This document shows positions 1 to 64,000 of a stretch of 64,000 bases of DNA, one piece after another. A program made the position numbers and the translations under genes. The notes beneath the pieces are model-generated. The model did no database searches. It was not told where the DNA came from and worked only from the letters and a program-made list of their open reading frames with translations. The DNA comes from a phage. Positions within the stretch are counted from its first letter, which is position 1. The number at the start of each line of letters is the position of its first letter. Location of the stretch: the sequence record PZ151149.1, one strand, 5' to 3'.

Positions 1-189
1 TTTCTTTTCAAGGTAGTCAATCACGCAATCTTCAACGCTATTAAATGGAAAACGTGACTCTTTCTGCCATCGTTCACATGACCGTACAAACTCGTGTGTA
101 TTCTTAGATGCCAGTGTCAGATCATGCACAGCGCACCCATTAAGCATAGCAACCAAAGCCGCAAGACCAATCAGTTTAATCATTTTCAT
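1..189 (-). CDS. putative lipoprotein, N-terminal part only (gene runs off window start)
   Basis: ATG at 189..187 overlaps stop of upstream gene (ATGA); N-terminus MKMIKLIGLAALVAMLNGC has signal peptide plus lipobox LNGC. Confidence 0.35.
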   Translation of the reverse strand, partial: MKMIKLIGLAALVAMLNGCAVHDLTLASKNTHEFVRSCERWQKESRFPFNSVEDCVIDYLEKK

Positions 190-1010
190 TTAGTCACCTC
201 ACCGAAAATTGTAAATTGTCTACGATTCTCATCGCCGAAAGATTCTACTACGTCGTTTACCTTGACGCAAGTCCCGCGCGGTAAAATTACTTCACATTCG
301 CAAGGGTTCCATGCAATTGACCCAACAACAAAACCTTTATGATCTTTTATGTCAATTACCCATGATACATTACAAGAATGTTGCATCTTTCCGGTCATTG
401 ATTCATATCGATTCTCACAATAAAGGCTAGTGCTGTTTGATAGCCATCCTCCAAAGATGATCGGTGTCATGCTGGTAGATACAAAGTTTTTAAAGGTAAA
501 CTCCTTATCTTCAATGATACGCTCTATTGTCTGAATGTCAAGATGTTGACCGCGATAAAGAGTACCGTTTAACTTTTCGGTTTTATCCATGACGCAATCC
601 ATCAAATCGACAATCTCTGATATCTCATCGGTCATGTCTTCTTCCCCTAAGAGAGCACCATTTACCCATTCGTATTGTTCAGACACATAATCACAGATTG
701 CATTATATTCTGCTGGGGTTATGTTGTTATGTTTGTAATGTTTGAATACATTATCTCCAAAGTCTTCGGAGTGTACTTCATACATCACATTAATGATTTT
801 CTTGACAAATCCATAATCTTGTGTCTCGCGCTCAAGGAAGCGGATAACCTTCACATAATCATCAAAGTTAATCTGATCGCTGATCATCTCAGTGATCATG
901 TAGCCATTAATCCCCTCAATGTCATATGTTTCGATGTAATTATCCATACGTTCCATCATTGATTCGCGTGATTCTTCTGAAAGACGAAAATCCTGTAATT
1001 GTTTGAACAT
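186..1010 (-). CDS. Alt-like ADP-ribosyltransferase paralog (274 aa)
   Basis: ORF with GGGAGG SD; R-S-ExE motifs (LYRG ... FVSTS ... ECEVILPRG) closely parallel those in the adjacent Alt protein. Confidence 0.6.
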   Translation of the reverse strand: MFKQLQDFRLSEESRESMMERMDNYIETYDIEGINGYMITEMISDQINFDDYVKVIRFLERETQDYGFVKKIINVMYEVHSEDFGDNVFKHYKHNNITPAEYNAICDYVSEQYEWVNGALLGEEDMTDEISEIVDLMDCVMDKTEKLNGTLYRGQHLDIQTIERIIEDKEFTFKNFVSTSMTPIIFGGWLSNSTSLYCENRYESMTGKMQHSCNVSWVIDIKDHKGFVVGSIAWNPCECEVILPRGTCVKVNDVVESFGDENRRQFTIFGEVTK

Positions 1011-1034
1011 TTTAAACCTCCCATATAACAGAAA

Positions 1035-1062
1035 ACGGGGCTAGTATAAAACTAGTCCCCGT
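1035..1062 (-). terminator. GC-rich hairpin terminator downstream of alt
   Basis: CGGGGCTAGT-ATAAA-ACTAGTCCCCG perfect stem followed on minus strand by U-rich run. Confidence 0.5.
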
Positions 1063-1088
1063 TTGAGTCAACCATTATTTCTTAAAAA

Positions 1089-3140
1089 TTACATTTTAAA
1101 TTTATCCGGCATTGCGTCTACAGATACCAGATCAGCGATAAGCTGACGTAGAGTTGCCTTATCTGCTTTCTTACGTTCGGTTTTAGCTTCGCTAATGAAG
1201 CTGGAGAAAGACAGGTCAGAAGCAGGTTTAACAACACCTTCACGGATGAATGCATCACCGTCCGCGATCATCTCGCCAGATTCTTGTAATGCTGCCAGTT
1301 CATTTTTGTTCATAATATGTGCCTCAATGTAATAAGTTTCTTGTGAATCCGTCGATGCCGTAGCACGAGTTACCGTATCAAAGGATAACACAACACCGCG
1401 AGGAAGTAAAATCTCGCATTCTTTGTAAGCAAATGCTTTGTTACCTACTGGCAATACAGGGATGTTTTCCGCGCCAGCAATGGAGAAAGCAACATTAGCG
1501 CCACCTTCACCGCGAGAGCCAGCCATAGAATCAACACCAGCAACGGCACTAGCCACGTTTGCATTCCAGCCGCCAAAAATGTTAGGTGCAAGGGAAGTGC
1601 TCACATAGTTTTTAAAGTAAAACGCTTTTTGCTTACGTGCAGTTTCCCACATTTGCGACCGGAAGTCCATACCACGATACAGAATAGTACCCGGATCAAG
1701 TTTAACGCCATAGTTGGAGAAGGCATTATCCAGTGCATCACACATCTTGACCAATTCTTCTGGATCTGCGATGCCTTCAAACTCTTCCAGCTTACGGTCG
1801 GTTAGGAAGTTGTTCATATTGATGTATGCTGCATCGGCATATTCGCTCAACACAAAACCTTCCGCGCCTGGCAGATCAAGATCAATATCTGCCATCATTT
1901 CACCCATGTTGCTAGCAATTGCTTCAAACATACCGGAAGCAACATTACGTAGGGCATCGGTTTTGATCTGGGTGATATGACTACGCAGCATTTCAGCTTT
2001 TACATCTGCTGGCATAGACTGGTCTACTCGATCCATTGCCAGGGCGGTGATCTTGTTTTCGAATACTTCCTCGCTCATGATTTCTTTTAAGCGTTTGATT
2101 GATGCTGCGATAACTTCCGCAGACAACGGATCATATTGATCCTGAACTTTTACCAGTTCGCTTACTGCGTATTTTGCATCGGCTTCGCTTTCAAAAATAG
2201 TACGCATGAAACCATAGCGAGTGATAATATCACTTGTCCAGTCATTCAGAGAACGGGCGGTTGAACGTTCTAAGGCTTGACGGTCAATCAGAGTATTAAA
2301 CTGTTTCTTAGGTTCTGCTTCGGTGATATCTTCTTCCGGTTTAAGATTAATTTTTTCTGGATGATTCACATAGTCGCTGTTATAGGTCGCTTGAGTTTTC
2401 AGCATTTCTTCTTTAGTCAAACGAGATTTAGCCGCTACGCGTTGTTCTGCTTCCGCGTTTCGTTCTTCTTCTGACACAAGACTAGCCGCATATGCTTCAT
2501 CTTTAGTCAGAGATTCGCCAGTAGCTTTAGATACCCAGCGATCACCTAAATCACTTTCTACTTTAGTGAACAAGGATTCATCAAGTTTAATCCCTTTAAT
2601 CTTATCAATCGCCATCCCGCGACGTTTGACAACAACTAAAGCGATCTTTTTGCTGGTCATTACTTCCTGCTGGAATACTTCAAACTTCGGTGTACGACGC
2701 ACCAAACGCTCTATAACGCGCTTAACCAGTTCGGTCTTACCTTTCATGCGGGATACGTTAAAACGGAACATAACAGCGTCTAATTGCGCTTTACGTGCTG
2801 TTTCCATAACCACATCAAAAGCACTTGCCATAACTGCAATCGGGTTATCGCCTAGACCATTTTTAAGCTGTACAATACGACCGCTTTTGTTCATTTCGCA
2901 CAGTACAACATGTGCGGTCTTGTCACCCATACGAATGATTTTAGGTGTTTTGTTGGTGAAGTTACAAAGACGGACAATCACATCTTTATCGCGTGTCTGT
3001 ACTGCAAAAAGCTGTTTAGGATTCTGCTTAGGCTTTAAGCACTGTACCGGGGCAATACTACCAAAGTTTTCTTCCTCTTCCGTCAACAGCCATTTCTCGA
3101 AAGATTCAATCATTAGATCGTCGATTTCTAAGTTAAACAT
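1089..3140 (-). CDS. alt: ADP-ribosyltransferase Alt (683 aa)
   Basis: Length matches T4 Alt (682 aa); ART signature YRG ... YVSTS ... ECEILLPRG; SD GAGGA before ATG. Confidence 0.8.
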   Translation of the reverse strand: MFNLEIDDLMIESFEKWLLTEEEENFGSIAPVQCLKPKQNPKQLFAVQTRDKDVIVRLCNFTNKTPKIIRMGDKTAHVVLCEMNKSGRIVQLKNGLGDNPIAVMASAFDVVMETARKAQLDAVMFRFNVSRMKGKTELVKRVIERLVRRTPKFEVFQQEVMTSKKIALVVVKRRGMAIDKIKGIKLDESLFTKVESDLGDRWVSKATGESLTKDEAYAASLVSEEERNAEAEQRVAAKSRLTKEEMLKTQATYNSDYVNHPEKINLKPEEDITEAEPKKQFNTLIDRQALERSTARSLNDWTSDIITRYGFMRTIFESEADAKYAVSELVKVQDQYDPLSAEVIAASIKRLKEIMSEEVFENKITALAMDRVDQSMPADVKAEMLRSHITQIKTDALRNVASGMFEAIASNMGEMMADIDLDLPGAEGFVLSEYADAAYINMNNFLTDRKLEEFEGIADPEELVKMCDALDNAFSNYGVKLDPGTILYRGMDFRSQMWETARKQKAFYFKNYVSTSLAPNIFGGWNANVASAVAGVDSMAGSRGEGGANVAFSIAGAENIPVLPVGNKAFAYKECEILLPRGVVLSFDTVTRATASTDSQETYYIEAHIMNKNELAALQESGEMIADGDAFIREGVVKPASDLSFSSFISEAKTERKKADKATLRQLIADLVSVDAMPDKFKM

Positions 3141-3186
3141 TTTATATCCTCTAGTTGATAACCTATAAACCTATATTTATGAAAAC

Positions 3187-3210
3187 GGGGCTTAACGCCC
3201 CCTTTTTATT
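3187..3210. terminator. hairpin GGGGC-TTAAC-GCCCC flanked by T-runs on both strands
   Basis: Palindromic GC stem with CTTTTTATT on plus and U-rich sequence on minus; sits between small-gene operon and alt. Confidence 0.4.
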
Positions 3211-3421
3211 ATAATGCACCATCGAGCAATTGCTCTAAGGTGTATCCTGAATAGTCTTTTTCAATCAGGATATATTTTCCTACTCGTTTAATACAACCGC
3301 GCATTTCAACGTATTCTGCGTAGTTGATGGTACGAGTTGTTCCATCTTCCAGTAATGCAGTACCGATTTCGTTAATGCGGTCATAAGTTACGTCGGTAAT
3401 GATGATTTCGATGTTAGCCAT
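3209..3421 (-). CDS. hypothetical small protein (70 aa)
   Basis: Internal ATG at 3421 preceded by AAGGAG SD and conserved promoter cassette; track ORF 3209..3514 starts upstream of the promoter. Confidence 0.5.
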   Translation of the reverse strand: MANIEIIITDVTYDRINEIGTALLEDGTTRTINYAEYVEMRGCIKRVGKYILIEKDYSGYTLEQLLDGAL

Positions 3422-3456
3422 TTGATACTCCTTAGTAGTTCGTTTCGGTATGGGTG

Positions 3457-3486
3457 TATTATGATATACACCCGATCTTATGTCAA
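3457..3486 (-). promoter_or_regulatory. sigma70-type early promoter cassette
   Basis: TTGACA (3486..3481), 17-18 nt spacer, CATAAT/ATAATA -10, then conserved UTR and AAGGAG SD. Confidence 0.6.
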
Positions 3487-3492
3487 CACTTT

Positions 3493-3771
3493 TTATAAAA
3501 TAATTTTTTGACATTTTTCTATGATGTTCGTGTAAGTCACATCAACCGCTAGCACCGTTGCTTCGAATCCACCGTTTAGCCAATGGCTATGATCTTTTTC
3601 GTCAAAGAAGCCGAGGCCAATACGAAGACCTTCCTTATATTCTGCGCGTACATTTAAATCATCGTCGATAAACAGATAAAACCATGAATTTTTACTAGGA
3701 TTGATGATACAACCTTTCAGATTAGGGAGAATATCACGACTAAGAATAAACTTATCACCTACTTTGAGCAT
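3493..3771 (-). CDS. small protein, HxHW/AVDV paralog family member A (93 aa)
   Basis: ATG at 3771 with GAGGAAA SD; C-terminal motif HSHWLNGGFEATVLAVDV shared with four neighbouring ORFs. Confidence 0.5.
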   Translation of the reverse strand: MLKVGDKFILSRDILPNLKGCIINPSKNSWFYLFIDDDLNVRAEYKEGLRIGLGFFDEKDHSHWLNGGFEATVLAVDVTYTNIIEKCQKIIL

Positions 3772-3785
3772 AATATTTTCCTCAC

Positions 3786-4094
3786 TTATAAAGTTTGACC
3801 GTTGTTTTTCGCGTAATGCTGAATGCGTGCTTGATCTGCTTCCGCTGGTGATAGATTCCATGCGATCACTACAACTTCTGACGCATCGTCATCCGTTTTT
3901 GATACCCAATGATTGTGATTCATACAATTGTTTGCTATCGCGTGAGCAAATGATCTCATTACCGGAGACGTATAATCATAGTAACGGATTTTCAGATTTT
4001 CATCAACGTACAAGTAGATCGTATACGGCTTATATTCAGTAACCAGTAACAGACAGTTACGCAATTCTGGGAAAATCTTTTTAGTTAATTTCAT
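3786..4094 (-). CDS. small protein, HxHW family member B (102 aa)
   Basis: ATG at 4094 with GAGGA SD directly after stop of upstream gene; motifs IYLYVDENLKIRYY and NHNHW. Confidence 0.5.
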   Translation of the reverse strand: MKLTKKIFPELRNCLLLVTEYKPYTIYLYVDENLKIRYYDYTSPVMRSFAHAIANNCMNHNHWVSKTDDDASEVVVIAWNLSPAEADQARIQHYAKNNGQTL

Positions 4095-4095
4095 T

Positions 4096-4314
4096 TTATA
4101 ATCCTCGGTCGCGGCTATAGTACACGGTACGCCATACAATTTCATGTTTCGTGTCGCTCCAGCACACGATCTCATTTACTCTTAAATCTTTGTTATCAAC
4201 AAAAGATGAACATTGTGACGCTTCTTTCATCATTTTATCTGCTGTTTTCTCATCAAATACAGCACAGATTTCTTTATACACTCGATAATCTTTGAATTGA
4301 CTCTGGATACCCAT
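4096..4314 (-). CDS. hypothetical small protein, FKDY/KMM paralog 1
   Basis: ORF in track; start uncertain (TTG 4335, ATG 4326 or ATG 4314); paralogous to 4274..4531. Confidence 0.4.
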   Translation of the reverse strand: MGIQSQFKDYRVYKEICAVFDEKTADKMMKEASQCSSFVDNKDLRVNEIVCWSDTKHEIVWRTVYYSRDRGL

Positions 4315-4531
4315 AATTAACACCATTCCAACCAATTGTTTTTGAGAAAACGTTTATCCACTGTTGAGTGTAACATGTTTCTTTCCATGATACAATACGA
4401 GTAGAATAATGGTTTTTGTTTCCAGAAAAGGACGGGCATTTTGATGCATCTTCCATCATCTTTTCGGCGAACTCTGGTTCGTATACTCGCAAGATCTGTT
4501 GATATGCTTTGTAGTCTTTAAATTTGCTCAT
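4274..4531 (-). CDS. hypothetical small protein, FKDY/KMM paralog 2 (85 aa)
   Basis: ATG at 4531; shares FKDYxxYxxI ... KMM(K/E)(E/D)AS(Q/K)C(S/P)SF with neighbour. Confidence 0.5.
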   Translation of the reverse strand: MSKFKDYKAYQQILRVYEPEFAEKMMEDASKCPSFSGNKNHYSTRIVSWKETCYTQQWINVFSKTIGWNGVNYGYPESIQRLSSV

Positions 4532-4796
4532 AATCGTTAACTACCTTATCAGCTTCTTTTATTGTTTTTACATCAACTGCGATAACTCGTAAAGGTTCGT
4601 CATGGTTCCACCAGTGGTCATGAATATCAGCTTGTGATTTATCACCAAAGGAATCACTAATATCATTTTTACATTTATAGCTAATATGGCCTTCATAGTC
4701 AACATAAAGGTAATTATCGAAAATCGGCGTTTTTAAGATCATACCGAAAAATCTTTCTTTGTGTGTCTTATCCAGTGTTGCAGTAATTCGCATCAT
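4518..4796 (-). CDS. small protein, HxHW family member C (92 aa)
   Basis: ATG at 4796 with AGAGGA SD; motifs NYLYVDYEG and HDHWWNHDEPLRVIAVDV. Confidence 0.55.
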   Translation of the reverse strand: MMRITATLDKTHKERFFGMILKTPIFDNYLYVDYEGHISYKCKNDISDSFGDKSQADIHDHWWNHDEPLRVIAVDVKTIKEADKVVNDYEQI

Positions 4797-4808
4797 AATA
4801 TATTCCTC

Positions 4809-4988
4809 TTAGAAAGGGATGGTCATTTCTTGAGCTTGTACATTCTCGTTAGGATTAAACTTCATCCAACCGATATTGTCTACCAGCATATGTACATTTT
4901 TATCATATCCTACGTGAGTAGTCAACACTAAATGTGCTTTACCTTCAACGATGATTTCCATGTACTTCTGAACTTCGATAGCTTTCAT
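4809..4988 (-). CDS. hypothetical small protein (59 aa)
   Basis: Below track cutoff; ATG at 4988 follows conserved promoter/UTR/GGAGAA SD cassette; hand translation MKAIEVQKYMEIIVEGK... Confidence 0.45.
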   Translation of the reverse strand: MKAIEVQKYMEIIVEGKAHLVLTTHVGYDKNVHMLVDNIGWMKFNPNENVQAQEMTIPF

Positions 4989-5020
4989 TTTGATTCTCCG
5001 TTTGTTGTCTTGATGGGAGT

Positions 5021-5049
5021 ATCTTACTACTCCCTTTAATCATTGTCAA
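5021..5049 (-). promoter_or_regulatory. sigma70-type early promoter cassette
   Basis: TTGACA (5049..5044), 17 nt spacer, TAAGAT -10 (5026..5021). Confidence 0.6.
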
Positions 5050-5052
5050 CGA

Positions 5053-5220
5053 TTATTTGTTAATTTCCGGTGCGTTGCTTGGATAGTAGCCTTCTTTAAC
5101 ACCAAGATATTTTGCAACCATTCCGGTGATCTTCTGTGCTACTACGATATCGAATTTCAGGTAGTCTTCACCGTGGTTTGCTACAATGTATGCTTCGCAT
5201 TCTGCTTTAGTCTGGAACAT
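5053..5220 (-). CDS. hypothetical small protein (55 aa)
   Basis: ATG at 5220 with AGGAGA SD downstream of promoter cassette; track ORF 5053..5307 extends upstream through the promoter. Confidence 0.45.
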   Translation of the reverse strand: MFQTKAECEAYIVANHGEDYLKFDIVVAQKITGMVAKYLGVKEGYYPSNAPEINK

Positions 5221-5254
5221 TTTTGATTCTCCTATATCTCGTTGGTATGTGTGT

Positions 5255-5283
5255 AGTATAGGGGATCGGTGATCCCCTGTCAA
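5255..5283 (-). promoter_or_regulatory. sigma70-type early promoter cassette
   Basis: TTGACA (5283..5278), 17 nt spacer, TATACT -10. Confidence 0.55.
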
Positions 5284-5290
5284 CAACTTT

Positions 5291-5806
5291 TTATTCTTCA
5301 TCTTCATTTTTATCTTTATATGCGTACTTCATAAATTTGTCTGCTACTTTGTCCGCGTTTTCAGGTTCTACGTCTGACGCTAGGACAACAGCTAGTTCGG
5401 TTTTGTCGTTTCCATCATACCAATGATTATGAGTGTCGTTTTCTTCGATATAAAACGAATCAGTTGGAGCTGTGCGACAATATACGTCTAAATTACCATC
5501 GATATAAAAGATCCAATCCGAATACAAAATGATTGTTTTAGCCAGATTTTTATTGTCTCTTACAAAAGGTTCCGCGACAAATAGCTTAGTTTGTTCCATA
5601 ATATTTTCCTCAAAATTATACAGCTTCGTAAACTTCCCAATGTCAACACCAGCACGCTTAACGAAAAGGTTTTCTTTGATGTTATTCATAAACGTCTGGA
5701 TGGATTTAATGCGGTTGGAAGGTTTCCAGTCTTCGTTAGCATTGCGACGATACATCATGACATTACCAGTTTGCTTATATTCAGCAACCATTTTAAGACC
5801 ACACAT
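5291..5806 (-). CDS. small protein, HxHW family member D with N-terminal extension (171 aa)
   Basis: ATG at 5806 with GAGGA SD; motifs DWIFYIDGNLDVY and HNHWYDGNDKTELAVVLASDV. Confidence 0.55.
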   Translation of the reverse strand: MCGLKMVAEYKQTGNVMMYRRNANEDWKPSNRIKSIQTFMNNIKENLFVKRAGVDIGKFTKLYNFEENIMEQTKLFVAEPFVRDNKNLAKTIILYSDWIFYIDGNLDVYCRTAPTDSFYIEENDTHNHWYDGNDKTELAVVLASDVEPENADKVADKFMKYAYKDKNEDEE

Positions 5807-5855
5807 AATATTATCCTCAATTTGTGGGAGAGTATTACCCCTCCCAATGATTGTT

Positions 5856-5884
5856 ATATTACATCACACAAAATGGCGTGTCAA
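5856..5884 (-). promoter_or_regulatory. possible early promoter
   Basis: TTGACA (5884..5879) with TAATAT-like -10 about 17 nt downstream; overlaps 3' end of upstream gene. Confidence 0.35.
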
Positions 5885-6196
5885 TGCTTCTTTTGCGGTT
5901 CCGCTAAGACTTTCGATCTCTCCTGGCATAACATCAACCGCCAGAACTTCTACAACATCCTCTGTTCCTAACCAGTGAGTATGACCTTTGTAGAACTTGA
6001 TGGCCATATTTCCTTCTTCGTCCCATTTAACGCCCCATTTAACGTTATCACTAGCCCACCACACATCACCGTCGATAAAGTTGATGTAAAGCACACTACG
6101 CCACATTGAATTAGTTACTTTCAATACTGCGCCTTTCATCTCTTCCACGGTGTGGTCTTCCATTTTGAAGACCTCGCCTACCTGAACTTTTGCCAT
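5864..6196 (-). CDS. small protein, HxHW family member E (110 aa)
   Basis: ATG at 6196 with GGAG SD right after stop of upstream gene; motifs LYINFIDGDV and HTHWLGTEDVVEVLAVDV. Confidence 0.55.
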   Translation of the reverse strand: MAKVQVGEVFKMEDHTVEEMKGAVLKVTNSMWRSVLYINFIDGDVWWASDNVKWGVKWDEEGNMAIKFYKGHTHWLGTEDVVEVLAVDVMPGEIESLSGTAKEALTRHFV

Positions 6197-6197
6197 G

Positions 6198-6464
6198 TTA
6201 CATGCTCCGAATATGTTTAGCTGCATCTTCCAGTTCGTCGATAGTGACACTGTGTGCCAGTAAGTGTACTGGTTGTGGTTCTTCGCCTTCCATAGTATTG
6301 ATCAGATGACCATTTCCTGGGTGGAATGTATCGTTGCCGTTCCAAATAGCATACACATCATCTTCTGTTACATAGATAATAAGTCCAATCGGTGATTCTG
6401 GTAATTGAAAAATTTTACCCACTGCATCTTTGCGATTGTCTACGATATCTTTTACTGTCTTCAT
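6198..6464 (-). CDS. hypothetical protein (88 aa)
   Basis: ATG at 6464 with GAGAGG SD; in operon downstream of promoter at 6698..6727. Confidence 0.5.
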   Translation of the reverse strand: MKTVKDIVDNRKDAVGKIFQLPESPIGLIIYVTEDDVYAIWNGNDTFHPGNGHLINTMEGEEPQPVHLLAHSVTIDELEDAAKHIRSM

Positions 6465-6483
6465 TTAGTTACCTCTCGTTAAA

Positions 6484-6663
6484 TTACATCACAATCACGC
6501 CAGCCGTAGAAAGTTGATGTTTCAACTGAGCATTTTCTGCTACCGTCAAATCAATGATTTCCTGTGACGCTGCAATCATATAGCCATTGGTGATATTGTT
6601 TTGCATCAGTTCAATGGTTTCTTCGTTGTAGCGGATTTTAGCGATGATTTCGTTGAAGTTCAT
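6484..6663 (-). CDS. hypothetical small protein (59 aa)
   Basis: Below track cutoff; ATG at 6663 follows promoter cassette and AGGAGA SD; hand translation MNFNEIIAKIRYNEETIELMQ... Confidence 0.45.
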   Translation of the reverse strand: MNFNEIIAKIRYNEETIELMQNNITNGYMIAASQEIIDLTVAENAQLKHQLSTAGVIVM

Positions 6664-6697
6664 GTTTGATTCTCCTAGTTCGTTTCGGTATGTGTGT

Positions 6698-6727
6698 ATT
6701 ATAGGGGAGTTTAACCTCCCCTGTCAA
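6698..6727 (-). promoter_or_regulatory. sigma70-type early promoter cassette
   Basis: TTGACA (6727..6722), 18 nt spacer, TATAAT (6703..6698). Confidence 0.6.
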
Positions 6728-6740
6728 CAACTTTTTTGAA

Positions 6741-7217
6741 TTATTTTTCTTGATGCTCGCGCTCGTACTTTTCGAAATAAAATTCTACTGGCTGATCGTG
6801 GATTGAAAGCAAGCCAAAGCGTTTAGCCGCACGTAATCCCATGTTACGTTGAATGTACTTCTGGAAGTTCTCGCGTATACACTTACGCCAGTATTCTAAG
6901 CCCATACAGCTTTTATAAAGATTGCATTGCACACACGCCGGATTCATGTTATCAAGTATATCATGTTCCGGTTTATGCATTCCTACAACCTTATACTTCC
7001 ACGATCCATCATCATTACGGGCAATTCGTCCATTTTCATCATAGACTACCTTTGAGCGTCGCAATACTGGTTTGATGTGGTCTGCGTGCCAGCGATCCCC
7101 TAGTTCCTCGCCACAATAGGCACAACGTCCACCATATTTCATTTTCAGGATCTGGCGTTGCTCTTTCTTTGACAATTTTTTAGGTTTAGGGGCTTTCGCC
7201 CCTTCATTATCACACAT
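6741..7217 (-). CDS. HNH endonuclease (158 aa)
   Basis: CAYCGEEL ... HADHIKP ... N ... CVQCN: His-Me finger with two CxxC pairs; overlaps ligase stop. Confidence 0.6.
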   Translation of the reverse strand: MCDNEGAKAPKPKKLSKKEQRQILKMKYGGRCAYCGEELGDRWHADHIKPVLRRSKVVYDENGRIARNDDGSWKYKVVGMHKPEHDILDNMNPACVQCNLYKSCMGLEYWRKCIRENFQKYIQRNMGLRAAKRFGLLSIHDQPVEFYFEKYEREHQEK

Positions 7218-8706
7218 CGAATACCTCTTTTACTGTATTTGCAGTGGTCTTGTCGTAGCGAATACGTTTGATGATCGGGAGAAATAAAGAGAACTCCGGT
7301 TCATCTTCTTTACGTGATTTGCTTCGAATGTACCCGTTGCATGTCATCTCAATGACTTTTCCAATCAGGTTATGACGGTCAGCCCATAACATTTCTCGGT
7401 CGAGTTCATTTCGACGATCGAACGGAATTACACGTTCAATACCATCATCACCTTTTTCGGTTGTGGTGTCGGTTAATCCCGATCCGGTGTTAGTCATCAT
7501 TCGTCCGCACGCACTACGGACAGTAAAACCGCCTACCTTATTAGGATCTTTACTATGCGGATATACATCAACAATTTCAGCGTCGAAGTCAATCACTTCT
7601 TTAAATTTAACCTGGTCTTTACTGCGACGATCTTCAAATACACCATGTAAATTTTTAAGGATAATACCTTCTAAGCCCATGTTTACATAGCGATGATATA
7701 CTTCGCGAGCTTCATCGATATTGTTAACTACAGTATTTTCGATTATCTGAACACGAGGATCGTTAAGTTCTTCAACAATCTGTTTTAGTTCTTCGAATCG
7801 ATCTTTATATTGCTTCGTGGCTTTCTCGTTTCCGTAATACACATCACGGTCGATAACATCCCAGACAGTATAAACAATACATTGGGCTTCTTCTTTTGGA
7901 ATAGTTCCTTTAAGTGATTTGTTGAGGATACCATTTCCGGTCTGACGGTCTGCAACAACGGATTCTTTTACTGCTTCCGCTACTGGCGTTAATGGCATTT
8001 CCTCTTCTTCAAATATCCATGACAGAGTACCATCATAAACGCTCTCAACGAAGTTCTGCGCTGGTGTTTGCGAAAGGGTAGGCATATATACCAATTCGCC
8101 ATCTAGAACAATTCCACGGCCTCGTAGACGCTCTAAAACCGCAAACAAATCATCAAGTCCCTGATAGGTATTACCTGAACGGGTATAGATTGCTAATGTT
8201 TCCCCGTCAATATCAGCCATACCACGAGCACCATCGCTTTTAAGTTGTGCATACGCCGGATACTTGATATTAGCAATAGTCTTATCAGAACATGACGATG
8301 CAAGGTGACACGGTTGCTGGGGGATCAGTTTCTTCCACACCTTGTTTGCAGTGGTAGCGGAACAACCACACTCCAGATCACGATTCAGGACCATCATTGC
8401 AACTTTAGCATCATCCTCTGACAAGCAAGTCAGAGTATCGGTAACTAGCTGTAATGCTGCATTACCAGTTATTTGACGCGTGGCAAGTTTATTTTTAAAG
8501 ACCTGTAATGCGCCAGATAAAGACAATACAGACGAATAGCGCGATGGTTTATCGTATTTCTTTACGCCGAACGTAACCTGTTTGCAATATGCCAGATAAA
8601 AGCATTCTTTAAGCGTTTCATTGCTTGCAGATTCTTTCAGGATCTTTTCTTTCAGCGATGTTTTGTCGGTCGCTGCAAGCTGGTTAATGATATTAAGAAT
8701 TGACAT
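7210..8706 (-). CDS. 30: ATP-dependent DNA ligase (T4 gene 30 type)
   Basis: About 498 aa; adenylation motif QLKSDGARG (KxDG); ATG at 8706 with GAGGTGA SD (track start 8712 is GTG). Confidence 0.85.
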   Translation of the reverse strand: MSILNIINQLAATDKTSLKEKILKESASNETLKECFYLAYCKQVTFGVKKYDKPSRYSSVLSLSGALQVFKNKLATRQITGNAALQLVTDTLTCLSEDDAKVAMMVLNRDLECGCSATTANKVWKKLIPQQPCHLASSCSDKTIANIKYPAYAQLKSDGARGMADIDGETLAIYTRSGNTYQGLDDLFAVLERLRGRGIVLDGELVYMPTLSQTPAQNFVESVYDGTLSWIFEEEEMPLTPVAEAVKESVVADRQTGNGILNKSLKGTIPKEEAQCIVYTVWDVIDRDVYYGNEKATKQYKDRFEELKQIVEELNDPRVQIIENTVVNNIDEAREVYHRYVNMGLEGIILKNLHGVFEDRRSKDQVKFKEVIDFDAEIVDVYPHSKDPNKVGGFTVRSACGRMMTNTGSGLTDTTTEKGDDGIERVIPFDRRNELDREMLWADRHNLIGKVIEMTCNGYIRSKSRKEDEPEFSLFLPIIKRIRYDKTTANTVKEVFDV

Positions 8707-9172
8707 TTTCACCTCGTTTTGTTAAACGTTCACGAATATCATTGAGGATACTACAAAATTCCGATTCAGTCAATATAGTCTTTAACGGATCAGTTCCACC
8801 TATGCTATGACGTAATTTCTTATTTCCTGTAGCGAGTAATGCTTTACAAAATTCTGGGTTATTCCGTGCCATCGTAACAAATGCCAGATGTACCAGTCTG
8901 TAATAATGCTCACTCATTCGATGAATCTGGCGACCCTGAAAATATAACATGTGATTCTCAATCTTTTCAGTTCTTCCGGTTCTTTTTGCTTTGCCACCGT
9001 GCATCAAAAAGATTTCTCTTTGTCTCTGAGGGTTCTTAAATCTTAGCCCCTGTAAAAATCCTTCTGTGCTGTTAATATCACAACCAAATAGACGGAATGG
9101 TCTTTTATTGAAATTGCTCAATTCACCCGATGGATAAGGTCCACCCGCATAGATATCAATTTCAGAAGTCAT
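8693..9172 (-). CDS. NADAR (YbiA/DUF1768)-like protein, putative ADP-ribose N-glycosidase (159 aa)
   Basis: GELSNFNKRPFRLFG ... STEGFLQGLRF ... ALLATG resembles recalled YbiA motifs GDFSNF ... SEHYFQAQKF ... ALLATA. Confidence 0.55.
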   Translation of the reverse strand: MTSEIDIYAGGPYPSGELSNFNKRPFRLFGCDINSTEGFLQGLRFKNPQRQREIFLMHGGKAKRTGRTEKIENHMLYFQGRQIHRMSEHYYRLVHLAFVTMARNNPEFCKALLATGNKKLRHSIGGTDPLKTILTESEFCSILNDIRERLTKRGENVNS

Positions 9173-9378
9173 TGAAACTAATCTCGCTAATCAGAGAGAA
9201 CGGATCATAATCGTCATTAGGAATATCGATAGTAATCGAATGAGGATTTACCCATACACCAAACTGGTCTTCATCGGTGAATACTTCGTTATGGATTTCG
9301 TGGATGTTTACATTCATAGTTTTCATAATAAAATTCCTTAATAATCAATAACTTACAAAATCATATAGCCAAAATATA

Positions 9379-9397
9379 GGCGGGATTATTTCCCGCC
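9379..9397 (-). terminator. hairpin terminator downstream of gene 31
   Basis: GGCGGGA-TTATT-TCCCGCC followed on minus strand by UAUAUUUUGG. Confidence 0.5.
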
Positions 9398-9408
9398 GTT
9401 TAAAATCA

Positions 9409-9732
9409 TTAACCGTAAACTACCACAATATTCTGTTTGTGTGTTACAGTCCATTTCAGGTCGATCTCTTCTTCCTTCTTAACGCCGTTAATAACGTCTG
9501 GGTGAGGAACTTTATTAAGTTTCCCATGAGGAAGCAATACAGTCTTACCCAGCAATTCTTTATCAACGTTATCACCGATATCAATAATCTTACCGACTAA
9601 AGGAATCTCTCCCATAGTTCGTTTTTGTTCGATGATAATACCAAAGTCGCTCTTTACTTCGGTCCCTGCGCTTTCCGCTTTAGCTTCAATGATCACATAG
9701 TCACCAAGTGCTTTAGGAGTTTTAACGGTCAT
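9409..9732 (-). CDS. 31: co-chaperonin GroES-like gp31 (107 aa)
   Basis: Size and position as T4 gp31; conserved NKVPHP-type motif; located between ligase and cd. Confidence 0.75.
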   Translation of the reverse strand: MTVKTPKALGDYVIIEAKAESAGTEVKSDFGIIIEQKRTMGEIPLVGKIIDIGDNVDKELLGKTVLLPHGKLNKVPHPDVINGVKKEEEIDLKWTVTHKQNIVVVYG

Positions 9733-9773
9733 AATTTTATTACCTCTTCAAATCAATACAGTTTAATGATGAA

Positions 9774-10088
9774 TTATTTATAAATTTCTACGATCTGCGC
9801 TGGAGTCAGCCCGTCTACATTAATCAGACTATCAAGCCCAAAACTACGGAAACCTTCAACTGCAATTTCATATACTGGCAAAGATGTTTCTGATTCTTTA
9901 CGCGGTTTTTCAACATTAGGAACTAACCACTTTTCGTATGTTTCGAAAGGCATCAGTGCCGGATCTCGCGTGGCGATCATCTCGCGGACAGTACCATCTT
10001 TCTTAGTAAACTGCAAAAAGTGAGTACCGACCGAAAACATTTTCTTTAGTGCTTCACGAAGTGCGATATTATCAACTTGTTCAGTCAT
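9774..10088 (-). CDS. hypothetical protein (104 aa)
   Basis: ATG at 10088 (track start 10094 is TTG) with GAAGGG SD; overlaps cd stop by 8 nt. Confidence 0.45.
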   Translation of the reverse strand: MTEQVDNIALREALKKMFSVGTHFLQFTKKDGTVREMIATRDPALMPFETYEKWLVPNVEKPRKESETSLPVYEIAVEGFRSFGLDSLINVDGLTPAQIVEIYK

Positions 10089-10587
10089 TATCAATACCCT
10101 TCAAATCAGTCAATAATGCTTTTGGAATACGCGTGATCGTAATATCTGCATTATTCAGAATATCAGCCCAATCACGCCCACCATTTCGATCATATGTGTC
10201 GCAATAGTATAAATGTTTAATTCCACTGTTTGCAATTGCTTTAGCGCAATCTGGACACGGTGAAGCAGTACACCACATACTAGCGCCTTCAATCGATACA
10301 CCGCTACGGGCAGCAAACAAAATAGCATTTAATTCAGCGTGGATCTCGTTTTTCTGTGACCATGCACTATGCTCTGGTCGCTTTTCAGGGATCATTTTAC
10401 CTTCATCATCCAGCCAACCGCTTTTATGTGCATGACAGCTACAGTTTTCTTGTCCTGCTGGAGTACCATTAAATCCAGTAGAAATGATTCGCCCGTCTTT
10501 TTCGATCAGTGCTCCTACCTTCCATGAAACACATTTAGAGTTCTTTGCGATCAGGTAGGCGATCTGCATGTAAGTTTGTGATAACAT
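10081..10587 (-). CDS. cd: dCMP deaminase
   Basis: Zinc deaminase motifs HAELNAI and PCPDCAKAI; synteny between 31 and pseT. Confidence 0.8.
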   Translation of the reverse strand: MLSQTYMQIAYLIAKNSKCVSWKVGALIEKDGRIISTGFNGTPAGQENCSCHAHKSGWLDDEGKMIPEKRPEHSAWSQKNEIHAELNAILFAARSGVSIEGASMWCTASPCPDCAKAIANSGIKHLYYCDTYDRNGGRDWADILNNADITITRIPKALLTDLKGIDND

Positions 10588-10608
10588 AATATAATCCTCA
10601 CATATTAA

Positions 10609-10812
10609 TTAACCGTATACGCGAAAGTATTCTACTGATCCGTCGCTATACTGTTTTACATTGAATGTATTCACACCATGATTATTTCTCATGATGACAT
10701 ATAAACTACGACGTTCATCGCTAAACGGCATAACTGGCGCTGGTTCAATATCAACACTAAAACCACGTTTAGCAAGTGCTTCGCCTAATTGCTTGATTTT
10801 ATCGGTAAACAT
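10609..10812 (-). CDS. hypothetical small protein (67 aa)
   Basis: ATG at 10812 overlapping pseT stop (TAATG). Confidence 0.4.
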   Translation of the reverse strand: MFTDKIKQLGEALAKRGFSVDIEPAPVMPFSDERRSLYVIMRNNHGVNTFNVKQYSDGSVEYFRVYG

Positions 10813-11690
10813 TAAAAGTCTCCGTAGTTAACCTGAAAACATTCTACACCAATTGAGCGGTACATGTCAACCACTTGATCACGATCATCTACTGCCAACA
10901 CAACATGATAACGCGGTGCAATTTCAGTGAAGAAAATCTCTTTCTTCACTTCATGATCAGGACGACGATCATTAGTTTCACGTTGAAAGTGATCACTCGG
11001 TTCAATACCCTGTTCACGCAACCATTGCAGAGTATCTTCTTCGCAAACATCCTCACGCCCTGAGCATGTAATGATACGATAACCATTATCACGATACAGT
11101 TTAAGCATTTCGATAACTTGCGGACGCGGTTTATCTTCTTTGACCTTTGTCCAGTCAAACGGATGACGACCGCCCTTATCCGCTAATGTTCCATCAATAT
11201 CAAAGATCACTGCCTTCGGCAGCATGGTATTCGGTTTGTATACTTCTTGACCCATATATTCCTGCATCAGATAAAATTGGTTACGCAAATGAGAAAGTGG
11301 AATTGCTTTCTCGCCGCGATAGAAATTACGTTTCTTTAGTGTCTCAAATGATTCATTGAACACTTGTTCAGTATACACCGCGTTAAATTCTTTTGCAAGT
11401 TCTTTGTAGAATACACGATGTTTTTCTTTCAGGTTAGTATCAGAGATAATGATACTTAATCCGCGTGATAGAGTCTCGCGAGCAATCATTCTCTGAATAG
11501 ACTCTACCAGCTTTTCCTTTTCCTTAGTATATTTGTATTTCAAAGGTGAGTCAACACCAAACAACATAAGACGAAGATCATCGCGATTCACATTACGATA
11601 ATTACTAAACCGTTTACATGTTTCCATCGCCCATGTAGTTTTACCGGACCCAGAACAACCAACGGTTAAAATCACTTCACATTTCGGCAT
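10812..11690 (-). CDS. pseT: polynucleotide 5'-kinase/3'-phosphatase
   Basis: N-terminal P-loop GCSGSGKTT plus HAD phosphatase motif VIFDIDGTLAD; 292 aa versus 301 aa in T4. Confidence 0.8.
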   Translation of the reverse strand: MPKCEVILTVGCSGSGKTTWAMETCKRFSNYRNVNRDDLRLMLFGVDSPLKYKYTKEKEKLVESIQRMIARETLSRGLSIIISDTNLKEKHRVFYKELAKEFNAVYTEQVFNESFETLKKRNFYRGEKAIPLSHLRNQFYLMQEYMGQEVYKPNTMLPKAVIFDIDGTLADKGGRHPFDWTKVKEDKPRPQVIEMLKLYRDNGYRIITCSGREDVCEEDTLQWLREQGIEPSDHFQRETNDRRPDHEVKKEIFFTEIAPRYHVVLAVDDRDQVVDMYRSIGVECFQVNYGDF

Positions 11691-12142
11691 TATTTCTCCT
11701 TCGGTTTACACCGTTCCTCATTGAGTTCTTTGCGATAATAACACAGGATCAACTTACTTTCAAGTGTATATCTCTTAATATCGGCCAACCAGACTCTAAA
11801 TTTTTGGGAGTCCTCCCACGACATAGAAACTCTAGGCTTACCGTCTATTGTATCCACATTCAGGTCAATGTCAACTTTTTCTATTGGTGCTGGTAGTGGA
11901 GGATGTAATTTCGGTTCCTGTGAATAGTGGTCCATTGTACACGAAGAAAGCGCAAATACAATAGGCACAGCGAAGACATGGATTATGGCGGTCTGAAAAT
12001 TCTTATGTTCTTTCTTAAACATCCAGTGTATCACGAAAATTGAAAACACCATCAGGATAATAATGCTTGCACCTATCCCCAGATAATCAACCAGATTAAA
12101 ATTGCTTATCTGCTCTTGCGTAGGCAATATTTCTATGCTCAT
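11690..12142 (-). CDS. putative o-spanin lipoprotein (start ambiguous: 12142 or 12022)
   Basis: Signal peptide plus lipobox FAVPIVFALSSC, proline-rich PPLPAP; ATG at 12142 has AAAGGAGG SD and ATGA overlap with upstream stop; ATG at 12022 would give 110 aa. Confidence 0.5.
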   Translation of the reverse strand: MSIEILPTQEQISNFNLVDYLGIGASIIILMVFSIFVIHWMFKKEHKNFQTAIIHVFAVPIVFALSSCTMDHYSQEPKLHPPLPAPIEKVDIDLNVDTIDGKPRVSMSWEDSQKFRVWLADIKRYTLESKLILCYYRKELNEERCKPKEK

Positions 12143-12462
12143 TTAGTAGCCTCCTTTAATTCTTCGGTAAACTCCTTAAATGAGTCATTAAGCTGTTTCT
12201 CTACCAACTTGGGTTTTTGTGCTACTACATAGCCTCGTGTAGCGTCTTTCATTGCTTTGTTTTGTTCTTCTGCAAACTTAGTTCTTATTCCGTACATCTC
12301 CTTTTGTAGTGAGTCTACAATCTTCATCTTCTCATCTGTCTTTTTCTTATACTCTGTAAATTCCTGATTCAGTCGATCTACCTCCTTTTTATTTTCCCAC
12401 CACATATTGCCACCTACCCCCAGCAACACAGATATGATAACAATGTATATCAGCTTTGACAT
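12139..12462 (-). CDS. putative i-spanin (Rz-like, 107 aa)
   Basis: ATG at 12462; N-terminal TMD LIYIVIISVLLGVGG then charged coiled-coil; adjacent to pseT as in T4 pseT.3/pseT.2. Confidence 0.5.
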   Translation of the reverse strand: MSKLIYIVIISVLLGVGGNMWWENKKEVDRLNQEFTEYKKKTDEKMKIVDSLQKEMYGIRTKFAEEQNKAMKDATRGYVVAQKPKLVEKQLNDSFKEFTEELKEATK

Positions 12463-12482
12463 ATTACCCCCAACGACAAAAG

Positions 12483-12500
12483 GCGGGGAACTAGCCCCGC
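12483..12500 (-). terminator. hairpin terminator downstream of RNA ligase gene
   Basis: GCGGGG-AACTAG-CCCCGC followed on minus strand by CUUUUGUCG. Confidence 0.5.
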
Positions 12501-12506
12501 TTATTA

Positions 12507-13676
12507 TTACCAATCAATCTTATCAGCCGGAATCAGTTTCTTATAATTCCGTAGATAGTAAGTTTTCATTGAATCCAGAATACGGTCATAATCAAGACCA
12601 TCAAATGCAATCATCAGACACATGAAAATATATGCTTGTGCATCACCATGTTTACGTGATTCGATAGTCGCATTTGATGCATATGTCTTTCTGTCTTCTC
12701 CCGCGTGTGCGTTATAAAATTCTGTTGCTGTCGTGAAGGCATTGCGAAGAATAGACCTGAATGCTTCCTCGAATAGCTCGATTCGTTCCAGTGCTTCCGG
12801 TTCGCCTTCATATGCAGCACGCAAATCATCGGTTTCGCTTTCTACGACATAGTAGATCAGGTTATTAGGAAACATCGATGTGTTTTTAATGTTATGCACA
12901 CCAATATACCATTCACTCTTCACTTTGAACAATTGACCGTCTTTAGTGCGTGCAACAATTCCTTCGATACCTTCTGCGGTCCGAACTTCATCAAGAATAT
13001 TGCTAAACCGCGCTGAATCAACTTGTAACGCATTTACCAGATGAGGACGTAGGATTGCATCAGCGAATAGTATTTGATGCGGTACATACTCTCCTGTGAC
13101 GTTATGGCGTACATTCAGAAGTGTTAGCGACGGTTCAGAATATTCTACAACAATTCGGTTGCTTGGTGCTGTATATTCAAAGTTGAAAGTATAATCAGAC
13201 CCAATATCAGAGATCTTAGCGCGTAGATCTGCATACTTCTCTGAATACAGAAGACCGTTTGCTCTCTCTGCCTGGCTTGAGTACAAGGCCGCTTTAGACT
13301 TCAACTGAACATAGCCGTTATCAATGTATGTGCTTACTAGACTACCGTCCATTTTGTCCATGACCATTTCCACATCTTCCGGCTTAAAGCGAGCGCGATC
13401 ATTCTCACCCAAATTAAAAAACTTCTCCATAGGACGAGATGCGATGCGGACCGGACGACCTTTATCGTCAATTTCAAACATGATCCCGCGACACTCTAAC
13501 GCATCTGGTTTATTCCACATTTCCGGTTTGCTCAAGTACAGATAACTAAAAATGCGCATACGGGTTTGCATCGCCGTAATTTCATCTTTGTAATAGAACG
13601 TATCAGATCCGTCACATAGTGCCATAAGATTTTTGAACAATGCTAAAACTTTTTTGTTGTTTTCTTTTGTTGACAT
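12507..13676 (-). CDS. ATP-dependent RNA ligase (Rnl1-like, 389 aa)
   Basis: Nucleotidyltransferase motif I DKMDGSL (KxDG) at about residue 107; size close to T4 Rnl1 (374 aa). Confidence 0.5.
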   Translation of the reverse strand: MSTKENNKKVLALFKNLMALCDGSDTFYYKDEITAMQTRMRIFSYLYLSKPEMWNKPDALECRGIMFEIDDKGRPVRIASRPMEKFFNLGENDRARFKPEDVEMVMDKMDGSLVSTYIDNGYVQLKSKAALYSSQAERANGLLYSEKYADLRAKISDIGSDYTFNFEYTAPSNRIVVEYSEPSLTLLNVRHNVTGEYVPHQILFADAILRPHLVNALQVDSARFSNILDEVRTAEGIEGIVARTKDGQLFKVKSEWYIGVHNIKNTSMFPNNLIYYVVESETDDLRAAYEGEPEALERIELFEEAFRSILRNAFTTATEFYNAHAGEDRKTYASNATIESRKHGDAQAYIFMCLMIAFDGLDYDRILDSMKTYYLRNYKKLIPADKIDW

Positions 13677-14073
13677 AATTTGTGTTCCATTCTGGTTTAA
13701 ATTTGGTGATCAAAACAGGTTCTTCGATATCGGCAGTGCTTATAATATCCTTACCCGTTGGATTCTCGATGTACAACTCAAAGCACTGGCGGTAATAGAA
13801 TGTTACTGTCTTACCTTCCTCTAGCGCCTTATGAATATTCTTACTCTTTCGAGTATCCGCCGTTGGTGTTTGTCTGTTAATGCTCGTCCGGTAATAATTG
13901 ATCCGCTTTCTGAGATTAACAGTCTGACCAATGTATACCAGTTCACCATCAACCGCAATAGCGTAAAGAACATTTAAACGGTTCTTCTGAGGCGGTAAAA
14001 TCACATCACCATCTTTACACTCTAAACATGAATATTTAACGAATCCATAGTTTTCTATTAGCTCATCAATCAT
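13612..14073 (-). CDS. GIY-YIG family endonuclease (Seg-like, 153 aa)
   Basis: VLYAIAVDGELVYIGQT ... RKRI ... E: GIY-YIG core; GAGGAAAGGA SD; 3' end overlaps RNA ligase start by 65 nt. Confidence 0.55.
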   Translation of the reverse strand: MIDELIENYGFVKYSCLECKDGDVILPPQKNRLNVLYAIAVDGELVYIGQTVNLRKRINYYRTSINRQTPTADTRKSKNIHKALEEGKTVTFYYRQCFELYIENPTGKDIISTADIEEPVLITKFKPEWNTNYVNKRKQQKSFSIVQKSYGTM

Positions 14074-14098
14074 TATCCTTTCCTCACGTCACAACAAA

Positions 14099-14116
14099 GG
14101 CGGGATTTCTCCCGCC
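14099..14116 (-). terminator. hairpin terminator
   Basis: GGCGGGA-TTTC-TCCCGCC followed on minus strand by UUUGUUGUG. Confidence 0.5.
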
Positions 14117-14123
14117 CACCTTA

Positions 14124-14522
14124 TTAACTTTCCAGAATATCGCGAGCTTCGTTACGCTCCTTGATGATTTTCAGGATAAATTCCAGTTTTTCTTTGTTCA
14201 GTGTCCCGTTTTCCATTGCCTCTTTGACGGTGAACACTCCGCCACCTTGCCCGTATACAGTGACAGTGATTTCACCTAACATCGTGGTATGAAAACCGCC
14301 AATTTTCGGTGATTCGAAAGAAACAATTACCTCGCGAACAGTATTACCGTCGTTGATTTCTGAGAGGGTAATGTCGTTTTTGTAGGCGGTTGCTTTAACC
14401 ATACGGATCAGCATAGTCTGATCTGGGGAGATGGTCATTTTGTCCATTGCATGTTGCAATGCAGCGTAACCGAAAACTTTAACGAAGTCCAGAACGTCTT
14501 TGCGAGTTTGAAATTTAATCAT
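14124..14522 (-). CDS. hypothetical protein (132 aa)
   Basis: ATG at 14522 preceded by AAGGAG SD and promoter cassette. Confidence 0.5.
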   Translation of the reverse strand: MIKFQTRKDVLDFVKVFGYAALQHAMDKMTISPDQTMLIRMVKATAYKNDITLSEINDGNTVREVIVSFESPKIGGFHTTMLGEITVTVYGQGGGVFTVKEAMENGTLNKEKLEFILKIIKERNEARDILES

Positions 14523-14555
14523 CTTGATACTCCTTAGTTGTTTTGGTATGGGAGT

Positions 14556-14584
14556 ATCTTACTACTCCCGTGATATGCTGTCAA
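14556..14584 (-). promoter_or_regulatory. sigma70-type early promoter cassette
   Basis: TTGACA (14584..14579), 17 nt spacer, TAAGAT (14561..14556). Confidence 0.65.
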
Positions 14585-14592
14585 CTGCTTTT

Positions 14593-14742
14593 TTATGCAA
14601 CCGCAAACATCAACATTTGAACATTCTTGGCTGTCTGGCTTTCAAAGTTCTGACATTCTTTGATAATGTCCTCTACTTTCTCGCCGGAGATCTCCGCGTA
14701 AGTTTCGATTGCCATTTTCAGTACCGCGTCAAAGTTGTTCAT
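14593..14742 (-). CDS. hypothetical small protein (49 aa)
   Basis: Below track cutoff; ATG at 14742 after AAGGAGAA SD and promoter; hand translation MNNFDAVLKMAIETYAEISGEK... Confidence 0.4.
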   Translation of the reverse strand: MNNFDAVLKMAIETYAEISGEKVEDIIKECQNFESQTAKNVQMLMFAVA

Positions 14743-14780
14743 TTGATTCTCCTTAAAGTGTATTTCGTTTCGATGGGGGT

Positions 14781-14809
14781 ATATTACTACCCCCGTTATT
14801 CACTGTCAA
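14781..14809 (-). promoter_or_regulatory. sigma70-type early promoter cassette
   Basis: TTGACA (14809..14804), 17 nt spacer, TAATAT -10. Confidence 0.6.
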
Positions 14810-15028
14810 CTACTTTTTAATGACAAGTTCGAATTTTGCTACCTTGCGTCCTCGTTTATTGAAAGCAACCCACGGACGGTTTTCAATGTAGAACAACTCT
14901 TCACCTATAATGAATACTGGCTGATTGTAAAGGCGACCCATCAGGTCACGCTGGCGAATGGTAGTAGATTCGTATACTTCGCCTACTACAAAGTGTTTGC
15001 TGATAGAGTCGGTGCAAGTAAATTTCAT
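14810..15028 (-). CDS. hypothetical protein (72 aa)
   Basis: ATG at 15028 after GGAGAA SD and promoter cassette. Confidence 0.5.
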   Translation of the reverse strand: MKFTCTDSISKHFVVGEVYESTTIRQRDLMGRLYNQPVFIIGEELFYIENRPWVAFNKRGRKVAKFELVIKK

Positions 15029-15061
15029 TTTGATTCTCCTTTGTTTCGTTTCGATGGGAGT

Positions 15062-15090
15062 ATCTTACTACCCCCGTTATTCAGTGTCAA
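15062..15090 (-). promoter_or_regulatory. sigma70-type early promoter cassette
   Basis: TTGACA (15090..15085), 17 nt spacer, TAAGAT (15067..15062). Confidence 0.65.
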
Positions 15091-15097
15091 CTACTTT

Positions 15098-15316
15098 TTA
15101 CTTGTTGTATTCATTCCACCATTGGGTGAGCTTATCAATTATTTTTGTGTTTCTATCCAACTTCTCCCACCGTTTTCTAGGGTTTATCAACCGGAATAGG
15201 TAAGGTGTACTTGTTAAGTGAACTTGGTCAATGTAGTGATTGATGTACTGTTTTTCGATTCTAAGTTTCATCTTTTTACGATGAAAATATGCAATGACTT
15301 GTTCTTCTGTTTCCAT
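15098..15316 (-). CDS. hypothetical protein (72 aa)
   Basis: ATG at 15316 after GGAGGA SD and promoter cassette. Confidence 0.5.
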   Translation of the reverse strand: METEEQVIAYFHRKKMKLRIEKQYINHYIDQVHLTSTPYLFRLINPRKRWEKLDRNTKIIDKLTQWWNEYNK

Positions 15317-15340
15317 ATGTTCCTCCGTTTCGATGGGTGC

Positions 15341-15369
15341 ATTATGCTATACCACGATCCGATTGTCAA
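15341..15369 (-). promoter_or_regulatory. sigma70-type early promoter cassette
   Basis: TTGACA (15369..15364), 17 nt spacer, CATAAT (15346..15341). Confidence 0.6.
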
Positions 15370-15384
15370 CACCCAATAACAAAA

Positions 15385-15406
15385 AAGTCGCCACTATGGG
15401 CGACTT
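15385..15406 (-). terminator. rho-independent terminator after HAD-like gene
   Basis: AAGTCGCC-ACTATG-GGCGACTT stem followed on minus strand by UUUUUUGUUAUU; immediately upstream of next promoter. Confidence 0.55.
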
Positions 15407-15416
15407 TGAACAAACA

Positions 15417-15893
15417 TTAATCATGACCGTGATTTGCAATATCCGCTCGCGTCTTATCTTTGTGATTTCCTACGTCAAAGACACGATAACCATTTTCACG
15501 CAAAACTTTAATCACTTCTGGGTTATCCTCAAAGACTCCGACAACTTCATCTTTATCAAAGGATTTAATTACCTCTAATTTGATGTGATAGTCTTTACGG
15601 GAATCGGTACGGCCTCTCATAAAGATTTTATCAAAACACACCCCGTTAGAAATTAACCAATCAATTGTTTCCATGTAAGCATGTGAACTTCGTCCGGTGA
15701 GGATGTAAATCAAATGCCCGTTGTCGGAAAGAGCATTAATAACACGAATTACATCGTAAATGGGGGAATCTCCCCCACATGCCTTGTTATATTCGATCCA
15801 CGACTCGACTTTATCAAGATTTTCGGTTGGCATCTTCGCTAGTCGATGTGTTGGATCTGTGATCGTAAAATCTAAATCGACAAAATATATCAT
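15417..15893 (-). CDS. HAD-superfamily phosphatase-like protein (158 aa)
   Basis: N-terminal DxDxT motif (FVDLDFTITD); downstream of nrdB. Confidence 0.45.
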   Translation of the reverse strand: MIYFVDLDFTITDPTHRLAKMPTENLDKVESWIEYNKACGGDSPIYDVIRVINALSDNGHLIYILTGRSSHAYMETIDWLISNGVCFDKIFMRGRTDSRKDYHIKLEVIKSFDKDEVVGVFEDNPEVIKVLRENGYRVFDVGNHKDKTRADIANHGHD

Positions 15894-17050
15894 AGATATT
15901 TCCCGAATCGGTTGTAGTCGTCGTCTGTTAAATCGGTATTAACCTGAGATACCAGATACATAATCTCTACTTCCTGCGCTGCATTCTGTACTTCGTCAGA
16001 GTTCAACCATTTACGCATCCACGGTAACGGATGACGACGAACACTAAACGGGCTTTTCAGTCCGGCAGCGCGCATACGGGAATCTGCCAGGTATTCTACA
16101 TAGGTTTTCAGAATTTCCGGTGACAGGTTGGGAATTGCTCCCATTGCGAATAGGTGGTCTACCCATTCTTTTTCTTGCTCGACAACATCCAGAAAGATTT
16201 TCGTTGCTTCGCCTTCAAGTTCTTCCGCAATCTGTTTCCACTCATCACCATCAACCCCCGTTTGCCATTGACGAATAATGTATTGTGTTCCTTTTAAGTG
16301 AAGTTGTTCATCACGCGCAATAAATTTCATGATCTTCGCGTTACCTTCCAGTAAACCACGTTCGGCAAAGCTGAAAGTACATGCAAAGGACACATAAAAA
16401 CGAATTGCTTCCAAAGCATTAACGCAGTGTGCACACAGATAAATCGAAGCCATCAGATCTCGTTTTGTATCTTCAAAAAATCTTCTTTCATCATCTAATG
16501 CTGTCTGGTCGTCTCGTTCTTCCCAATAGCGGAGATCTTCTTTTGCATTCTCGTACTTGCGAATCCAATAGAGAACATCATCATAATATTTCCCGATAGA
16601 TTCCGCTCGCTTCATGATAGCAGGGTTATCGATGATCTGGTCAAACTCACTAGCCGGATCAATGAAACAGTTACGCATAATGTGTGTATAGCTTCGGCTA
16701 TGAATCGTTTCGCTGAATGTCCATGTTTGTAACCATGTATCGAGAGTTGGATCAGATACAATTGGACCAAATACACGGGCTGGCGCTCTGCCTTGAATCG
16801 AATCTAGCAAAGTTTGATAACGTAAGTTCTCGGTGAAGAAACGCTTTTCAACATCGCTCATATTCAGATATTGAATGCGGTCAGTCGCTAGCGAGATCTC
16901 TTCTGGACGCCAGAAAAATGACAGAGATTTTTCAATTAATTCTTCAAATACTTGATGACGCTGAATATCATAACGAGCAATCCCTAAATCACTACCAAAA
17001 AACATCGGTTCAGTCATAATATCAACATGTTCACGATTAAATACGCTCAT
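15890..17050 (-). CDS. nrdB: ribonucleotide reductase small subunit
   Basis: About 386 aa, class I RNR beta-subunit size and ferritin-like sequence; directly downstream of nrdA as in T4; ATG at 17050 (track start is GTG). Confidence 0.9.
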   Translation of the reverse strand: MSVFNREHVDIMTEPMFFGSDLGIARYDIQRHQVFEELIEKSLSFFWRPEEISLATDRIQYLNMSDVEKRFFTENLRYQTLLDSIQGRAPARVFGPIVSDPTLDTWLQTWTFSETIHSRSYTHIMRNCFIDPASEFDQIIDNPAIMKRAESIGKYYDDVLYWIRKYENAKEDLRYWEERDDQTALDDERRFFEDTKRDLMASIYLCAHCVNALEAIRFYVSFACTFSFAERGLLEGNAKIMKFIARDEQLHLKGTQYIIRQWQTGVDGDEWKQIAEELEGEATKIFLDVVEQEKEWVDHLFAMGAIPNLSPEILKTYVEYLADSRMRAAGLKSPFSVRRHPLPWMRKWLNSDEVQNAAQEVEIMYLVSQVNTDLTDDDYNRFGKYL

Positions 17051-17052
17051 CA

Positions 17053-17592
17053 CTATTCTCCATCAATTTTGTTTATATTGTAGCCTACGTTGCCTTTTTC
17101 TATTTCTTTCAACGCAACCGAATTAAACGCTCTTGCCGCATCTTGTTCGCTATCAAATCTCCCTATATGAACACTCTTTCCTTGTATATTAATATGAACT
17201 AGCCATCTATTTGTGTACTTACACCAACTTACCCCGTTATATTTTGATGACGCACCTTTAAATTTAGTCCTGTTTCTGTTATTGACAGAATAATCAGTGC
17301 CTCGTAAATTTTCTATATGATTGTTCAGCTTGTTTCGGTCGATATGGTCTATAACTTTAGGCTTATGTCCATGAAACATATGATAAATCACATGATGTAT
17401 TAACTTCTTTCTATTGTCTACTGTTAGTTGAAGATATCCTCCGTTATGTGGACTTCCAACCTCATCACCAACTTTAACTTTATTGCTTGTTGAAACCTTT
17501 CTGAAAAGTTTACCGTCTTCGTATTTAAATAGATAGTGATACCTTTCGTAAAGTATTCGGTCCTCTTCCGTATAATGTATTACCTCATACAT
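17053..17592 (-). CDS. HNH-AP2 homing endonuclease (179 aa)
   Basis: HNH core DHIDRNKLNNHIENLR followed by AP2 DNA-binding domain YNGVSWCKYTNRWLVHINIQGKSVHIGRFDSEQDAARAFN; inserted between nrdA and nrdB. Confidence 0.7.
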   Translation of the reverse strand: MYEVIHYTEEDRILYERYHYLFKYEDGKLFRKVSTSNKVKVGDEVGSPHNGGYLQLTVDNRKKLIHHVIYHMFHGHKPKVIDHIDRNKLNNHIENLRGTDYSVNNRNRTKFKGASSKYNGVSWCKYTNRWLVHINIQGKSVHIGRFDSEQDAARAFNSVALKEIEKGNVGYNINKIDGE

Positions 17593-17602
17593 AATATTTT
17601 AC

Positions 17603-17770
17603 TCACTTTTTAACACAAAAGAACTTAGTATTTCTGTTAACTTCGCTATCCCGCTGCAATTCCTGCACAGCTTCAAAACAATTTTGATGTGATGAAAACT
17701 CTACGCTGGTAACAGTTCCTTTATTATATACGCCTACGCTAACGGAAAGCAATAACCATATTGTAGCCAT
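17603..17770 (-). CDS. tiny hydrophobic-N-terminus protein, tandem paralog 2 (55 aa)
   Basis: Below track cutoff; MATIWLLLSVSVGVYNKGTVTSVEF...; start overlaps stop of paralog 1 (TAATG). Confidence 0.4.
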   Translation of the reverse strand: MATIWLLLSVSVGVYNKGTVTSVEFSSHQNCFEAVQELQRDSEVNRNTKFFCVKK

Positions 17771-17943
17771 TAGTTCACCTTTTGTTTTTCAACGCAATAT
17801 AGATTCATAAAGCGTTTATTGTCTTCACGGATAACCTCGCGAGCTTTAACGCAATCCTGCTTTGTTGCAAACTCAATGCTTGACATATTTCCGTAATTAT
17901 ACATTGAATTGCTGATTGCAATCAATAACCATACAGTAGCCAT
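17770..17943 (-). CDS. tiny hydrophobic-N-terminus protein, tandem paralog 1 (57 aa)
   Basis: Below track cutoff; MATVWLLIAISNSMYNYGNMSSIEF...; start overlaps upstream stop (TAATG). Confidence 0.4.
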   Translation of the reverse strand: MATVWLLIAISNSMYNYGNMSSIEFATKQDCVKAREVIREDNKRFMNLYCVEKQKVN

Positions 17944-18110
17944 TATTCTACAACCTCAAAACATTTATCATCAGGAAGAATAGCCCATTCTATGCCGTAT
18001 TCATCCTCAACGTAGTAGCAAGTCCCGTCATGTCGAGCATCATATACATCACCAACAACAAAGCTATCAGCTAGCTCAAAATCTACAGCAACACATTTTA
18101 ATTTGGTCAT
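17943..18110 (-). CDS. hypothetical small protein (55 aa)
   Basis: Internal ATG at 18110 with GAGGA SD; track ORF 17943..18173 starts inside the upstream hairpin. Confidence 0.35.
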   Translation of the reverse strand: MTKLKCVAVDFELADSFVVGDVYDARHDGTCYYVEDEYGIEWAILPDDKCFEVVE

Positions 18111-18147
18111 AATAAAATCCTCACTTGTTTTTGATGGTTGTATTATA

Positions 18148-18165
18148 GCGGGGATTTCTCCCCGC
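18148..18165 (-). other. GC-rich stem-loop downstream of nrdA (no clear U-tract)
   Basis: GCGGGGA-TTTC-TCCCCGC. Confidence 0.3.
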
Positions 18166-18178
18166 GTCAACACTTATT

Positions 18179-20422
18179 TTACAGCTTGCAAGATGAGCAC
18201 TCGCTAGCGTCTTCCGTACCATCTGCACCATCACGCACGTTAGCGTAATACAGGGTTTTCAGACCGTAATATTGAGCAAACAGCATATCATCTAACACAT
18301 CAGCAATATCGACTTTACCAGTCTTATAAGTGCTTGGATCATAGGATGTATTGGAACTAATCGCCTGATCCACAAACTTCTGCATGATCGCTGCCAGTGT
18401 CAGATAAGGCTTGTTACCTTTCTTGATCAGTGTCCAAAGCAGGTCAATAACATCAGCATTATTCTCTACGTTCGGAATAACCTGATTAAATTGCCCTTCT
18501 TTCGATCCTTTAACCGATACAATCCCGCGAGGCGGTTCAATACCGTTTGTGCTGTTAGATACCTGAGAAGACGACTCACACGGCATCAGCGCCGAAAGTG
18601 TACTGTTACGAATGCCATATTTTTTCAGGTCTTCGCGCAGTTCTTCCCAATCCATCTCATACACCGGATCAACCAGTTCATCTACTGTCTTTTTGTACCA
18701 GTCGATAGGCAGTTCACCGCGACCATAACGTGTTTCGTGCATCAGTTCGCAAGCACCCTTCTCTTTTGCTAGTTGCACACTAGCCTTAATCAGAGCATAT
18801 TGCAAGCGTTCAAACGTTTTATGCGTAAACTCGTTAGCGTCTTCATATGTGAAGAAATTATCCGCGAGATACGATGCAAAGTTAGTCACGCCAACACCCA
18901 GAGAGCGACGTTTTTTGGCTGTCAGAGCTTGTTCTACTGGATAATCCTGGTAATCTAACAAGTTGTCAAGCGCACGCACCATAACCATAGCAATGCGTTC
19001 TACTTCTTCCATGTTTTCGATATCGAAATTACCTAAAACATATGCTGCCAAAGTGCATAGACTGATCTCTGAATCATCACGACCCATCGGTTTTGTCGGC
19101 AGAGCAATTTCACAACACAGGTTAGATTGTTTAATCGGTGCTACATTACGAATAAACGCCCCGTGATTGTTCATGTTGTCTGTGAACGCTGGATAGATTC
19201 GACCAGTGTTAAAACGTTCAATTGCCACCGCTAAAAACAGGTCTTCGGCTTTAACACGAGTTTTACGAACACTCGGATCTTTTTCCAGTTTTTCGTAAAG
19301 CTGGCGGAAACCTTCCTCATCTCGGAAGTACAGATCCCACAACAAGCCACCTGCAACATCTGGACTAAACAGAGTAATGTAATCCCGTTTAAGGAATCGC
19401 TCTACCATCAGGTTATTAATCTGTACGCCGTAATCAAGATGACGAATGCGGTTATCTTCCACCCCCTTATTGTTCTTCAACACAATAAGACTTTCAAACT
19501 CTAAATGCCACATTGGGTAATAGAGAGTCGCCGCCCCGCCACGAATACCGCCTTGCGAGCATGACTTAACGGCAGTCTGAAAATGTTTCCAGAATGGGAT
19601 AACGCCAGTATGACGAACTTCACCATGCCCGATCTTAGATCCTTCCGCGCGAATCATGCCAGCGTTGATACCGATACCAGCACGCTTGCTAATATACTTG
19701 ATGATTGCATTTGCTGTTTCGTTGATGCCCTGCAATGAGTCATCACTTTCAATCACCACACACGAACTAAATTGGCGTGTTGGGGTACGCACACCTGCCA
19801 TAATCGGAGTAGGCAGAGAGATTTGCTTATTCGCAACAGCATTATAAAAATCAATCACATGTTCAAGTCGATTTTCTGTCTCTTCTTGATGCAAGCACAT
19901 ACCGATCAGCATATACGCAAATTGCGGTGTTTCAATGATTTTCTTAGTGCTGCGATCCTGAACAAGATATTTCTCTTTTAACTGCATCGCACCAGCATAG
20001 GTCATTTTAAAATCAAGTTTATGGTCGATGAATTTCTCCAGATATTCCACTTCTTCACGGGAATACTTTTGCAGAATTTCACGATCATATTTTCCGGTTG
20101 CAATATTACGCTCAATATGGCTGTAAAAATCAATCGGTTGGAATTGACCGTATACTGATTTACGAAGCGCGAACATTGCAAGGTTACTTGCTACATATTG
20201 ATAATCAGGTGTTTCTACAGTAATGTTATCTGCTGCGACCTTAATCAATACTTTCTGGATATCATTGGTAGACATACCTTCTGTCAGAAGTGGTTCAACC
20301 ATATCAAACAATTCATATGGATCAACGTTATGACCTTCGGCTGCCGCTTCCAGAATTTTCATTACTTTTTCTTTTTCAAACGGAACAGTCAGACCGGAAG
20401 ACTTAACAACATTTTTAATCAT
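18179..20422 (-). CDS. nrdA: ribonucleotide reductase large subunit
   Basis: 747 aa; active-site NLCCEI; C-terminal redox tail ECSSCKL; GAGGT SD. Confidence 0.9.
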   Translation of the reverse strand: MIKNVVKSSGLTVPFEKEKVMKILEAAAEGHNVDPYELFDMVEPLLTEGMSTNDIQKVLIKVAADNITVETPDYQYVASNLAMFALRKSVYGQFQPIDFYSHIERNIATGKYDREILQKYSREEVEYLEKFIDHKLDFKMTYAGAMQLKEKYLVQDRSTKKIIETPQFAYMLIGMCLHQEETENRLEHVIDFYNAVANKQISLPTPIMAGVRTPTRQFSSCVVIESDDSLQGINETANAIIKYISKRAGIGINAGMIRAEGSKIGHGEVRHTGVIPFWKHFQTAVKSCSQGGIRGGAATLYYPMWHLEFESLIVLKNNKGVEDNRIRHLDYGVQINNLMVERFLKRDYITLFSPDVAGGLLWDLYFRDEEGFRQLYEKLEKDPSVRKTRVKAEDLFLAVAIERFNTGRIYPAFTDNMNNHGAFIRNVAPIKQSNLCCEIALPTKPMGRDDSEISLCTLAAYVLGNFDIENMEEVERIAMVMVRALDNLLDYQDYPVEQALTAKKRRSLGVGVTNFASYLADNFFTYEDANEFTHKTFERLQYALIKASVQLAKEKGACELMHETRYGRGELPIDWYKKTVDELVDPVYEMDWEELREDLKKYGIRNSTLSALMPCESSSQVSNSTNGIEPPRGIVSVKGSKEGQFNQVIPNVENNADVIDLLWTLIKKGNKPYLTLAAIMQKFVDQAISSNTSYDPSTYKTGKVDIADVLDDMLFAQYYGLKTLYYANVRDGADGTEDASECSSCKL

Positions 20423-20469
20423 ATTACCTCACTTCATATTTTAGCAGGAACAAGTTTATCCTCCATAAC

Positions 20470-20485
20470 GGGGGCTTTCGCCCCC
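20470..20485. other. palindromic hairpin GGGGGCTTTCGCCCCC between td and nrdA
   Basis: Perfect palindrome; identical element occurs again at 31955..31970. Confidence 0.3.
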
Positions 20486-20490
20486 TTTGT

Positions 20491-21711
20491 TTATACTGCC
20501 ATTTGAGCGGTGATTGCTGGATGGCTTTGATAGTTGTGAATTTTAAAGTCTTTCGGAGTCTTTGTCAATACCTCATCTAAAGATTTAAATTCCGGCAACT
20601 CAATTGTTGGTTTATCAAACGGAACACGGCTTAACTGTTCCATAACCTGATCAAAATGGTTTTTGTAAATGTGAGTATCTCCACCAGAGAAAATCAGTTC
20701 TCCTACCTCAAGATCACACATTTTCGCTATGATGTGAGTTAACAGCGCATAGCTGGCAACATTAAAGGGCAAGCCCAAAAAGCTGTCTACGCTTCGCTGA
20801 AACCACATACAAGACAATTTACCTTCATTGACATAGAATTGCACGAAAGGATGACATACACCTAATACAGCATTATGTGTTCCTTGTACGTTCCATGAGT
20901 CAATAATGATCCGGCGATCCGTTGGATTGTTTTTAATTTGTTCAATCACGTTTTGTAACTGGTCTTCCCAAATCTTCGGGCGATAGACATATTCTTCATC
21001 GTCTTTAGTGCTCGATGTGTCTACGTCCATACTAGCAAAGATCGTGGTATCCGGTGCTAAAATGTCACCGCCCAGATATTCATTATCAAGCAGATAACCG
21101 AAATAACCATCATCTACCCATTCCTGGAATCCCCATAAGCAATATGCATCATTAACAAAATTAGATTGAGTCTTCCAGTGGTCTGCTACCAGAATATAAT
21201 CAAACTCTTCATAACGCATACCACGCCAGATAGCACATAAACGGTCTTCTGTGTCATTGGTTGGTGTAAAGTCTTCTACCCACGGGTGCTTAAATGTATG
21301 TGTATATTTGCTCTTAACGCGCTTAATTTTGATTTCACCGTGTGGATGAATCGGTTTGCGTCGCCATGCCATGCCATACATATTTCCAACATTATAACCA
21401 TTGAATCTCAAAGGATTCTTTTCTTTCATATCAAGACAGTTGCCGCGCCAAATGTCGAAGGCTTCTTCGTCAAACTTACCGCGTGTAATTTCCTGTAAGC
21501 GACGGCGGTCAAGTGATCCCTCCATAAACCATAGCAATTCGCCAATTACAGAGGCTGTAGCCATCTTTTTAGTGGTAAGTAAGGGGAAACCCTTGCTTAA
21601 GTCAATTCGCATTTCTGCACCGAATTTAGAGAGCGTACCTACCCCCGTTCGGTCTTCACGAGGCCAGCCATTATCAAGAACATCACGCAACAGTTTCAAA
21701 TATTCTTTCAT
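20491..21711 (-). CDS. td: thymidylate synthase with large internal insertion (406 aa)
   Basis: Conserved ThyA blocks DRTGVGT, FPLLTTK, RRIIIDSWNV, LGVCHPFVQFYV, GLPFNVASYALL, GDTHIY; about 125 extra residues between the WRRKP and IWEDQ blocks. Confidence 0.85.
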   Translation of the reverse strand: MKEYLKLLRDVLDNGWPREDRTGVGTLSKFGAEMRIDLSKGFPLLTTKKMATASVIGELLWFMEGSLDRRRLQEITRGKFDEEAFDIWRGNCLDMKEKNPLRFNGYNVGNMYGMAWRRKPIHPHGEIKIKRVKSKYTHTFKHPWVEDFTPTNDTEDRLCAIWRGMRYEEFDYILVADHWKTQSNFVNDAYCLWGFQEWVDDGYFGYLLDNEYLGGDILAPDTTIFASMDVDTSSTKDDEEYVYRPKIWEDQLQNVIEQIKNNPTDRRIIIDSWNVQGTHNAVLGVCHPFVQFYVNEGKLSCMWFQRSVDSFLGLPFNVASYALLTHIIAKMCDLEVGELIFSGGDTHIYKNHFDQVMEQLSRVPFDKPTIELPEFKSLDEVLTKTPKDFKIHNYQSHPAITAQMAV

Positions 21712-21952
21712 CCCACATCACCTTTTTCTTGTTGATTGCTTTCTTACGCAGTTTTGCTACTGTCTCGTCAATATCGATAAAGACAACACCCGGATCGAAT
21801 ACAGTAACAGGTCTTGAAATATCGCTATTTTCTTGCACCGGAAGCCATGATGCTCTCGCTTCATCATAGAGATATTGTAAACCATAATAATCTACGGCTA
21901 CTGCGTAGTTTTCACTGGTAGCCGACCATAGTTGAATAATGGTTATTTTCAT
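21683..21952 (-). CDS. hypothetical protein (89 aa)
   Basis: ATG at 21952 with GGAAGGGA SD; overlaps td start by 29 nt. Confidence 0.4.
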   Translation of the reverse strand: MKITIIQLWSATSENYAVAVDYYGLQYLYDEARASWLPVQENSDISRPVTVFDPGVVFIDIDETVAKLRKKAINKKKVMWDERIFETVA

Positions 21953-22044
21953 TATTGTTCCCTTCCGCAATGTAAACACCGACTACCAGCAAACATCAAA
22001 GATTCACCACAATGTTTGCACTCATAATCTGTCAGAATTTTCAT
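21952..22044 (-). CDS. 30-aa zinc-ribbon peptide
   Basis: Below track cutoff; MKILTDYECKHCGESLMFAGSRCLHCGREQ has two CxxC pairs; TAATG coupling to downstream gene. Confidence 0.3.
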   Translation of the reverse strand: MKILTDYECKHCGESLMFAGSRCLHCGREQ

Positions 22045-22045
22045 G

Positions 22046-22627
22046 TTACGCCTTCTTACGTTCTAAAATTTGCTCACTGATCAGATAATTATCAAGGAAG
22101 TAATTATGTTCTTCTTTTGTTGCAAAATCAAAAGATAATTCCTGAATCATTTCCTTAGAGATGCCAACATCATATTCAAACGGATCATTAATTCCTGATC
22201 GTTGAACATACGTTAACACAATACGGTCCGCAAAGTCAACTGCTTTTTCAATCAGGGAAGGTCCGCCAATAACGCTTACCAAACCTTGCAATTTCTCTAT
22301 GACCTCTAATAATTCCTTCAATCCACCATCATTAGTAATCGCGGTATACACATCTGGTTGGTCGCCGTTTTTTGCTTTCGGTGTTGGCTTACTGGTATCG
22401 GTGCTAACAACCACATTCACACGACCTTCCAGTGCTTTAGGGAGACTTTCAAAGGTATTACGTCCCATTACAACCGCCGCAAGATCAACATCTCCCATAG
22501 TGCGCATTTTAAAGTTTTCCATGTCCTTTTTGATTGGACGACCCCACGGTAAACCGCCTTTAAAACCAAAAGCCCAATTTTCATCTGACATTTTAGTATC
22601 ACCAATCGCAAATACACATTGAATCAT
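22046..22627 (-). CDS. frd: dihydrofolate reductase
   Basis: 193 aa (same as T4 Frd); DHFR motifs GGLPWGRP and VVMGRNTFESL; upstream of td. Confidence 0.85.
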   Translation of the reverse strand: MIQCVFAIGDTKMSDENWAFGFKGGLPWGRPIKKDMENFKMRTMGDVDLAAVVMGRNTFESLPKALEGRVNVVVSTDTSKPTPKAKNGDQPDVYTAITNDGGLKELLEVIEKLQGLVSVIGGPSLIEKAVDFADRIVLTYVQRSGINDPFEYDVGISKEMIQELSFDFATKEEHNYFLDNYLISEQILERKKA

Positions 22628-22642
22628 AATATAAATCTCCCA

Positions 22643-22972
22643 TCAAATCAGTTTGAAATAGTTTTCGTTTACATTTTCTTCTGTGATTGCTGTCTTAAAT
22701 TCTTGACCGTTATCCGGTGTGATGAAATAACGGTCAGAATAATCACGAAAACGTTTTAAGTGAGATACCCCAACATTAACACCATGTTCCAAAAAACGAA
22801 AGGTAATCATTTTTGGTTCATATCGATAGTCGCTGGTTAACACAGTACCATCCCCGCGACGGGCTTCATAAACCGTAATACATTCACGATTAGCGGCTTT
22901 AAGGCATTCTTCAATAGTGCCGCACGAGATAATACTTACTTTTTCATCTACGATTTGTTCTACAGTCCACAT
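22643..22972 (-). CDS. hypothetical protein (109 aa)
   Basis: ATG at 22972 with GAGGA SD; possible promoter (GTTGCA, 17 nt, TATAAT) at 23005..23034. Confidence 0.5.
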   Translation of the reverse strand: MWTVEQIVDEKVSIISCGTIEECLKAANRECITVYEARRGDGTVLTSDYRYEPKMITFRFLEHGVNVGVSHLKRFRDYSDRYFITPDNGQEFKTAITEENVNENYFKLI

Positions 22973-23004
22973 AATATAATCCTCTCTTTATTTCGATATG
23001 TGCA

Positions 23005-23442
23005 TTATACTTTGATTCTTACAAACTTGCAACCTAATTCTTTTTCAATTTGTTTCTGGCGCTCTATGTCCTGAGTAATTTTGTATTTGTGTTCCGGTTC
23101 GTCGATTTCATAAGCAACGTTATTAACCGGATCATAACCATCAATTCTATACCCCAATATAGGGTATTGTCGTTTTAATTTTATATTCAAAAGCTGTTCT
23201 ATTGTGTCTAGTGCAATCTTTTCGGCAGCTGATAATCCAAAACGTATTCCAAAATATTGTTTCCTCACCGCTTCCGCAAGTTCTTCTGTTAAAATTATTT
23301 GCTTCTGTTTTCTACCATACACATCAAAATATTCACTATAATCATAACACAGACCTGTGTTTCTTGCAACCTTTTTTATGTCTCTAGTTACATTGGCATG
23401 ACGTTTATTAAATTCTTTCGCAATATCCAGTGAGCTAATCAT
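23005..23442 (-). CDS. Rha-like N-terminal domain fused to PD-(D/E)xK-type endonuclease-like C-terminus (145 aa)
   Basis: N-terminus SSLDIAKEFNKRHANVTRDIKK resembles phage Rha regulatory domain; C-terminus GYRIDGYDPVNNVAYEIDEPEH ... GCKFVRIK resembles DUF559-type nuclease fold. Confidence 0.5.
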   Translation of the reverse strand: MISSLDIAKEFNKRHANVTRDIKKVARNTGLCYDYSEYFDVYGRKQKQIILTEELAEAVRKQYFGIRFGLSAAEKIALDTIEQLLNIKLKRQYPILGYRIDGYDPVNNVAYEIDEPEHKYKITQDIERQKQIEKELGCKFVRIKV

Positions 23443-23469
23443 TTTATCCTCCGTTGCTTAGATGAGTGT

Positions 23470-23497
23470 ATTATACATTACCACATCATCATGTCAA
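23470..23497 (-). promoter_or_regulatory. probable early promoter
   Basis: TTGACA (23497..23492), 16 nt spacer, TATAAT; followed by GGAGGA SD and ATG at 23442. Confidence 0.45.
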
Positions 23498-23559
23498 CAC
23501 CTTTTTCATAAAATTTTAGGCAATAAAAAAGCCTCCCCGAAGGAAGGCTTTAAAATTCA

Positions 23560-24534
23560 TTACATCCCTAACAGAGCGTCAAGATCATCCAGATCAGAAG
23601 CGGAGGAAGTACCGCCACCCAGGTCCAGAGATGCCATCAGGTCATCAGCGGAAGAACTCGACGCTGCGATAGCTGCGGTAGAAACTGACGCGGCGATAGC
23701 TGAGGTAGTGCCAGCATCGAATGCATTCATCTGTGCGTCAAAATCGTCAAGCTGGCTGTTAATCGCTGCCGCAGCACTGGAAGCCGCAGCACCAGCTACC
23801 ATAGAAACGCCCATAGTTTTCTTAAATTTGGTTTCCAGTTCATCGAACGGTTTAAACTGGCTAGGCGCTACAATCTCACCCAGATCAACCATGTTTTCCA
23901 TCAGATATTTCTGATATGCTTCGTCTTCAATCTTCGGAAGCTGTGATTGCTGCATGAAACGAGAATCATCATAGTTCTGGTGTTTATCAACCTTCTTAGC
24001 TTTCAGGAGGAAGTTAGCACCGGAGAACACACAAGTTACATCTACCGGAACTTCGCCCATGTCGGTATTCACGTTCACCATTGCAACGATCTTATCATAA
24101 ATTTTCTGACCGAAGCGGAATTTGAATACCTTACCTTCGTTTTCTGGTGCTTGAGGATCTTTCAGTACCAGAATATTTGCGTAGTAAGAGGCTTTACGCT
24201 TAATCAGTTGCCATTCTGTTTTATCGGTATTGTACAGATCTTTTTCGTTAATATATTTGCACACAGGGCAAGAATCAAAATCACCGTGGGTGCTGGAGCA
24301 GTTTTCCCAATACCATTTGCCATTAACTTTGAAGGAATGGTTTACCAGTTTCACAATCGGCAGACCGTCTTCTGTCTTAGACGGCAGGAAGCGAATCAGG
24401 GCTTCACCGTTACCCGCTGCATCAGTCTTAATCTTCCACTCTTTCGGATCTTCTTTGGAGAAACCGTTGCCACCTTTCAGTGCGGCCAGTTGAGCTTGCA
24501 GTTTGGAGCTATCTTGACGACGGAACATGTTCAT
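23560..24534 (-). CDS. 32: single-stranded DNA-binding protein gp32
   Basis: 324 aa; zinc-binding H/C cluster CSSTHGDFDSCPVC; acidic C-terminal tail DLDDLDALLGM; synteny 59-32-frd. Confidence 0.85.
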   Translation of the reverse strand: MNMFRRQDSSKLQAQLAALKGGNGFSKEDPKEWKIKTDAAGNGEALIRFLPSKTEDGLPIVKLVNHSFKVNGKWYWENCSSTHGDFDSCPVCKYINEKDLYNTDKTEWQLIKRKASYYANILVLKDPQAPENEGKVFKFRFGQKIYDKIVAMVNVNTDMGEVPVDVTCVFSGANFLLKAKKVDKHQNYDDSRFMQQSQLPKIEDEAYQKYLMENMVDLGEIVAPSQFKPFDELETKFKKTMGVSMVAGAAASSAAAAINSQLDDFDAQMNAFDAGTTSAIAASVSTAAIAASSSSADDLMASLDLGGGTSSASDLDDLDALLGM

Positions 24535-24594
24535 AATTATACCTCTTTATACATTAACTATTGATTAATCTACGTTTTATACTATATCAGATAC

Positions 24595-25191
24595 TTAATT
24601 GCTTGTCAATATTTTATCAATTATATCTAACAGTTTTGGTTTTCTATTTTCAAATTCTAACATCTCTTCGGGAGAAATGTCAACTACTTCTGTTTTGTTG
24701 AAAAAGTTTGGGTCTATAGCATCAGCAACAAAGTTTCTCGCAAGTGCTGCCGCTTTCTCATGAACATATATTCCCAAATATATCAACTTCTTTCTTTCGA
24801 CCTGAATATTGGCAACATATTTACCATCTCGTTTATAAAGACTAACACCGATATATTCAGATGATCGACCTTTCTGTTTACCCATATTTCTTGAGTTCTG
24901 TTGCTCGTTCGCATCTCTCAAGTTTTCAATCCGATTATCTGTTATAATTCGGTTAATATGGTCAACGTATTTTGGCATGTATCCATGATGCATAAAGAAA
25001 ATTATTCTATGCTCTTTATGATGTTTACCATCGATACATACCAATCGGTATCCATGACTAGGATTAACTCCACCCGCTCTAGATCCGACTTTGTGCTTTC
25101 GGTTTGTCGATATCTTGCGAATCAGCTTACCGTTATCATATTTAAAGAGTTCATGACAACGAGCATACAATTCAGGATCATATGTTTTCAC
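24595..25191 (-). CDS. HNH-AP2 homing endonuclease (198 aa)
   Basis: Paralog of 17053..17592: HNH core DHINRIITDNRIENLR plus AP2 domain YIGVSLYKRDGKYVANIQ; GTG start; inserted between 59 and 32. Confidence 0.7.
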   Translation of the reverse strand: MKTYDPELYARCHELFKYDNGKLIRKISTNRKHKVGSRAGGVNPSHGYRLVCIDGKHHKEHRIIFFMHHGYMPKYVDHINRIITDNRIENLRDANEQQNSRNMGKQKGRSSEYIGVSLYKRDGKYVANIQVERKKLIYLGIYVHEKAAALARNFVADAIDPNFFNKTEVVDISPEEMLEFENRKPKLLDIIDKILTSN

Positions 25192-25855
25192 CTTTTAACC
25201 TCGATATTTCTTTACACTCTTTAACTACTTTAACAAATAATGCTCTTGCTTTTGCGGCGTCAATAACAAGTAGTTTCTTGTACGCCTTCATTTTAACACT
25301 ATAAGTTTGCCAAATCAAGTCTTTGGCTACCTTGTCGTGTTCGTCGATTATATTTAGAAAGCTATCTAACAACATAAACGACTCAAACGATATAATCCGA
25401 TTTTGCAGTAGCTTAAAGATACCGCTTGTTTCGGTTGCGGGATTGTATGTAATTAGCTCTTTAAGAGTAACCCCGCGTTTTTCGGAGAAATATACCAGAC
25501 TTTTAATGTCATCGTCAAACCTTGTTGCAGCATCAGTGATCTTACCGATATACTCCATGTAAAATCCGTATGCGTCAACATCAGTGATTTCACCTACCCA
25601 TGCATCGGTATTAGCTACCAGATTGCTTAGGAATAGGAAGTATAATTCTCTTAGATTGTACTTTTCCGCTAATTTAGCAAAATAATACTTATCTCTGCGT
25701 TTATTGAATGCGGCATCAGATAACCGCATCCTCCAATTATATTTTACGCAATCATAACGCCCGTTCATATGAGCTTTCATCATGCAATATAACATATACA
25801 CAGATTTAGCATTAATTCGCATATCTGGACCTGGAGGAAGACGGTTTCTGATCAT
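25178..25855 (-). CDS. 59: helicase loader gp59
   Basis: 225 aa; N-terminus MIRNRLPPGPDMRINAKSVYMLYCMMKAHMNGRYD resembles recalled T4 gp59 N-terminus; position upstream of 32. Confidence 0.65.
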   Translation of the reverse strand: MIRNRLPPGPDMRINAKSVYMLYCMMKAHMNGRYDCVKYNWRMRLSDAAFNKRRDKYYFAKLAEKYNLRELYFLFLSNLVANTDAWVGEITDVDAYGFYMEYIGKITDAATRFDDDIKSLVYFSEKRGVTLKELITYNPATETSGIFKLLQNRIISFESFMLLDSFLNIIDEHDKVAKDLIWQTYSVKMKAYKKLLVIDAAKARALFVKVVKECKEISRLKGENI

Positions 25856-25864
25856 ACATACCCC

Positions 25865-26134
25865 TTAAATATCGAGAGTGTTTGTCGGTTCGTCGATCAC
25901 TCCCTTCCTGAGCGTTCTATTTACTATACATTCTTGTGTGATCTTGTCAATAATGGACACCGGAATATACTTCTGATAGTGACCATATTCGATAGAGTTT
26001 TCCTCTACAAACTGAGTTGTTGCTTCAAGATAGGTCAATCCCTCTTCAACAACCAGTTTTTCGATTGCAAGACCGTTTGCTGTTTTATTCGCGGCTTTTA
26101 CCGCATGTTCATTAAGCATTGAACACCCGATCAT
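25865..26134 (-). CDS. hypothetical protein (89 aa) in the syntenic position of gp33
   Basis: Position between 59 and rnh where T4 has gene 33; no motif confirmation. Confidence 0.4.
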   Translation of the reverse strand: MIGCSMLNEHAVKAANKTANGLAIEKLVVEEGLTYLEATTQFVEENSIEYGHYQKYIPVSIIDKITQECIVNRTLRKGVIDEPTNTLDI

Positions 26135-26387
26135 AGAGTTCTACCGCCTCGTCTCGTTCTGCTTCGAAGGTTTCGCGCTGTTGCTGGTGATACAGTTTAA
26201 ACAGAATGCCCCACATTTTACCGTCTACGCCTAATTCTTCTTTAGCACGCTTTTTGATCTCTTTGATCTTATCGCCGTATGCTTCTTGAATGGTTTTCTG
26301 ATCGCTGGCTTCTTTAATCAGTTGTGCCAGGGTGTTTCCGTGTACTGCTTCGTCAAATACTACTTTTTCTTTTTTCTGTTCAGTCAT
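26112..26387 (-). CDS. hypothetical protein (91 aa) in the syntenic position of DsbA
   Basis: Size and position similar to T4 dsbA; highly charged, no motif confirmation. Confidence 0.4.
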   Translation of the reverse strand: MTEQKKEKVVFDEAVHGNTLAQLIKEASDQKTIQEAYGDKIKEIKKRAKEELGVDGKMWGILFKLYHQQQRETFEAERDEAVELYDRVFNA

Positions 26388-26391
26388 AATA

Positions 26392-26988
26392 TTAACCCTC
26401 TTTAGTCATTAATTGAAAACCACGTTCAGCTTTTGAGATTTCGCTATGACGTAAATCATCACCTACATATTCTAGCATCATTTCTTGGATAATGTCAAGT
26501 GCTTTTTCATCACCTGATTTTAACTCGAACTCAAGTTCATAGTGAGCCTCTCCCATTCTTTCGCCGACTTTACAATAATAGAAAGTGTCTTTGCACATTT
26601 CCACTATAGCACACTCAAGGTCAAGTGTCAATGACTTGCGGTATGTAATTACTTGCAATAAAGGAACGATAAGGTCGGAGTTTACGCCTAGACTATCAAC
26701 ATAGTGATAGAAATCATCCGTTGTTGAAAAAGTAATTTCTTCTCGGTTGAAGAGTCCAGATTCACTATCACCTATTTTGACCATGATCAATGATCTGTTA
26801 ACGTCAAGTCGAGCATAAATTCCTTTTTGACGCAGTGCATGATCTTCGGTATCATAATAAAATTCGTGTTTTAGAATGTTATCATGATCTACTAGATTGT
26901 ACCCGTCATACATTGCCACCCACAAATCACAGATGGTTTCGACGCCAATTTGTGAGTGTGCATAGTATTTTAATTCAAGTTCTTTCAT
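26392..26988 (-). CDS. hypothetical protein (198 aa)
   Basis: ORF with ATG at 26988, in operon with rnh. Confidence 0.5.
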   Translation of the reverse strand: MKELELKYYAHSQIGVETICDLWVAMYDGYNLVDHDNILKHEFYYDTEDHALRQKGIYARLDVNRSLIMVKIGDSESGLFNREEITFSTTDDFYHYVDSLGVNSDLIVPLLQVITYRKSLTLDLECAIVEMCKDTFYYCKVGERMGEAHYELEFELKSGDEKALDIIQEMMLEYVGDDLRHSEISKAERGFQLMTKEG

Positions 26989-26998
26989 ATGTCAACCC

Positions 26999-27946
26999 TT
27001 AGAACTCACCAATTTTCTGCAACATTTTAACTAACGCATTTGTTACAAAATAGTTATAAATTTTACCGCGTGGTGCTGGTTTAGATTTCTCCCATGCTAA
27101 CAAAATTTCATATTCGATGTTATCAGGAATAAATTCAAAATCAATAAGTTCGCGGTTTTCGTCAAATCGTCGTGCTTCTTCCTCTGTCATCAAAGACTTT
27201 GGGTCTTCGGCATCGAAAATTTGCTCTAACCATTTGGTTGCAACTGGTTTAGCTCGTTCCCCTTCCAGTCGAGAGATAATGAAATCACTACGACACTTGA
27301 CAGAAGCCACACCGTCTTTTGCGTCACCCTTAACACATTTTACCATAAGGTCTTTGTAAGGGCTACCATATTTGCATTTCTTCCATGCTTTCTGTACTGG
27401 CGCCCACTGTTTCACGTTTTTGTATTTGTGCAATTGTGTGTAGTCACCATCACCGGAGTTAATTAGCACCTGGCGACCTTCTACAGAAAACTTTTTAGTT
27501 AACACAGCGATTATATCATCCGCTTCAACTTTGTCAACCTTAATAACGTGATAAGGCATGTTCTCTTTAAACTCTTCGGTGATCTTATTGATCGCAGCAA
27601 AGATCATCTCCCAATCACGCGGATCTGCGTCTCGCTTTTCCTTTCGGTTGCGCTTGTAATAAGGTGCAATATCACGTCGCCAGTAACCTTTGCTTGAATC
27701 AAAAGCAAGTACCGTAATCGGGTATTGTTCTTTGAATTTTGTCATATTATAACGCATGGTGTCAAGGATAAGATGACGGATCATGCCTTCATTAATAGGA
27801 TCTTCCGGTTTAAAGGTATGCGAGATAGTAGCAATCATAAGCTGCGACATATCAATCAAATGCACACCTTCCGGCAATTTATCTTCTGGATCATCAAAAA
27901 AATCATTAAGTGTAGCGGTAGTTTTTGTAAACGGGTTATACGTCAT
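26999..27946 (-). CDS. rnh: RNase H / flap endonuclease (FEN family)
   Basis: 315 aa; acidic catalytic clusters including INSGDGDYTQL; adjacent to fibre gene 34 as in T4. Confidence 0.8.
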   Translation of the reverse strand: MTYNPFTKTTATLNDFFDDPEDKLPEGVHLIDMSQLMIATISHTFKPEDPINEGMIRHLILDTMRYNMTKFKEQYPITVLAFDSSKGYWRRDIAPYYKRNRKEKRDADPRDWEMIFAAINKITEEFKENMPYHVIKVDKVEADDIIAVLTKKFSVEGRQVLINSGDGDYTQLHKYKNVKQWAPVQKAWKKCKYGSPYKDLMVKCVKGDAKDGVASVKCRSDFIISRLEGERAKPVATKWLEQIFDAEDPKSLMTEEEARRFDENRELIDFEFIPDNIEYEILLAWEKSKPAPRGKIYNYFVTNALVKMLQKIGEF

Positions 27947-27948
27947 AA

Positions 27949-28134
27949 TTAAGTTCTCTCCACTCTCACAACAACAGACTCATCAAACGAGCTGGATACT
28001 TCACGGTCATACCCGTATTTCTCCATAACTCGCAGAATTGCATTGTTTAATTCGGCACGAAAATAAGTGTAATCCTTATCAGGGATTCTGTCAACTACCC
28101 ATTTTGCACCGTCTGATAAATCAACTTTAACCAT
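27949..28134 (-). CDS. hypothetical small protein (61 aa)
   Basis: ORF immediately downstream of rnh. Confidence 0.35.
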   Translation of the reverse strand: MVKVDLSDGAKWVVDRIPDKDYTYFRAELNNAILRVMEKYGYDREVSSSFDESVVVRVERT

Positions 28135-28172
28135 AGTATATCATCCTCTTTTGTTTCTATCAAGCCTCATTT

Positions 28173-28180
28173 TATAAATA
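28173..28180 (+). promoter_or_regulatory. T4-type late promoter TATAAATA for gene 34
   Basis: Exact TATAAATA 28 nt upstream of ATG, followed by AAAGGAG SD. Confidence 0.6.
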
Positions 28181-28208
28181 TGAACATACTATAAAAGGAG
28201 ACCCAATA

Positions 28209-31200
28209 ATGGCAGATTTTTCTCAACATTTCAAGGCCACATTTGGCTTTGACGCTGGTAATGAAAAGGTCGTCAATGTAGCATTGGCTGATAAGAATGT
28301 CAACACCGATGCGGTCAACGTTGAATTTTTCAATTACCATAATGGTATTACTCAGTATGACACAACTCGCGGTTATGATCAATATGGCACTACAATCTAT
28401 CAAAACCGCCCGTATTATGCAAAAGAAGATATCACAAAGCCAGCAGGTGATTTTGACCCGACTAAATGGCAAGCACTGCGCACGGACCCACGTTGGGATT
28501 ATGTTGCAGCAACTTCCGGTGATACTCCTTTAAAGTCCGGTGATTATATCGCAGCGGACTGTCAGTTTGCAAACTTGACATTCTCAATGCCTACTAATCC
28601 GGTAGATGGCGACACTATAACAGTAAAAGATATCGGTGGCAAGTGCGGTGTTAATGAGTTATCGTTCCTTTCGGTTGGTCATGAGTTCTATCATAACGGT
28701 GTGGTAAACAACCGCAAATGGTACTGTACTACCCCTTACGCTATGAACTACTTCATTTTTGTTCGCAACCGTTGGCACGTCTACCAGACCGGAACAGAGC
28801 CACGCGGGGTATATGCACAACCATCTATCGACCCGATCCAGATGCAAAACGGTGATCAGGTATTCCGTCGTAGTTCTTTAGGTAACATTGTTTTGATGCT
28901 TCCTAAGTTTGCTAATAACGGTGATATGATTCAGACTACCGATCTTGACGGATTAACCGCAACCAACCATGTTACAGTAAAAGTACATGAAGGTGCGCAA
29001 GAACAATCAATTGGCACTTTCGGGGTAAAAGAAATTGTTGGTAAGCGTAGCGGTCATGGTGTATTCATCTTTGACAAACCGGAAAACTTATGGCGTTTGT
29101 GGGATGGTGATCAGTCTGTTCGATTGAATCCTATCATTAGTGATACTCGATTATCCCCTAATAGCTATGTTGCAGTATTTGGTGATCGTGATGTTACCTT
29201 GACTTTACCGACCAACGTCGAGCATGGTGATCGTATTCAAGTTTCTATGCAGTATATGCACGGAAACCAGACTTGCCGAATCATTACCACAGAAGAGGAT
29301 ACAAAAATCCTCATGCAGAAAAACATGGTTCAGTTTCCTAAGCGTAGCGAGTATCCATTCAATGGGACCGATACATGGAAGGAAGTGTCTGAATTATCTT
29401 TTAATGCTGCCGATGATTATGTTCCTTATCTGGAGTTCTCTTATTCAGAAGGTGATGATGGTAAGAAACACTGGTTGGTAGCACATGCGCACCCGATTGT
29501 AGAACGAGTAGATCCGACTCGTAAAGATCGTGTTGGTGTTATTGCGCTTGCAACTCAGGAAGAAACCAACAAAAACCATGAAGATAATCCTAGCGACGAA
29601 GTTGCAGTAACGCCAAAAATGCTTGCCAATAAGACTGCCAACGAAACGCGTCGAGGTATTGCTAGAATCGCTACTCAAGAAGAAACGCACCAACATACAG
29701 GGGCAAATTTTCTTGATGATGTGATCGTAACTCCTAAAAAACTAAATGCGTGTGTTGCTTCCGAAGAACATCGAGGCGTGTTGGAGATTGCAACTCAGCT
29801 TGAAACCAACGAAGGTTTAGACGATACACGCGCAATCACCCCTAAGAAATTAGAGGAACGTCGCGCGTCCGAGGATCTTGCTGGTATCGCTGAAATTGTT
29901 CAGATGGGCGGTATCGCTGCCGAACGACGTGGCGAAGCTGGTACAGGGGTTTATAACATCAACGACCATGCTAAAATCGTTACTCCGCAAAACATCAATG
30001 AAGTTAAAGCTACTGAAACATCTCGCGGTGTTGGGTATCTGGCGACGGATGCGGAAGTTCAAGGGGCGACGGAATCAACCCCGCAAGATGCATTGCTGAT
30101 CACTACTCGCACGTTAACTAAGCGTACTGCTACCGAATCCCGTACTGGTATCGCTGAAATTGCTACGCAGGAAGAAACTAACTTAGGCCAAAGTGATAGC
30201 CATATCATCACGCCTAAAAAACTGCATACTCGCCGTGCAACTGAAACTTTACATGGTTTAGCAGAAATTGCAACTCAACCGGAATTTGACGCAGGTCGTG
30301 ACGATGCTCGCATTTCTACCCCATTGAAGATTAAAACCTTCTTTGAGAATGCACAGCGTTTGAGAGTAGACCCGACTCAGGGGCTTAACCTTACTGGCGA
30401 TCTATGGCAAGGTATCACGATCAGCGGTCTGGATGCAACCGAAGATACAAAAGGTGTCGCGAAAGTTGCCACCGCTCAGCTTACAGATGCGGGAGAAGAT
30501 GACGCCACGATCATTACTCCTAAAAAGCTGCAAGGCAAAAAGGCCACCGAAGGTAAAGAAGGTATCATCCGCGTTGGTACTCAAGCCGAAACCGTCGATG
30601 GTGCACTGGACAATGTAGCAATTTCTCCGAAGAACTTCAAATATGTTGTTCAGACAGAGGATACATGGAAAGCAACCGAAGCGCGTCGCGGATTCCTGAA
30701 AGTAGCAACACAAGAAAACTGTTTTGTTGGTGACAATCTGCAAGGTTCGACTCAAGAACTTGATGATTATCAACATGACGGAATTGCGGTAACTCCGAAA
30801 GGATTAAACTACGCTCTTGCTAATTTCTTACCTAAGATGGCAACCGCCCAGAATAGTTTGAAATTGGGTAACGTAGAGGCCGCTAAATGGGCGCGTAGAG
30901 ACATTGACCAGACTATCGAGAGCAATTACACCTTTAAGAAAAACGTCAACGTAGAGGGCGATTTAGAGTGCTTAAAATCAGGTTCTTTTGAAACTCTCTT
31001 TGTGACTAAGAACTCAACCGATGATCCGAGTAATGGTCATCTGGTATTGGGTGAGCGTGGCGTTGATGGTCACACCGGAATTACATTGCATGGCACTACC
31101 TTAGAACAGGGCGTTGAAAACTCATGGTCTATTATCGTTGGTGGTACTGGAACGGCACAAACAGTTAATAGTGATGCTATCGCTTTCTGTAAGATTGACG

Positions 31201-31949
31201 ATTCTGGATCTGTTGAGCACTACTCCTTTGCTATGGAACATGACGGCGATGCGTTAGCATATAGAGACTTCATAGCAGGTCGTAACCTGTATGCGAAACA
31301 AGGCGGTTTATATATTGTAGACCACTCTAATCCGGCAATGACTCGCTCTCCAGACGGTATGTTGAATATCGGTCATGGTGGAAGTGTTAACATCAAAGCA
31401 GGTTATCAGAATCTGACTACAGAGATCGCGGGGGAGAAGTATCAGATCGTCCACGCAGGAAACGCAGACGAAGTTCTCAACCGTCAGTTTGTCAAGAATG
31501 CTGGCGATACGATGACCGGAAAGCTGATTATGGACAATGCGCCTATTGTTTCTGTTAAGCATGAAGCTAGCGCGGCAACCGCTCCGGCAATCGGTAACAT
31601 CGGTTTCTGGAACATGCGAGTAACTACCCAAAACATCAAAGAAACCTATCCAGAAAAGAAAAATGGTACATTGATGCAATGGGGTACTGACGAGGACGGG
31701 CTTACTCAGATTTGGTCCCCTGATGGTACTCACAAGCATTATATCCGTTCCGGTACAGATGGTCAATGGACCGCATGGGGTGAGATTTACACCAAACAGA
31801 ACAAGCCTACCGCTCAGGAAATCGGGGCAGTGGTTGCAGATGGCGGTTTAATGAACTCTATGACGGTTCGTGACTGGATCAAGGTTGGTAATGTTAAAAT
31901 TGTTGCCAATAATCTGACTCGTACCGTAGATTTTATCTGGGAAGACTAA
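28209..31949 (+). CDS. 34: long tail fibre proximal subunit (gp34-like, 1246 aa)
   Basis: Size as T4 gp34; multiple about-30-aa fibre repeats (GIAEIATQEET ... ITPKKL) and GDTMTGKL motif; late promoter. Confidence 0.8.
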   Translation: MADFSQHFKATFGFDAGNEKVVNVALADKNVNTDAVNVEFFNYHNGITQYDTTRGYDQYGTTIYQNRPYYAKEDITKPAGDFDPTKWQALRTDPRWDYVAATSGDTPLKSGDYIAADCQFANLTFSMPTNPVDGDTITVKDIGGKCGVNELSFLSVGHEFYHNGVVNNRKWYCTTPYAMNYFIFVRNRWHVYQTGTEPRGVYAQPSIDPIQMQNGDQVFRRSSLGNIVLMLPKFANNGDMIQTTDLDGLTATNHVTVKVHEGAQEQSIGTFGVKEIVGKRSGHGVFIFDKPENLWRLWDGDQSVRLNPIISDTRLSPNSYVAVFGDRDVTLTLPTNVEHGDRIQVSMQYMHGNQTCRIITTEEDTKILMQKNMVQFPKRSEYPFNGTDTWKEVSELSFNAADDYVPYLEFSYSEGDDGKKHWLVAHAHPIVERVDPTRKDRVGVIALATQEETNKNHEDNPSDEVAVTPKMLANKTANETRRGIARIATQEETHQHTGANFLDDVIVTPKKLNACVASEEHRGVLEIATQLETNEGLDDTRAITPKKLEERRASEDLAGIAEIVQMGGIAAERRGEAGTGVYNINDHAKIVTPQNINEVKATETSRGVGYLATDAEVQGATESTPQDALLITTRTLTKRTATESRTGIAEIATQEETNLGQSDSHIITPKKLHTRRATETLHGLAEIATQPEFDAGRDDARISTPLKIKTFFENAQRLRVDPTQGLNLTGDLWQGITISGLDATEDTKGVAKVATAQLTDAGEDDATIITPKKLQGKKATEGKEGIIRVGTQAETVDGALDNVAISPKNFKYVVQTEDTWKATEARRGFLKVATQENCFVGDNLQGSTQELDDYQHDGIAVTPKGLNYALANFLPKMATAQNSLKLGNVEAAKWARRDIDQTIESNYTFKKNVNVEGDLECLKSGSFETLFVTKNSTDDPSNGHLVLGERGVDGHTGITLHGTTLEQGVENSWSIIVGGTGTAQTVNSDAIAFCKIDDSGSVEHYSFAMEHDGDALAYRDFIAGRNLYAKQGGLYIVDHSNPAMTRSPDGMLNIGHGGSVNIKAGYQNLTTEIAGEKYQIVHAGNADEVLNRQFVKNAGDTMTGKLIMDNAPIVSVKHEASAATAPAIGNIGFWNMRVTTQNIKETYPEKKNGTLMQWGTDEDGLTQIWSPDGTHKHYIRSGTDGQWTAWGEIYTKQNKPTAQEIGAVVADGGLMNSMTVRDWIKVGNVKIVANNLTRTVDFIWED

Positions 31950-31954
31950 TTAAA

Positions 31955-31970
31955 GGGGGCGAAAGCCCCC
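31955..31970. other. palindromic hairpin GGGGGCGAAAGCCCCC between genes 34 and 35
   Basis: Same 16-nt palindrome as at 20470..20485. Confidence 0.3.
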
Positions 31971-31982
31971 TATGGGGTTATT

Positions 31983-33122
31983 ATGACACAAGAGATAGAA
32001 TTACGCAATACTGGAATAAAATTTGCGCATTTCGATGAGGACTCCGCGACATTTACCAGCATTTCAGAAAACAACTCTGTGATGTATAAGCTGGAAGTGC
32101 GCGGGTCTAATGCGGATTCGACCAAACCAGCAAGGATTAGATTTAATGGAGTGGAGATCGTCGGGACTGGTTATGAAACTGGCCTAAACTTTAAAGTTCT
32201 TACTCCAACTGGACAATTGCACGAAGAAAAGGTATTCTATGGTCGTGGTGCTGTATTGGCAATGCGTGATTATCTTTCTTTGCTGAAAGGTGATTATATT
32301 ATTGCAATGGCATCACATGGAGAACTATTTGCAGATGTTATAAGTGATGACATCTTCGCAAAATTGGGTTCGGTGTCTTTCCCTAACCATATTTTGTTAC
32401 AGCAAATGCCTCGCGTATCATATGCCGCAATTTATTCTACTAAAATGGGTAAAATTGTTTGTGAGGGTATGCAAGCGACCCACGGGGAAGGACAAGATTC
32501 GTCTATACAAATTGAGAAGGTTTATGATACTATAGATGATCTTGCGATCACAGGAACACCACAACGATTTTTAGATTATCCGGTTGAGTATGTTAGCGAA
32601 GATGCCGAACATTTCGAGCTAATACAATGGCCTCATGATGAGATAAGCGCACCACTTGAAGATTTTAACATAAAGGCAGGTGACAAACTATCAATATCTT
32701 TTGAATTGTTCCGTGATAGTGCCGCAGCCGCAGCAAACGTAACAGCGCGATTCTTCCATAACTATTTTATGGAGGGGCAATATAAAACAGGTGTTCGTTA
32801 CAATGCCAGCCAGAAAGATCAATGGGAAAAGTTCGAAGCTGTTTATACTGTACCGGAAGGTGTCGATAGTGTAGTGACTGGTTGTATCAGATATCCGACC
32901 AACTCCAATGAAGGTGTTGTTAAGGTTAGAAACATACTAATAACGCCGATCAGTGGAGTAGTCAAAACTACTGGTCCTACTTCATTTGGTGTTAATGGTG
33001 TTAGAACAACTCACATTCAGGATAACGGTGATTTTACTAACCCTGTAATGAGTCTTCTTAAACTGCCTAGAGATAATAAACACATCACATCCAACAACTT
33101 TAAAGAGTTCGATGTTGATTAA
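31983..33122 (+). CDS. 35: tail fibre hinge protein (gp35-like, 379 aa)
   Basis: Size (T4 gp35 372 aa) and position between 34 and 36. Confidence 0.65.
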   Translation: MTQEIELRNTGIKFAHFDEDSATFTSISENNSVMYKLEVRGSNADSTKPARIRFNGVEIVGTGYETGLNFKVLTPTGQLHEEKVFYGRGAVLAMRDYLSLLKGDYIIAMASHGELFADVISDDIFAKLGSVSFPNHILLQQMPRVSYAAIYSTKMGKIVCEGMQATHGEGQDSSIQIEKVYDTIDDLAITGTPQRFLDYPVEYVSEDAEHFELIQWPHDEISAPLEDFNIKAGDKLSISFELFRDSAAAAANVTARFFHNYFMEGQYKTGVRYNASQKDQWEKFEAVYTVPEGVDSVVTGCIRYPTNSNEGVVKVRNILITPISGVVKTTGPTSFGVNGVRTTHIQDNGDFTNPVMSLLKLPRDNKHITSNNFKEFDVD

Positions 33123-33132
33123 CATTTTTAAC

Positions 33133-33163
33133 AAGCCGATCCTCGTGGTCGGCTTTATTTTTA
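33133..33163 (+). terminator. rho-independent terminator after gene 35
   Basis: AAGCCGA ... TCGGCTT stem followed by TATTTTTATA. Confidence 0.5.
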
Positions 33164-33283
33164 TACAGTTGGTTAAAACATAACCAAAACGAAGAAAGAT
33201 CTTTAGAATAATAGAAAATTTGTTTCGGTTAAAAAATAGTCAGTGCCTACGGCACGTCGCGAAGCGATATTTTGTTAACATTC

Positions 33284-33291
33284 TATAAATA
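33284..33291 (+). promoter_or_regulatory. T4-type late promoter TATAAATA for gene 36
   Basis: Exact TATAAATA 33 nt upstream of ATG, GAGG SD. Confidence 0.6.
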
Positions 33292-33324
33292 CTCGGAACT
33301 ATAACTAATTTTTGAGGTTACTTT

Positions 33325-34815
33325 ATGGCAGATTTGAAACATGGATCTACTGTAGGCGGATCTCCCATTTGGACGCAAGGAAACTTGACGATCCAGCCAG
33401 CGGGGGATCAGCTTTTCTACAAAGGTCATAAAATCTATACCGCTTTTGATAAACCTTCGGCTGCCGATTTTGATGCTGTTAGTGCTAAAGACGGTGGCAC
33501 ATTTCAAAAGCAGGTCCATTTTGAGGAAGGTTTAAGCGTCGGTAGTGCATCGGCTGGAGAAACCAAAAAGAACGGGATCTTTAAAGGAAATAGTGATGCG
33601 GCTAACTTTGATGGTGTAAGTTGGGGTTTGCATTCGTGGAAATCTATTGGTTTTGTTAATGCTCGTGATGATGTTATCATGGCTTATATTGACACTACCA
33701 CAGGTGATTTTAAAACTAAAGGGACTATCGAAGGGACAGCCATTAAAGACACAGGTCAACGCGTCTATAGCCCTGTTAATAAACCAACGAATAATGATTT
33801 AGATTTGGTGTCTCGTCGCGGTGATACCCTCACAGGAACATATAATTTAAACACTGTCACTGTTAAACTATCGGTTGATTCGAAATTAATTGCAAGGGAA
33901 CGTGATTTAATTAATTTTGATGCGACTAAGATCTATTATGGTAACGTTCTTGATACGTTGGTCTTCCGAAGTAAAGATGAGCCTACCATTTTTGTTAATG
34001 GTAAAGAAGGTCGTTTTTATCACACCAACAATAAACCAACTAAAGCCGATGTGGGACTAGGCAATGTCACCAATGATGCACAGGTTAAACGTGCTGGTGA
34101 TATTATGGAAGGTAACTTGCAAGCGCCTAGAATGTTGGCGACAAACGATCCGGCTGGACCTAATGAATTGGTTCGTTTGAGCTACTTTGAGAAAAAATCA
34201 ATGGTAGCAAATCCAACCATCATTGGAAACGTTGATTGGAACACTCTTATTAATCGCGGTATCTATCGTGTGGAAAATGCTGGGTCAGGTACTAATAAGC
34301 CGTCTGATAGCTATTATAACGGCGTTTTGATGGTATATCGCCCAGAAGATGCGGTCGGTACTCGTCGAATTGTTCAGGTGTATTATCCTGAATCTATTGA
34401 TCATCCGATGTGCTGGCGTTCGTGTTCTAATGAATCATGGACTGCATGGAACTATGTAGATCACCGTAAATTGGCTGATATTCGCTATGTTAACGTAACT
34501 GGCGATACCATGACAGGACCGTTAACTGTTCCGGCTGCAAACGGTGTTAGAACAGCTAGAGGTGCATATAATGGTGATAACTACTATGCTGGGTTAAATA
34601 GTGCCGATGGTACGGCTATGATTCACCGTATAAGCGATATTAAAGCCACCGAAAAATTGGGTATTACCCATGATTCTAAGGCTGTTTTCATCAAATCGCG
34701 TGGAAATACTCAGGACACCGACCGTTATGAACTTTATCACGAAGGGCATAAACCTACCCCTGCCGAAGTTGGCGCGGTTCCACTTAATGCGGTGATTGAT
34801 TTTGGTACTTTCTAA
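33325..34815 (+). CDS. 36: long tail fibre distal-half proximal subunit (gp36-like, enlarged, 496 aa)
   Basis: Fibre motifs NKPT ... DVG, GDIMEGNL, VTGDTMTGPL; position between 35 and 37. Confidence 0.65.
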   Translation: MADLKHGSTVGGSPIWTQGNLTIQPAGDQLFYKGHKIYTAFDKPSAADFDAVSAKDGGTFQKQVHFEEGLSVGSASAGETKKNGIFKGNSDAANFDGVSWGLHSWKSIGFVNARDDVIMAYIDTTTGDFKTKGTIEGTAIKDTGQRVYSPVNKPTNNDLDLVSRRGDTLTGTYNLNTVTVKLSVDSKLIARERDLINFDATKIYYGNVLDTLVFRSKDEPTIFVNGKEGRFYHTNNKPTKADVGLGNVTNDAQVKRAGDIMEGNLQAPRMLATNDPAGPNELVRLSYFEKKSMVANPTIIGNVDWNTLINRGIYRVENAGSGTNKPSDSYYNGVLMVYRPEDAVGTRRIVQVYYPESIDHPMCWRSCSNESWTAWNYVDHRKLADIRYVNVTGDTMTGPLTVPAANGVRTARGAYNGDNYYAGLNSADGTAMIHRISDIKATEKLGITHDSKAVFIKSRGNTQDTDRYELYHEGHKPTPAEVGAVPLNAVIDFGTF

Positions 34816-34821
34816 TTTTAT

Positions 34822-34845
34822 GCGGGGTTCTCTCCCCGCTTTTCT
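34822..34845 (+). terminator. rho-independent terminator after gene 36
   Basis: GCGGGG-TTCTCT-CCCCGC followed by TTTTCT. Confidence 0.55.
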
Positions 34846-34885
34846 AAATAATATTATTCTAATAACCGTTTAAGGATTTTATAAA

Positions 34886-37800
34886 ATGGCAGATTTAAGC
34901 AGAATCCAATTTAAACGCACTAGCACTAAAGGTCGTAAACCTGATGCTAGTACGATGTATCCGGGGGAATTAGCAATCAACCTTGCGGATCAATACATGT
35001 TTACTAAAAATGATTCGGGGACTCTCATCAATTTAAGTTGTCCTCCGGTGTATAACCGTGACGTTGTAATGGCGGGTAAGGTTAAAGGAAATGATTATAT
35101 TTTAAGCAAAACCGCTAATTATTTTGAAGACCAAACCGCGCGAGATCTTAATTATTTTGGTGCGTTTCGACCGAATAATGCTGATGGTTGGTCTAACTTG
35201 ATTCTGAACATTCCTCACCCCAGCGGTAAAGCACACGGTCGCGGGTTTGAATTTCAATATGGTTCTAGTTCCTCTCAGGTTAAAACCTATGGCTTTGATA
35301 AAGATGGTGCTAAGCGATTCAGCTTTCGCATGTATCATGAAGGTGATAAACCTACCCCATCGGAATTGAACGTTTACAGCAAACAAGAAGTTGATCGCAT
35401 GTTTGTTAAAAACGTTAAAATGTCAACTCCTAGCAGTGCAACAGGGTATTTCAAAATTGCTACCGCTATGATCCCACAGCAAGGAAAAATGGTATTTATT
35501 CGTATCTATGGTGGTAATGGATACAACGTTAACTCTCCGACTCAAGTTGATTTTGTAGAAATCGTGATTCTTGGTGGGAATGGAAATCCTAAAGGTGTTA
35601 CTGTTGCTGCATATCGAAGAAATTCTTTAAATCAACTTGAAGTGTTTGCTATTAATACATCCGGTGACAACTATGATATCTACGTAAAATATGGTCGGTA
35701 TACCGATAATGTTATTGTAGAATTTGGTAAAACGGTTGGTGTTAATTTAACTGTTCATGATGTTCCAGATTTTTCGGAAGCAAAACCTGCTGGTACTACC
35801 TTTGAAGGTCGTATTATTACCATGTTTAATACTGAAAATAAACGAGGTTCTTTGTATTTCGATCAAAACACGCAAGAGACTTATGATATTATCAGTTTGT
35901 GTGACTATTCAGGTACTGGCAAAAAATATATTCGTAAATTCCGCAGTGGACCAAGCTACGCAATCTGGCATGAAACTGTTCAAGACGACACATATCGTCT
36001 ATCAACTGGTACTACCGATTCTAACGAAGTTCTACGAATCACAGGTCGTACCATGTATACCGGAAAACTGGTAGTGGATGCAGGAAGTAATGCTATTCGT
36101 ATGCTGCGACCTACCGGACAAAGTAACTATCTGGAATATGTGGATAATCGCAACGGTGCTAGCAAGCGTCAAGGATGGATCGGTTTTGGTAGTATTGAAA
36201 ATGATAACTTCCAATGGTATAGCGACGTAGGTAAAAACTCATTACAGTTAGATACTACTGGTCAAATATCATTAACCACAGGTGCAACAAAAATTGTATA
36301 CGCTAATGGTCAATATGTATCGGCTAACTCTGATGCGTATCGTATGATCTACGGTAATTATGGTGCATTCTGGCGTAATGATGGTGCTAGCGTTTATCTT
36401 CTGTCTACTGCTGAAAATGACAAATTTGGTGCTTGGAATACCTACCGACCGTTTATCTATAATTTAGTATCTGGAGACGTTAAATTAGGTGGTACTAACA
36501 CCGCATGTTGTTTGTATCTGGGAATTGATGGTAGTACCCGTATCGAGGATAAATTAGTTTTCAGGGCGGGATCTCGTCAATCAATGGACTACTTAGAATT
36601 TGTTCATTGGGGGGCAAGCAATACAGGTCGAAATAACGTTTTAAGTCTTCGTGACTCAAAAGGATTTTTAGCAGAATTTGAGCGTAAAGGTGATAACACC
36701 ATTCAAAATACATTCTTCGGAAGATTTAAAGTCAATGGTGATTCTAACGCTATTACCATTAATGCTCCTACTGATTCTGATGCTGTTTATGTGAAAGGTA
36801 CTTGTAATGATGTAGATAACTGGTATATCGGTAAAGGTGGTGCTGGTAATGGATTAGTTTTTTGTAGTTATAAGACTAATGCGGCTGTTCATCTCACAGA
36901 TAATGGTGAGGTTTTATTAGCCCCACAAAACACCGCAATTGTTAACATCAATCGCGACCGTATACACATCAACGGTACACAGTGGGTGGCAAATCAGCCA
37001 CATGGCTGGGGTAATCAGTGGCTGTCCGAAGCTCCTATATTCGTTGATTTTGGTACTGGTGTTCCATATGATACCTATATGCCAATCATTAAAGCCCGTA
37101 GCCAAACTGCTGGCGGTTATGCAACTAAGGCCGATTTTGGTATATATCGTCGTGGTGCTGGTGATAATTGGGGTTGGGGTGATGCTGTTATTCGTGTCGG
37201 TTCTGCCGAAAGTGCCGATTCTTCACATCCAAATGCTAGATTCATGTTCCAAGCAAATGGAGATTTTAGAGCACCTGCTGGCCTCCGTGCTGGTGTTAAC
37301 TTGGGTGTTGGTACTGATCCTGCATTGGGTGGACATTCTATTGCTATCGGTGATAATGACACTGGCTTAATGTGGGGTGGTGATGGTCGTATTAACCTGC
37401 TTGCTAACGGACAGCATATTGCGTCATGGGGTGTTTTCCATCAAGAACATCCTGGGCTATGGTCTGTCGGTGCTGGGTTCTGGACAGAAGTCGATAAAGC
37501 GATTATTTCTCACGGTCACTTGATTCAGGCGAATGACAGCTATTCTACATATGTTCGTGACATTTATATCCGTTCGGATATTCGCGTGAAGAAAGACCTA
37601 GTTAAATTTGAAAATGCATCTAAGACACTTTCAAAAATTAACGGTTACAAATATCTTCAAAAGCGCGGGACCAATGAAGACGGTAGCGAACGTTGGGAAG
37701 AAAACGCTGGTTTGATTGCTCAGGAAGTTCAAGCTATTTTGCCGGAATTGGTTGAAGGCGATCCAGATAGCGAAAACCTTCTTCGTTTGAACTATAACGG

Positions 37801-37942
37801 TGTTGTTGGTTTAAATACTGCTGCGATCAACGAACACACCGAAGAAATTGCACTTCTTAAAGAAGAAAATAACCGTCTGAAAGAAGAAAATAAAATTCTT
37901 CATGATCGTCTTGCTGCAATTGAAGCAAAATTATTTGGTTAA
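34886..37942 (+). CDS. 37: long tail fibre distal subunit (gp37-like) with C-terminal intramolecular chaperone domain (1018 aa)
   Basis: N-terminus MADLSRIQFKRTS ... GELAINLADQ; C-terminal about 122 aa with SDIRVKKD motif, GLIAQEVQ and coiled coil typical of S74 self-cleaving chaperone domains. Confidence 0.8.
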   Translation: MADLSRIQFKRTSTKGRKPDASTMYPGELAINLADQYMFTKNDSGTLINLSCPPVYNRDVVMAGKVKGNDYILSKTANYFEDQTARDLNYFGAFRPNNADGWSNLILNIPHPSGKAHGRGFEFQYGSSSSQVKTYGFDKDGAKRFSFRMYHEGDKPTPSELNVYSKQEVDRMFVKNVKMSTPSSATGYFKIATAMIPQQGKMVFIRIYGGNGYNVNSPTQVDFVEIVILGGNGNPKGVTVAAYRRNSLNQLEVFAINTSGDNYDIYVKYGRYTDNVIVEFGKTVGVNLTVHDVPDFSEAKPAGTTFEGRIITMFNTENKRGSLYFDQNTQETYDIISLCDYSGTGKKYIRKFRSGPSYAIWHETVQDDTYRLSTGTTDSNEVLRITGRTMYTGKLVVDAGSNAIRMLRPTGQSNYLEYVDNRNGASKRQGWIGFGSIENDNFQWYSDVGKNSLQLDTTGQISLTTGATKIVYANGQYVSANSDAYRMIYGNYGAFWRNDGASVYLLSTAENDKFGAWNTYRPFIYNLVSGDVKLGGTNTACCLYLGIDGSTRIEDKLVFRAGSRQSMDYLEFVHWGASNTGRNNVLSLRDSKGFLAEFERKGDNTIQNTFFGRFKVNGDSNAITINAPTDSDAVYVKGTCNDVDNWYIGKGGAGNGLVFCSYKTNAAVHLTDNGEVLLAPQNTAIVNINRDRIHINGTQWVANQPHGWGNQWLSEAPIFVDFGTGVPYDTYMPIIKARSQTAGGYATKADFGIYRRGAGDNWGWGDAVIRVGSAESADSSHPNARFMFQANGDFRAPAGLRAGVNLGVGTDPALGGHSIAIGDNDTGLMWGGDGRINLLANGQHIASWGVFHQEHPGLWSVGAGFWTEVDKAIISHGHLIQANDSYSTYVRDIYIRSDIRVKKDLVKFENASKTLSKINGYKYLQKRGTNEDGSERWEENAGLIAQEVQAILPELVEGDPDSENLLRLNYNGVVGLNTAAINEHTEEIALLKEENNRLKEENKILHDRLAAIEAKLFG

Positions 37943-37950
37943 TTTAAATG

Positions 37951-37968
37951 GCGGGGAGAAATCCCCGC
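37951..37968 (+). other. stem-loop between gene 37 and first Gly-rich paralog
   Basis: GCGGGGA-GAAA-TCCCCGC, no U-tract; followed by AAGGA SD. Confidence 0.3.
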
Positions 37969-37980
37969 TAAGGATCTTAA

Positions 37981-38277
37981 ATGGGCTATTGGGTAAGTAA
38001 TGAACAAGGCACTAAAATAGATGCTGTAAAATGGCATGTTTTTGATATTCCTAATGGATATGTCCCCGGTCGTGCTGGTGTTGCCGTTTTGCGGCATACT
38101 GCTAATGATGTTTGGGGTGATATTCATATTTCCGTTGACGGTGTGGTCGCCGCGCGTCGTCGTGGTGGTGGGGATTGGGGATTTACGGTTAATGCGTTTG
38201 TTCCTGCTGGATGTACTGTCACCTTTGGTCATGGTGGTGGCGGTGGTATTGAATACTTTAAATTTATGGAGTTTTAA
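37981..38277 (+). CDS. glycine-rich small protein, paralog 1 (98 aa)
   Basis: MGYWV ... VFDIPNGYVPGRAGV ... RRGGGDWGFTV ... GHGGGGGIEYFKF; first of three tandem paralogs. Confidence 0.5.
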   Translation: MGYWVSNEQGTKIDAVKWHVFDIPNGYVPGRAGVAVLRHTANDVWGDIHISVDGVVAARRRGGGDWGFTVNAFVPAGCTVTFGHGGGGGIEYFKFMEF

Positions 38278-38279
38278 TT

Positions 38280-38585
38280 ATGGCTGGATGGGTTGCGGGA
38301 AGAATGGCTAATGCTATTAGCATTTATGCTAATGGTGGGTGGTTTGGTATCCCTAATGGTTGGGTGGCTGATTCATGCGGTATTGTGTCTGTTCATGCCG
38401 AAGCAGTTGGCGGTGGAGGTGACTTGGACGCCGAATTATATGTAAACGGTACTCTCGAATCAGGTCATCACGCTGGTAATGCCGGAAGTTGGGGAGCTAG
38501 TTCTTTAGTTGGTGTTGGCGCTACTGTCAGTTTTAGCATTGGTAAAGGAAGTTTACATCACTTCCAATTTAGGAGAATGCATTAA
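38280..38585 (+). CDS. glycine-rich small protein, paralog 2 (101 aa)
   Basis: WFGIPNGWVADSCGIV ... AVGGGGDLDAELYVNG; ATG 2 nt after previous stop. Confidence 0.5.
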   Translation: MAGWVAGRMANAISIYANGGWFGIPNGWVADSCGIVSVHAEAVGGGGDLDAELYVNGTLESGHHAGNAGSWGASSLVGVGATVSFSIGKGSLHHFQFRRMH

Positions 38586-38887
38586 TGGGATATTGGGTGT
38601 ATGGCGTTTTAGACAATAAAGCCGGTAAAGCGAATCAGGGATGGTTTGATATTCCTAACGGGTGGACGCCTGACGCTTTCGGTACGGTTTCATTTGGTGC
38701 TAGTTCTGCTGGTGGTGGCGGTGGTGACTCAGAATTGCTTTTGCATGGCTTTTGTGTGTCTGGAAGTCATAAGGGTCATGATTGGGGACAGATCCATTCT
38801 TGTATTGTGCCGCAGGGAGTAACGATCACGGTAACTACAAACAGGGGTATTTCCCATCTTCGTTATAGACGCTTGAGCAACCGTTAA
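38585..38887 (+). CDS. glycine-rich small protein, paralog 3 (100 aa)
   Basis: MGYWVYG ... WFDIPNGWTPDAFGTV ... SAGGGGGDSELLLHG; TAATG overlap with paralog 2. Confidence 0.5.
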   Translation: MGYWVYGVLDNKAGKANQGWFDIPNGWTPDAFGTVSFGASSAGGGGGDSELLLHGFCVSGSHKGHDWGQIHSCIVPQGVTITVTTNRGISHLRYRRLSNR

Positions 38888-38940
38888 AAAAAGAATTAAG
38901 GAAAACTCCCAGGGAAGGGAACTACTAAGGAGAAACGGCT

Positions 38941-39180
38941 ATGGTCTATAATATCGTCATGGGTGCTTTGTCTAATTTCGGAATGAAACTATTGTCAAAG
39001 TTAATTAGTGAAAAGATGCTCACTAAAATTTTCTTCTATTGCGCTCGTCGTCTTGCGGCTTATACTAATACGCCAATTGATGATCGTTTTGTGGAAGAAC
39101 TTTATAAGGAGTTTAATAAAGATCAGTCAGAAGATAGTAACGAGCAAGATAAACCTAGTGATAGTCAACTACCTAAATAA
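38941..39180 (+). CDS. hypothetical protein (79 aa)
   Basis: ATG with AAGGAG SD; hydrophobic N-terminus, acidic C-terminus. Confidence 0.4.
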   Translation: MVYNIVMGALSNFGMKLLSKLISEKMLTKIFFYCARRLAAYTNTPIDDRFVEELYKEFNKDQSEDSNEQDKPSDSQLPK

Positions 39181-39213
39181 GAGTACACTGTCATAGTTAT
39201 CTTAGGGCATTAT

Positions 39214-39870
39214 ATGCAAGTTTCTGAAAAAGGGAAAGACTTTGCTATCTCAAATGTCCTGCGCGCTATTTTCACAACTAAAAGCACGGAGTTGCTCGTA
39301 CTTCGTGTTTTTGCTGCCGTCGTGTTGTCTATATTAGCATTTGTCGTTTATAGTAAAAACGAGTTATTTGCGCTTTATAAAGAGACTCGTTATGAGACTT
39401 ATGCTCACGTTCTCCAGGTAGAGAAAGACCGCAATTTTGATAATGCAGCACAGGAGCAGTTACAGATAGTTCATGTGTCGGCTGATGCCGATTTTTCTGC
39501 TGTTTTTAGTTTTCGTCCGAAAAACCTAAACTATTTTGTTGATTTGGTGGCATATGAAGGAAAGCTACCGCATACAATCGATGAAAAAAATTTAGGCGGA
39601 TTCCCTATCAATAAAACGAGTGAAGAATATCGTAGGCATCTTTTAGGTAAATCCTATTTTACCGATAAAGATTTCCAGTATATTCCATCAAGAGAAAAGA
39701 AATTAGAGAGTATCGATATAGGGGTTATGTATTCTTGTCCTATATTCAATCTCGACAATGTCTATTCTGGTAGTATCTCCATTGCATGGAAGAATAAACC
39801 GGATATTGACATTGAGAATTTAGATACTCTTTGCAATCAATCTGCCAGAATCCTCGGAAGGATTAGATAA
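39214..39870 (+). CDS. t: holin T
   Basis: 218 aa (same as T4 T); single N-terminal TMD; long blocks matching recalled T4 T (LQIVHVSADADFSAVFSFRPKNLNYFVDLVAYEGKLP, YSCPIFNLDNVYSGSI, ARILGRIR). Confidence 0.85.
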   Translation: MQVSEKGKDFAISNVLRAIFTTKSTELLVLRVFAAVVLSILAFVVYSKNELFALYKETRYETYAHVLQVEKDRNFDNAAQEQLQIVHVSADADFSAVFSFRPKNLNYFVDLVAYEGKLPHTIDEKNLGGFPINKTSEEYRRHLLGKSYFTDKDFQYIPSREKKLESIDIGVMYSCPIFNLDNVYSGSISIAWKNKPDIDIENLDTLCNQSARILGRIR

Positions 39871-39876
39871 CTTAAA

Positions 39877-39908
39877 GGGGAAGCCTTTCGGCCTCCCCTT
39901 CTTTTTAT
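39877..39908. terminator. bidirectional terminator between convergent genes
   Basis: GGGGAAGCC-TTTC-GGCCTCCCC hairpin followed by TTCTTTTTAT on plus; minus-strand gene ends at 39905. Confidence 0.55.
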
Positions 39909-40153
39909 TGGCGCATAGAAGCCCCTGAATCGCATTTTGACGCTGTATGATGAAAACATGTAGCGTACCAGTCATCTGCTTGTTTGTCTTCGTCAGAAAA
40001 CGCGTAATTTCGTTGTACGCCGTTTTCTACTTTGACCAGTGCAATAGCTGTTTCTGGAAGATCAATCAATCGAACAAAATCACCATCTTCCCACTCTACA
40101 CGAGCAATATCATAACCCATCTCAAAATATACAATCGCTTGCTCTAATTTCAT
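39905..40153 (-). CDS. hypothetical protein (82 aa)
   Basis: ORF with ATG at 40153. Confidence 0.45.
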   Translation of the reverse strand: MKLEQAIVYFEMGYDIARVEWEDGDFVRLIDLPETAIALVKVENGVQRNYAFSDEDKQADDWYATCFHHTASKCDSGASMRQ

Positions 40154-40434
40154 TCTGGAAACTTCCCGTAAATGTTCTCTGCCAGCTTACGTGCATCGCT
40201 AATAATATCTTTCATGTGATGGTCGTATTGCTTTGCCATAATAAGAATACAATCAATGAAGAATGAATAACGTCTAGAATTTACTAAAAAGTTTTTACCT
40301 AGTGAATCAAACGGATCTGGATCATCAAGTTCGATAGATTCTCTAACTTTAGACAATTCTTTCATTACAAGGTTTACATCGTTTATAATATCTTTTGATT
40401 TATATGCGCCTTTCTTTAACAATGTGGCGGTCAA
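40150..40434 (-). CDS. hypothetical protein, ENIYG paralog 1 (94 aa, start uncertain)
   Basis: Track start is TTG with no SD; C-terminus DARKLAENIYG matches neighbour. Confidence 0.4.
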   Translation of the reverse strand: MTATLLKKGAYKSKDIINDVNLVMKELSKVRESIELDDPDPFDSLGKNFLVNSRRYSFFIDCILIMAKQYDHHMKDIISDARKLAENIYGKFPE

Positions 40435-40506
40435 TTCTGACGCAGTTTCTTGAAATTCTTTCTGATAAGCTGAGTTTACATCATCGATATTAAAAATAAT
40501 CGCCTC

Positions 40507-40839
40507 TCAAATATTGCCGTAAATGTTTTCGGTCATGGTTCTTGCTTCTTCCAGCATTTTGGTCATGCTCATAGTGTAGTTGTTATCTCGTACAGACTTA
40601 ATAACGACAAGCAAGGAATCTAGAAAAACTTTATAAGCTCTCCATTCTACTCCATTGCCGAACAGTTTTAGATCTTCCACTTTATCGATCAGATAACCTA
40701 AAACAGATAGCGCCTCGTTTACTTCTTCCGTTACTTTACTGCCACTAAACCAGATAGGGTAAAGCTGGATTGACAGCGACCGCGCTGCCTCTTTCAATTC
40801 GGTCGCTTTCCATGATTCATATTTGTCATAATTAAACAT
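40507..40839 (-). CDS. hypothetical protein, ENIYG paralog 2 (110 aa)
   Basis: ATG at 40839; C-terminus EARTMTENIYG. Confidence 0.45.
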   Translation of the reverse strand: MFNYDKYESWKATELKEAARSLSIQLYPIWFSGSKVTEEVNEALSVLGYLIDKVEDLKLFGNGVEWRAYKVFLDSLLVVIKSVRDNNYTMSMTKMLEEARTMTENIYGNI

Positions 40840-40851
40840 TGTATAATGTCC

Positions 40852-41184
40852 TTACAGATGAAAACCTGTTACAATCACCGCATCGATCATACCGCTAGGA
40901 ATAAACGGTTCACCCTCTTTTATTTCAACTTTGAATTGATGCCATTTCGCTAATACTTCTTCCGGTACACCCAGCGATTCGGCGTCTGCTTTAGTTTCAT
41001 CCATAATCCAACTAGGCTGCATGAGAGCATAGTTTACATAGTCCATTTCTGGGGTCATGTCATCAATGTTAATATATTTGCAGTTGACGCGTTTCAGAAT
41101 TTCAAATTCTTTATTGTCAACCTGTACCATGTATAATTCAGTAGTTTCTGGAATCAGTTCCCACACAATCAGTACATTTTTCAT
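40852..41184 (-). CDS. hypothetical protein (110 aa)
   Basis: ATG at 41184. Confidence 0.45.
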   Translation of the reverse strand: MKNVLIVWELIPETTELYMVQVDNKEFEILKRVNCKYINIDDMTPEMDYVNYALMQPSWIMDETKADAESLGVPEEVLAKWHQFKVEIKEGEPFIPSGMIDAVIVTGFHL

Positions 41185-41192
41185 AGTTCACC

Positions 41193-41561
41193 TCACTTAA
41201 CAAAGATTTTCTTTAATGCTTTCAGGATCGTTGCTTCCGGCGCTTCTTCCGGTGGAGGAAGCAATTCTACAACTTCCTCTTCCAACTCGATATAGTCTAC
41301 CAGATATTCTACATAGAATGCAAGTGCTTCCATGAAATTAGATGCTACATCCGATTCGCCACACGCGCCTACATGCATTGTATAAACATCACTGCGATCA
41401 AGTTTGTGAATACTCCCCAGATAGTTCCGGTTATACCAGACTTCCCACACTTTCAGCTTTCCGGTTTTGGTTGATGTTTTATAATCGGTTTCGTAATGAT
41501 GCAATTGACGTTGCAGATCATTGATAATAACACATTTTTCGTAATTGTTTTGAATTTCCAT
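41193..41561 (-). CDS. hypothetical protein (122 aa)
   Basis: ATG at 41561 with GAGGA SD. Confidence 0.5.
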   Translation of the reverse strand: MEIQNNYEKCVIINDLQRQLHHYETDYKTSTKTGKLKVWEVWYNRNYLGSIHKLDRSDVYTMHVGACGESDVASNFMEALAFYVEYLVDYIELEEEVVELLPPPEEAPEATILKALKKIFVK

Positions 41562-41571
41562 GATGTAATCC

Positions 41572-41763
41572 TCACTTATCGTTAAGAAGTTCTAAAACTT
41601 TCTGTCGTACTTTGTCAATATTAGTTGATTCAAAAACTGTACGGTATCCCCAGCTTTGACCGTATGATCGCGAGCAATCCCCATATCCCCATTGTTCAAC
41701 CTGATAGTATTCAAGGAATGGGTGTTGCCGAACTATGATACCATCGCGATTAAAAATTACCAT
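41572..41763 (-). CDS. hypothetical protein (63 aa)
   Basis: ATG at 41763 with GAGGA SD. Confidence 0.45.
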   Translation of the reverse strand: MVIFNRDGIIVRQHPFLEYYQVEQWGYGDCSRSYGQSWGYRTVFESTNIDKVRQKVLELLNDK

Positions 41764-41786
41764 AATATAATCCTCACGTCAACAAA

Positions 41787-42065
41787 CTATTTTCGGTTAT
41801 ACTTCTGCCACTTTCGGTAATACTGCTTGTAATATTGTTTAATGTTTGGTGGTTCGTCACTATACATGTTATCGACCATCATGTCAATAAGACCTTCCGG
41901 TGTTTGATAATTACCCGCTCTGATAAGTTCTTTAATCAAAAGATCTTGTGGTTCTTTGTATTTGACAATAACAACTGTCGTTTCTGCCTTTCCAATTCCG
42001 ATCCTGTCGTTAGCTCTCATCGCGTCCCACCAGTCTTTTGTAATCTTCATGTTATTGAATTGCAT
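41787..42065 (-). CDS. hypothetical protein (92 aa)
   Basis: ATG at 42065; basic C-terminus. Confidence 0.45.
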   Translation of the reverse strand: MQFNNMKITKDWWDAMRANDRIGIGKAETTVVIVKYKEPQDLLIKELIRAGNYQTPEGLIDMMVDNMYSDEPPNIKQYYKQYYRKWQKYNRK

Positions 42066-42068
42066 AAT

Positions 42069-42869
42069 TTAACCCTTCTTATATTCGCAAACATATTGAG
42101 TACCATAATCATAGCTAATGCGGCCTTTCTCGATGACCTCAAAGCGGATTTCATCGTTTTCCCCTACCCACATTTTGTACTCGTTGAAGTATCCTGCTAC
42201 ATCCGGTTTGCTCATACCAACAACCATATTTTTATATTGTTTGCTGCGTGTCAGATTTGATTTAAACACTTCGCGCTCATCAACATATACGAAAGAAGAC
42301 AATTCACCTTCGGTCATGGTCATTTTCAGCTTGCCGCCCTTGTTACCATAAGTAGAGTTGCCATACAATGGATCTTTGCGGCTGTCTGTTTCAATACCAT
42401 CAATGATTTTCCATGTAAATTTTGCAATGCACTGATAAGTGATAGATCCAGAGATTTTCTCTTCTTTCTTCTGTTCTTCCACCACTTTTTCTTCCTGTTT
42501 CGGTTGTTCTTCTTCAACCTTCGCAGAAGTCTCTGAATCGCTTTCTGACTCGGTTTCTTCTTTAGGTAATACATTCATCAAGTTTTGGATTTGAGCGTTG
42601 TATACAGCCTCCAGTGGCTGAATCTGCCCGATATTGATCATTGTATCACGAACAGTTTTATTCCAGTTGCGTTGCTCTTGTTTCAGAGACGGATCAATCT
42701 TAACAGCTTGAACATATACTTCATGAAGTTTAGAATCCAGTGCGGAGATAGACTCATTAGCACAAATAAACTTCTCTGATTTGGTAGTGGCTTTAGCGCA
42801 ATCAAAGGACGCAGCGTTAGCACCGAAAGCAGTAGCAGAAAGAACGATAGCAGCGATAATGTTTTTCAT
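42069..42869 (-). CDS. secreted LprI/DUF1311-like protein (266 aa)
   Basis: Signal peptide MKNIIAAIVLSATAFGANA; then FDCAKATTKSEKFICANESISALDSKLHEVY resembling the lysozyme-inhibitor LprI N-terminal domain; acidic linker; own promoter. Confidence 0.55.
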   Translation of the reverse strand: MKNIIAAIVLSATAFGANAASFDCAKATTKSEKFICANESISALDSKLHEVYVQAVKIDPSLKQEQRNWNKTVRDTMINIGQIQPLEAVYNAQIQNLMNVLPKEETESESDSETSAKVEEEQPKQEEKVVEEQKKEEKISGSITYQCIAKFTWKIIDGIETDSRKDPLYGNSTYGNKGGKLKMTMTEGELSSFVYVDEREVFKSNLTRSKQYKNMVVGMSKPDVAGYFNEYKMWVGENDEIRFEVIEKGRISYDYGTQYVCEYKKG

Positions 42870-42902
42870 AATATATTCCTCAATGTTTTTCTTGATGGGA
42901 GT

Positions 42903-42931
42903 ATCTTACTACTCCCTTAATCCGGTGTCAA
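42903..42931 (-). promoter_or_regulatory. sigma70-type early promoter cassette
   Basis: TTGACA (42931..42926), 17 nt spacer, TAAGAT (42908..42903). Confidence 0.65.
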
Positions 42932-42938
42932 CTACTTT

Positions 42939-43151
42939 TTAATTTTTACCCGCTCGTGCATTAATACGCATTTTCTGCATAGCCATGATCTGGTTTACTG
43001 CTTCTTCTTTACGTTCTTGCGTGATAACGTGACCAGATTCCGCAAACTCTCCAGAGACCTCTTCCACGATCTCGCGAACTTGAGAACGTCCAAAGATGCG
43101 GTTTCCTTCGTAGCTCATAAACTCTGTTACTACTTGCTCGATAGATTTCAT
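42939..43151 (-). CDS. hypothetical protein (70 aa)
   Basis: ATG at 43151 after GGAGAA SD and promoter cassette. Confidence 0.5.
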   Translation of the reverse strand: MKSIEQVVTEFMSYEGNRIFGRSQVREIVEEVSGEFAESGHVITQERKEEAVNQIMAMQKMRINARAGKN

Positions 43152-43180
43152 GTGATTCTCCTTTCGTTTGGTATGGGAGT

Positions 43181-43209
43181 ATCTTACTACTCCCGTTTCT
43201 TTACGTCAA
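43181..43209 (-). promoter_or_regulatory. sigma70-type early promoter cassette
   Basis: TTGACG (43209..43204), 17 nt spacer, TAAGAT (43186..43181). Confidence 0.6.
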
Positions 43210-43216
43210 CTGGTTT

Positions 43217-43732
43217 TTAGAAATTTTTCGCTTCTTCTTCGGTCATCATAACCGCGCATTCGTGCATAACTTTGAAAACCGGATCAATCATGTCGAATGC
43301 TTCGCGAGACAGTTTACGAGAAGCGATTTTGATTGCTTCAACGTCTTCTACTACAGGAACAAAAACAGTTTTCAGTTCATCGAGCACGGCAGCTTCTTTT
43401 TCATTCAGGAAGATTCCAGCGTCGTACAGTGCAACTTCGATAACATTAACTTTAACCATTTTTATTTCCTCCAGTTCGTTTCGGTATGGGAGTATAATAC
43501 TACCGATGACCTTTGGCGTCAACTGCTTTTTATTATTTTCGTGAAAATTTTTCGTTGCCTCTAGGTTCTTTTCGACCTTCATCCATTCCGCGTATTCTTG
43601 CGCGGCTACTTTCGGATTTAGTCCGTCTTCGTACATTGCTTCAAGTAATTCTTCGTCGGTGGGCTTATACCCTAAATAAGCCTCCACCTGATTTTTCCAA
43701 ATTTTATACCAGTTCATATTATCACCAATCAA
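43217..43732 (-). CDS. hypothetical ORF (171 aa) containing an internal promoter; C-terminal 81 aa probably also made separately from ATG 43459
   Basis: Continuous ORF; promoter/UTR/GGAGGAAATAAAA SD cassette lies in-frame at 43465..43522 just before internal ATG (MVKVNVIEVALYDAG...). Confidence 0.4.
   Translation of the reverse strand: MIGDNMNWYKIWKNQVEAYLGYKPTDEELLEAMYEDGLNPKVAAQEYAEWMKVEKNLEATKNFHENNKKQLTPKVIGSIILPYRNELEEIKMVKVNVIEVALYDAGIFLNEKEAAVLDELKTVFVPVVEDVEAIKIASRKLSREAFDMIDPVFKVMHECAVMMTEEEAKNF
43494..43522 (-). promoter_or_regulatory. sigma70-type early promoter cassette inside ORF 43217..43732
   Basis: TTGACG (43522..43517), 17 nt spacer, TATTAT -10. Confidence 0.55.
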
Positions 43733-43994
43733 GAGCGCGTGTCTCTGCGTCTTCCCATGCTTGATTCATAACAGCATTGAAAACATATTCTAAAGTATCA
43801 TCTTTAGAGAATCCGAAGATTTTAGACGGAATATCTTCAATTGCTACTCCCGCAACTTCTGCATTACGTGCTTGGCAATAATGCAACTCTAAGTTATCGA
43901 GATAGCGACCGCCTAATTTCTCCATATCATCCCAGCATTTCCAGTAACCTACTTTATTTGCAATTGCTAACACTTTGCTGTTTTCGTTGCTCAT
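43722..43994 (-). CDS. hypothetical protein (90 aa)
   Basis: ATG at 43994 after GGAGAA SD and promoter cassette. Confidence 0.5.
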   Translation of the reverse strand: MSNENSKVLAIANKVGYWKCWDDMEKLGGRYLDNLELHYCQARNAEVAGVAIEDIPSKIFGFSKDDTLEYVFNAVMNQAWEDAETRALDW

Positions 43995-44026
43995 CTTTGA
44001 TTCTCCTGTTGTTTCGGTATGGGAGT

Positions 44027-44055
44027 ATTATGCGGTGCTGGATTATGGAAGTCAA
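44027..44055 (-). promoter_or_regulatory. sigma70-type early promoter cassette
   Basis: TTGACT (44055..44050), 17 nt spacer, CATAAT. Confidence 0.55.
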
Positions 44056-44104
44056 CAACTTTTTAAAATAAAAAGCCGACCACAAGGATCGGCTTAATAA
44101 TCAG

Positions 44105-44500
44105 TTACTTACTAAATTTCTTTTTGGCTTCGTCTACTGCATGAGATGCTAGTACCGCTGCCGCATGTGCACTTTTATCTGTGTTGCAGAGAACACCCAG
44201 ATAAACATCACGCCAAAGTTTAATCATCTCATAGATCATATCAATATCATTTTCTTGTTTGTTGGTGATGCTATTCGTTGTTATCTGGTAAGGTAACGGC
44301 TTAATCTGTACTGGTTCCGCCATCGGGCTACTCGGTTTCGGATCAGTCATAATAGGTGCTGTTGTGTGTGGTGTTTTCCATACGCCATTATTCCACGGTT
44401 TAATCGTTGTATCGTAAAGTTTATAAGGATTTTTGTCTGGGTCAACCATCCATGCATGATGAGTACCCAAACCATTTGAAGTGATGCGTCGTTCAGTCAT
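44105..44500 (-). CDS. hypothetical protein (131 aa)
   Basis: ATG at 44500; proline-rich middle. Confidence 0.5.
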   Translation of the reverse strand: MTERRITSNGLGTHHAWMVDPDKNPYKLYDTTIKPWNNGVWKTPHTTAPIMTDPKPSSPMAEPVQIKPLPYQITTNSITNKQENDIDMIYEMIKLWRDVYLGVLCNTDKSAHAAAVLASHAVDEAKKKFSK

Positions 44501-44503
44501 AAT

Positions 44504-44701
44504 TTATTTCCTCTCTGAAAATTCTTTCATCAAGCTGTCGATCTTTGCTCTGTGTTCTGGCGTGTTTGTCATCTCTGCTAATTTACTCAGAGATTCACTG
44601 GTGATCCGGTTGGATTCTTCCAGTGTTTCAACGACAATTGGCACAATCTTTTTATTGTTGTACAGAAATGCAATATAACCGCCTTCTGGATATTCTTTCA
44701 T
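44504..44701 (-). CDS. hypothetical small protein (65 aa)
   Basis: ATG at 44701 (track start is TTG) directly after gene 52 stop. Confidence 0.4.
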   Translation of the reverse strand: MKEYPEGGYIAFLYNNKKIVPIVVETLEESNRITSESLSKLAEMTNTPEHRAKIDSLMKEFSERK

Positions 44702-44703
44702 AA

Positions 44704-46050
44704 TCAACCCTTCTTAAGTTCTTTAAGATCTTTCTTATATTCCTTCATTGCGGTCGTCTTTGTCCAATACTCATATTCACTATGATGTTTATCGGCATCT
44801 TTGACCAGTCGATCATACTCTTCTTGAGTAACGCTATACAATGGCATAGAAACTAGCTTATCGGCGTATGGACGCAGTTTTTCATGTCCATTGATGGATT
44901 GCATTACCTCGGCCTTTTTCTTTCCCTGTAGCTCGATTTCGCCCTTAATTACGCGATCGATAAATTCGGCTTTAGCCATTGCATAATTGTATGCTTCCAG
45001 CGTTTCCGCTTGCATCAATTCAATGCGTTTATCGACATACCCTAATCGGATTTCGACGAATCGACGGATCAGATCGCTCGCTTTCTCGAATACTTCTACT
45101 AAACCACGTTCGTTAACTACTACGATATTCTGGGCTACTAACTGCGTTAGTTTAAAATCCTTCATTATTTGCTCATGTCGAGCGGATTCATCTTCGCTTT
45201 TGAAATAATCGCGTTTCAGTGTTACTTCAAATCTGAATCCGTCCTTAGAGCAACGATCATTATATGAGACAATCAGATCTTTTTCTTCCAGTGCATCCAG
45301 TACCGCTACATATTCTTCACGGTCGAACTTATAAGGAACTTCTGATATTGTCAGTTTAGTCTTGCCGTTTAGTTCATATGTACCCTCAAGAATCACACCA
45401 TCGCGATCATCTCGCGGGATAACTTTACCAGTGAATTTTGGGAATTGAACACTAGGTTCTTTATCCAGTTTTCCGGCAAGTGCTAGCTCTGTGCATTCAA
45501 TAAGGCTTTCCAGTGAATGCGGTAAAATGTCAGTTTTATACCCTGTAGCAATACCACTAATACCATTAGCCAATACCATTGGCACAACCGGCAAGTAGAA
45601 CGCTGGCGGGATGTGTTCCAGATCTTCGTGCTTAGGTGCGCAATTCATATCTTTATAGATTTTAAAGAAGTTTTCATGCACACGAGCAAAGATATAACGT
45701 GCCGCACCTGCTTTCTGGACTAAACGCGATCCGAAGTTACCTTGACCGTCAAGCAGTGGAGTATTATTGCTCCATGTATTCGCCATGAGTGATCCGGCTT
45801 CTACGGCATTAGTTTCCCCGTGGTGATAACCCAACTCAGCGACACCAGATCCAATATCTGCCATCTTACGGAATTTCTTACGGTCGCCTTTACTCTTTTG
45901 CAAAGCACATTCCATAACAAAGCGTTGCACTGGTTTAAGTCCATCCACCAATTGAGGAATCCCGCGTTCCTCGGCAGAATAGATCGCATATTCCTTAGCT
46001 TCATTATGTACAATGCTTTCAAGGCTACGGTAAGTAACTGATTTATTCAT
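44704..46050 (-). CDS. 52: DNA topoisomerase II medium subunit (GyrA-like)
   Basis: About 448 aa (T4 gp52 442 aa); GyrA-type breakage-reunion sequence; ATG at 46050 with GAGGTGA SD (track start is GTG). Confidence 0.85.
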   Translation of the reverse strand: MNKSVTYRSLESIVHNEAKEYAIYSAEERGIPQLVDGLKPVQRFVMECALQKSKGDRKKFRKMADIGSGVAELGYHHGETNAVEAGSLMANTWSNNTPLLDGQGNFGSRLVQKAGAARYIFARVHENFFKIYKDMNCAPKHEDLEHIPPAFYLPVVPMVLANGISGIATGYKTDILPHSLESLIECTELALAGKLDKEPSVQFPKFTGKVIPRDDRDGVILEGTYELNGKTKLTISEVPYKFDREEYVAVLDALEEKDLIVSYNDRCSKDGFRFEVTLKRDYFKSEDESARHEQIMKDFKLTQLVAQNIVVVNERGLVEVFEKASDLIRRFVEIRLGYVDKRIELMQAETLEAYNYAMAKAEFIDRVIKGEIELQGKKKAEVMQSINGHEKLRPYADKLVSMPLYSVTQEEYDRLVKDADKHHSEYEYWTKTTAMKEYKKDLKELKKG

Positions 46051-46057
46051 CTTCACC

Positions 46058-46420
46058 TCATACACGCTTACAAATCACATTCTTTACTTTATCAGATTTA
46101 TCAGCCCAATCCAATAGCCATTTTAACGGAAGGATTGAAACAATAAACGGGGCAGCAATCAAAGCAAACATGATACACCGGATAATCAGGAAAGCGCAAG
46201 TAACAAAGCTAGCGATCGTGATCCCGACAAAACAAAATACCATAGAAAACAGAGTAATGATATAGAAAGGCCAGAATACCCACTCCCGCATCTTAACGCC
46301 TTTGTATTCTCTGAATTGCTTAAAATCTACAAACAACTCTCGGATAGACGCATACAGGACCGAAAAATCATCTTTCATTGCTCTGAATGAGCAATCTTCT
46401 ATTTTAGAATGACCTAGCAT
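46058..46420 (-). CDS. membrane protein (120 aa)
   Basis: Two long hydrophobic segments (WVFWPFYIITLFSMVFCFVGITIASFV, IMFALIAAPFIVSILPL). Confidence 0.5.
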   Translation of the reverse strand: MLGHSKIEDCSFRAMKDDFSVLYASIRELFVDFKQFREYKGVKMREWVFWPFYIITLFSMVFCFVGITIASFVTCAFLIIRCIMFALIAAPFIVSILPLKWLLDWADKSDKVKNVICKRV

Positions 46421-46422
46421 TA

Positions 46423-46716
46423 TTAACCGCCTTTCATCATTGATACTGGAATTGTTTTCTGATTTGTGTATAATTGTCCTACTTCAATTTTTTCTTGAAT
46501 CACCACGACGTTACAATATCCACTGTCTTTAAGTTTTCTGATAATGACTCGCTTTTGTTCGTCGGTGATAGGATTGACTGTTCTCACCAATTCACCGCAA
46601 ATAATAGCACCATCTTTACAATTACCAGTAACTTTCATGCTACGACCGTGAACAACAACCACATCACCGTAAATCACATTTTCGTCGTCGTATTTGGTAA
46701 TAACCGTGACCGTCAT
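46423..46716 (-). CDS. hypothetical protein (97 aa)
   Basis: ATG at 46716 with GAGGGA SD. Confidence 0.5.
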   Translation of the reverse strand: MTVTVITKYDDENVIYGDVVVVHGRSMKVTGNCKDGAIICGELVRTVNPITDEQKRVIIRKLKDSGYCNVVVIQEKIEVGQLYTNQKTIPVSMMKGG

Positions 46717-46736
46717 AATATATTCCCTCTAAGAAA

Positions 46737-46753
46737 GGCCGCGCAAAGCGGCC
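46737..46753 (-). terminator. possible hairpin terminator/attenuator
   Basis: GGCCGC-GCAAA-GCGGCC followed on minus strand by UUUCUUAGAG. Confidence 0.35.
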
Positions 46754-46761
46754 TATGTTGA

Positions 46762-47079
46762 TTATTGTTCTACAGTATAACCGTTGTTTTCAAGCCATGC
46801 AATAACAATCTTTTCGCCAATTTCATCGAGCATTTCATCAGCGCCATATTCTTTAATGAAAGTCGATGGATCATTATTGCTTACTACATGCTGAATAACA
46901 ACATGTTCAGGGATTGCATCTAACAGTTCATCATGGTCATACTCGTTAGCAATATCTTCAACGGTAACATTATTAGCCAGATCCACCTCGTCTAAAGTCA
47001 CCGTAACGCGTCGAGTTGGATATGATCCCTGTTCTACTTCAACCTGTGCACTTTCGCAAGTAACCTTCATATCAATCAT
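46762..47079 (-). CDS. hypothetical acidic protein (105 aa)
   Basis: ATG at 47079 with AGAGGA SD (track start is TTG). Confidence 0.45.
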   Translation of the reverse strand: MIDMKVTCESAQVEVEQGSYPTRRVTVTLDEVDLANNVTVEDIANEYDHDELLDAIPEHVVIQHVVSNNDPSTFIKEYGADEMLDEIGEKIVIAWLENNGYTVEQ

Positions 47080-47093
47080 AATCAATTCCTCTG

Positions 47094-48086
47094 TTAGTAA
47101 TGGCTAAAACCTTCGGTTACATCTTCAACCACATAGTAACGATGACAGCGCATTTTAGCATTCGCATAATCTTTCGGGATACTTACAACGTGACGCGGAT
47201 CAACTTTGCATTTAATGATTCGGCCTCGTCCACCGCCATAGTGCGGAATGTAGTGTTTCGCTGCAACGTGGAGGCCATTAGAGCAAGTGCGATCATCATC
47301 TGGGTCCACGTCTTTACGTTTCATTTTAACCGTGCGCCCTGGGCTATTATCAAATGTATGCGTAAAGAAATCTTTATAATCAACATCAACACGTTTCCAT
47401 GCATAGAAACAACCATCTTCCCCGATCTCAATGTCGTTGTGCTCTAAGAAGTCAAACAGACGATCTACCGCCTTACGGCTAGGGTTTTTCTTGCACTTCT
47501 CAAAGAAGTTCAGATAGTGCGTATATGGCTTATTCTCTTTAATCGATTCCACAACTCGGCGAGTCAGATTATTATCAAGAACAATATTATGATAATACAC
47601 AATACCATTTTCGATACGGAAAGCGCCGTGATAATATACTTCAACCGCTTTCTTAATGTCAATCAGCGTAATAGCTTTGATGAAATCATTATGTTTAATC
47701 GCTTCCAGTGCTTCATTAAAGTTAACATGCGACGGATCAGCAGTATAAACAATGTCACCACATGTAATAGTAATAAACTTAGTTGAGGCTATTGCTACGA
47801 TTTTTGAGGAAGTAGTCACGGGCTTTTTTGCGCGTTCACCGCCTTTTCCTTTACTGGTTTTACGGCGTGCTTTACGTTTTTCTAGTGCCTTGCGACCTTC
47901 CGCTACTGCGTCTTTCTGAATCAGTAATACACGGGAGGCAGTGCGACGAGATACACCAAATGCTGCCGCAAGTGCTTCGCGGGTAGTAAACTTACCTTCG
48001 CCCCACTGTTTAGCCAGTTTGATTTGTTTTTCAGAATCCAGGCATTGAACGTTACGGTCAGAGACGGTGATTTTTGCTTTAGTCAT
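47094..48086 (-). CDS. rIIB: rIIB protein
   Basis: Immediately downstream of rIIA; C-terminal blocks RLFDFLEHNDIEIGEDGCFYAWK, FDNSPGRTVKM, GLHVAAKHYIPH, VVSIPKDYANAKMR, VVEDVTEGF match recalled T4 rIIB; N-terminal HTH. Confidence 0.65.
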   Translation of the reverse strand: MTKAKITVSDRNVQCLDSEKQIKLAKQWGEGKFTTREALAAAFGVSRRTASRVLLIQKDAVAEGRKALEKRKARRKTSKGKGGERAKKPVTTSSKIVAIASTKFITITCGDIVYTADPSHVNFNEALEAIKHNDFIKAITLIDIKKAVEVYYHGAFRIENGIVYYHNIVLDNNLTRRVVESIKENKPYTHYLNFFEKCKKNPSRKAVDRLFDFLEHNDIEIGEDGCFYAWKRVDVDYKDFFTHTFDNSPGRTVKMKRKDVDPDDDRTCSNGLHVAAKHYIPHYGGGRGRIIKCKVDPRHVVSIPKDYANAKMRCHRYYVVEDVTEGFSHY

Positions 48087-48148
48087 AGTATTCATTCCTC
48101 TATTAGTTGGGCGACTATCGCCGCCCGATTCACATCATTATACCAGAA

Positions 48149-48280
48149 TTATTTTGCTTCTACAACCTTGCGGATTGTGCGGTCTGATACATTATAGATT
48201 CGTGCCAGTTCGCCTTTAGTCAAGCCGCGAGCGTATTGTTTACGGATGGTTTCTTTCTGGATAGCGGTCAGTTTAGTCAT
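48149..48280 (-). CDS. 43-aa helix-turn-helix mini-protein between rIIA and rIIB
   Basis: Below track cutoff; MTKLTAIQKETIRKQYARGLTKGELARIYNVSDRTIRKVVEAK; AGAGGTGA SD; resembles rIIB N-terminal HTH. Confidence 0.4.
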   Translation of the reverse strand: MTKLTAIQKETIRKQYARGLTKGELARIYNVSDRTIRKVVEAK

Positions 48281-48291
48281 AATATCACCTC

Positions 48292-50400
48292 TTAAAATTT
48301 AACATTCTTAACCAGTTTCATAAAGTCTTGTGCGCGTTTGTCGTTATGCAGAATACGATACCAGTTATCTACAATATCATACAGTAACGGGCTATTCTCT
48401 TTAAACTTCGCACAAACTGCTTTAATTCGTTCGTTTGCTGCCGTGAATTTTTCATCACAGATCTTTTTAGTTTCTTCGTCCATAATCCAACGAGTACGAA
48501 GGAGTAACTTGGAAACCTCTTTATTATAATGACGACCGTACAGTCTGTCAATAAATTCTGGAACACAGCGTTCTAGTTCATCGTCATGAAACAACATAGT
48601 GATCACACCCAGATATTCGCCATACCCCAGATGATTGGTCTTAACCTTCTTAGCCAGACCAGCCAGCTTACCGCGAACAAATTCTAGCGCACATTCCAAT
48701 TGTTCGTCAACGAGATATTTTTGTGTCTCGTTACGGGTAATAATATACTTTGTTACCCCGAAGTAGTCAAGCGCCGTGTGTAATGTATTTTCACTATGGA
48801 TCGATTTACGACTACGGCTTTCGAATGCATCACCTACGCGGAACATGTGCAAGCCTGATAACTCGCGAATCTCTGCCGCTTTCATGTGATGGCTGGTTTT
48901 ATGCCAACTGTCACCAATCTTTTCCATGATATACACGTTAGGCAGCTTAGGAGTCGCTTCACGTTGTGTACGCTCGGTCTTCTCCGGTTTAACTGCTTTA
49001 GCACGCAGATCATCGGCCTCAGACACTTTAATCACGGTCATTTCAGAATCATCATAATACTGTTTGATGTACTCGAAAGTCTCCATATGTTTTTCGTTGC
49101 GCTGACGGAACACAAGTACCTTTTTATTGATTCCGTATTCCTGGACCATGCCGTTAAGAGTCAGTGCACGCAGTTTCGGTTTATCGGTATCATCAATTAC
49201 ACACAGAATATCTTCTTTATGCATCCATACAAAATGCGTAATGTTGTATTGACTGCTAACGAAAGCAGGGCGCAATTTACTGATTGTGTGACGAGTACGA
49301 CACAGAGTATACACCTGACCTTCTACGTCATTAGGCGAATCTTTACCCGCATTCACAAACTTATTATAGATTGCTACCGGATCATCCCATTGTCCGATCT
49401 TACCCATCTTGCTAATAATATTGCGTTGAGTCGATGAATACTCGCTCATAAATTGCGCAAGTTTACGCTCTGTTTTAATGTTGGCGATCTTTTCTTTAAC
49501 CTTTTCCAACATCATTTCATTGATTTCTGCAATGCGTTTTTCGATGTTCGCTTTAGTCTCAATTGACAAGTGAACTTCTTCACGCGATGGCATCAGGTCC
49601 AGATCACCCAACTCAAAATTAATGTAAATGGTCTGGCGCTGGCGGTTTACAGCTTCTAACCATGTTCCGCGAACATATTCATACGGGATCGGATACTGGA
49701 TCTTACCCATGATTGCATATACTACATAGGAATCGTTATCACGCCCATTACAAACATAATAATTATCAAAGCTAGGGAAATAATTAATTTCGATTGCATT
49801 GATATTAGGTTTGTGTTCCCCAAAATGACGCAGTACAAATTGCGCTTCTCGATGCCATGTCTGAATGTCTTTTTCTTTCACCGGAATAGTGATTTTCAGA
49901 CCATTGTCTTCATAGGTCGGTTCGTCGAAAATCTGCACCATTTTCGGCATAGAGTTTTGCACGAATGCAGTAAATCCATAAGCGCGACCATTGTAATAGT
50001 TTACGATTGTAAAGGTGTCGGTATAGCTATAAGCAGACTTCGCACCTAAACCAAAAGATCCGATATAGTCATTAGTCTGGTCTTTTGTTGATTCAAAGTA
50101 AACCGTAAACAGTTGTTCTAATTCTTTCTTAGACGGAATACCCGTACCATAATCACGCACAGAAAAATACGGTTCGATTGCAGTCGGTAAATGAATATCA
50201 AACGGACGGTCTAAGGTTCCGGCTTCTTTGTGAGTGTCGGTAGCATTGCACGAATACTCACGGACGCAAGCACGCTCACAATATTGATAGGTATTCTTAG
50301 AAAGCACCATAAAAGCCTTGCTACTTGCTTTCAGTGAAAAATCAACCGCACCGCTCAGATCACTACCAAATACTTCTTCATTATCGATATGCATTTTCAT
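48292..50400 (-). CDS. rIIA: rIIA protein
   Basis: 702 aa (T4 rIIA about 725 aa); GHKL/Bergerat ATPase-like motifs (DYGTGIP ... GSFGLGAKSAY); followed by rIIB. Confidence 0.8.
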   Translation of the reverse strand: MKMHIDNEEVFGSDLSGAVDFSLKASSKAFMVLSKNTYQYCERACVREYSCNATDTHKEAGTLDRPFDIHLPTAIEPYFSVRDYGTGIPSKKELEQLFTVYFESTKDQTNDYIGSFGLGAKSAYSYTDTFTIVNYYNGRAYGFTAFVQNSMPKMVQIFDEPTYEDNGLKITIPVKEKDIQTWHREAQFVLRHFGEHKPNINAIEINYFPSFDNYYVCNGRDNDSYVVYAIMGKIQYPIPYEYVRGTWLEAVNRQRQTIYINFELGDLDLMPSREEVHLSIETKANIEKRIAEINEMMLEKVKEKIANIKTERKLAQFMSEYSSTQRNIISKMGKIGQWDDPVAIYNKFVNAGKDSPNDVEGQVYTLCRTRHTISKLRPAFVSSQYNITHFVWMHKEDILCVIDDTDKPKLRALTLNGMVQEYGINKKVLVFRQRNEKHMETFEYIKQYYDDSEMTVIKVSEADDLRAKAVKPEKTERTQREATPKLPNVYIMEKIGDSWHKTSHHMKAAEIRELSGLHMFRVGDAFESRSRKSIHSENTLHTALDYFGVTKYIITRNETQKYLVDEQLECALEFVRGKLAGLAKKVKTNHLGYGEYLGVITMLFHDDELERCVPEFIDRLYGRHYNKEVSKLLLRTRWIMDEETKKICDEKFTAANERIKAVCAKFKENSPLLYDIVDNWYRILHNDKRAQDFMKLVKNVKF

Positions 50401-50414
50401 AATATAATCCTCAA

Positions 50415-50672
50415 TTAACCTTCTACATCGCCTATGTCAGTTTCTGCGTAGATTACATACCACGCCCATAAATCAATAAACGCATTATATGTCACGGTGC
50501 AATCGTTGTCAATCACTTCTTTCGCATATTTCTTGATGTTTTCGTAGGAAACTTGCGAATCAATTTTGTGTTTCCGTAGGTGTGCATATTCATACCTCAA
50601 ACATTTCATAAACAGATCAATCGATTTCTTGTCTGTTCCCACCGAAGAAATATAATCAAACAATAGACTCAT
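50415..50672 (-). CDS. hypothetical protein (85 aa)
   Basis: ORF upstream of rIIA. Confidence 0.45.
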   Translation of the reverse strand: MSLLFDYISSVGTDKKSIDLFMKCLRYEYAHLRKHKIDSQVSYENIKKYAKEVIDNDCTVTYNAFIDLWAWYVIYAETDIGDVEG

Positions 50673-50683
50673 TTTTCTACTCC

Positions 50684-50878
50684 TTATACATTTTCAATCA
50701 ACCATTGCAGGTGGGCTTCTTCGGCAACCAGTTCAGCGCGGCTTTTCTCTAAGCACTTGCTATATTCTTTACGTTCCCAGTCAGCAATTTCGTTTTTCAG
50801 GACTTCTTCATAGTAAGCAATTACGCCTTTCAGGTCTGAAACTTTACGGCTTGTCAGTTCGATGTAATGGTTACGCAT
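50684..50878 (-). CDS. hypothetical protein (64 aa)
   Basis: ATG at 50878 overlapping stop of a 27-codon upstream leader ORF. Confidence 0.45.
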   Translation of the reverse strand: MRNHYIELTSRKVSDLKGVIAYYEEVLKNEIADWERKEYSKCLEKSRAELVAEEAHLQWLIENV

Positions 50879-51096
50879 TTTGATTCTCCTTTGTTACTAG
50901 ATAACGAATTTGGTCTTGCATTGCAATCAGTTCCCAGCGTGCTACTTTCATCATGGAAACTGTCTCTTTGAACATAATATTAGCCCTTTCCTTCTCTCCT
51001 GTCAAGTAGATTTCTGCAATTTTTTTCACAAAATTTTTGGGTTTCTTCATTCTTAAACGGTTTCATATAAGTCAACCTTTTGTTTTCGATGGGGAT

Positions 51097-51125
51097 ATTA
51101 TGCTATATCCCCGATCTGGTGTCAA
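51097..51125 (-). promoter_or_regulatory. sigma70-type early promoter cassette
   Basis: TTGACA (51125..51120), 17 nt spacer, CATAAT; a second TTGACA at 51005..51000. Confidence 0.5.
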
Positions 51126-51134
51126 TAACTTTTT

Positions 51135-51434
51135 TTAATCTTTTTTCAGTGCATCCATTACTCGCTCTGCGATCAGTTCTCTTAAGCACTGATAACCATG
51201 ATATTTGATGGCAATGTCACGCAGATCATTAACCAGTTCCCGTACTTCATGGTCTTTCAAATCGTCTCTGTATTTCGATTTAACCGTGTCTTTAGGTGGA
51301 TTGCGGATAACCTGAAAACCTTGTTCTGCAATCACTGCGGCTTCTCGCTGACGTTCATGCTGTACGGTGTTTTTGATCAGGTCCGCTTCCATGAACTTTG
51401 CCATGCTCATCATCATGTTATTCTTTTTGCTCAT
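51135..51434 (-). CDS. hypothetical protein (99 aa)
   Basis: ATG at 51434 with GAGGA SD (track ORF begins at 51470). Confidence 0.45.
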   Translation of the reverse strand: MSKKNNMMMSMAKFMEADLIKNTVQHERQREAAVIAEQGFQVIRNPPKDTVKSKYRDDLKDHEVRELVNDLRDIAIKYHGYQCLRELIAERVMDALKKD

Positions 51435-51501
51435 TATTAAATCCTCATAAAAGAAAAGGGAGACTCCCATTATAGAGAATCTCCCTTGTATGTCAAGTGT
51501 T

Positions 51502-53325
51502 TTAGCTACACATCCACTCTTTACGGCGGTCTGAATCTTCGCTATAGAGCAAATCGAATAGCTCTTTATAGTTTTCTGGTAACGTGATGATCTCCATTAC
51601 AGGATCGTTGATAACGCGATGATAATCTGATTCTGTAAGCGATGCTAACCCTTTAATATATCGAATGTTATAACCTTTGATATTATCTCGATCGTTCTCG
51701 AAATCTTCTAGGTCATAATACCATCGAACATCATCACCTTTCTTTGGTTCCGCAATGATAATAGGTGTTTTGATAAACCGGATTCGTCCATCTTCGAACA
51801 ATTCAGGCCAACGTGCAAAGAAAGAGATCAGACTAGGTTTAATAGACCCGATCCCGTCGGTATCCGCGTCGGTCATAATCGCAATATTTTTGTATTGCAT
51901 AACTTCCAATGCATCAACACCAAATTGCAAGCCAGTGATCGCCATGATGTTAAAAATTTCGGCGTTCTTAACGATCTTTGCCTCCGGTTGTTCCCACGTT
52001 GTAAGAGTTTTGCCTCGCAACGGGAAACCTCCATGTAAATCTTGATCACGTACAGAGATCAGATAGTTGATCGCGGAATCACCTTCCGTCAAAAACAGGG
52101 TAGTTTCTGCGTCAGTTCCAATAAGGTTAGCTTTAACGTGTTTTGCTACCTTAGCCCGTTTTGCTGCCTTTGCTGCCTTAGTCGCTGCCGCTTTATCTGC
52201 TGCCTCTTTGCGTGCCAGGACTACAGCAATAATAGGCATGATAATGTTTTCTTTCTTCGCAATGACTTTAGCCAGCTTTTTAAAATCAAGATCAATATGA
52301 CGCTTGATATCACCAGTTGGATTAGTCAATCGTTCTTTTGTCTGTGAATCAAAACGAAGGTTAGGCAATTCACGAACAATAAGAATACAGGTCAATCCAG
52401 ACTTAACCGCAGCTTTAGTAACATCAACCTTATATTCTTTCTTGATTCGTTTTACAATCTCTTCACAAAGATCATCTGTCACGTAGTCTACGTGGGTTCC
52501 CCCGTTTTTGGTAAACAGACCATTAGCAAAGGATACTGATTTAAAACCTTCACCCTCAACCGCAGGAACTAGAGCAAGTGAAAAGTTTTTATCTTCGATG
52601 ACAAACGGATCATCATTGTATAGTTTAGCATAGTCCTTGAACTTGCTGGTTATCTTTTTGCCATTAAACTTAAACGTGATCTTAGGAAAGATTACACTTA
52701 AGGAATACATACGGTCACAAATTACATCTGAAATTTCTTGTGACATGATCATGCCTTCAAAATGATCGAAATCAGGGCAGAATGTAACCTTAGTCCCTTT
52801 CAGCTTTGATGGTTTAGATGACCAACTAATATTTTCAGCACCATTGGTGCATTGTACGGTCAATTCATTCTCACCATCGCATGTCACACCAGTAAACCAC
52901 GATGAGAAAAATGATGTGAGAGCGCTTCCTATCCCATTCATCCCCATAGTGACACGATTTGTATCATCAAAGTTAGATCCTGCTTTAGCTCGTGTCCATG
53001 CAGCCACTGGTTGGGGAATCTGTTTCCCTTCTGGTGTAGTGACTATATGTTGTGGAATGCCGCGACCGTTATCTGTTACCGACACAATGTTATCTTTGAT
53101 ATCTACGCTAATAACATTAGCGTATTCAAAATTAGTGCGGATCGCTTCGTCTACCGAGTTGTCGATAATCTCATCAATAATTTTAACTAGACCTGGAACA
53201 TATGATACTTTGGTCCATTTTCCAAAAAGGAAACGATTATGTGATTCATAAGTCGTTGACCCGATGTACATTGAAGGTCTTTTAAGACAGTGAGCGCGAT
53301 CATCTAACAGCAAAAATTCACTCAT
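51502..53325 (-). CDS. 39: DNA topoisomerase II large subunit (GyrB-like), unsplit
   Basis: 607 aa single ORF; GHKL ATPase motifs (DNGRGIP, GMNGIGSAL) and TOPRIM LTEGDSA. Confidence 0.85.
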   Translation of the reverse strand: MSEFLLLDDRAHCLKRPSMYIGSTTYESHNRFLFGKWTKVSYVPGLVKIIDEIIDNSVDEAIRTNFEYANVISVDIKDNIVSVTDNGRGIPQHIVTTPEGKQIPQPVAAWTRAKAGSNFDDTNRVTMGMNGIGSALTSFFSSWFTGVTCDGENELTVQCTNGAENISWSSKPSKLKGTKVTFCPDFDHFEGMIMSQEISDVICDRMYSLSVIFPKITFKFNGKKITSKFKDYAKLYNDDPFVIEDKNFSLALVPAVEGEGFKSVSFANGLFTKNGGTHVDYVTDDLCEEIVKRIKKEYKVDVTKAAVKSGLTCILIVRELPNLRFDSQTKERLTNPTGDIKRHIDLDFKKLAKVIAKKENIIMPIIAVVLARKEAADKAAATKAAKAAKRAKVAKHVKANLIGTDAETTLFLTEGDSAINYLISVRDQDLHGGFPLRGKTLTTWEQPEAKIVKNAEIFNIMAITGLQFGVDALEVMQYKNIAIMTDADTDGIGSIKPSLISFFARWPELFEDGRIRFIKTPIIIAEPKKGDDVRWYYDLEDFENDRDNIKGYNIRYIKGLASLTESDYHRVINDPVMEIITLPENYKELFDLLYSEDSDRRKEWMCS

Positions 53326-53424
53326 TATTAAACCTCTTCATAACATAACCATAACTTACTGCAACCGCCACAAAGACGGCTGCAACAATCATATTAAAAA
53401 TTGAGTGATTGTCAAGTATATGAC

Positions 53425-53598
53425 TCATGACACGCGCACATTTTTATCATAATACCCGCCATTAATCCCGCGCGGGGCAGTTAATCCCTGTTTACATTCT
53501 TTCCCACATTCAGGACATTCTGCCTTTTCACGCTCGGAAATTTTGCGGATTTTCTGAAATTGACCGTGTTCTTCACAAGAATAATCATATAATGGCAT
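53425..53598 (-). CDS. FmdB-type zinc-ribbon protein (57 aa)
   Basis: MPLYDYSCEEHGQF ... CPECG: CxxC-type ribbon; ATG at 53598 overlapping dexA stop. Confidence 0.45.
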   Translation of the reverse strand: MPLYDYSCEEHGQFQKIRKISEREKAECPECGKECKQGLTAPRGINGGYYDKNVRVS

Positions 53599-53599
53599 A

Positions 53600-54268
53600 T
53601 TATCCCCTTTGTTTCTTAACTGAATTTGGATCTGGATTTTCTGGCAAGTCTTCCAGACCCATAGCATAACGTTGTGCATAGATTAGCATAAGAATATCGC
53701 GAGCGCAATCATGAATTGCATCATGCGCTATAAATCCGTCTAGCGTACCCATTGGTAACGGGCATTCACACATACCGCGATGCATCAATGTACGCTCAAT
53801 GGCGGTACGAACATCTCGGATGTTCCAGAATCGCACAGGTTCAAGATTGAACGTCTCACGGGTATTATGAGCACGTCGAATCATATCAACCAGCAACGGA
53901 ATATCAAACGCATTACCGCGTGACCACATTACTGATTTAACCGGATCTACTCCTACAGATTCACAGAATGCGTTAAAACGCGCTAAACCTTCTTTAGTTG
54001 ATACTTCCGTACCATTTGTGATTAATTGCTTTCTCATGCCTTCTGAGGCGGTATTCTTCCACCATTCAACCACACCATGATCAAACACCCTTACACCTTT
54101 CTGGGAAGGAATATCAAATTTTACCAGAAAGGAATTGTCAACCAGTTCTTTAAATGTAGGTGGATTGTGCGGATCTTCTTTAAATCCGATTGCCGCCATA
54201 TTGATCACCGCCCCATCAGGCGGATAACCTAAACTTTCAAAGTCAATCATTAAATCCACTGGAAGCAT
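53600..54268 (-). CDS. dexA: 3'-5' exonuclease (DexA-like, DnaQ fold)
   Basis: Exo motifs IDFESLG and HDAIHDCARD; ATG at 54268 with GGAGGA SD; position between dda and gene 39 as in T4. Confidence 0.7.
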   Translation of the reverse strand: MLPVDLMIDFESLGYPPDGAVINMAAIGFKEDPHNPPTFKELVDNSFLVKFDIPSQKGVRVFDHGVVEWWKNTASEGMRKQLITNGTEVSTKEGLARFNAFCESVGVDPVKSVMWSRGNAFDIPLLVDMIRRAHNTRETFNLEPVRFWNIRDVRTAIERTLMHRGMCECPLPMGTLDGFIAHDAIHDCARDILMLIYAQRYAMGLEDLPENPDPNSVKKQRG

Positions 54269-54269
54269 T

Positions 54270-54512
54270 TTAAATATCCTCCGCGATATGCCGGAACAAA
54301 TCCAGATCGTTTTTATCCAGAATGAAACCGCTACAATCAATAATCCCGTTACCGTAATTATCGGTTAACAGTCGGTCCGTTGCCATGTATGCGCGTACTT
54401 TGTTGTTAAAATTAATTACATGTTGTGCATAGTCACAATGAATCTTTTGACGGTTCCACGCGACAATTGATTGTAGATGTATTACATTAGCAATATTATT
54501 AATAACAACCAT
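54270..54512 (-). CDS. hypothetical protein (80 aa)
   Basis: ATG at 54512; follows a 55-aa gene. Confidence 0.45.
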   Translation of the reverse strand: MVVINNIANVIHLQSIVAWNRQKIHCDYAQHVINFNNKVRAYMATDRLLTDNYGNGIIDCSGFILDKNDLDLFRHIAEDI

Positions 54513-54513
54513 A

Positions 54514-54681
54514 TCAAAAACCTCGCTTAGTGAAATGCTCGATCATTTTATTGATACATGCAGCTTCACTATCGCCGGACACGTTCCAGCCGTATAGACC
54601 CCATCTAAAGCACATGGTAACAGTTCCATTGTGACGGCTTACCGTCACATCATTAAATTCTGGGATACTTCGCATAATCAT
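54514..54681 (-). CDS. hypothetical small protein (55 aa)
   Basis: Below track cutoff; MIMRSIPEFNDVTVSRHNGTVTMCFRWGLYGW...; GAGGA SD. Confidence 0.35.
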   Translation of the reverse strand: MIMRSIPEFNDVTVSRHNGTVTMCFRWGLYGWNVSGDSEAACINKMIEHFTKRGF

Positions 54682-54691
54682 AATAATTTCC

Positions 54692-56083
54692 TCAAATATA
54701 GTCTACTCGATACCTCGCACGGGTAACACCCACATATAATAACTGCATTGCCAATTCAAAGTCAACATTGTCTGTACACATGCAAGGAGTATACAGGAAC
54801 ACGCGGTCTACGCTGATCCCTTGTGACTTATGAATGGTGCAAGCTGGTAATGCTTTTACATTCAAGAACATACGCTTCATCGTCCAGAATGAATCCCAAT
54901 CTGGTTTAAATTTTGGATTCTCTTTCTTCATTTCGCGATATTGTCCGGCGACCGTATTCAGATAGATAGAGAAAATGTTCTTCTGACGTTGTTCTGTCAG
55001 AATGTTGATTTCTACTAAATCCGGTTTATCTGTAGTGATTCCGACTGCATCTAAACCGACTTTCTGATTTAGGATTTCTTTGTCTTCGTCATCATCGACG
55101 CTTTCCACTTTCAGAGTATAGCCTAAAACTGGTTGCGGATCGACCCCCGTGCAACGTAATATAAATTCACGCGGGATGACCTCTTTAACTCGGATCATCT
55201 CACCATTGTTAAAAATAACATTGGGAATCTTCTTCCCGCGTTCATCTCGCAGATATTCGATCAATGGTTCCTGAGTAACCAGAATTTCATCTACAATCAC
55301 TGGTTCATCGGTGTTATAAACGCGCTTACGTACAATTTCATTGAGTTTTTCGACGCTCTTGTTAGTGTAGGCCAGAATACGGTTTTCTAGAAGGTCTTCC
55401 GGCGTTTTAACGGTTTCGAAATAATGCTTCATAAATTCCGGCAGAGTTGAGCTATGGAATACACCCTCGTTACCGCACTGCTTTTCGAATACCCATTTAC
55501 CGTTACGGACAGCGGTCGCCACATCAATGATCGGTGCATTAGATCGTTTAATTTCTGTCAACTCCACGTTTTGAAAATTTTCATCCGTGAAGAAAGGAGA
55601 AATTGACGTTGCACCGCTCGGATCAACTGGTCGTAACTGGTGCGGATCGCCAACTGCAATAACAACAATTCGACCGTTGATACTCTTCATGAGAATATCA
55701 AATAACTTCTTATCGACCATACTCGCTTCATCAACAATGATGATCTGAACATCATCTAGCTTAGGAGTATCTTTTTGCTCAAATACTTGAGTATCTTCAT
55801 AGTTGGTCGGGTTTAGTCGCAGTAGTGCATGTAAAGTAAATGCTTGACGACCTACCGCTTTACTCAAAACTTTTTTAGCTTGGTGGGTAGGCGTTGCCAA
55901 AACCACACCAGTTACACCACGGCGGACCATTTCCTGAACAATGAATTTCATCATTGCGGTTTTACCAGTACCCGCCGCACCACGGACAGTTGTATGCTTC
56001 TTTTGTTCAATGCGTTTCATTAGAACATCAAAAGCATGTTTTTGCCCGTCTGTCAACATATCGAAAGTTAATACTCTGCTCAT
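54692..56083 (-). CDS. dda: Dda-type SF1 DNA helicase
   Basis: 463 aa; Walker A GAAGTGKT, Walker B IIVDEASM; position next to dexA. Confidence 0.8.
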   Translation of the reverse strand: MSRVLTFDMLTDGQKHAFDVLMKRIEQKKHTTVRGAAGTGKTAMMKFIVQEMVRRGVTGVVLATPTHQAKKVLSKAVGRQAFTLHALLRLNPTNYEDTQVFEQKDTPKLDDVQIIIVDEASMVDKKLFDILMKSINGRIVVIAVGDPHQLRPVDPSGATSISPFFTDENFQNVELTEIKRSNAPIIDVATAVRNGKWVFEKQCGNEGVFHSSTLPEFMKHYFETVKTPEDLLENRILAYTNKSVEKLNEIVRKRVYNTDEPVIVDEILVTQEPLIEYLRDERGKKIPNVIFNNGEMIRVKEVIPREFILRCTGVDPQPVLGYTLKVESVDDDEDKEILNQKVGLDAVGITTDKPDLVEINILTEQRQKNIFSIYLNTVAGQYREMKKENPKFKPDWDSFWTMKRMFLNVKALPACTIHKSQGISVDRVFLYTPCMCTDNVDFELAMQLLYVGVTRARYRVDYI

Positions 56084-56397
56084 TATCCTAAAATCCTCAC
56101 CTTGCGAACACAGATAGTATTGAGTTCTCGCCGTACCCGTTCTTTTTCATATTCAGGAATTTTATATTCGATACCATCCCGAACAATTTCAGAAGACCGG
56201 ATTATGCCAAATTTTCGTTTAGGTACAACCTTGTATTTCGGTTCACCTGCCAATAGACTCTCACAATAATCTATCTGATCACACATTGACGCTAACGCAG
56301 CATCATGTGTTTCGCAAGTTAGGACGCGACCTTTCGCGTCCACTGAGTATTGAAAGAATCCGTCTTTATCACGATAACATACAGCAAATACATGCAT
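56083..56397 (-). CDS. hypothetical protein (104 aa)
   Basis: ATG at 56397, stop overlaps dda start. Confidence 0.45.
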   Translation of the reverse strand: MHVFAVCYRDKDGFFQYSVDAKGRVLTCETHDAALASMCDQIDYCESLLAGEPKYKVVPKRKFGIIRSSEIVRDGIEYKIPEYEKERVRRELNTICVRKVRILG

Positions 56398-57152
56398 TAT
56401 AAACCTACCTTCGCTTTCATCAATTCAATCCACGACGCATCAATCGGAAGCCCGTATTTCACGCGTTCTTTTTGTGCTGGCGTTAAGTTCTCATACTTAG
56501 AAAGAGATTCAATCAAAACGCTGGTATATTTTAGCACGATTTCGGTATTGTTTGCAATAGCCTTAAGTTTTTCTTCTTTCTTGTTGATTTCGCTAAGGGC
56601 TTGCTTGAGATCTGCAATTTTCTGATAACGTTCTTCCATACGGAAGAGAGTATTTTTAATCGCTCTCTCGGCTGCCTCTGCTTTCTCCGGTTCGTTGTGC
56701 TTTTTGTGGCGCTCGATTGCTAATTTCTTTTCTTCGATTGCCATTTCCTGATTTTTGATGCGATTCTCGTTAAGTTCGATCCACTCGATGTACTTCGCAC
56801 GTAGGGCAATTTCATCATCAGAAAGTTTACCGTTAGTTCCTAGTTCCTGGATCTCTTTAAGAGATTCGATAGTGTGATTACCACGGAAAGAATTGTATTT
56901 CAGTTTAACTGGAATCACATTGCCATCAACATATCCCAGATTGCAATCAATACGCTCTAAGGAGAGTCCATCATCACCTTCACCAAACTCCTCACCTGAA
57001 TATGCGCAATGAGTCTGGCGATAGATGTTACGCACAGTGACTAAGCTCATAGAGAAGTCTTTGTTACGACGAGAAGCGCCAGCCATGATAGAGTTCAGAC
57101 GGAAAACAACCAGCGCCAATTCTTCGTTAGATTTAAAAGCAAACAGTTTCAT
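56397..57152 (-). CDS. hypothetical protein with C-terminal coiled coil (251 aa)
   Basis: ATG at 57152 after GGAGAA SD and promoter; C-terminal heptad-rich region. Confidence 0.5.
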   Translation of the reverse strand: MKLFAFKSNEELALVVFRLNSIMAGASRRNKDFSMSLVTVRNIYRQTHCAYSGEEFGEGDDGLSLERIDCNLGYVDGNVIPVKLKYNSFRGNHTIESLKEIQELGTNGKLSDDEIALRAKYIEWIELNENRIKNQEMAIEEKKLAIERHKKHNEPEKAEAAERAIKNTLFRMEERYQKIADLKQALSEINKKEEKLKAIANNTEIVLKYTSVLIESLSKYENLTPAQKERVKYGLPIDASWIELMKAKVGL

Positions 57153-57180
57153 AATTGATTCTCCTTAGTTGGTATGTGTG

Positions 57181-57210
57181 TATTATTGTCTATCTGGTTT
57201 GTGTTGTCAA
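57181..57210 (-). promoter_or_regulatory. sigma70-type early promoter cassette
   Basis: TTGACA (57210..57205), 17-18 nt spacer, AATAAT/ATAATA -10. Confidence 0.55.
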
Positions 57211-57213
57211 CAC

Positions 57214-57717
57214 TTAAATTAAAGAAAATTTGTAAATCTCTATCAGGTCGCCATTGCACGCGTAAACTTCCTCAATCTCATCAAGGATCATGGTCGTCCC
57301 TGTCTTGTATATGCACTCGCGCTCATCCGCCAACATAGCATACAAAGACAGTCGAGTAGTCGGATTGTCATATTCTTTAGACACCACTCGGTCAATAGCA
57401 TGTTCGTAATAATTCATGCAAGGCTTGGTGGGTTTTATTGCAATAATCTTTCCTGTTGCATAAACATCGGTTGCAAAGTCCTCTGCTGTTGATTGCAGTG
57501 GCGTAAAGCTCATAGGACGCTCTACAACGAAAGAATCGCCTACAATTAAGGTATCCAGCTTACGACCTTCTCTTTTGCTCACACCGCGATACAAGGCTTC
57601 GTGATGCACTAACCGCTCAGTCTTTTCAATCAATCCATTAAGGATCGACATATCGATATTTTCTTTAGAGTTCATCACTTCATCAATGATGTTAAGTTCT
57701 TCTGGTGTGAATTGCAT
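57214..57717 (-). CDS. Mod-like ADP-ribosyltransferase candidate (167 aa)
   Basis: R-S-ExE-like pattern (ALYRG ... LQSTAED ... ADERECIY); located in the dda-to-61 region where T4 carries modA/modB. Confidence 0.45.
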   Translation of the reverse strand: MQFTPEELNIIDEVMNSKENIDMSILNGLIEKTERLVHHEALYRGVSKREGRKLDTLIVGDSFVVERPMSFTPLQSTAEDFATDVYATGKIIAIKPTKPCMNYYEHAIDRVVSKEYDNPTTRLSLYAMLADERECIYKTGTTMILDEIEEVYACNGDLIEIYKFSLI

Positions 57718-57726
57718 AATAAAAAA

Positions 57727-57750
57727 GCCTCCAATCTTTCGACGGGAGGC
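57727..57750 (-). terminator. possible terminator (hairpin plus U6)
   Basis: GCCTCC ... GGAGGC stem with long loop, followed on minus strand by UUUUUU. Confidence 0.3.
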
Positions 57751-57798
57751 ATAATAAAACCATGATAGAGTAGTGTCAACTATAAAGTGTATGTGATC

Positions 57799-57806
57799 TA
57801 TAAATA
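57799..57806 (+). promoter_or_regulatory. T4-type late promoter TATAAATA for plus-strand HNH gene
   Basis: Exact TATAAATA 30 nt upstream of ATG 57837, AAAGGAG SD. Confidence 0.55.
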
Positions 57807-57836
57807 AGTTTGTCAGAACTAAAAGGAGATCACAAA

Positions 57837-58766
57837 ATGAACTATAAACGTATTTATGATAACCTGATTGAACGTGCTAAGACTAGAACTATCGACGGAT
57901 ATACAGAAAAGCATCACATCATACCACGTTGTATGAATGGAAGCGATGATGATAGCAATCTAGTTAGACTCACCCCAGAGGAACATTACATTGCTCACCT
58001 TCTGTTAGTTAAGATTTACCCAGATAACAGTAAATTGGTTTATGCTGCAAATATGATGTGCGTTTCTTCTGATTCACATAATGGAGAAAGACAGTCAAAT
58101 AAACGTCATGGTTGGTTGCGTAGAAAAATGGCTGAGGCACATAGTAAAAGAATCCGCGATAGAATGGAGAACGATCCTGAATATAGAGCTAAGGTTTCGG
58201 AATGGGCTAGAAAAATGGGTAAAGCCATGAAAGGAGTTAAGCGAGGACCGGAATTTAGCAGAAAGTTGGCAGAAAGAAACAGAAATACCGTGATGAAAGA
58301 AGAAACTAAACGTAAAATCGGGGAAGCCAACAAAGGAAGGAAACGTACAGAAGAATATAAAAGAAAACATAGTGAGCGGTATAAGGGTGAAGGTAATCCG
58401 ATGTATGGTAAACGAGGAAAGGACCATCCGGCATATGGTACTAAACCGTGGAACAACCAAACATCATTTGTTGAGCAGAAAGCATGGTGGCGGTTCGCTG
58501 GCATGTTCTATGACTGGTATCAGATGGATATTGACCGTGGGAAACATAAACGCCACGGTCATAAAAGAATGCTTGATGAATTGGGTTTTGTTGGTTGGCG
58601 AGAAAAAGAGCCAGCCGCAGCAAGACGATCAATTGAAATGTTTGCTAAAGGCTGGAATCCTTATGAAGACCAAGAATGGTTAGATTATATTAATACCCGC
58701 TTTCCAAACGACGATAGTTTTCCGCGTTCTTCAACATATACAAAACAAACAAATCCTTTGCAGTAA
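57837..58766 (+). CDS. HNH homing endonuclease (309 aa) on opposite strand
   Basis: KHHIIPRCMNGSDDDSNLVRLTPEEHYIAH: HNH core; lysine/arginine-rich C-terminal half; only plus-strand gene in a minus-strand block. Confidence 0.7.
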   Translation: MNYKRIYDNLIERAKTRTIDGYTEKHHIIPRCMNGSDDDSNLVRLTPEEHYIAHLLLVKIYPDNSKLVYAANMMCVSSDSHNGERQSNKRHGWLRRKMAEAHSKRIRDRMENDPEYRAKVSEWARKMGKAMKGVKRGPEFSRKLAERNRNTVMKEETKRKIGEANKGRKRTEEYKRKHSERYKGEGNPMYGKRGKDHPAYGTKPWNNQTSFVEQKAWWRFAGMFYDWYQMDIDRGKHKRHGHKRMLDELGFVGWREKEPAAARRSIEMFAKGWNPYEDQEWLDYINTRFPNDDSFPRSSTYTKQTNPLQ

Positions 58767-59208
58767 GACCTAATGCTAGGAATTTACACATAATAAAATG
58801 GAGTTGGTCCACCGCCTCTAGGTATGTTTCTAGACGATCCGCCTCTGGCAAATCACTAAAGAGGCGGTTTCGTGCTTCCATGTGATTTGCTTTCCAGTGT
58901 TTCCATACCGCGCTCGCGTCCTTCCCGTTAGACATTCCACCTAATGAAGTATACAATTCTCGTGTTTCGTCGTCAAGAGCATTATCATTCGCTCGAATAA
59001 AATCTAAAATTTCTCCACACGTTTTCAATTCGTCAATTTTTGCCACCCACGGACGGTCCTTAGACACCTGATCCTGTAACGCTTTTTGCATATTCATCAT
59101 GTGTTGGAACGGGTTATCACCGTTGGCGATGATTTCTTTATATTTTTCTTCTGCAAAATTCAGAGTTTCCGCATTTACTAAGTGTGCACAAGAATTAAAT
59201 TCTGACAT
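58690..59208 (-). CDS. MazG-like nucleotide pyrophosphohydrolase, probable dCTPase (172 aa)
   Basis: Size and position next to primase as T4 gene 56; all-helical sequence; ATG at 59208 with GAGGTGA SD. Confidence 0.45.
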   Translation of the reverse strand: MSEFNSCAHLVNAETLNFAEEKYKEIIANGDNPFQHMMNMQKALQDQVSKDRPWVAKIDELKTCGEILDFIRANDNALDDETRELYTSLGGMSNGKDASAVWKHWKANHMEARNRLFSDLPEADRLETYLEAVDQLHFIMCKFLALGLTAKDLFVLYMLKNAENYRRLESGY

Positions 59209-59222
59209 ATTCACCTCATTAA

Positions 59223-60251
59223 TTAAAATTTACAATATTTCATAAACCGCATTTTAGCCATCAGACCTTGTACGGTGTTTTCTTTGATGTATTCCATGAT
59301 CTGGTCGCGTGTAGCTCCCTCGTCCTGAATCATGGCGTTAACGTCTTTAGAATGCCACGGGCAACGGTCCCACAAAACAATCTTTTCCCCTGCATTGATA
59401 AACTTTTCCAGTCGGTGCATTGTATCGGCAGACCGTGGTTCGGCGTCAAGTACAAACACTCGCTGGTCTGGGAAAGGGATTTCATCTAATCCCAAAGTAC
59501 CGCCAGTAATTGCACACCCGTTATCAATAAACAATGAATCGATCGGACCTTCTAAGAAATACACTGGTTTACTCGGATCAGCACGTTCAAGACCGTAGAC
59601 CTTACTCGCTAACTCATGAGTTTTAATCGTCATATATTTGGTCTTTCCGTAATCCTTTCTCAACGCTCGCCCCTGAATGGATTCTATCTTGTTCTCGCGG
59701 TTAAAGATAGGAATCACTAAACGCGGTTCAGGTTGTGGATTCTTGAAGGTATCAGCTTTAATGTGATTTGCTACCTTTTGCCATTCTCTCGTGAAATACA
59801 GAAGATCCCATTTATCGTGAGGGATGCAACGATCACTGACATACTTTATTATAGGATGATTAGCCGGAAGAGTATCTAATCTCTCGCAGAAAGGCAATGT
59901 TTGCACTTTCTTAATCTCCGGCTTTTCTACCTTTTTCAGTGGCTTAAACGTGGTGTTCTTGTGGTCGCCTTGTTCCTTCCGTCGTTCCATAAGCCATTCC
60001 CTGAATAGGTCCGGCTTATATTGTTTAAGAAATTCACCTAACGGCTGATTGTAGTTACAGTTGAAACAACCACAACGCAAACTATCTTTGTAGGTATAGA
60101 TACGGAATCGCGCTTGAGTATGATTTTTCTTTGAGTCACCGCAGATCGGACAACTACAGACCAGCGTAAATGAGCTAGTATGCAACCGTTTAAAATTTCG
60201 TTCGCCGTATATGGCTTTTTCCGCTATTTCATAATCTGCGTAGTAAATCAT
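59223..60251 (-). CDS. 61: DNA primase
   Basis: 342 aa (same as T4 gp61); N-terminal zinc ribbon CSCPICGDS ... CGCFNCNY; TOPRIM-like core. Confidence 0.8.
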   Translation of the reverse strand: MIYYADYEIAEKAIYGERNFKRLHTSSFTLVCSCPICGDSKKNHTQARFRIYTYKDSLRCGCFNCNYNQPLGEFLKQYKPDLFREWLMERRKEQGDHKNTTFKPLKKVEKPEIKKVQTLPFCERLDTLPANHPIIKYVSDRCIPHDKWDLLYFTREWQKVANHIKADTFKNPQPEPRLVIPIFNRENKIESIQGRALRKDYGKTKYMTIKTHELASKVYGLERADPSKPVYFLEGPIDSLFIDNGCAITGGTLGLDEIPFPDQRVFVLDAEPRSADTMHRLEKFINAGEKIVLWDRCPWHSKDVNAMIQDEGATRDQIMEYIKENTVQGLMAKMRFMKYCKF

Positions 60252-60260
60252 AATAACCTC

Positions 60261-60464
60261 TTATAGCTCAAATTTCATGAAAGTTCCAACACTTTCATTT
60301 TCATTCTCTCCGTTTTCATCTAAGCCAAATTTGTAGACACTACCATCTGGCGATGTGTAAGAGAATACACGAAAACGGCCTACCGGATCAAGTTCTGTAA
60401 ATTCATATTCTTTTCCGGCTTCAAAAAGTGCATATGTGCTTTTAAGACATTTCATCGTAATCAT
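60261..60464 (-). CDS. hypothetical protein (67 aa)
   Basis: ATG at 60464 overlapping stop of upstream membrane peptide (ATGA). Confidence 0.45.
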   Translation of the reverse strand: MITMKCLKSTYALFEAGKEYEFTELDPVGRFRVFSYTSPDGSVYKFGLDENGENENESVGTFMKFEL

Positions 60465-60604
60465 TTAATCGCCACCGATAACAGAATGAGAACTACACCA
60501 ACATACATTGTGATCTCGGATAACTTTTCTGTTTTTGTTTTGTGTCCAGATAATCCGAAAACAACAACACCGATAATAGCGGACAGCAAGCCAACGATAA
60601 ACAT
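60461..60604 (-). CDS. small two-TMD membrane peptide (47 aa)
   Basis: Below track cutoff; MFIVGLLSAIIGVVVFGLSGHKTKTEKLSEITMYVGVVLILLSVAIK. Confidence 0.3.
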   Translation of the reverse strand: MFIVGLLSAIIGVVVFGLSGHKTKTEKLSEITMYVGVVLILLSVAIK

Positions 60605-60611
60605 GATGATA

Positions 60612-60788
60612 CTAAGCACCGTCTTTCTCCTTCTTGCGTTTTTCTTTACCCACTACGCTAGGTCCACGATTGGTAATAGATCCGCTCGTTTCCCCTGCTG
60701 CGATCTTCTCAGGATTGCCGCCAGCATCGCCAGCGGTCATATCTTCTTTGAGTTTATTTTCTTCAACAAACTGTTTAAAGCCAATCAT
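60612..60788 (-). CDS. hypothetical small protein (58 aa)
   Basis: Below track cutoff; ATG at 60788 overlapping stop of upstream gene; glycine- and lysine-rich. Confidence 0.3.
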   Translation of the reverse strand: MIGFKQFVEENKLKEDMTAGDAGGNPEKIAAGETSGSITNRGPSVVGKEKRKKEKDGA

Positions 60789-61162
60789 AGAATAATCTCT
60801 TTCAGTAGGTCAACAATCTGGTCTTTCGTCAGTTTATCCTGATTCTCTACAATCTTGATAACACAAGCATTAACATCTTTTCGAGTAACGCGGGAGATCG
60901 TTTTAATACGATGAAACGGTTCGTAGAAATATACTGCTTCATTATAGAGCGCAGCAATTTTTCGACGCATTTGATCTTTATCTGACAAGAAAACAAGTGC
61001 TGTTTTATGACCTTCTACACCCGCCACGTTATATAGTTCAGCAACACCCCAGCGACCTTCCGGTTCAATCATTCCGGCGTGTTTACCGTCGATAAAAATA
61101 AGAATATCTCCGTTGAATGCGGTTTTGAATGCTACATCTTCCGGCGTAATCATATTTTTCAT
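60785..61162 (-). CDS. hypothetical protein (125 aa)
   Basis: ORF between helicase 41 and primase 61 (61.x region). Confidence 0.5.
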   Translation of the reverse strand: MKNMITPEDVAFKTAFNGDILIFIDGKHAGMIEPEGRWGVAELYNVAGVEGHKTALVFLSDKDQMRRKIAALYNEAVYFYEPFHRIKTISRVTRKDVNACVIKIVENQDKLTKDQIVDLLKEIIL

Positions 61163-61192
61163 AATATAGTCTCCTTAGAGTTTCATTATAGA

Positions 61193-61828
61193 TCAAGCGA
61201 ATGTAGAAAGCAAATGTTTTGTTTCTTTCAGTTGTCGTTCAAGATCTTTGCGTTTCTCTTTAAGTTGCATTTTAGCATTATTTCGCTGTTTTTCAACATC
61301 TTTATCAATACTCTTATTCCAGTTATCAATATCAGAATAAGTTGGCATACCCAATTCTAGACCTAATGCGGTTGGATACAAGGTAACAGTCCATAAACCG
61401 CTAATCTTCTTAAATAGGTCGGGGTGTAGTGTACTATCTACATCTTCCGGTGTCAACTCTTTTTCTTCTTTCAGTGGTGGGATCTCGTCATATGGTTCCA
61501 GTGCATTTACTTTAATGTCAGATACCTCATCAAAGAATCCGCGTACATCCGCAGGAAATACACAAGCAATTTCCCAACCGTGATCACGCAGAGAAGTAAT
61601 ATTTTTCACTCCCCCACCATGTGTGATGATTGATGTGACATTGCCATCAAGGTCCACCGAATTTACGAGAAATGGCTTATCGTCTGTCAGATCATTATAA
61701 AACTGTGCTTCGGCTGTAGTCATCTCCAGAAACAGATCTCGGATCGGACGACCATCAGGTGCGTTACCTTCCTTGAGAGTATAAAAGCGACTTACGATCC
61801 ATTTTGGCGGTAAAGCATTAGCGATCAT
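61193..61828 (-). CDS. hypothetical protein (211 aa)
   Basis: ATG at 61828 with AGGAGA SD; C-terminal coiled coil; 61.x region. Confidence 0.5.
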   Translation of the reverse strand: MIANALPPKWIVSRFYTLKEGNAPDGRPIRDLFLEMTTAEAQFYNDLTDDKPFLVNSVDLDGNVTSIITHGGGVKNITSLRDHGWEIACVFPADVRGFFDEVSDIKVNALEPYDEIPPLKEEKELTPEDVDSTLHPDLFKKISGLWTVTLYPTALGLELGMPTYSDIDNWNKSIDKDVEKQRNNAKMQLKEKRKDLERQLKETKHLLSTFA

Positions 61829-61878
61829 GTTATATCTCCTATCAAATCATTCACCAGCGCCCCGCAGGGCGCATTTTA

Positions 61879-63291
61879 TTAGAAAGTCATGTTATTTGCT
61901 AGCTCGTCGAGTTTTTCTCTTTTCTCGGCTTGCTGTGCGCTTTGTGGTTTAACTTGTGCATTCTCCTGATCTGCGATCTGGTTTGGTACTTCATACCAAC
62001 GCTGATTGCCTTTCTTCACACCAACGTTAAACCGTGAATAATAGTTCTTATCACCGTAACGAGACTTGATCTGCTTCATGAGTTGGACGCCCATTTTAGC
62101 CAGGTCTTCGGTTTCGATAACACCCAACATAAAGTCGGCAGTAGCCGGAAGACCTGCTGATTCAGCGGTATCACTCATGTTAAGGTCGGAAGCATCCCAA
62201 CCCGCGCGGGTAGTCTGTGCCGCAGTCCAACCAACAACATCCCACTTAACAAAAAATCCTCGCAGTTCTTCCGCAATCGCCTTAACTAGTGTGTAACTAT
62301 TTTCAGAGTATACACGCAAGCGAGACGATGCGCAAATCCCCAGATAGTCAACAATCACAACATCAGGTTTAAACTGTTTCTTGAGTCGCAATTCATTCAT
62401 TAACGCCTCAAAGTGATTGGAGTTTGCGCCACCCGTCGGATACTGCTTGATCATCAATTTTCCAACCGGACGATCTCCGATCTTCTTATTCTTAACACGC
62501 TTCATACGTGCGGAATATTCCGCAAAAGAAACATTACCATTATCCAATTCATCTAATGTAATGTCAAGCAAGTTTGCGTCGATACGTTTGGCTACGACAT
62601 GCTCTGCCATCTCCATTGAGATATACAATACATCATAACCACATTCCATATAATCCGCAGCAAGAGAACACAAGCCCAATGATTTGCCAACGTTTACACC
62701 AGCAAGCAACACATTTAGCGTTTTTCTTTCCGCACCTCCTTTCGTGATTTTATTCAACATCGGCAGCTTAAACGGGATCTTATTCGCCTTAGTCTGATAT
62801 AGCAAGAATCGTTTTTCAAAGTCATTAAACCAGTCATGACCTACATCAGAATCAAACGTAATGGATAGTGCTTCCTGCATGATCTCAGGAATAGCACCCT
62901 CACTCGGCAATTTCTTATTCTGTTTCTCTTTTGGTAGTTGTGCGTTCGCCTGAATCTCTAGCGCCCGTGACATTGCATTATACATAGCGCGGTCACGAAT
63001 AAATTTTTCGGTTTCCTTCATTAACCAATCAAGGTCTTCCGGCGTATTCTCCAGCGAATCGAGAAGAGTTTTAGCCCCTTCATATGTTGTCTGATTGCCT
63101 CTCTCCTTGTCTAAAGCAATCTGTAATGCAGTTGGCGTAGGAATATTGGAATATTCGTCTACGTGCTTTTTAATCAGCTTATAAATCAGTTTTTCTTCGT
63201 CTTCGGTGAAGTAGTCCGCTTTAAGATGAGGCCATACATTCGTAAAGAATGCGCCATTGTAAATCAACTGTGAAAAGATAGTTTTAATCAT
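61879..63291 (-). CDS. 41: replicative DnaB-like helicase
   Basis: 470 aa (T4 gp41 475 aa); Walker A GVNVGKS; RecA-like core. Confidence 0.85.
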   Translation of the reverse strand: MIKTIFSQLIYNGAFFTNVWPHLKADYFTEDEEKLIYKLIKKHVDEYSNIPTPTALQIALDKERGNQTTYEGAKTLLDSLENTPEDLDWLMKETEKFIRDRAMYNAMSRALEIQANAQLPKEKQNKKLPSEGAIPEIMQEALSITFDSDVGHDWFNDFEKRFLLYQTKANKIPFKLPMLNKITKGGAERKTLNVLLAGVNVGKSLGLCSLAADYMECGYDVLYISMEMAEHVVAKRIDANLLDITLDELDNGNVSFAEYSARMKRVKNKKIGDRPVGKLMIKQYPTGGANSNHFEALMNELRLKKQFKPDVVIVDYLGICASSRLRVYSENSYTLVKAIAEELRGFFVKWDVVGWTAAQTTRAGWDASDLNMSDTAESAGLPATADFMLGVIETEDLAKMGVQLMKQIKSRYGDKNYYSRFNVGVKKGNQRWYEVPNQIADQENAQVKPQSAQQAEKREKLDELANNMTF

Positions 63292-63605
63292 ACATAGCCC
63301 CCGACTACACGCATAACAAAGGTCTTGAGTTTATACCAGAAAGTTTCCTTTTTCAACTTTTCTTCTGCTTCTTTGATCTGCGCGGTTAACGCCTTAATGA
63401 CGTGAGGATATACCACATCACGATCTGACGGCGTGGAGTAGTCGACCACAATACCTTTAGTGTCTGGATCGTATTCAACATTATGAATATAGACAATATG
63501 ATGCTCTCCCTCTTCATCAACAATTATCAATTCCTGAATAACTGTCTTCATTGCTTCTTGAATCAAGCTGTGTGCTTCTTCTAAACTTGTTGGTTTCTTA
63601 TCCAT
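63288..63605 (-). CDS. hypothetical protein (105 aa) in the syntenic position of gene 40
   Basis: Between uvsX and 41; hydrophobic C-terminus; ATGA overlap with 41. Confidence 0.45.
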   Translation of the reverse strand: MDKKPTSLEEAHSLIQEAMKTVIQELIIVDEEGEHHIVYIHNVEYDPDTKGIVVDYSTPSDRDVVYPHVIKALTAQIKEAEEKLKKETFWYKLKTFVMRVVGGYV

Positions 63606-63660
63606 AATATAATCCTCTCTAGATATGAAAAAGGGGCACGTAGCCCCTTTACTACCATTG

Positions 63661-64000
63661 TTATGCTAACATATCTTCGATTTCTTTGTCAACTGCTTCG
63701 TCGCTGATCACTTGCCCCAGCTTATAATGATCGTTGATTGCTTCGTTGAACTTATCGTTTGTCAGAAGTGGTTTCCAGAACTCAATGCTATTGGTTTCTT
63801 TAGCACGGAACTTGCGTTCTTCGGTTTCCATCTCTCCGGTCTCAATATTCAGGATTGAACGAGAATACCAGCCGTTTGACGGTTTCACTACCCAACCTAA
63901 CTCTACAGCCAATTCCAGCAAGCCAGAATAAGGATCGATACCACCGCTAAATGTTACGCTAATCGGGAACTTAGATTTTTCTTTAACGGTTCGTGATTTT
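63661..64000 (-). CDS. uvsX: RecA-like recombinase UvsX, C-terminal part only (runs off window end)
   Basis: Frame open to the window edge; C-terminal GWYSRS motif like RecA G(A)WYSY; position upstream of 40/41; track start at 63921 is an internal TTG. Confidence 0.5.
   Translation of the reverse strand, partial: KSRTVKEKSKFPISVTFSGGIDPYSGLLELAVELGWVVKPSNGWYSRSILNIETGEMETEERKFRAKETNSIEFWKPLLTNDKFNEAINDHYKLGQVISDEAVDKEIEDMLA

Follow-up and report, generated by a model that had tools for sequence, protein, structure and literature searches.

A polymorphic half-gene cassette in an early, LprI-like gene of Krischvirus coliphages and its candidate role in envelope protection

Bacteriophage T4 carries two superinfection-exclusion genes, imm and sp. 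Spackle (gp61.3) is an early, periplasmic, disulfide-bonded helical protein with a signal peptide; through its inhibition of the gp5 tail lysozyme it excludes superinfecting phages and protects against lysis from without (PMC7677548). It consists of one highly conserved 75-residue domain with no polymorphic cassette. In bacteria, LprI-domain proteins with signal peptides act as immunity proteins, or occupy immunity positions, against lysozyme-like periplasmic effectors of the T6SS (PMC9796082; Etsi4, PMC12981562; PMC12135965). These include EHEC Etsi4 and the orphan immunity genes of Pantoea hcp islands, whose periplasmic products pair a signal peptide with an LprI domain and neutralise injected lysozyme-like enzymes (PMC12981562, PMC9796082). 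The LprI protein of M. tuberculosis (Rv1541c), an exported lipoprotein, joins a PF07007 domain to a small 8-stranded barrel, and this second domain is an MliC lysozyme-inhibitor domain (PMC7933661). Proteins of the MliC/PliC type, including Brucella PhiA (PDB 7DPY, 4MIR), are periplasmic and fold as a flattened 8-stranded antiparallel barrel with a disulfide between the first and last strands (PMC8334348); in vitro, PhiA neither bound nor inhibited the target proposed for it (PMC8334348). Salmonella ScwA, a periplasmic, disulfide-stabilised, horizontally acquired LprI-domain protein (PMC7933661), has its LprI domain at the C-terminus, has no barrel, and affects the levels of host hydrolases. 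Published evidence on lysozyme inhibition by the LprI domain alone is mixed (PMC7933661 versus PMC12981562): ScwA, an LprI-only protein, gave no lysozyme resistance (PMC7933661), and in the literature we did not find the inhibitory activity of M. tuberculosis LprI assigned to its DUF1311 part. The name "lysozyme inhibitor" is in itself weak evidence of function.

We examined an LprI-like gene in a Krischvirus genome (an RB49/Phi1/GEC-3S-like, T4-type coliphage; record PZ151149.1), of which a stretch of 64,000 nucleotides, hereafter the window, was analysed. The open reading frame starts with ATG, occupies 42069..42869 on the minus strand and encodes 266 amino acids, exactly as the initial annotation had it. 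Essentially every one of the 57-59 Krischvirus records contains the gene. In the window, ~2.2 kb separate it from the holin gene t (39214..39870), and it falls inside the t-to-52 hyperplastic region. A Shine-Dalgarno sequence, GAGGAA (42876..42881, minus strand), can be read 6 nt 5' of the ATG, and only 3 nt past the stop codon is the ATG of a 92-aa gene, dn1 (phrog_15915; 41787..42065, minus strand), which is polymorphic and whose product has no signal peptide.

The canonical early promoter that had been proposed directly upstream was found at 42931..42903 on the minus strand, with a -35 TTGACA (42931..42926), a 17-nt spacer and a -10 TAAGAT (42908..42903). It forms part of a PeSL early promoter cassette (42897..42931, minus strand), identified from the sequence, from the GEC-3S record, where it is annotated as a promoter, and from the PeSL class described previously (PMC2839356). 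A 7-bp stem-loop, GGGAGTA-GTAAGA-TACTCCC (42916..42897, minus strand), overlaps the -10 element and has a minimum free energy of -12.8 kcal/mol (z -2.4). Simple sigma-70 matches near the gene were not enriched (16 found versus 16.6 expected), while the composite TTGACA-N9-GGGAGTAGTAAGATACTCCC occurs in six copies in the window and in none of 100 shuffles. The element has the attributes of a typical PeSL, namely sigma-70 hexamers, an overlapping stable stem-loop, an AT-rich upstream tract, an intergenic position in the hyperplastic region, and repetition in the genome. PeSLs, which were shown to be strong promoters, have already been described in RB49 and Phi1 (PMC2839356). It is strongly supported that this virulent Krischvirus expresses the LprI-like gene early, from a predicted PeSL sigma-70 promoter.

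The N-terminus of the protein was predicted to be a signal peptide (residues 1-19, MKNIIAAIVLSATAFGANA; 42813..42869, minus strand) cut by signal peptidase I after ANA. It has a lysine (K2) and a hydrophobic core of 14 residues (mean Kyte-Doolittle 2.24), and A-N-A occupies -3/-1 of the cleavage region FGANA|ASFDC. Distant homologues in phages of Klebsiella, Aeromonas and Salmonella keep the AxA|ASFDC junction. All of this bears out the cleavable signal peptide first read from the letters. The protein has no lipobox (L-[AS]-[GA]-C), which sets it apart from M. tuberculosis LprI. That it is a Sec-exported, soluble, periplasmic protein is a strongly supported prediction.

The region that follows, residues 20-100 (42570..42812, minus strand), is an LprI/DUF1311-like domain, predicted to be helical. 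Its Pfam PF07007 match scores 25.6 bits, above the gathering cut-off of 22 bits, and spans residues 24-76; the similarity to DUF1311 suggested initially is thus present. Three distant phage homologues each pass the cut-off on their own (Marfa, 22.4 bits; AS-sw, 30.0; SSU5, 26.2), and in all four proteins the alignment covers only positions 1-71 of the 106 in the profile. The match is marginal in score (25.6 versus 22 bits) and takes in two-thirds of the model; beyond it, the domain is predicted as helical at low confidence (pLDDT ~55). The best PDB profile match, 6AR7, is weak (E 0.2), and a word-index search with the N-domain alone returned no matches. The domain carries a Cys24/Cys36 pair and a Y...QR.W..R motif, and C24, C36, Y52, Q66, R67, W69 and R74 are invariant among the distant phage homologues. 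The resemblance of RB49ORF260c to DUF1311 has been on record since 2006 (PMC1524935). The LprI-like identity itself is already known, because homologues in UniProt and NCBI are named "LprI-like".

Across all phage and prophage copies, the N-domain is 95-98% identical at the nucleotide level, and between phages it differs by 5-11 synonymous and 0-1 non-synonymous codon changes. Such purifying selection would suit a protein that modulates the host's own peptidoglycan hydrolases in the manner of ScwA, binding or stabilising lytic transglycosylases or further autolysins to keep or remodel the wall during the latent period; ScwA, a periplasmic, disulfide-bonded LprI-domain protein, alters the levels of MltD, Slt, AmiC and others without an effect on lysozyme resistance (PMC7933661). 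We consider this quite unlikely, since host hydrolases are conserved in E. coli and give no reason for the five diverged classes of C-terminal barrel described below, and since it leaves the acquisition of the gene as a prophage moron unexplained.

Residues 101-139 (42453..42569, minus strand) form an E/K/Q/P-rich linker whose composition (15 D+E versus 7 K+R, pI 4.4) agrees with the acidic linker noted at the outset, and whose AlphaFold pLDDT of <50 indicates disorder; its length differs among homologues. The C-terminal domain, residues 140-266 (42072..42452, minus strand), had been noted only as such, and we find it to be predicted as an 8-stranded beta-barrel (pLDDT 90, pTM 0.83). With Cys147 in the first strand and Cys261 in the last, the domain is modelled with confidence as a disulfide-stapled barrel, and it shares the terminal-strand disulfide of the MliC/PliC proteins. 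A three-part protein, in which a disulfide-containing helical LprI-like domain is joined by a flexible acidic tether of ~40 residues to a disulfide-stapled barrel, is strongly supported as a prediction.

The order of modules is that of M. tuberculosis LprI, in which an exported PF07007 domain is likewise followed by a small 8-stranded barrel. The phage protein differs, however, in its disordered acidic tether and in its polymorphic barrel, which also lacks the hallmarks of MliC: no match to MliC (PF09864) was found at E up to 10 among 15 barrels, no PDB sequence match was found, and the conserved SGxxY loop is absent from the barrel alignment. Class A barrels have an SGSITY (SGxxxY) at the start of strand 1, which the other classes do not. 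More generally, a phmmer search with the barrel against 1.84 billion representatives recovered its own cluster only, no meaningful match came from Pfam or from PDB sequences, and a Foldseek search of the full-length model against the PDB found nothing significant, its matches being lipocalin, TbpB and fHbp barrels (best E 4.7e-3). The fold match is generic, with Cap15, lipid-binding and outer-membrane barrels scoring equal to or better than those of the MliC type.

The most striking feature of the gene, which the initial annotation missed, is the polymorphism of this barrel. Among phages that are ~97% identical, at least five barrel classes occur with 15-45% amino acid identity to one another. 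Nucleotide identity is 31-56% between classes and ~99% within class A, to be compared with 95-98% in the flanks. The boundaries are sharp, the left one in the linker and the right one at the stop codon; blastn identity with RB49, JSE and FL04 ends at 42468..42456, inside the linker. The barrel is thus, with strong support, an allelic cassette of at least five deeply diverged classes, exchanged by recombination with breakpoints in the low-complexity linker and at the stop codon. This differs from the PeSL and ORFan cassettes of RB49 and Phi1 (Arbiol et al. 2010, PMC2839356), which lie in the same t-to-52 region and have typical PeSLs with a stem-loop over the -10, in that the unit exchanged is half a gene rather than a whole gene flanked by PeSLs, and it adds exchange inside a gene to the shuffling of whole genes by PeSLs described so far. 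This half-gene polymorphism bears the clear signature of antagonistic co-evolution. It is not general among homologues: those of the Klebsiella Marfa type are 78-100% identical over their full length.

We searched for a partner that tracks barrel class and found none among the gp37 tip, gp5, the holin and dn1. The barrel of the window (class A) is 100% identical to those of GEC-3S, the MIZ phages (including MIZ6) and ELT3. Pairing with the receptor-binding tip of gp37 was rejected, as the distal 400 residues of gp37 in the window are at most 70% identical to those of any phage in the collection. This bears on receptor or channel masking of the kind known from T5 Llp or Cor, in which the barrel would attach from the periplasmic side to a receptor in the outer membrane or a DNA-entry factor in the inner membrane, either blocking further infection or sparing progeny otherwise lost on cell debris, with barrel classes that match different host surface proteins. 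Its occurrence as an early periplasmic protein in a lytic phage and as a terminal moron in a prophage is typical of exclusion genes, the barrel is similar to small (lipo)protein barrels encoded by phages (that of the Erwinia phage Kwan lipoprotein, with a TM of 0.60), discrete allelic classes would fit discrete receptors, and the long tether could span the periplasm. Nevertheless, Llp and Cor are lipoproteins, the 266-aa protein has no lipobox, and its class A barrel occurs with unrelated gp37 tips. Masking also leaves the conserved LprI-like domain unexplained, and we regard it as unlikely.

A genome-wide blastn comparison of Phi1 (class A) with RB49 (class B), in which windows of <80% nucleotide identity between one genome of each class were taken as candidates for co-divergence, yielded 18 such windows. 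They contain homing endonucleases, small ORFans, inh and gene 56, and one of 200 nt, a borderline case, lies at the 3' end of the endolysin gene. None of the gp5, t, rI or spanin regions fell below 80% between these two genomes. In this comparison the phage's own gp5 does not co-vary with barrel class, and so any target of the barrel must be heterologous. The same comparison argues against a role in the timing of lysis, another function raised for the protein at the outset, in which it would bind the periplasmic domain of the holin T or the antiholin RI and tune lysis or lysis inhibition. The proximity of t, and a periplasmic location and early expression like those of RI, would be in keeping with such a role. 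It appears disfavoured, though, because the holin and rI region does not diverge between barrel classes: at or above the 80% threshold, t and rI offer no partner for the polymorphism. Moreover, the phage already has rI, rIIA and rIIB, and no T-type holin was found near the prophage copy. We consider this role very unlikely.

The conserved N-terminus, variable C-terminus and close-set, variable small gene downstream are also reminiscent of a polymorphic toxin/immunity cassette, in which the variable C-terminal domain would be the effector and dn1 its cognate partner. Cognate pairing was rejected, however, because dn1 alleles assort independently of barrel class. Class B barrels accompany an A-type dn1 (89-93%) in the SSG23, SFHK24 and Ec_Makalu phages and a JSE-type dn1 in Brandy, KFS-EC and JK32, and in one contig of class B' the dn1 is again of the A type (90% nt). 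In addition, dn1 lacks a signal peptide while the barrel is exported, and the copies of the gene in E. coli keep at most 69 nt of dn1. The allele tables thus largely refute this reading, which we hold to be extremely improbable.

Those copies were identified, intact, in 26 of 5,426 complete E. coli genomes, with 94-96% nucleotide identity in the 5' half of the gene; strains 14EC017 and E275 are among the carriers. Each is the last gene of a prophage, a terminal moron adjoining hicB, and with a candidate promoter and predicted terminator of its own it makes up a self-contained unit, which speaks for a gene that is useful to a cell in its own right. It is strongly supported that the gene has passed between Krischvirus and a temperate prophage of E. 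coli, and identity this high shows that genes have flowed recently between a virulent phage of the T4 type and a temperate one. The prophage copies suggest a lysogenic-conversion trait, through which clinical strains could become more or less sensitive to therapeutic phages. Some Krischvirus phages, Phi1 and GEC-3S among them, are used in phage therapy.

A conversion benefit of this classic kind would be expected if the protein were an orphan immunity factor against bacterial competitors alone, acting on T6SS or bacteriocin muramidases with no role between phages. Immunity to the T6SS is, furthermore, the sole role reported from experiment or genomic context for enterobacterial LprI-domain proteins (PMC9796082, PMC12981562). 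Yet little would be gained from it by a virulent phage whose latent period is short, and the gene is near-universal in Krischvirus. The enterobacterial immunity genes adjoin effectors, whereas the phage gene lies in an early region or at a prophage end, encodes an extra barrel, and has no T6SS effector gene adjoining any phage or prophage copy. Such a purely antibacterial function seems to us decidedly unlikely.

We tentatively favor, at somewhat less than an even chance, a role for the LprI-like protein as a periplasmic, immunity-type antagonist of incoming cell-wall-degrading enzymes. Within minutes of infection, or constitutively in a lysogen, the protein would build up in the periplasm and there bind and neutralise peptidoglycan-degrading enzymes arriving from outside. 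Superinfecting T4-type phages bring tail lysozymes of the gp5 type, and these and/or lysozyme-like effectors of the T6SS are the candidate targets. In this way the protein would exclude superinfecting phages and make the cell resistant to lysis from without, a function akin to that of T4 Spackle, with the conserved LprI-like domain perhaps serving as a generic immunity module and the interchangeable barrel adding or switching target specificity in an arms race. The comparative evidence favors envelope protection or exclusion, given the LprI immunity proteins, the status of the prophage copies as morons, and the lack of any Spackle or Imm homologue in our searches. The phage could afford a lysozyme inhibitor, since the endolysin that it encodes is an M15 peptidase (Peptidase_M15_4) and not a lysozyme; the gp5 of Krischvirus has a Phage_lysozyme domain. 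A Tad2-like anti-defence gene in the early gene block that holds the LprI-like gene also fits this reading.

Searches by tblastn with T4 Sp and Imm turned up no homologue in Phi1, RB49 or the window, the only match to Sp in these being one of E 0.02-0.05 inside gene 41, and no Krischvirus was among those listed of the 904 records with matches to Sp. The LprI-like protein shares with Spackle its early expression, signal peptide, periplasmic location, disulfide-bonded helical domain and T4-type context, all in part predicted here, and differs in having no sequence similarity to it. Mutual exclusion of the two genes across T4-type phages was considered and found no clean support: Spackle and LprI-like genes are not strict alternatives, because Klebsiella phage Marfa has a weak Spackle-like match beside its LprI-like gene, and phages of the Marfa type may carry both.

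We further hypothesize, as an unlikely but consequential extension, that virulent and temperate coliphages share an immunity system of swappable specificity, in which the LprI domain and tether are combined with interchangeable barrels that would each neutralise a different envelope-attacking protein, recombination in the linker trading one specificity for another. Targets of the barrels might include the tail-spike lysozymes of rival T4-type phages, T6SS muramidases and bacteriocins. If true, this would be an inhibitor-side counterpart of polymorphic toxins. A candidate early, periplasmic protein with an immunity-type domain makes the question of exclusion in Krischvirus testable, and should it prove to be an ordinary accessory protein without a phenotype, little would be lost. 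Whereas the PeSL promoter and the DUF1311 resemblance were already known, a point that the initial annotation also missed, the barrel fold, the half-gene polymorphism, the search that found no partner, the prophage copies and the genome context are new. PADLOC gave no matches.

The gene under study (42069..42869, minus strand) lies in a leftward early block between holin gene t (39214..39870, Pfam Phage_holin_T) and topoisomerase gene 52 (44704..46065), an interval that is one of the 'hyperplastic regions' of phages RB49 and Phi1 (PMC2839356). The surrounding 2 kb are 96-97% identical to Escherichia phages PHB13, MIZ2/3/6, GEC-3S and E26 and 92-95% identical to RB49-type phages, all of these relatives being virulent T4-type 'pseudo-T-even' phages of the genus Krischvirus (Straboviridae). 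Counterparts of the gene (RB49ORF260c, phi1p262, and BN201_0263) are each annotated as hypothetical, and 'LprI-like' is the current UniProt and NCBI name of its homologues. Next to the holin gene, where this early block ends, an 82-aa ORF (39905..40153, minus strand) scores 28.4 bits with Pfam Tad2-like (Thoeris anti-defence 2; cut-off 25), with weak matches also in related contigs, and is a candidate anti-Thoeris sponge.

The reading frame of 266 aa and the layout proposed in the initial annotation, namely a cleavable signal peptide, an LprI/DUF1311-like domain, an acidic linker, and a C-terminal domain, were all borne out. The signal peptide has Sec-type features (one Lys, a 14-residue hydrophobic core with a mean Kyte-Doolittle value of 2.24, and A-N-A at -3/-1) with no lipobox in the cleavage region, and the mature protein is predicted to begin with ASFDC. 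This AxA/ASFDC junction is invariant in homologues of just 39-44% identity from Klebsiella phage Marfa, Aeromonas phage AS-sw, and Salmonella phage SSU5. Residues 24-76 score 25.6 bits with Pfam LprI (PF07007; cut-off 22), and the same three distant homologues pass the threshold independently, in all cases over profile positions 1-72 of 106 only. Membership of LprI/DUF1311 holds at Pfam's threshold, through a marginal and partial match; the resemblance was already listed for RB49ORF260c in 2006, with E = 0.2 (PMC1524935). Codon differences between phages in this N-terminal domain (5-11 synonymous versus 0-1 non-synonymous) show it to be under purifying selection. The linker (residues 101-139; 15 D+E versus 7 K+R, pI 4.4) is predicted to be disordered. 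In Marfa (locus L005, 1501..2259), AS-sw (L006, 1474..2193), and SSU5 (L007, 1501..2199), the same signal peptide, LprI-like domain, and linker precede an unrelated C-terminal domain containing a Cys pair; AS-sw has two matching places for the gene.

The canonical promoter (TTGACA-17-TAAGAT) is likewise present upstream. While plain sigma-70 consensus matches are uninformative (16 sites versus 16.6 expected), the composite TTGACA-N9-GGGAGTAGTAAGATACTCCC, which includes a 7-bp stem-loop covering the -10, occurs in six copies in the window versus none in 100 shuffles. By its sequence, the promoter fits the published PeSL class (early sigma-70 promoter plus stem-loop), for other copies of which promoter and terminator activity have been shown (PMC2839356). 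Five further copies of the same subtype, with the -10 within a GGGAGTA/TACTCCC hairpin, lie on the minus strand in early regions elsewhere in the window (5015..5049, 14550..14584, 14775..14809, 15056..15090, and 43175..43209). The last is directly downstream of a mosaic-looking 171-aa ORF (43217..43732, minus strand), whose residues 1-84/98 resemble RB49, Phi1, and JSE (68-75%) and residues 54/58-171 resemble GEC-3S and FL04 (89-96%), with a PHROG match in the first 54 aa only.

Among 20 homologues drawn from a collection of 5.8 billion proteins, residues 1-106 are near-invariant, and the C-terminal domain (aa 140-266) splits into discrete classes. Relative to class A (this window, Phi1, and GEC-3S), amino acid identity falls to 43-45% in class A' (metagenome contigs and an E. 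coli prophage), approximately 33% in class B (RB49), approximately 32% in class B' (metagenome contigs), and 15-20% in class C (JSE). At the nucleotide level, the signal peptide and N-terminal domain of all copies are 95-98% identical to the window, whereas the C-terminal domain is approximately 99% identical within class A and 31-56% identical in the other classes. Alignments (blastn) to RB49, JSE, and FL04 end in the linker (42468..42456) and restart at 42099..42078, near the stop codon. Isolated phages carry class A in 11 records, class B in approximately 45, and class C in JSE; the domain of UPWr_E1 is just 31% identical to class A, and Krischvirus-like metagenome contigs have A' or B' at the same locus. 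Since such deep classes sit inside genomes that are approximately 97% identical (over 97% of their length for Phi1 and RB49), the polymorphism is old, maintained, and reshuffled by recombination. The domain is a half-gene polymorphic cassette, the pattern expected of an arms-race protein, and provides a clean case of within-gene recombination at such a locus. Marfa-type homologues from Klebsiella have a different C-terminal domain and are conserved over their full length, and the cassette polymorphism is specific to the Krischvirus/E. coli lineage.

The domain is confidently predicted to form eight antiparallel strands (AlphaFold2, alignment of 15 C-terminal domains; pLDDT 90, pTM 0.83). Only Cys147, Gly158, and Cys261 are invariant across all classes, and the model places the two cysteines in strands one and eight, evidence for a stapling disulfide and thereby for a periplasmic location. 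The fold match is generic, with designed, lipid-binding, and outer-membrane barrels among the resemblances. PhiA and PliC, of the MliC/PliC family, are flattened eight-stranded barrels with the same terminal disulfide (PMC8334348), and M. tuberculosis LprI consists of DUF1311 followed by an MliC barrel (PMC7933661), so that the phage protein, through this likeness, shares its module order. Membership of MliC/PliC nevertheless fails on sequence: none of the 15 barrels has an MliC/PliC Pfam match, no PDB sequence matches the barrel, and the SGxxY loop is absent. A search of 1.84 billion representatives (phmmer) returned the barrel's own cluster alone, and by sequence it is an orphan.

A partner co-varying with the barrel was sought within the phage. 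Receptor masking is one rival reading; the tip of the long tail fibre gp37 in the window shares no more than 70% identity with any entry of the phage collection, while the barrel is 100% identical to those of GEC-3S and MIZ6, so barrel class is not tied to receptor specificity. The distal part (36740..37939) of gp37 (34886..37942, plus strand) is a mosaic unlike the closest relatives of this phage, with its nearest matches in Krischvirus UPWr_E1 and G2248 and Tequatrovirus wV7-type fibres. Between gp37 and a 79-aa ORF plus the holin lie three tandem Gly-rich paralogous ORFs of approximately 100 aa (MGYWV..GWF.IPNGW..GGGG..; 37981..38277, 38280..38585, and 38585..38887, plus strand), where GEC-3S and Phi1 carry only the 79-aa ORF. 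These have no convincing PHROG match and may be tail-fibre accessory or adhesin-like genes.

A toxin/immunity-type pair could be formed with dn1, a polymorphic 92-aa gene (41787..42065, minus strand; phrog_15915) starting 3 nt past the stop codon; its alleles (51-93% identity across phages, at least three groups) combine variously with the barrel classes, and a cognate pair is therefore rejected. Another small early gene, dn5 (40507..40839, minus strand; phrog_9457), is also polymorphic, at approximately 71% identity to each of five phages compared. As to a role in lysis timing, the Phi1-RB49 whole-genome comparison found none of the gp5, t, rI, and spanin regions below 80% nucleotide identity, the divergent spots being homing endonucleases, small ORFans, inh, and gene 56. 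With no co-varying partner found in the gp37 tip, dn1, or this comparison, any target of the barrel probably lies outside the phage's own genome; modulation of a host hydrolase is a further rival reading.

We infer, tentatively and short of demonstration, that the protein most likely acts in the periplasm as an immunity-type antagonist of peptidoglycan-degrading enzymes that come in from outside, an activity that would confer exclusion and resistance to lysis from without, the barrel supplying or switching specificity. This judgement draws on several parallels. Signal-peptide-bearing LprI-domain proteins occupy immunity positions beside lysozyme-like T6SS effectors in Pantoea (PMC9796082), and Etsi4, which is a DUF1311 protein, rescues E. 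coli from Etse4, an effector active in the periplasm (PMC12981562), observations that would also suit immunity to T6SS only. T4 Spackle, a helical periplasmic protein with disulfide bonds that is made early, is an inhibitor of the gp5 tail lysozyme and a basis of exclusion (PMC7677548). In Krischvirus, gp5 carries a Phage_lysozyme domain and the endolysin is a Peptidase_M15_4 enzyme, and tblastn detected no homologue of the T4 exclusion proteins Sp (Spackle) or Imm in Phi1, RB49, or the window. The counter-evidence to an antagonist is real: the marginal, partial Pfam match and generic fold match, the failure of PhiA to inhibit its proposed target in vitro (PMC8334348), and the possibility that Marfa-type phages carry Sp-like plus LprI-like genes. 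The protein itself belongs to neither the Spackle nor the Llp/Cor family. It offers a concrete, easily tested exclusion candidate for phages without a detected Spackle or Imm homologue. The LprI-like annotation and PeSL class were already known; as full-text searches gave no paper on this protein, the predicted barrel fold, the LprI-like arrangement of two modules on a long tether, the polymorphism of a cassette that ends mid-gene, and the sharing of the gene by Krischvirus and E. coli prophages appear to be new.

One of the homologues, P0019, comes from a 5-Mb E. coli chromosome, and the gene was found in 26 of 5,426 complete E. coli genomes, each time adjoining hicAB. The barrel is C-like in six copies; the remaining 20 match the first 371 nt only, and strain 14EC017, the one examined of these, has a class A' barrel. 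Their 5' half is 94-96% identical to the phage DNA, with similarity starting 6 nt before the ATG, so PeSL is not part of the shared segment. In one copy, 69 nt from the start of the phage dn1 survive, a sign of exchange with a Krischvirus-like genome. The 14EC017 gene closes a prophage encoding a tail fibre, capsid, portal, large terminase, Rha regulator, and small-terminase-like protein, sits beside a truncated hicB, and comes with a candidate promoter, a Shine-Dalgarno sequence, and a strong terminator-like hairpin of its own. A terminal prophage moron for an exported protein is a typical place of exclusion or lysogenic-conversion functions, and these copies show that the protein is retained without the remaining Krischvirus genome. 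A sequence of approximately 75 nt (75-84% identity) recurs at several Krischvirus sites (window 33169..33243, in the gp35/gp36 spacer; Phi1 at approximately 62.5, 99, and 149.9 kb) and in E. coli prophage islands with the LprI-like gene (L017, 535-616; L019, 669-749).

Follow-up and report, generated by a model that had tools for sequence, protein, structure and literature searches.

A gene of 43 codons encoding a free-standing helix-turn-helix (HTH) protein lies between rIIA and rIIB in the phage analysed here, which is a Krischvirus (RB49-like), and comparison with related sequences marks it as a genuine protein-coding gene under strong purifying selection. We consider it probable (roughly 0.6), judging from profile similarity and position, that this mini-gene is a detached copy of the N-terminal HTH module of the RIIB type. 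The window, that is, the whole stretch of 64,000 nucleotides analysed (record PZ151149.1), contains the following features at this locus.

48292..50400, minus strand: rIIA, 702 aa, the upstream gene; annotated as RIIA in relatives and giving weak GHKL ATPase matches.
48285..48291, minus strand: ribosome-binding site GAGGTGA of the mini-gene, seen in the sequence directly 3' of the rIIA stop codon.
48149..48280, minus strand: the mini-gene, an ORF with ATG start and 43 codons plus TAA, its translation a free-standing three-helix HTH protein.
47094..48086, minus strand: rIIB, 330 aa, with its ATG at 48086 (mechanical ORF start at 48095); collinear with T4 rIIB.

The initial annotation had singled out the interval 48096-48291, which runs exactly from the rIIA stop codon (48292-48294) to the first ATG in the rIIB ORF (48095) on the minus strand. 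The 43-codon ORF with a strong Shine-Dalgarno sequence that it described there is borne out: the translation is MTKLTAIQKETIRKQYARGLTKGELARIYNVSDRTIRKVVEAK, GAGGTGA at 48291..48285 lies 4 nt upstream of the ATG, and the ATG itself follows the rIIA stop by 11 nt. It was also correct that the two rII genes are directly adjacent in T4, where the rIIB ATG likewise begins 11 nt after the rIIA stop, so that the mini-gene holds the slot in which T4 rIIB starts. Versions of the ribosome-binding site (GAGGTGA, GAGGTAA or GGTGA) were found 4-11 nt past the rIIA stop in the related lineages L004, L005, L087, L089 and L093. The location of this site directly after the rIIA stop suggests that the mini-gene is translationally coupled to rIIA, and the conservation of spacing and ribosome-binding site in the relatives compared counts toward such coupling.

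The gene is already present in the databases as a hypothetical protein. It corresponds to RB49p274, KNU01_gp160 and PHROG 15481: the protein is 100% identical to RB49p274 and matches the PHROG 15481 profile over its full length (117.7 bits; residues 1-43 aligned to profile positions 1-43). It is annotated as a CDS in RB49, KFS-EC, GEC-3S and W115. The label carried by RB49p274 and PHROG 15481 (RB49, Phi1, JSE, GEC-3S and others) is that of a hypothetical protein with no function, and the entry for phage W115 reads 'DNA binding HTH domain protein'. Literature searches found neither a paper discussing the mini-gene or RB49p274 nor expression data for a Krischvirus.

The mini-gene was present in all Krischvirus records (59/59), at 97.7-100% amino acid identity and with no losses. 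A search of a collection of 5.8 billion proteins gave five matching protein clusters, all of exactly 43 aa and with identity down to 69%, and a sixth mini-gene lineage encodes 45 aa. In six lineages the gene is intact at 43-45 codons, with its own start, stop and ribosome-binding site, and on every contig examined it was found between rIIA and rIIB and never outside this slot. The dN/dS values were 0.02-0.33 with saturated synonymous sites (pN 0.02-0.24 against pS 0.47-0.78), and identity across lineages was 72-86% for the mini-gene, 52-67% for rIIB and 28-42% for rIIA. Invariant positions make up 28 of the 43 columns of the protein and include helices 2 and 3, the helix 2-turn-helix 3 segment reading TKGELAR[IV]YNVSDRTIR[KR]VVE. 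The purifying selection and the presence in 59 of 59 records indicate that the ORF is more than a chance occurrence.

In a tree of rIIB C-domains the lineages carrying the mini-gene form one clade (bootstrap 83), which points to a single origin; it is absent from the sister lineages L094 and L095 and from 70+ other rIIB loci. The carriers comprise Krischvirus and four to five uncultivated (metagenomic) T4-like lineages, and in IMG/VR the gene was seen in Krischvirus contigs only. Two further candidates were rejected: L099, an extra IMG/VR match, encodes an unrelated Xre-like protein of 100 aa in a high-GC phage, and P0077, a free-standing HTH of 49 aa, lies in an unrelated bacterial context and so is not a relative in an rII setting.

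That the protein would be HTH-like, as first proposed, agrees with both profile and model. It scores 26.0 bits against Pfam CENP-B_N (PF04218; gathering cutoff 21.2), many other HTH families match weakly, and the scores for HTH_7 and Sigma70_r4 are below their Pfam cutoffs. An AlphaFold2 model (pLDDT 90.7) contains three helices, at residues 6-18, 22-28 and 33-41. The top Foldseek superpositions were with DNA-binding HTHs (IstA, CENP-B, gamma-delta resolvase and NarL/LuxR; TM 0.7-0.8, rmsd 1-2.6 A), the E-values being non-significant for a query as short as this. Among them, IstA and CENP-B gave TM 0.72-0.79 and rmsd 1.0-1.6 A (CENP-B(1-129): TM 0.78, rmsd 1.6 A), and resolvase superposed with a higher rmsd of about 4.3-4.4 A. 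The match to CENP-B_N or psq-type tri-helical HTHs gives a fold class only and says nothing on function. Sequence analysis, combined with the model, shows the predicted mini-protein to be a bare three-helix HTH of the DNA-binding type and nothing else. Its net charge is +7 (+6 to +8 across homologues), compared with a median of +2 for rIIB-fused HTHs. No solved structure was found for the mini-protein or for RIIB, the best PDB sequence matches having E > 0.2. The HTHs of recombinases and transposases (gamma-delta resolvase/Hin C-terminal, IS21 IstA N-terminal and CENP-B N-terminal) are similar in size and tri-helical fold; however, these are domains of larger enzymes that draw affinity from dimerisation or extra arms, whereas the mini-protein is an HTH alone. 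A monomeric HTH of 43 residues usually binds DNA weakly by itself.

The initial annotation also saw a resemblance to the N-terminus of rIIB. This holds for T4 rIIB, residues 7-45 of which are 41% identical to the mini-protein (E 5e-4, in a single comparison), and for a profile built from 34 rIIB-fused HTH domains (the rIIB-only profile), on which the mini-gene scored 48.4 bits (E 3e-14 within the 64-kb window). Across lineages the mini-proteins reach 46-52 bits on this profile and a genuine rIIB 45.8 bits, and the best Pfam or non-self PHROG family for the mini-protein gives at most 26 bits. The only matches of the rIIB-only profile in the window were the mini-gene ORF and rIIB, and no other copies of the mini-gene were found there by profile search. 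The resemblance did not extend to the phage's own rIIB: BLASTP of the mini-protein against it gave no relevant match, and a profile of the mini-gene missed the cognate HTH within the window. Of the suggestion that the gene is a duplicated rIIB N-terminus, the relatedness is upheld by the rIIB-only profile but the proof is not, as the same profile gives up to 44 bits for unrelated HTHs. Because the pairwise comparison with the cognate rIIB is non-significant and generic HTHs score almost equally, the mini-gene is likely, though not proven, to be a paralogue of the rIIB N-terminus.

The mini-protein is not itself RIIB, as it is without the RIIB C-terminal domain and ends after helix 3; its match to PHROG 609 is weak (E 0.009) and confined to the HTH positions 756-795. 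What it has in common with the T4 RIIB HTH (residues about 5-47; PHROG 609, PF26926 Phage_T4_rIIB) is a three-helix pattern, L-T/S-x-x-Q-K-x-x-I ... G-x-(T/S)-K-x-E-L-A-x-x-Y-x-V-S-x-D/R-T-I-R-R/K-V, at the same locus and in the same position after rIIA. It differs in being free-standing, without linker or C-domain, more basic and far more conserved, and it coexists with a complete rIIB bearing an HTH of its own.

Part of this evidence would also be explained if the mini-gene were a generic HTH acquired independently, for instance as a PeSL-borne ORFan or as the DNA-binding tail of a transposase or homing endonuclease, with neither an evolutionary nor a functional tie to the RIIB HTH. The top single-domain match of the mini-gene profile is the C-terminal HTH of an HNH endonuclease (P0024, 48.8 bits), the further matches P0042, P0053, P0077 and P0081 are also non-rIIB, being small HTH proteins unrelated to rIIB, and an rIIB C-domain occurs in just 1 of the 150 best matches from 1.84 billion proteins, so that reciprocal specificity fails. 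The similarity to the cognate rIIB HTH is non-significant, as described above, and the gene borders a PeSL; elements of this kind have been proposed as shuttles of ORFans (PMC2839356). However, the generic matches represent the extreme tail of 1.84 billion proteins, and about 40 rIIB sequences reach 32 bits on the mini-gene profile, which is also the score of the best rIIB HTH. The rIIB-only profile ranks the mini-proteins over every generic HTH in that tail, and at or above true rIIB; moreover, the gene has not been seen outside the rIIA-rIIB slot, it occupies the T4 rIIB start position, and the PeSL lies on one side of it only. We regard an independent acquisition as doubtful, and a detached RIIB-type module as the probable identity of the mini-gene.

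The structure of rIIB itself bears on how such a module could be detached. The window's rIIB is collinear with T4 rIIB (44% identity, E 1e-84) and comprises an N-terminal HTH (about residues 18-60) followed by a helix, a basic, disordered linker and the C-terminal domain; in its AlphaFold2 model (pLDDT 86.9) a low-confidence segment at 84-96 separates the HTH from the C-domain. A Foldseek search of the full rIIB model against the PDB returned meaningless matches only, and the fold of the C-domain gave no mechanistic lead. In L004, rIIB has three tandem HTH units. The RIIB HTH thus appears to be a self-contained module, given the disordered linker to the C-domain and the tandem copies in L004. 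In the work of Crick et al. in 1961 and of Champe and Benzer in 1962 (the r1589 fusion), the first segment of T4 rIIB was reportedly dispensable for growing on lambda lysogens, which would fit with an HTH separable from the function of the C-domain. The rIIB proteins of the mini-gene clade, L004 excepted, carry an extension of ~10 residues before the HTH that is absent from other rIIBs; it contains KAKITVSDR, which resembles both the KVTISGD that follows the HTH in T4 and the linkers between the L004 repeats, a similarity too short to be given weight.

A TATAAT-like box and a hairpin had been noted ahead of rIIB, and both were located precisely; a further promoter-like site was found inside rIIA.

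48523..48551, minus strand: perfect TTGACA-17-TATAAT within the 3' coding part of rIIA, 271 nt before the mini-gene ATG.
48137..48165, minus strand: promoter-like TTGTAG-17 nt-TATAAT with TG (extended -10), seen in the sequence and annotated in GEC-3S.
48109..48126, minus strand: GC-rich stem-loop GGGCGGC-GATA-GTCGCCC (from folding; 7-bp stem, 4-nt loop), with no T-run.

The rIIB-side promoter has its -35 within the last codons of the mini-gene and its extended -10 after the mini-gene stop (TGGTATAAT; TATAAT at 48142..48137), and the stem-loop follows at 48126..48109. Its TTGTAG -35 is too weak for a consensus promoter scan, which did not call the site. The GEC-3S record nevertheless has a promoter annotated at the corresponding position, complete with -35 and -10 signals, TTCTGGTATAATG is common to the window and L004, and L005 and L087 have a full TTGACA-17/18-TAYAAT at the same place. 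A region of 71 nt folds at -18 kcal/mol (z = -2.4), and a GC stem of 7-10 bp is present here in every mini-gene lineage with a different sequence in each (GGGCGGC, GCGCCTC, GTCCTGA, GCGTCCC and TGCGCCC). The possibility that the hairpin is an intrinsic terminator was rejected, as it has no T-run and was not called by a terminator scan. The spacer between the mini-gene and rIIB gave no Rfam match at E <= 1. Downstream of the hairpin, GAGGA (48100..48096) abuts the first rIIB ATG and is separated from the second by 9 nt.

This spacer is predicted to be a PeSL-type promoter/stem-loop cassette serving rIIB. The PeSLs of RB49 and phi1 have G(n)-loop-C(n) stem-loops and include a 'downstream of the -10' subclass (PMC2839356; PMC4122927), and their promoters are reported to be so strong that cloning them is deleterious (Arbiol et al. 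2010, PMC2839356). The published layout, consisting of a stop codon, a sigma-70-type promoter, a GC stem-loop, a Shine-Dalgarno sequence and a start codon, is found in the spacer in full. In the window the stem-loop lies downstream of the -10, as in one of the five published subclasses, and in L005 and L087 it overlaps the -10, as in another. The cassette differs from the published PeSLs in that these have a near-perfect TTGACA, whereas here a weak -35 (TTGTAG) is combined with an extended -10, and in that its setting is a conserved gene pair, not a hyperplastic region, with a PeSL on just one side of the mini-gene. The rII locus is not mentioned in the papers on PeSLs (Arbiol et al. 2010, PMC2839356; Comeau et al. 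2014, PMC4122927). Sequence analysis shows that in the mini-gene clade a cassette predicted to be of this type uncouples rIIB from rIIA. The site within rIIA would be a candidate internal promoter for both the mini-gene and rIIB: L093, L087 and L005 have near-consensus sites in the corresponding part of the rIIA alignment, 223-261 nt ahead of the mini-gene, although rIIA is only about 40% identical.

These observations allow a tentative proposal for the role of the mini-protein, namely that it may be a nucleic-acid-binding accessory of the rII module, made together with RIIA and acting as a monomer. It would be co-produced with RIIA from an early promoter upstream of rIIA, with the internal promoter in the rIIA 3' end as a second source, and, as a monomer, would bind nucleic acid with its invariant helix 2-turn-helix 3. 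In this way it could supply in trans, or at a different dose or time, what the HTH of RIIB supplies in cis, and it would not be a classical dimeric repressor. A stronger version, which we think unlikely, is that the RB49-like rII module is a three-gene system with the mini-protein as a required third component, 'RIIC'; this would perform the task of the RIIB N-terminal domain in trans, keeping pace with RIIA, on a target conserved to such a degree that helix 2-turn-helix 3 stayed unchanged while RIIA drifted to about 40% identity. Published work has described RIIB as a putative transcription factor in one review (PMC7824862), and has reported that rIIA and rIIB counter RexAB and that RIIB is sensed by bacterial gasdermin/CARD systems (10.1101/2023.05.28.542683).

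An Aca-like autoregulator of the rII module, damping transcription from the very strong promoters, early or PeSL, that surround rIIA and rIIB, would be a different role for the same protein. It would agree with the presence of a small basic HTH gene within an anti-defence operon, with the density of consensus sigma-70 promoters in the region and the reported harmful strength of cloned PeSL promoters (PMC2839356), and with the overlap of the mini-gene 3' end and the -35 of the rIIB promoter, just downstream of which is an inverted repeat. To serve as the operator this repeat would have to suit an invariant recognition helix, but the inverted repeats of the different lineages have no common sequence, which argues against the hairpin as an operator of the mini-protein, and it was rejected as such; nor was any other common operator-like word seen by eye in the spacer beyond -10-like hexamers. 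Proteins of the Aca type are larger and dimeric, and they recognise inverted repeats that are conserved in the promoter of their operon. The mini-gene is like the genes for Aca autoregulators in being small, in encoding an HTH and in lying within a phage anti-defence operon with very strong promoters; unlike them, its 43 residues leave no space for a dimerisation element and the locus has no conserved operator. None of the Aca-named families in the profile libraries searched matched the mini-protein in sequence, and the suggested tight translational coupling to rIIA would imply stoichiometric rather than regulatory amounts. An autoregulatory function therefore seems improbable.

A non-functional relic, in which the 5' end of an old rIIB was truncated by a stop codon after gene replacement or duplication, is highly improbable. 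The gene does lie where T4 rIIB begins and resembles the rIIB N-terminus, and truly broken rIIB genes exist elsewhere, as in L040, where rIIB is interrupted by a frameshift. However, the junctions of the relatives contained an intact gene of 43-45 codons and no stop-interrupted rIIB N-terminus, so that the pseudogene outcome foreseen in the initial annotation is excluded, as also argued by the low dN/dS with saturated synonymous sites, the constant length and intact signals in six lineages, the greater conservation than in either neighbour, the lack of any loss among 59 isolates and the presence of a complete HTH in rIIB itself. Recoding into a two-HTH RIIB, by readthrough or by a bypass of the T4 gene 60 type across the 62-nt gap, in which matched take-off and landing codons flank the coding gap, is barely credible and was rejected. 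A stop codon is followed by a hairpin in a gap of 50-70 nt, and AAA, the final sense codon of the mini-gene in the window, is found again at rIIB codons 3 and 5, but this match is limited to the window and L005 (none in L004, L087 or L093), the gap varies in length among lineages and contains a promoter, the mini-gene and rIIB are read in different frames, and every lineage has a separate ribosome-binding site and ATG for rIIB.

Phages commonly encode small HTH proteins, and in this respect the finding is a useful annotation with a hypothesis attached rather than a surprise. Nevertheless, no gene pair in molecular genetics is more historic than rIIA and rIIB, and one clade of T4-like phages has an extremely constrained third gene between them. 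The number of HTHs in the rII module varies: distant homologues have none that is detectable, and the other arrangements are a single HTH, or one or three together with a free-standing one. In the mini-gene clade a mobile promoter/stem-loop cassette, as predicted, uncouples rIIB from rIIA. To our knowledge, what the rII HTH recognises is a part of the 70-year-old rII problem that has never been addressed. The mini-gene identifies this HTH as a functional unit that is separable within the rII system, and may offer a very small, tractable handle on its target; if the 'RIIC' proposal were true, a synthesisable peptide of 43 residues would give direct access to what the rII HTH recognises.

The DNA is that of a Krischvirus, an RB49-like member of the Straboviridae, and the 1.5 kb around the mini-gene matched 59 phage records at 95-99% identity, including RB49, Phi1, JSE, GEC-3S and KFS-EC. 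The initial annotation had placed the 43-codon ORF, its Shine-Dalgarno (SD) sequence, a TATAAT-like box and a hairpin at 48096-48291; this proved to be exactly the space between rIIA and rIIB, and all of the elements were found there.

48292..50400, minus strand: rIIA, 702 aa
11 nt, minus strand: spacer from rIIA to the mini-gene, holding GAGGTGA
48149..48280, minus strand: mini-gene, 43-codon ORF, MTKLTAIQKETIRKQYARGLTKGELARIYNVSDRTIRKVVEAK
62 nt, minus strand: spacer from the mini-gene to rIIB
ending at 47094, minus strand: rIIB, start most likely the second ATG, 48086

The mechanically called rIIB ORF begins at ATG 48095 (minus strand; MNTMTKAK...), which a GAGGA box (48100..48096) adjoins; the second ATG lies 9 nt past this box and is the annotated start in RB49 and KFS-EC (330 aa), and the layout in the uncultivated lineage L093 agrees. 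The mini-gene is an already known hypothetical protein, annotated as RB49p274 in RB49 and KNU01_gp160 in KFS-EC; its W115 label is 'DNA binding HTH domain protein', and its own family, PHROG 15481, has the function category unknown.

By tblastn the mini-gene was detected in 59/59 Krischvirus records (97.7-100% identity), and a search of 5.8 billion proteins matched five clusters, each exactly 43 aa and with a lowest identity of 69%; the version in a sixth lineage, L093, has 45 aa. In contigs of the uncultivated lineages L004, L005/L006, L087/L088, L089 and L093 it occupies the rIIA-rIIB slot, lying 4-11 nt past the rIIA stop with a GAGGTGA-like box in front. Between lineages pS was 0.47-0.78, near saturation, and pN 0.02-0.24, giving a dN/dS of 0.02-0.33. 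Of the products of the locus, the mini-protein was conserved best (72-86% identity, against 52-67% for rIIB and 28-42% for rIIA), and 28/43 of its columns were invariant, covering the whole of TKGELAR-YNVSDRTIR-VVE. Its presence in every Krischvirus record, constant length and slot, low dN/dS and conservation above that of rIIA and rIIB identify it as a real gene.

The window's rIIB is collinear with T4 rIIB from residue 15 on (44% identity, E 1e-84) and has therefore retained its own orthologous HTH; the mini-gene is an additional HTH, with no fragment lost from rIIB. The resemblance to the rIIB N-terminal HTH that had been proposed held for T4 rIIB (residues 7-45, 41% identity, E 5e-4 in a single pairwise comparison) and for an rIIB-HTH profile, but the window's own rIIB gave no pairwise match. 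The profile, built without the mini-proteins from 34 distinct rIIB-fused HTH domains, scored the mini-proteins at 46-52 bits, equal to or above genuine rIIB (45.8 bits) and above all of about 145 unrelated HTH proteins (best 44 bits) picked among 1.84 billion proteins for likeness to the mini-protein; in the 64-kb window it matched the mini-ORF and rIIB only. The reverse test was weaker: a mini-protein profile retrieved mostly generic HTH proteins, often multi-copy, with an rIIB C-domain in 1/150 best matches and the C-terminal HTH of an HNH endonuclease as the top single-domain match. Because the forward profile is supportive and the reverse test weaker, we regard it as likely, if short of proof (probability about 0.6), that the mini-gene is a detached RIIB-type HTH; the earlier suggestion of a duplicated rIIB N-terminus or an independent regulator was borne out in part. 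Numerous proteins from bacteria and phages (P0006-P0018 of the profile search; 220-720 aa) are made up of this small HTH unit, LTxxQxxxIxxxYxxGxSxxELAxxYGVSxxTIxRIL, in 4-7 tandem copies.

In a set of 80 IMG/VR rIIB loci, only the Krischvirus-type ones had a free-standing HTH, the others with a detectable HTH having one fused HTH each; in 68 rIIB protein clusters, 46 had one HTH, 21 (distant ones) none detectable and one (L004) three in tandem. A neighbour-joining tree built on the rIIB C-domain grouped the four lineages with the mini-gene in one clade (bootstrap 83; inner three 100), with L094 and L095, the nearest lineages lacking the mini-gene, placed elsewhere, which points to a single origin followed by retention. 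An origin from a tandem HTH array whose first unit turned into a separate cistron agrees with three observations: the mini-gene sits at the T4 rIIB start position, with identical 11-nt spacing past the rIIA stop; rIIBs of the mini-gene clade, L004 excepted, carry an extension of ~10 residues ahead of the HTH that other rIIBs lack; and the L004 rIIB shows that the HTH module does duplicate in tandem. This 459-aa protein (L004 4685-6064; ENA ERZ27260015 k141_60519) has three tandem HTH units ahead of its C-domain, the second and third closely alike, so that the locus totals four HTH modules counting the free-standing 43-aa gene upstream. The rIIB model sets the HTH apart as a domain of its own, with a helix and then a basic segment of low confidence after it. 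For growth on lambda lysogens T4 rIIB can reportedly do without its first segment (r1589 fusion; Crick et al. 1961; Champe and Benzer 1962). Independent capture of a generic HTH, an alternative that concerns origin only, seems rather unlikely.

AlphaFold2 gave a confident three-helix bundle for the mini-protein (pLDDT 90.7; helices 6-18, 22-28, 33-41). Its best superpositions were DNA-binding HTHs (IS21 IstA, CENP-B, gamma-delta resolvase, NarL/LuxR), with TM scores of 0.7-0.8, although the shortness of the query kept the E-values from reaching significance; in Pfam, CENP-B_N was above cutoff and Sigma70_r4, HTH_28, HTH_7 and others below theirs. The net charge of +6 to +8 (pI about 10.4) lies at the upper end of the values for HTHs fused to rIIB (median +2) and is as expected of a nucleic-acid binder, which the protein is predicted to be. 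Judged from sequence, the product is a selected, basic, monomer-sized HTH, translated-looking and adjoining rIIA, to which its gene is apparently translationally coupled. It would bind nucleic acid via the invariant helix 2-turn-helix 3 and may, as a copy of the RIIB HTH, act in trans for the rII module. That it acts instead as an autoregulator of the strong rII/PeSL promoters, by analogy with the anti-CRISPR-associated (Aca) HTH proteins, is doubtful, as both a conserved operator and a dimerisation element in the mini-protein are absent.

The data effectively exclude a non-functional relic; at the relatives' rIIA-rIIB junctions there was no stop-interrupted rIIB N-terminus, which the initial annotation had named as the sign of a pseudogene fragment. 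A broken rIIB looks different: in L040 (21-975; IMGVR_UViG_2700989062_000001) a frameshift between linker and C-domain leaves an 86-aa HTH ORF overlapping the remaining rIIB, a 271-aa ORF, out of frame, a split that reflects either natural mutation of rIIB or a faulty assembly. Effectively excluded too, and the least credible proposal, is a recoding fusion joining the mini-ORF to rIIB. Elsewhere, rIIA and rIIB form a single 1050-aa reading frame in the RB43-type contig L010 (about 3465-3500; IMGVR_UViG_638276010_000001), owing to a 1-nt difference from its siblings L009 and L011 ~10 codons ahead of the rIIA stop, which in the siblings overlaps the rIIB start (TAATG). The PHROG 609 'RIIB' profile is 1055 positions long; rIIA-rIIB fusions have therefore been annotated.

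The promoter-early stem-loop (PeSL) cassettes reported for RB49 and phi1 comprise, in order, an upstream stop codon, a sigma-70-type promoter, a G(n)-loop-C(n) stem-loop (with five alternative positions), an SD and a start codon (PMC2839356; PMC4122927). By their layout, the TATAAT-like box and hairpin ahead of rIIB constitute a cassette of this type. In the window the promoter reads TTGTAG-17-TGGTATAAT, with the stem-loop just downstream; the GEC-3S record annotates the corresponding promoter, and TTCTGGTATAATG is common to the window and L004 spacers. The L005 and L087 spacers have a full TTGACA-17/18-TAYAAT with the -10 inside the hairpin loop. Every mini-gene lineage has a GC stem of 7-10 bp. 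Its sequence is different in each, which makes an operator for the invariant HTH improbable, and a T-run after it is absent in all of them, which makes a classical terminator improbable; the stem may instead have a role in structure or at the RNA level, or be a recombination-prone part of the PeSL. Between rIIA and a single-HTH rIIB, L094 (3418-3500) and L095 (3414-3500) have a GC hairpin and then GTTTACA/GTTTAAA-N17-TATAAT, a T4-type early promoter, and rIIA and rIIB are uncoupled there as well. Hairpin and promoter are also present, then, in sister lineages that lack the mini-gene, and what sets the Krischvirus clade apart is the additional gene rather than the cassette.

At 48523-48551 (minus strand) there is a perfect TTGACA-17-TATAAT, within the rIIA 3' coding region (codons ...IDRLYGRHYNK...) and 271 nt ahead of the mini-gene. 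L093, L087 and L005 have near-consensus sites 223-261 nt upstream of theirs, and the rIIA alignment puts all of these in one stretch even though rIIA is only ~40% identical. Together these suggest a possibly conserved internal promoter from which the mini-gene and rIIB would be transcribed. In T4, too, a promoter for rIIB is located within rIIA, at a similar position. Across the whole window there are 12 TTGACA-N16-18-TANAAT sites, where chance would give 0.32, and every one of them is on the minus strand. A textbook PeSL lies at 51456-51496 (minus strand; TTGACA-16-TATAAT, a 13-bp hairpin whose loop contains the -10, then a T-run).

Within the literature searched, the clade-wide constraint on the mini-gene, the profile-level kinship of its product with the RIIB N-terminal HTH and the position of the gene where rIIB starts in T4, with a PeSL cassette after it, are apparently undescribed. 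The locus represents a domain-architecture variant of a known system.
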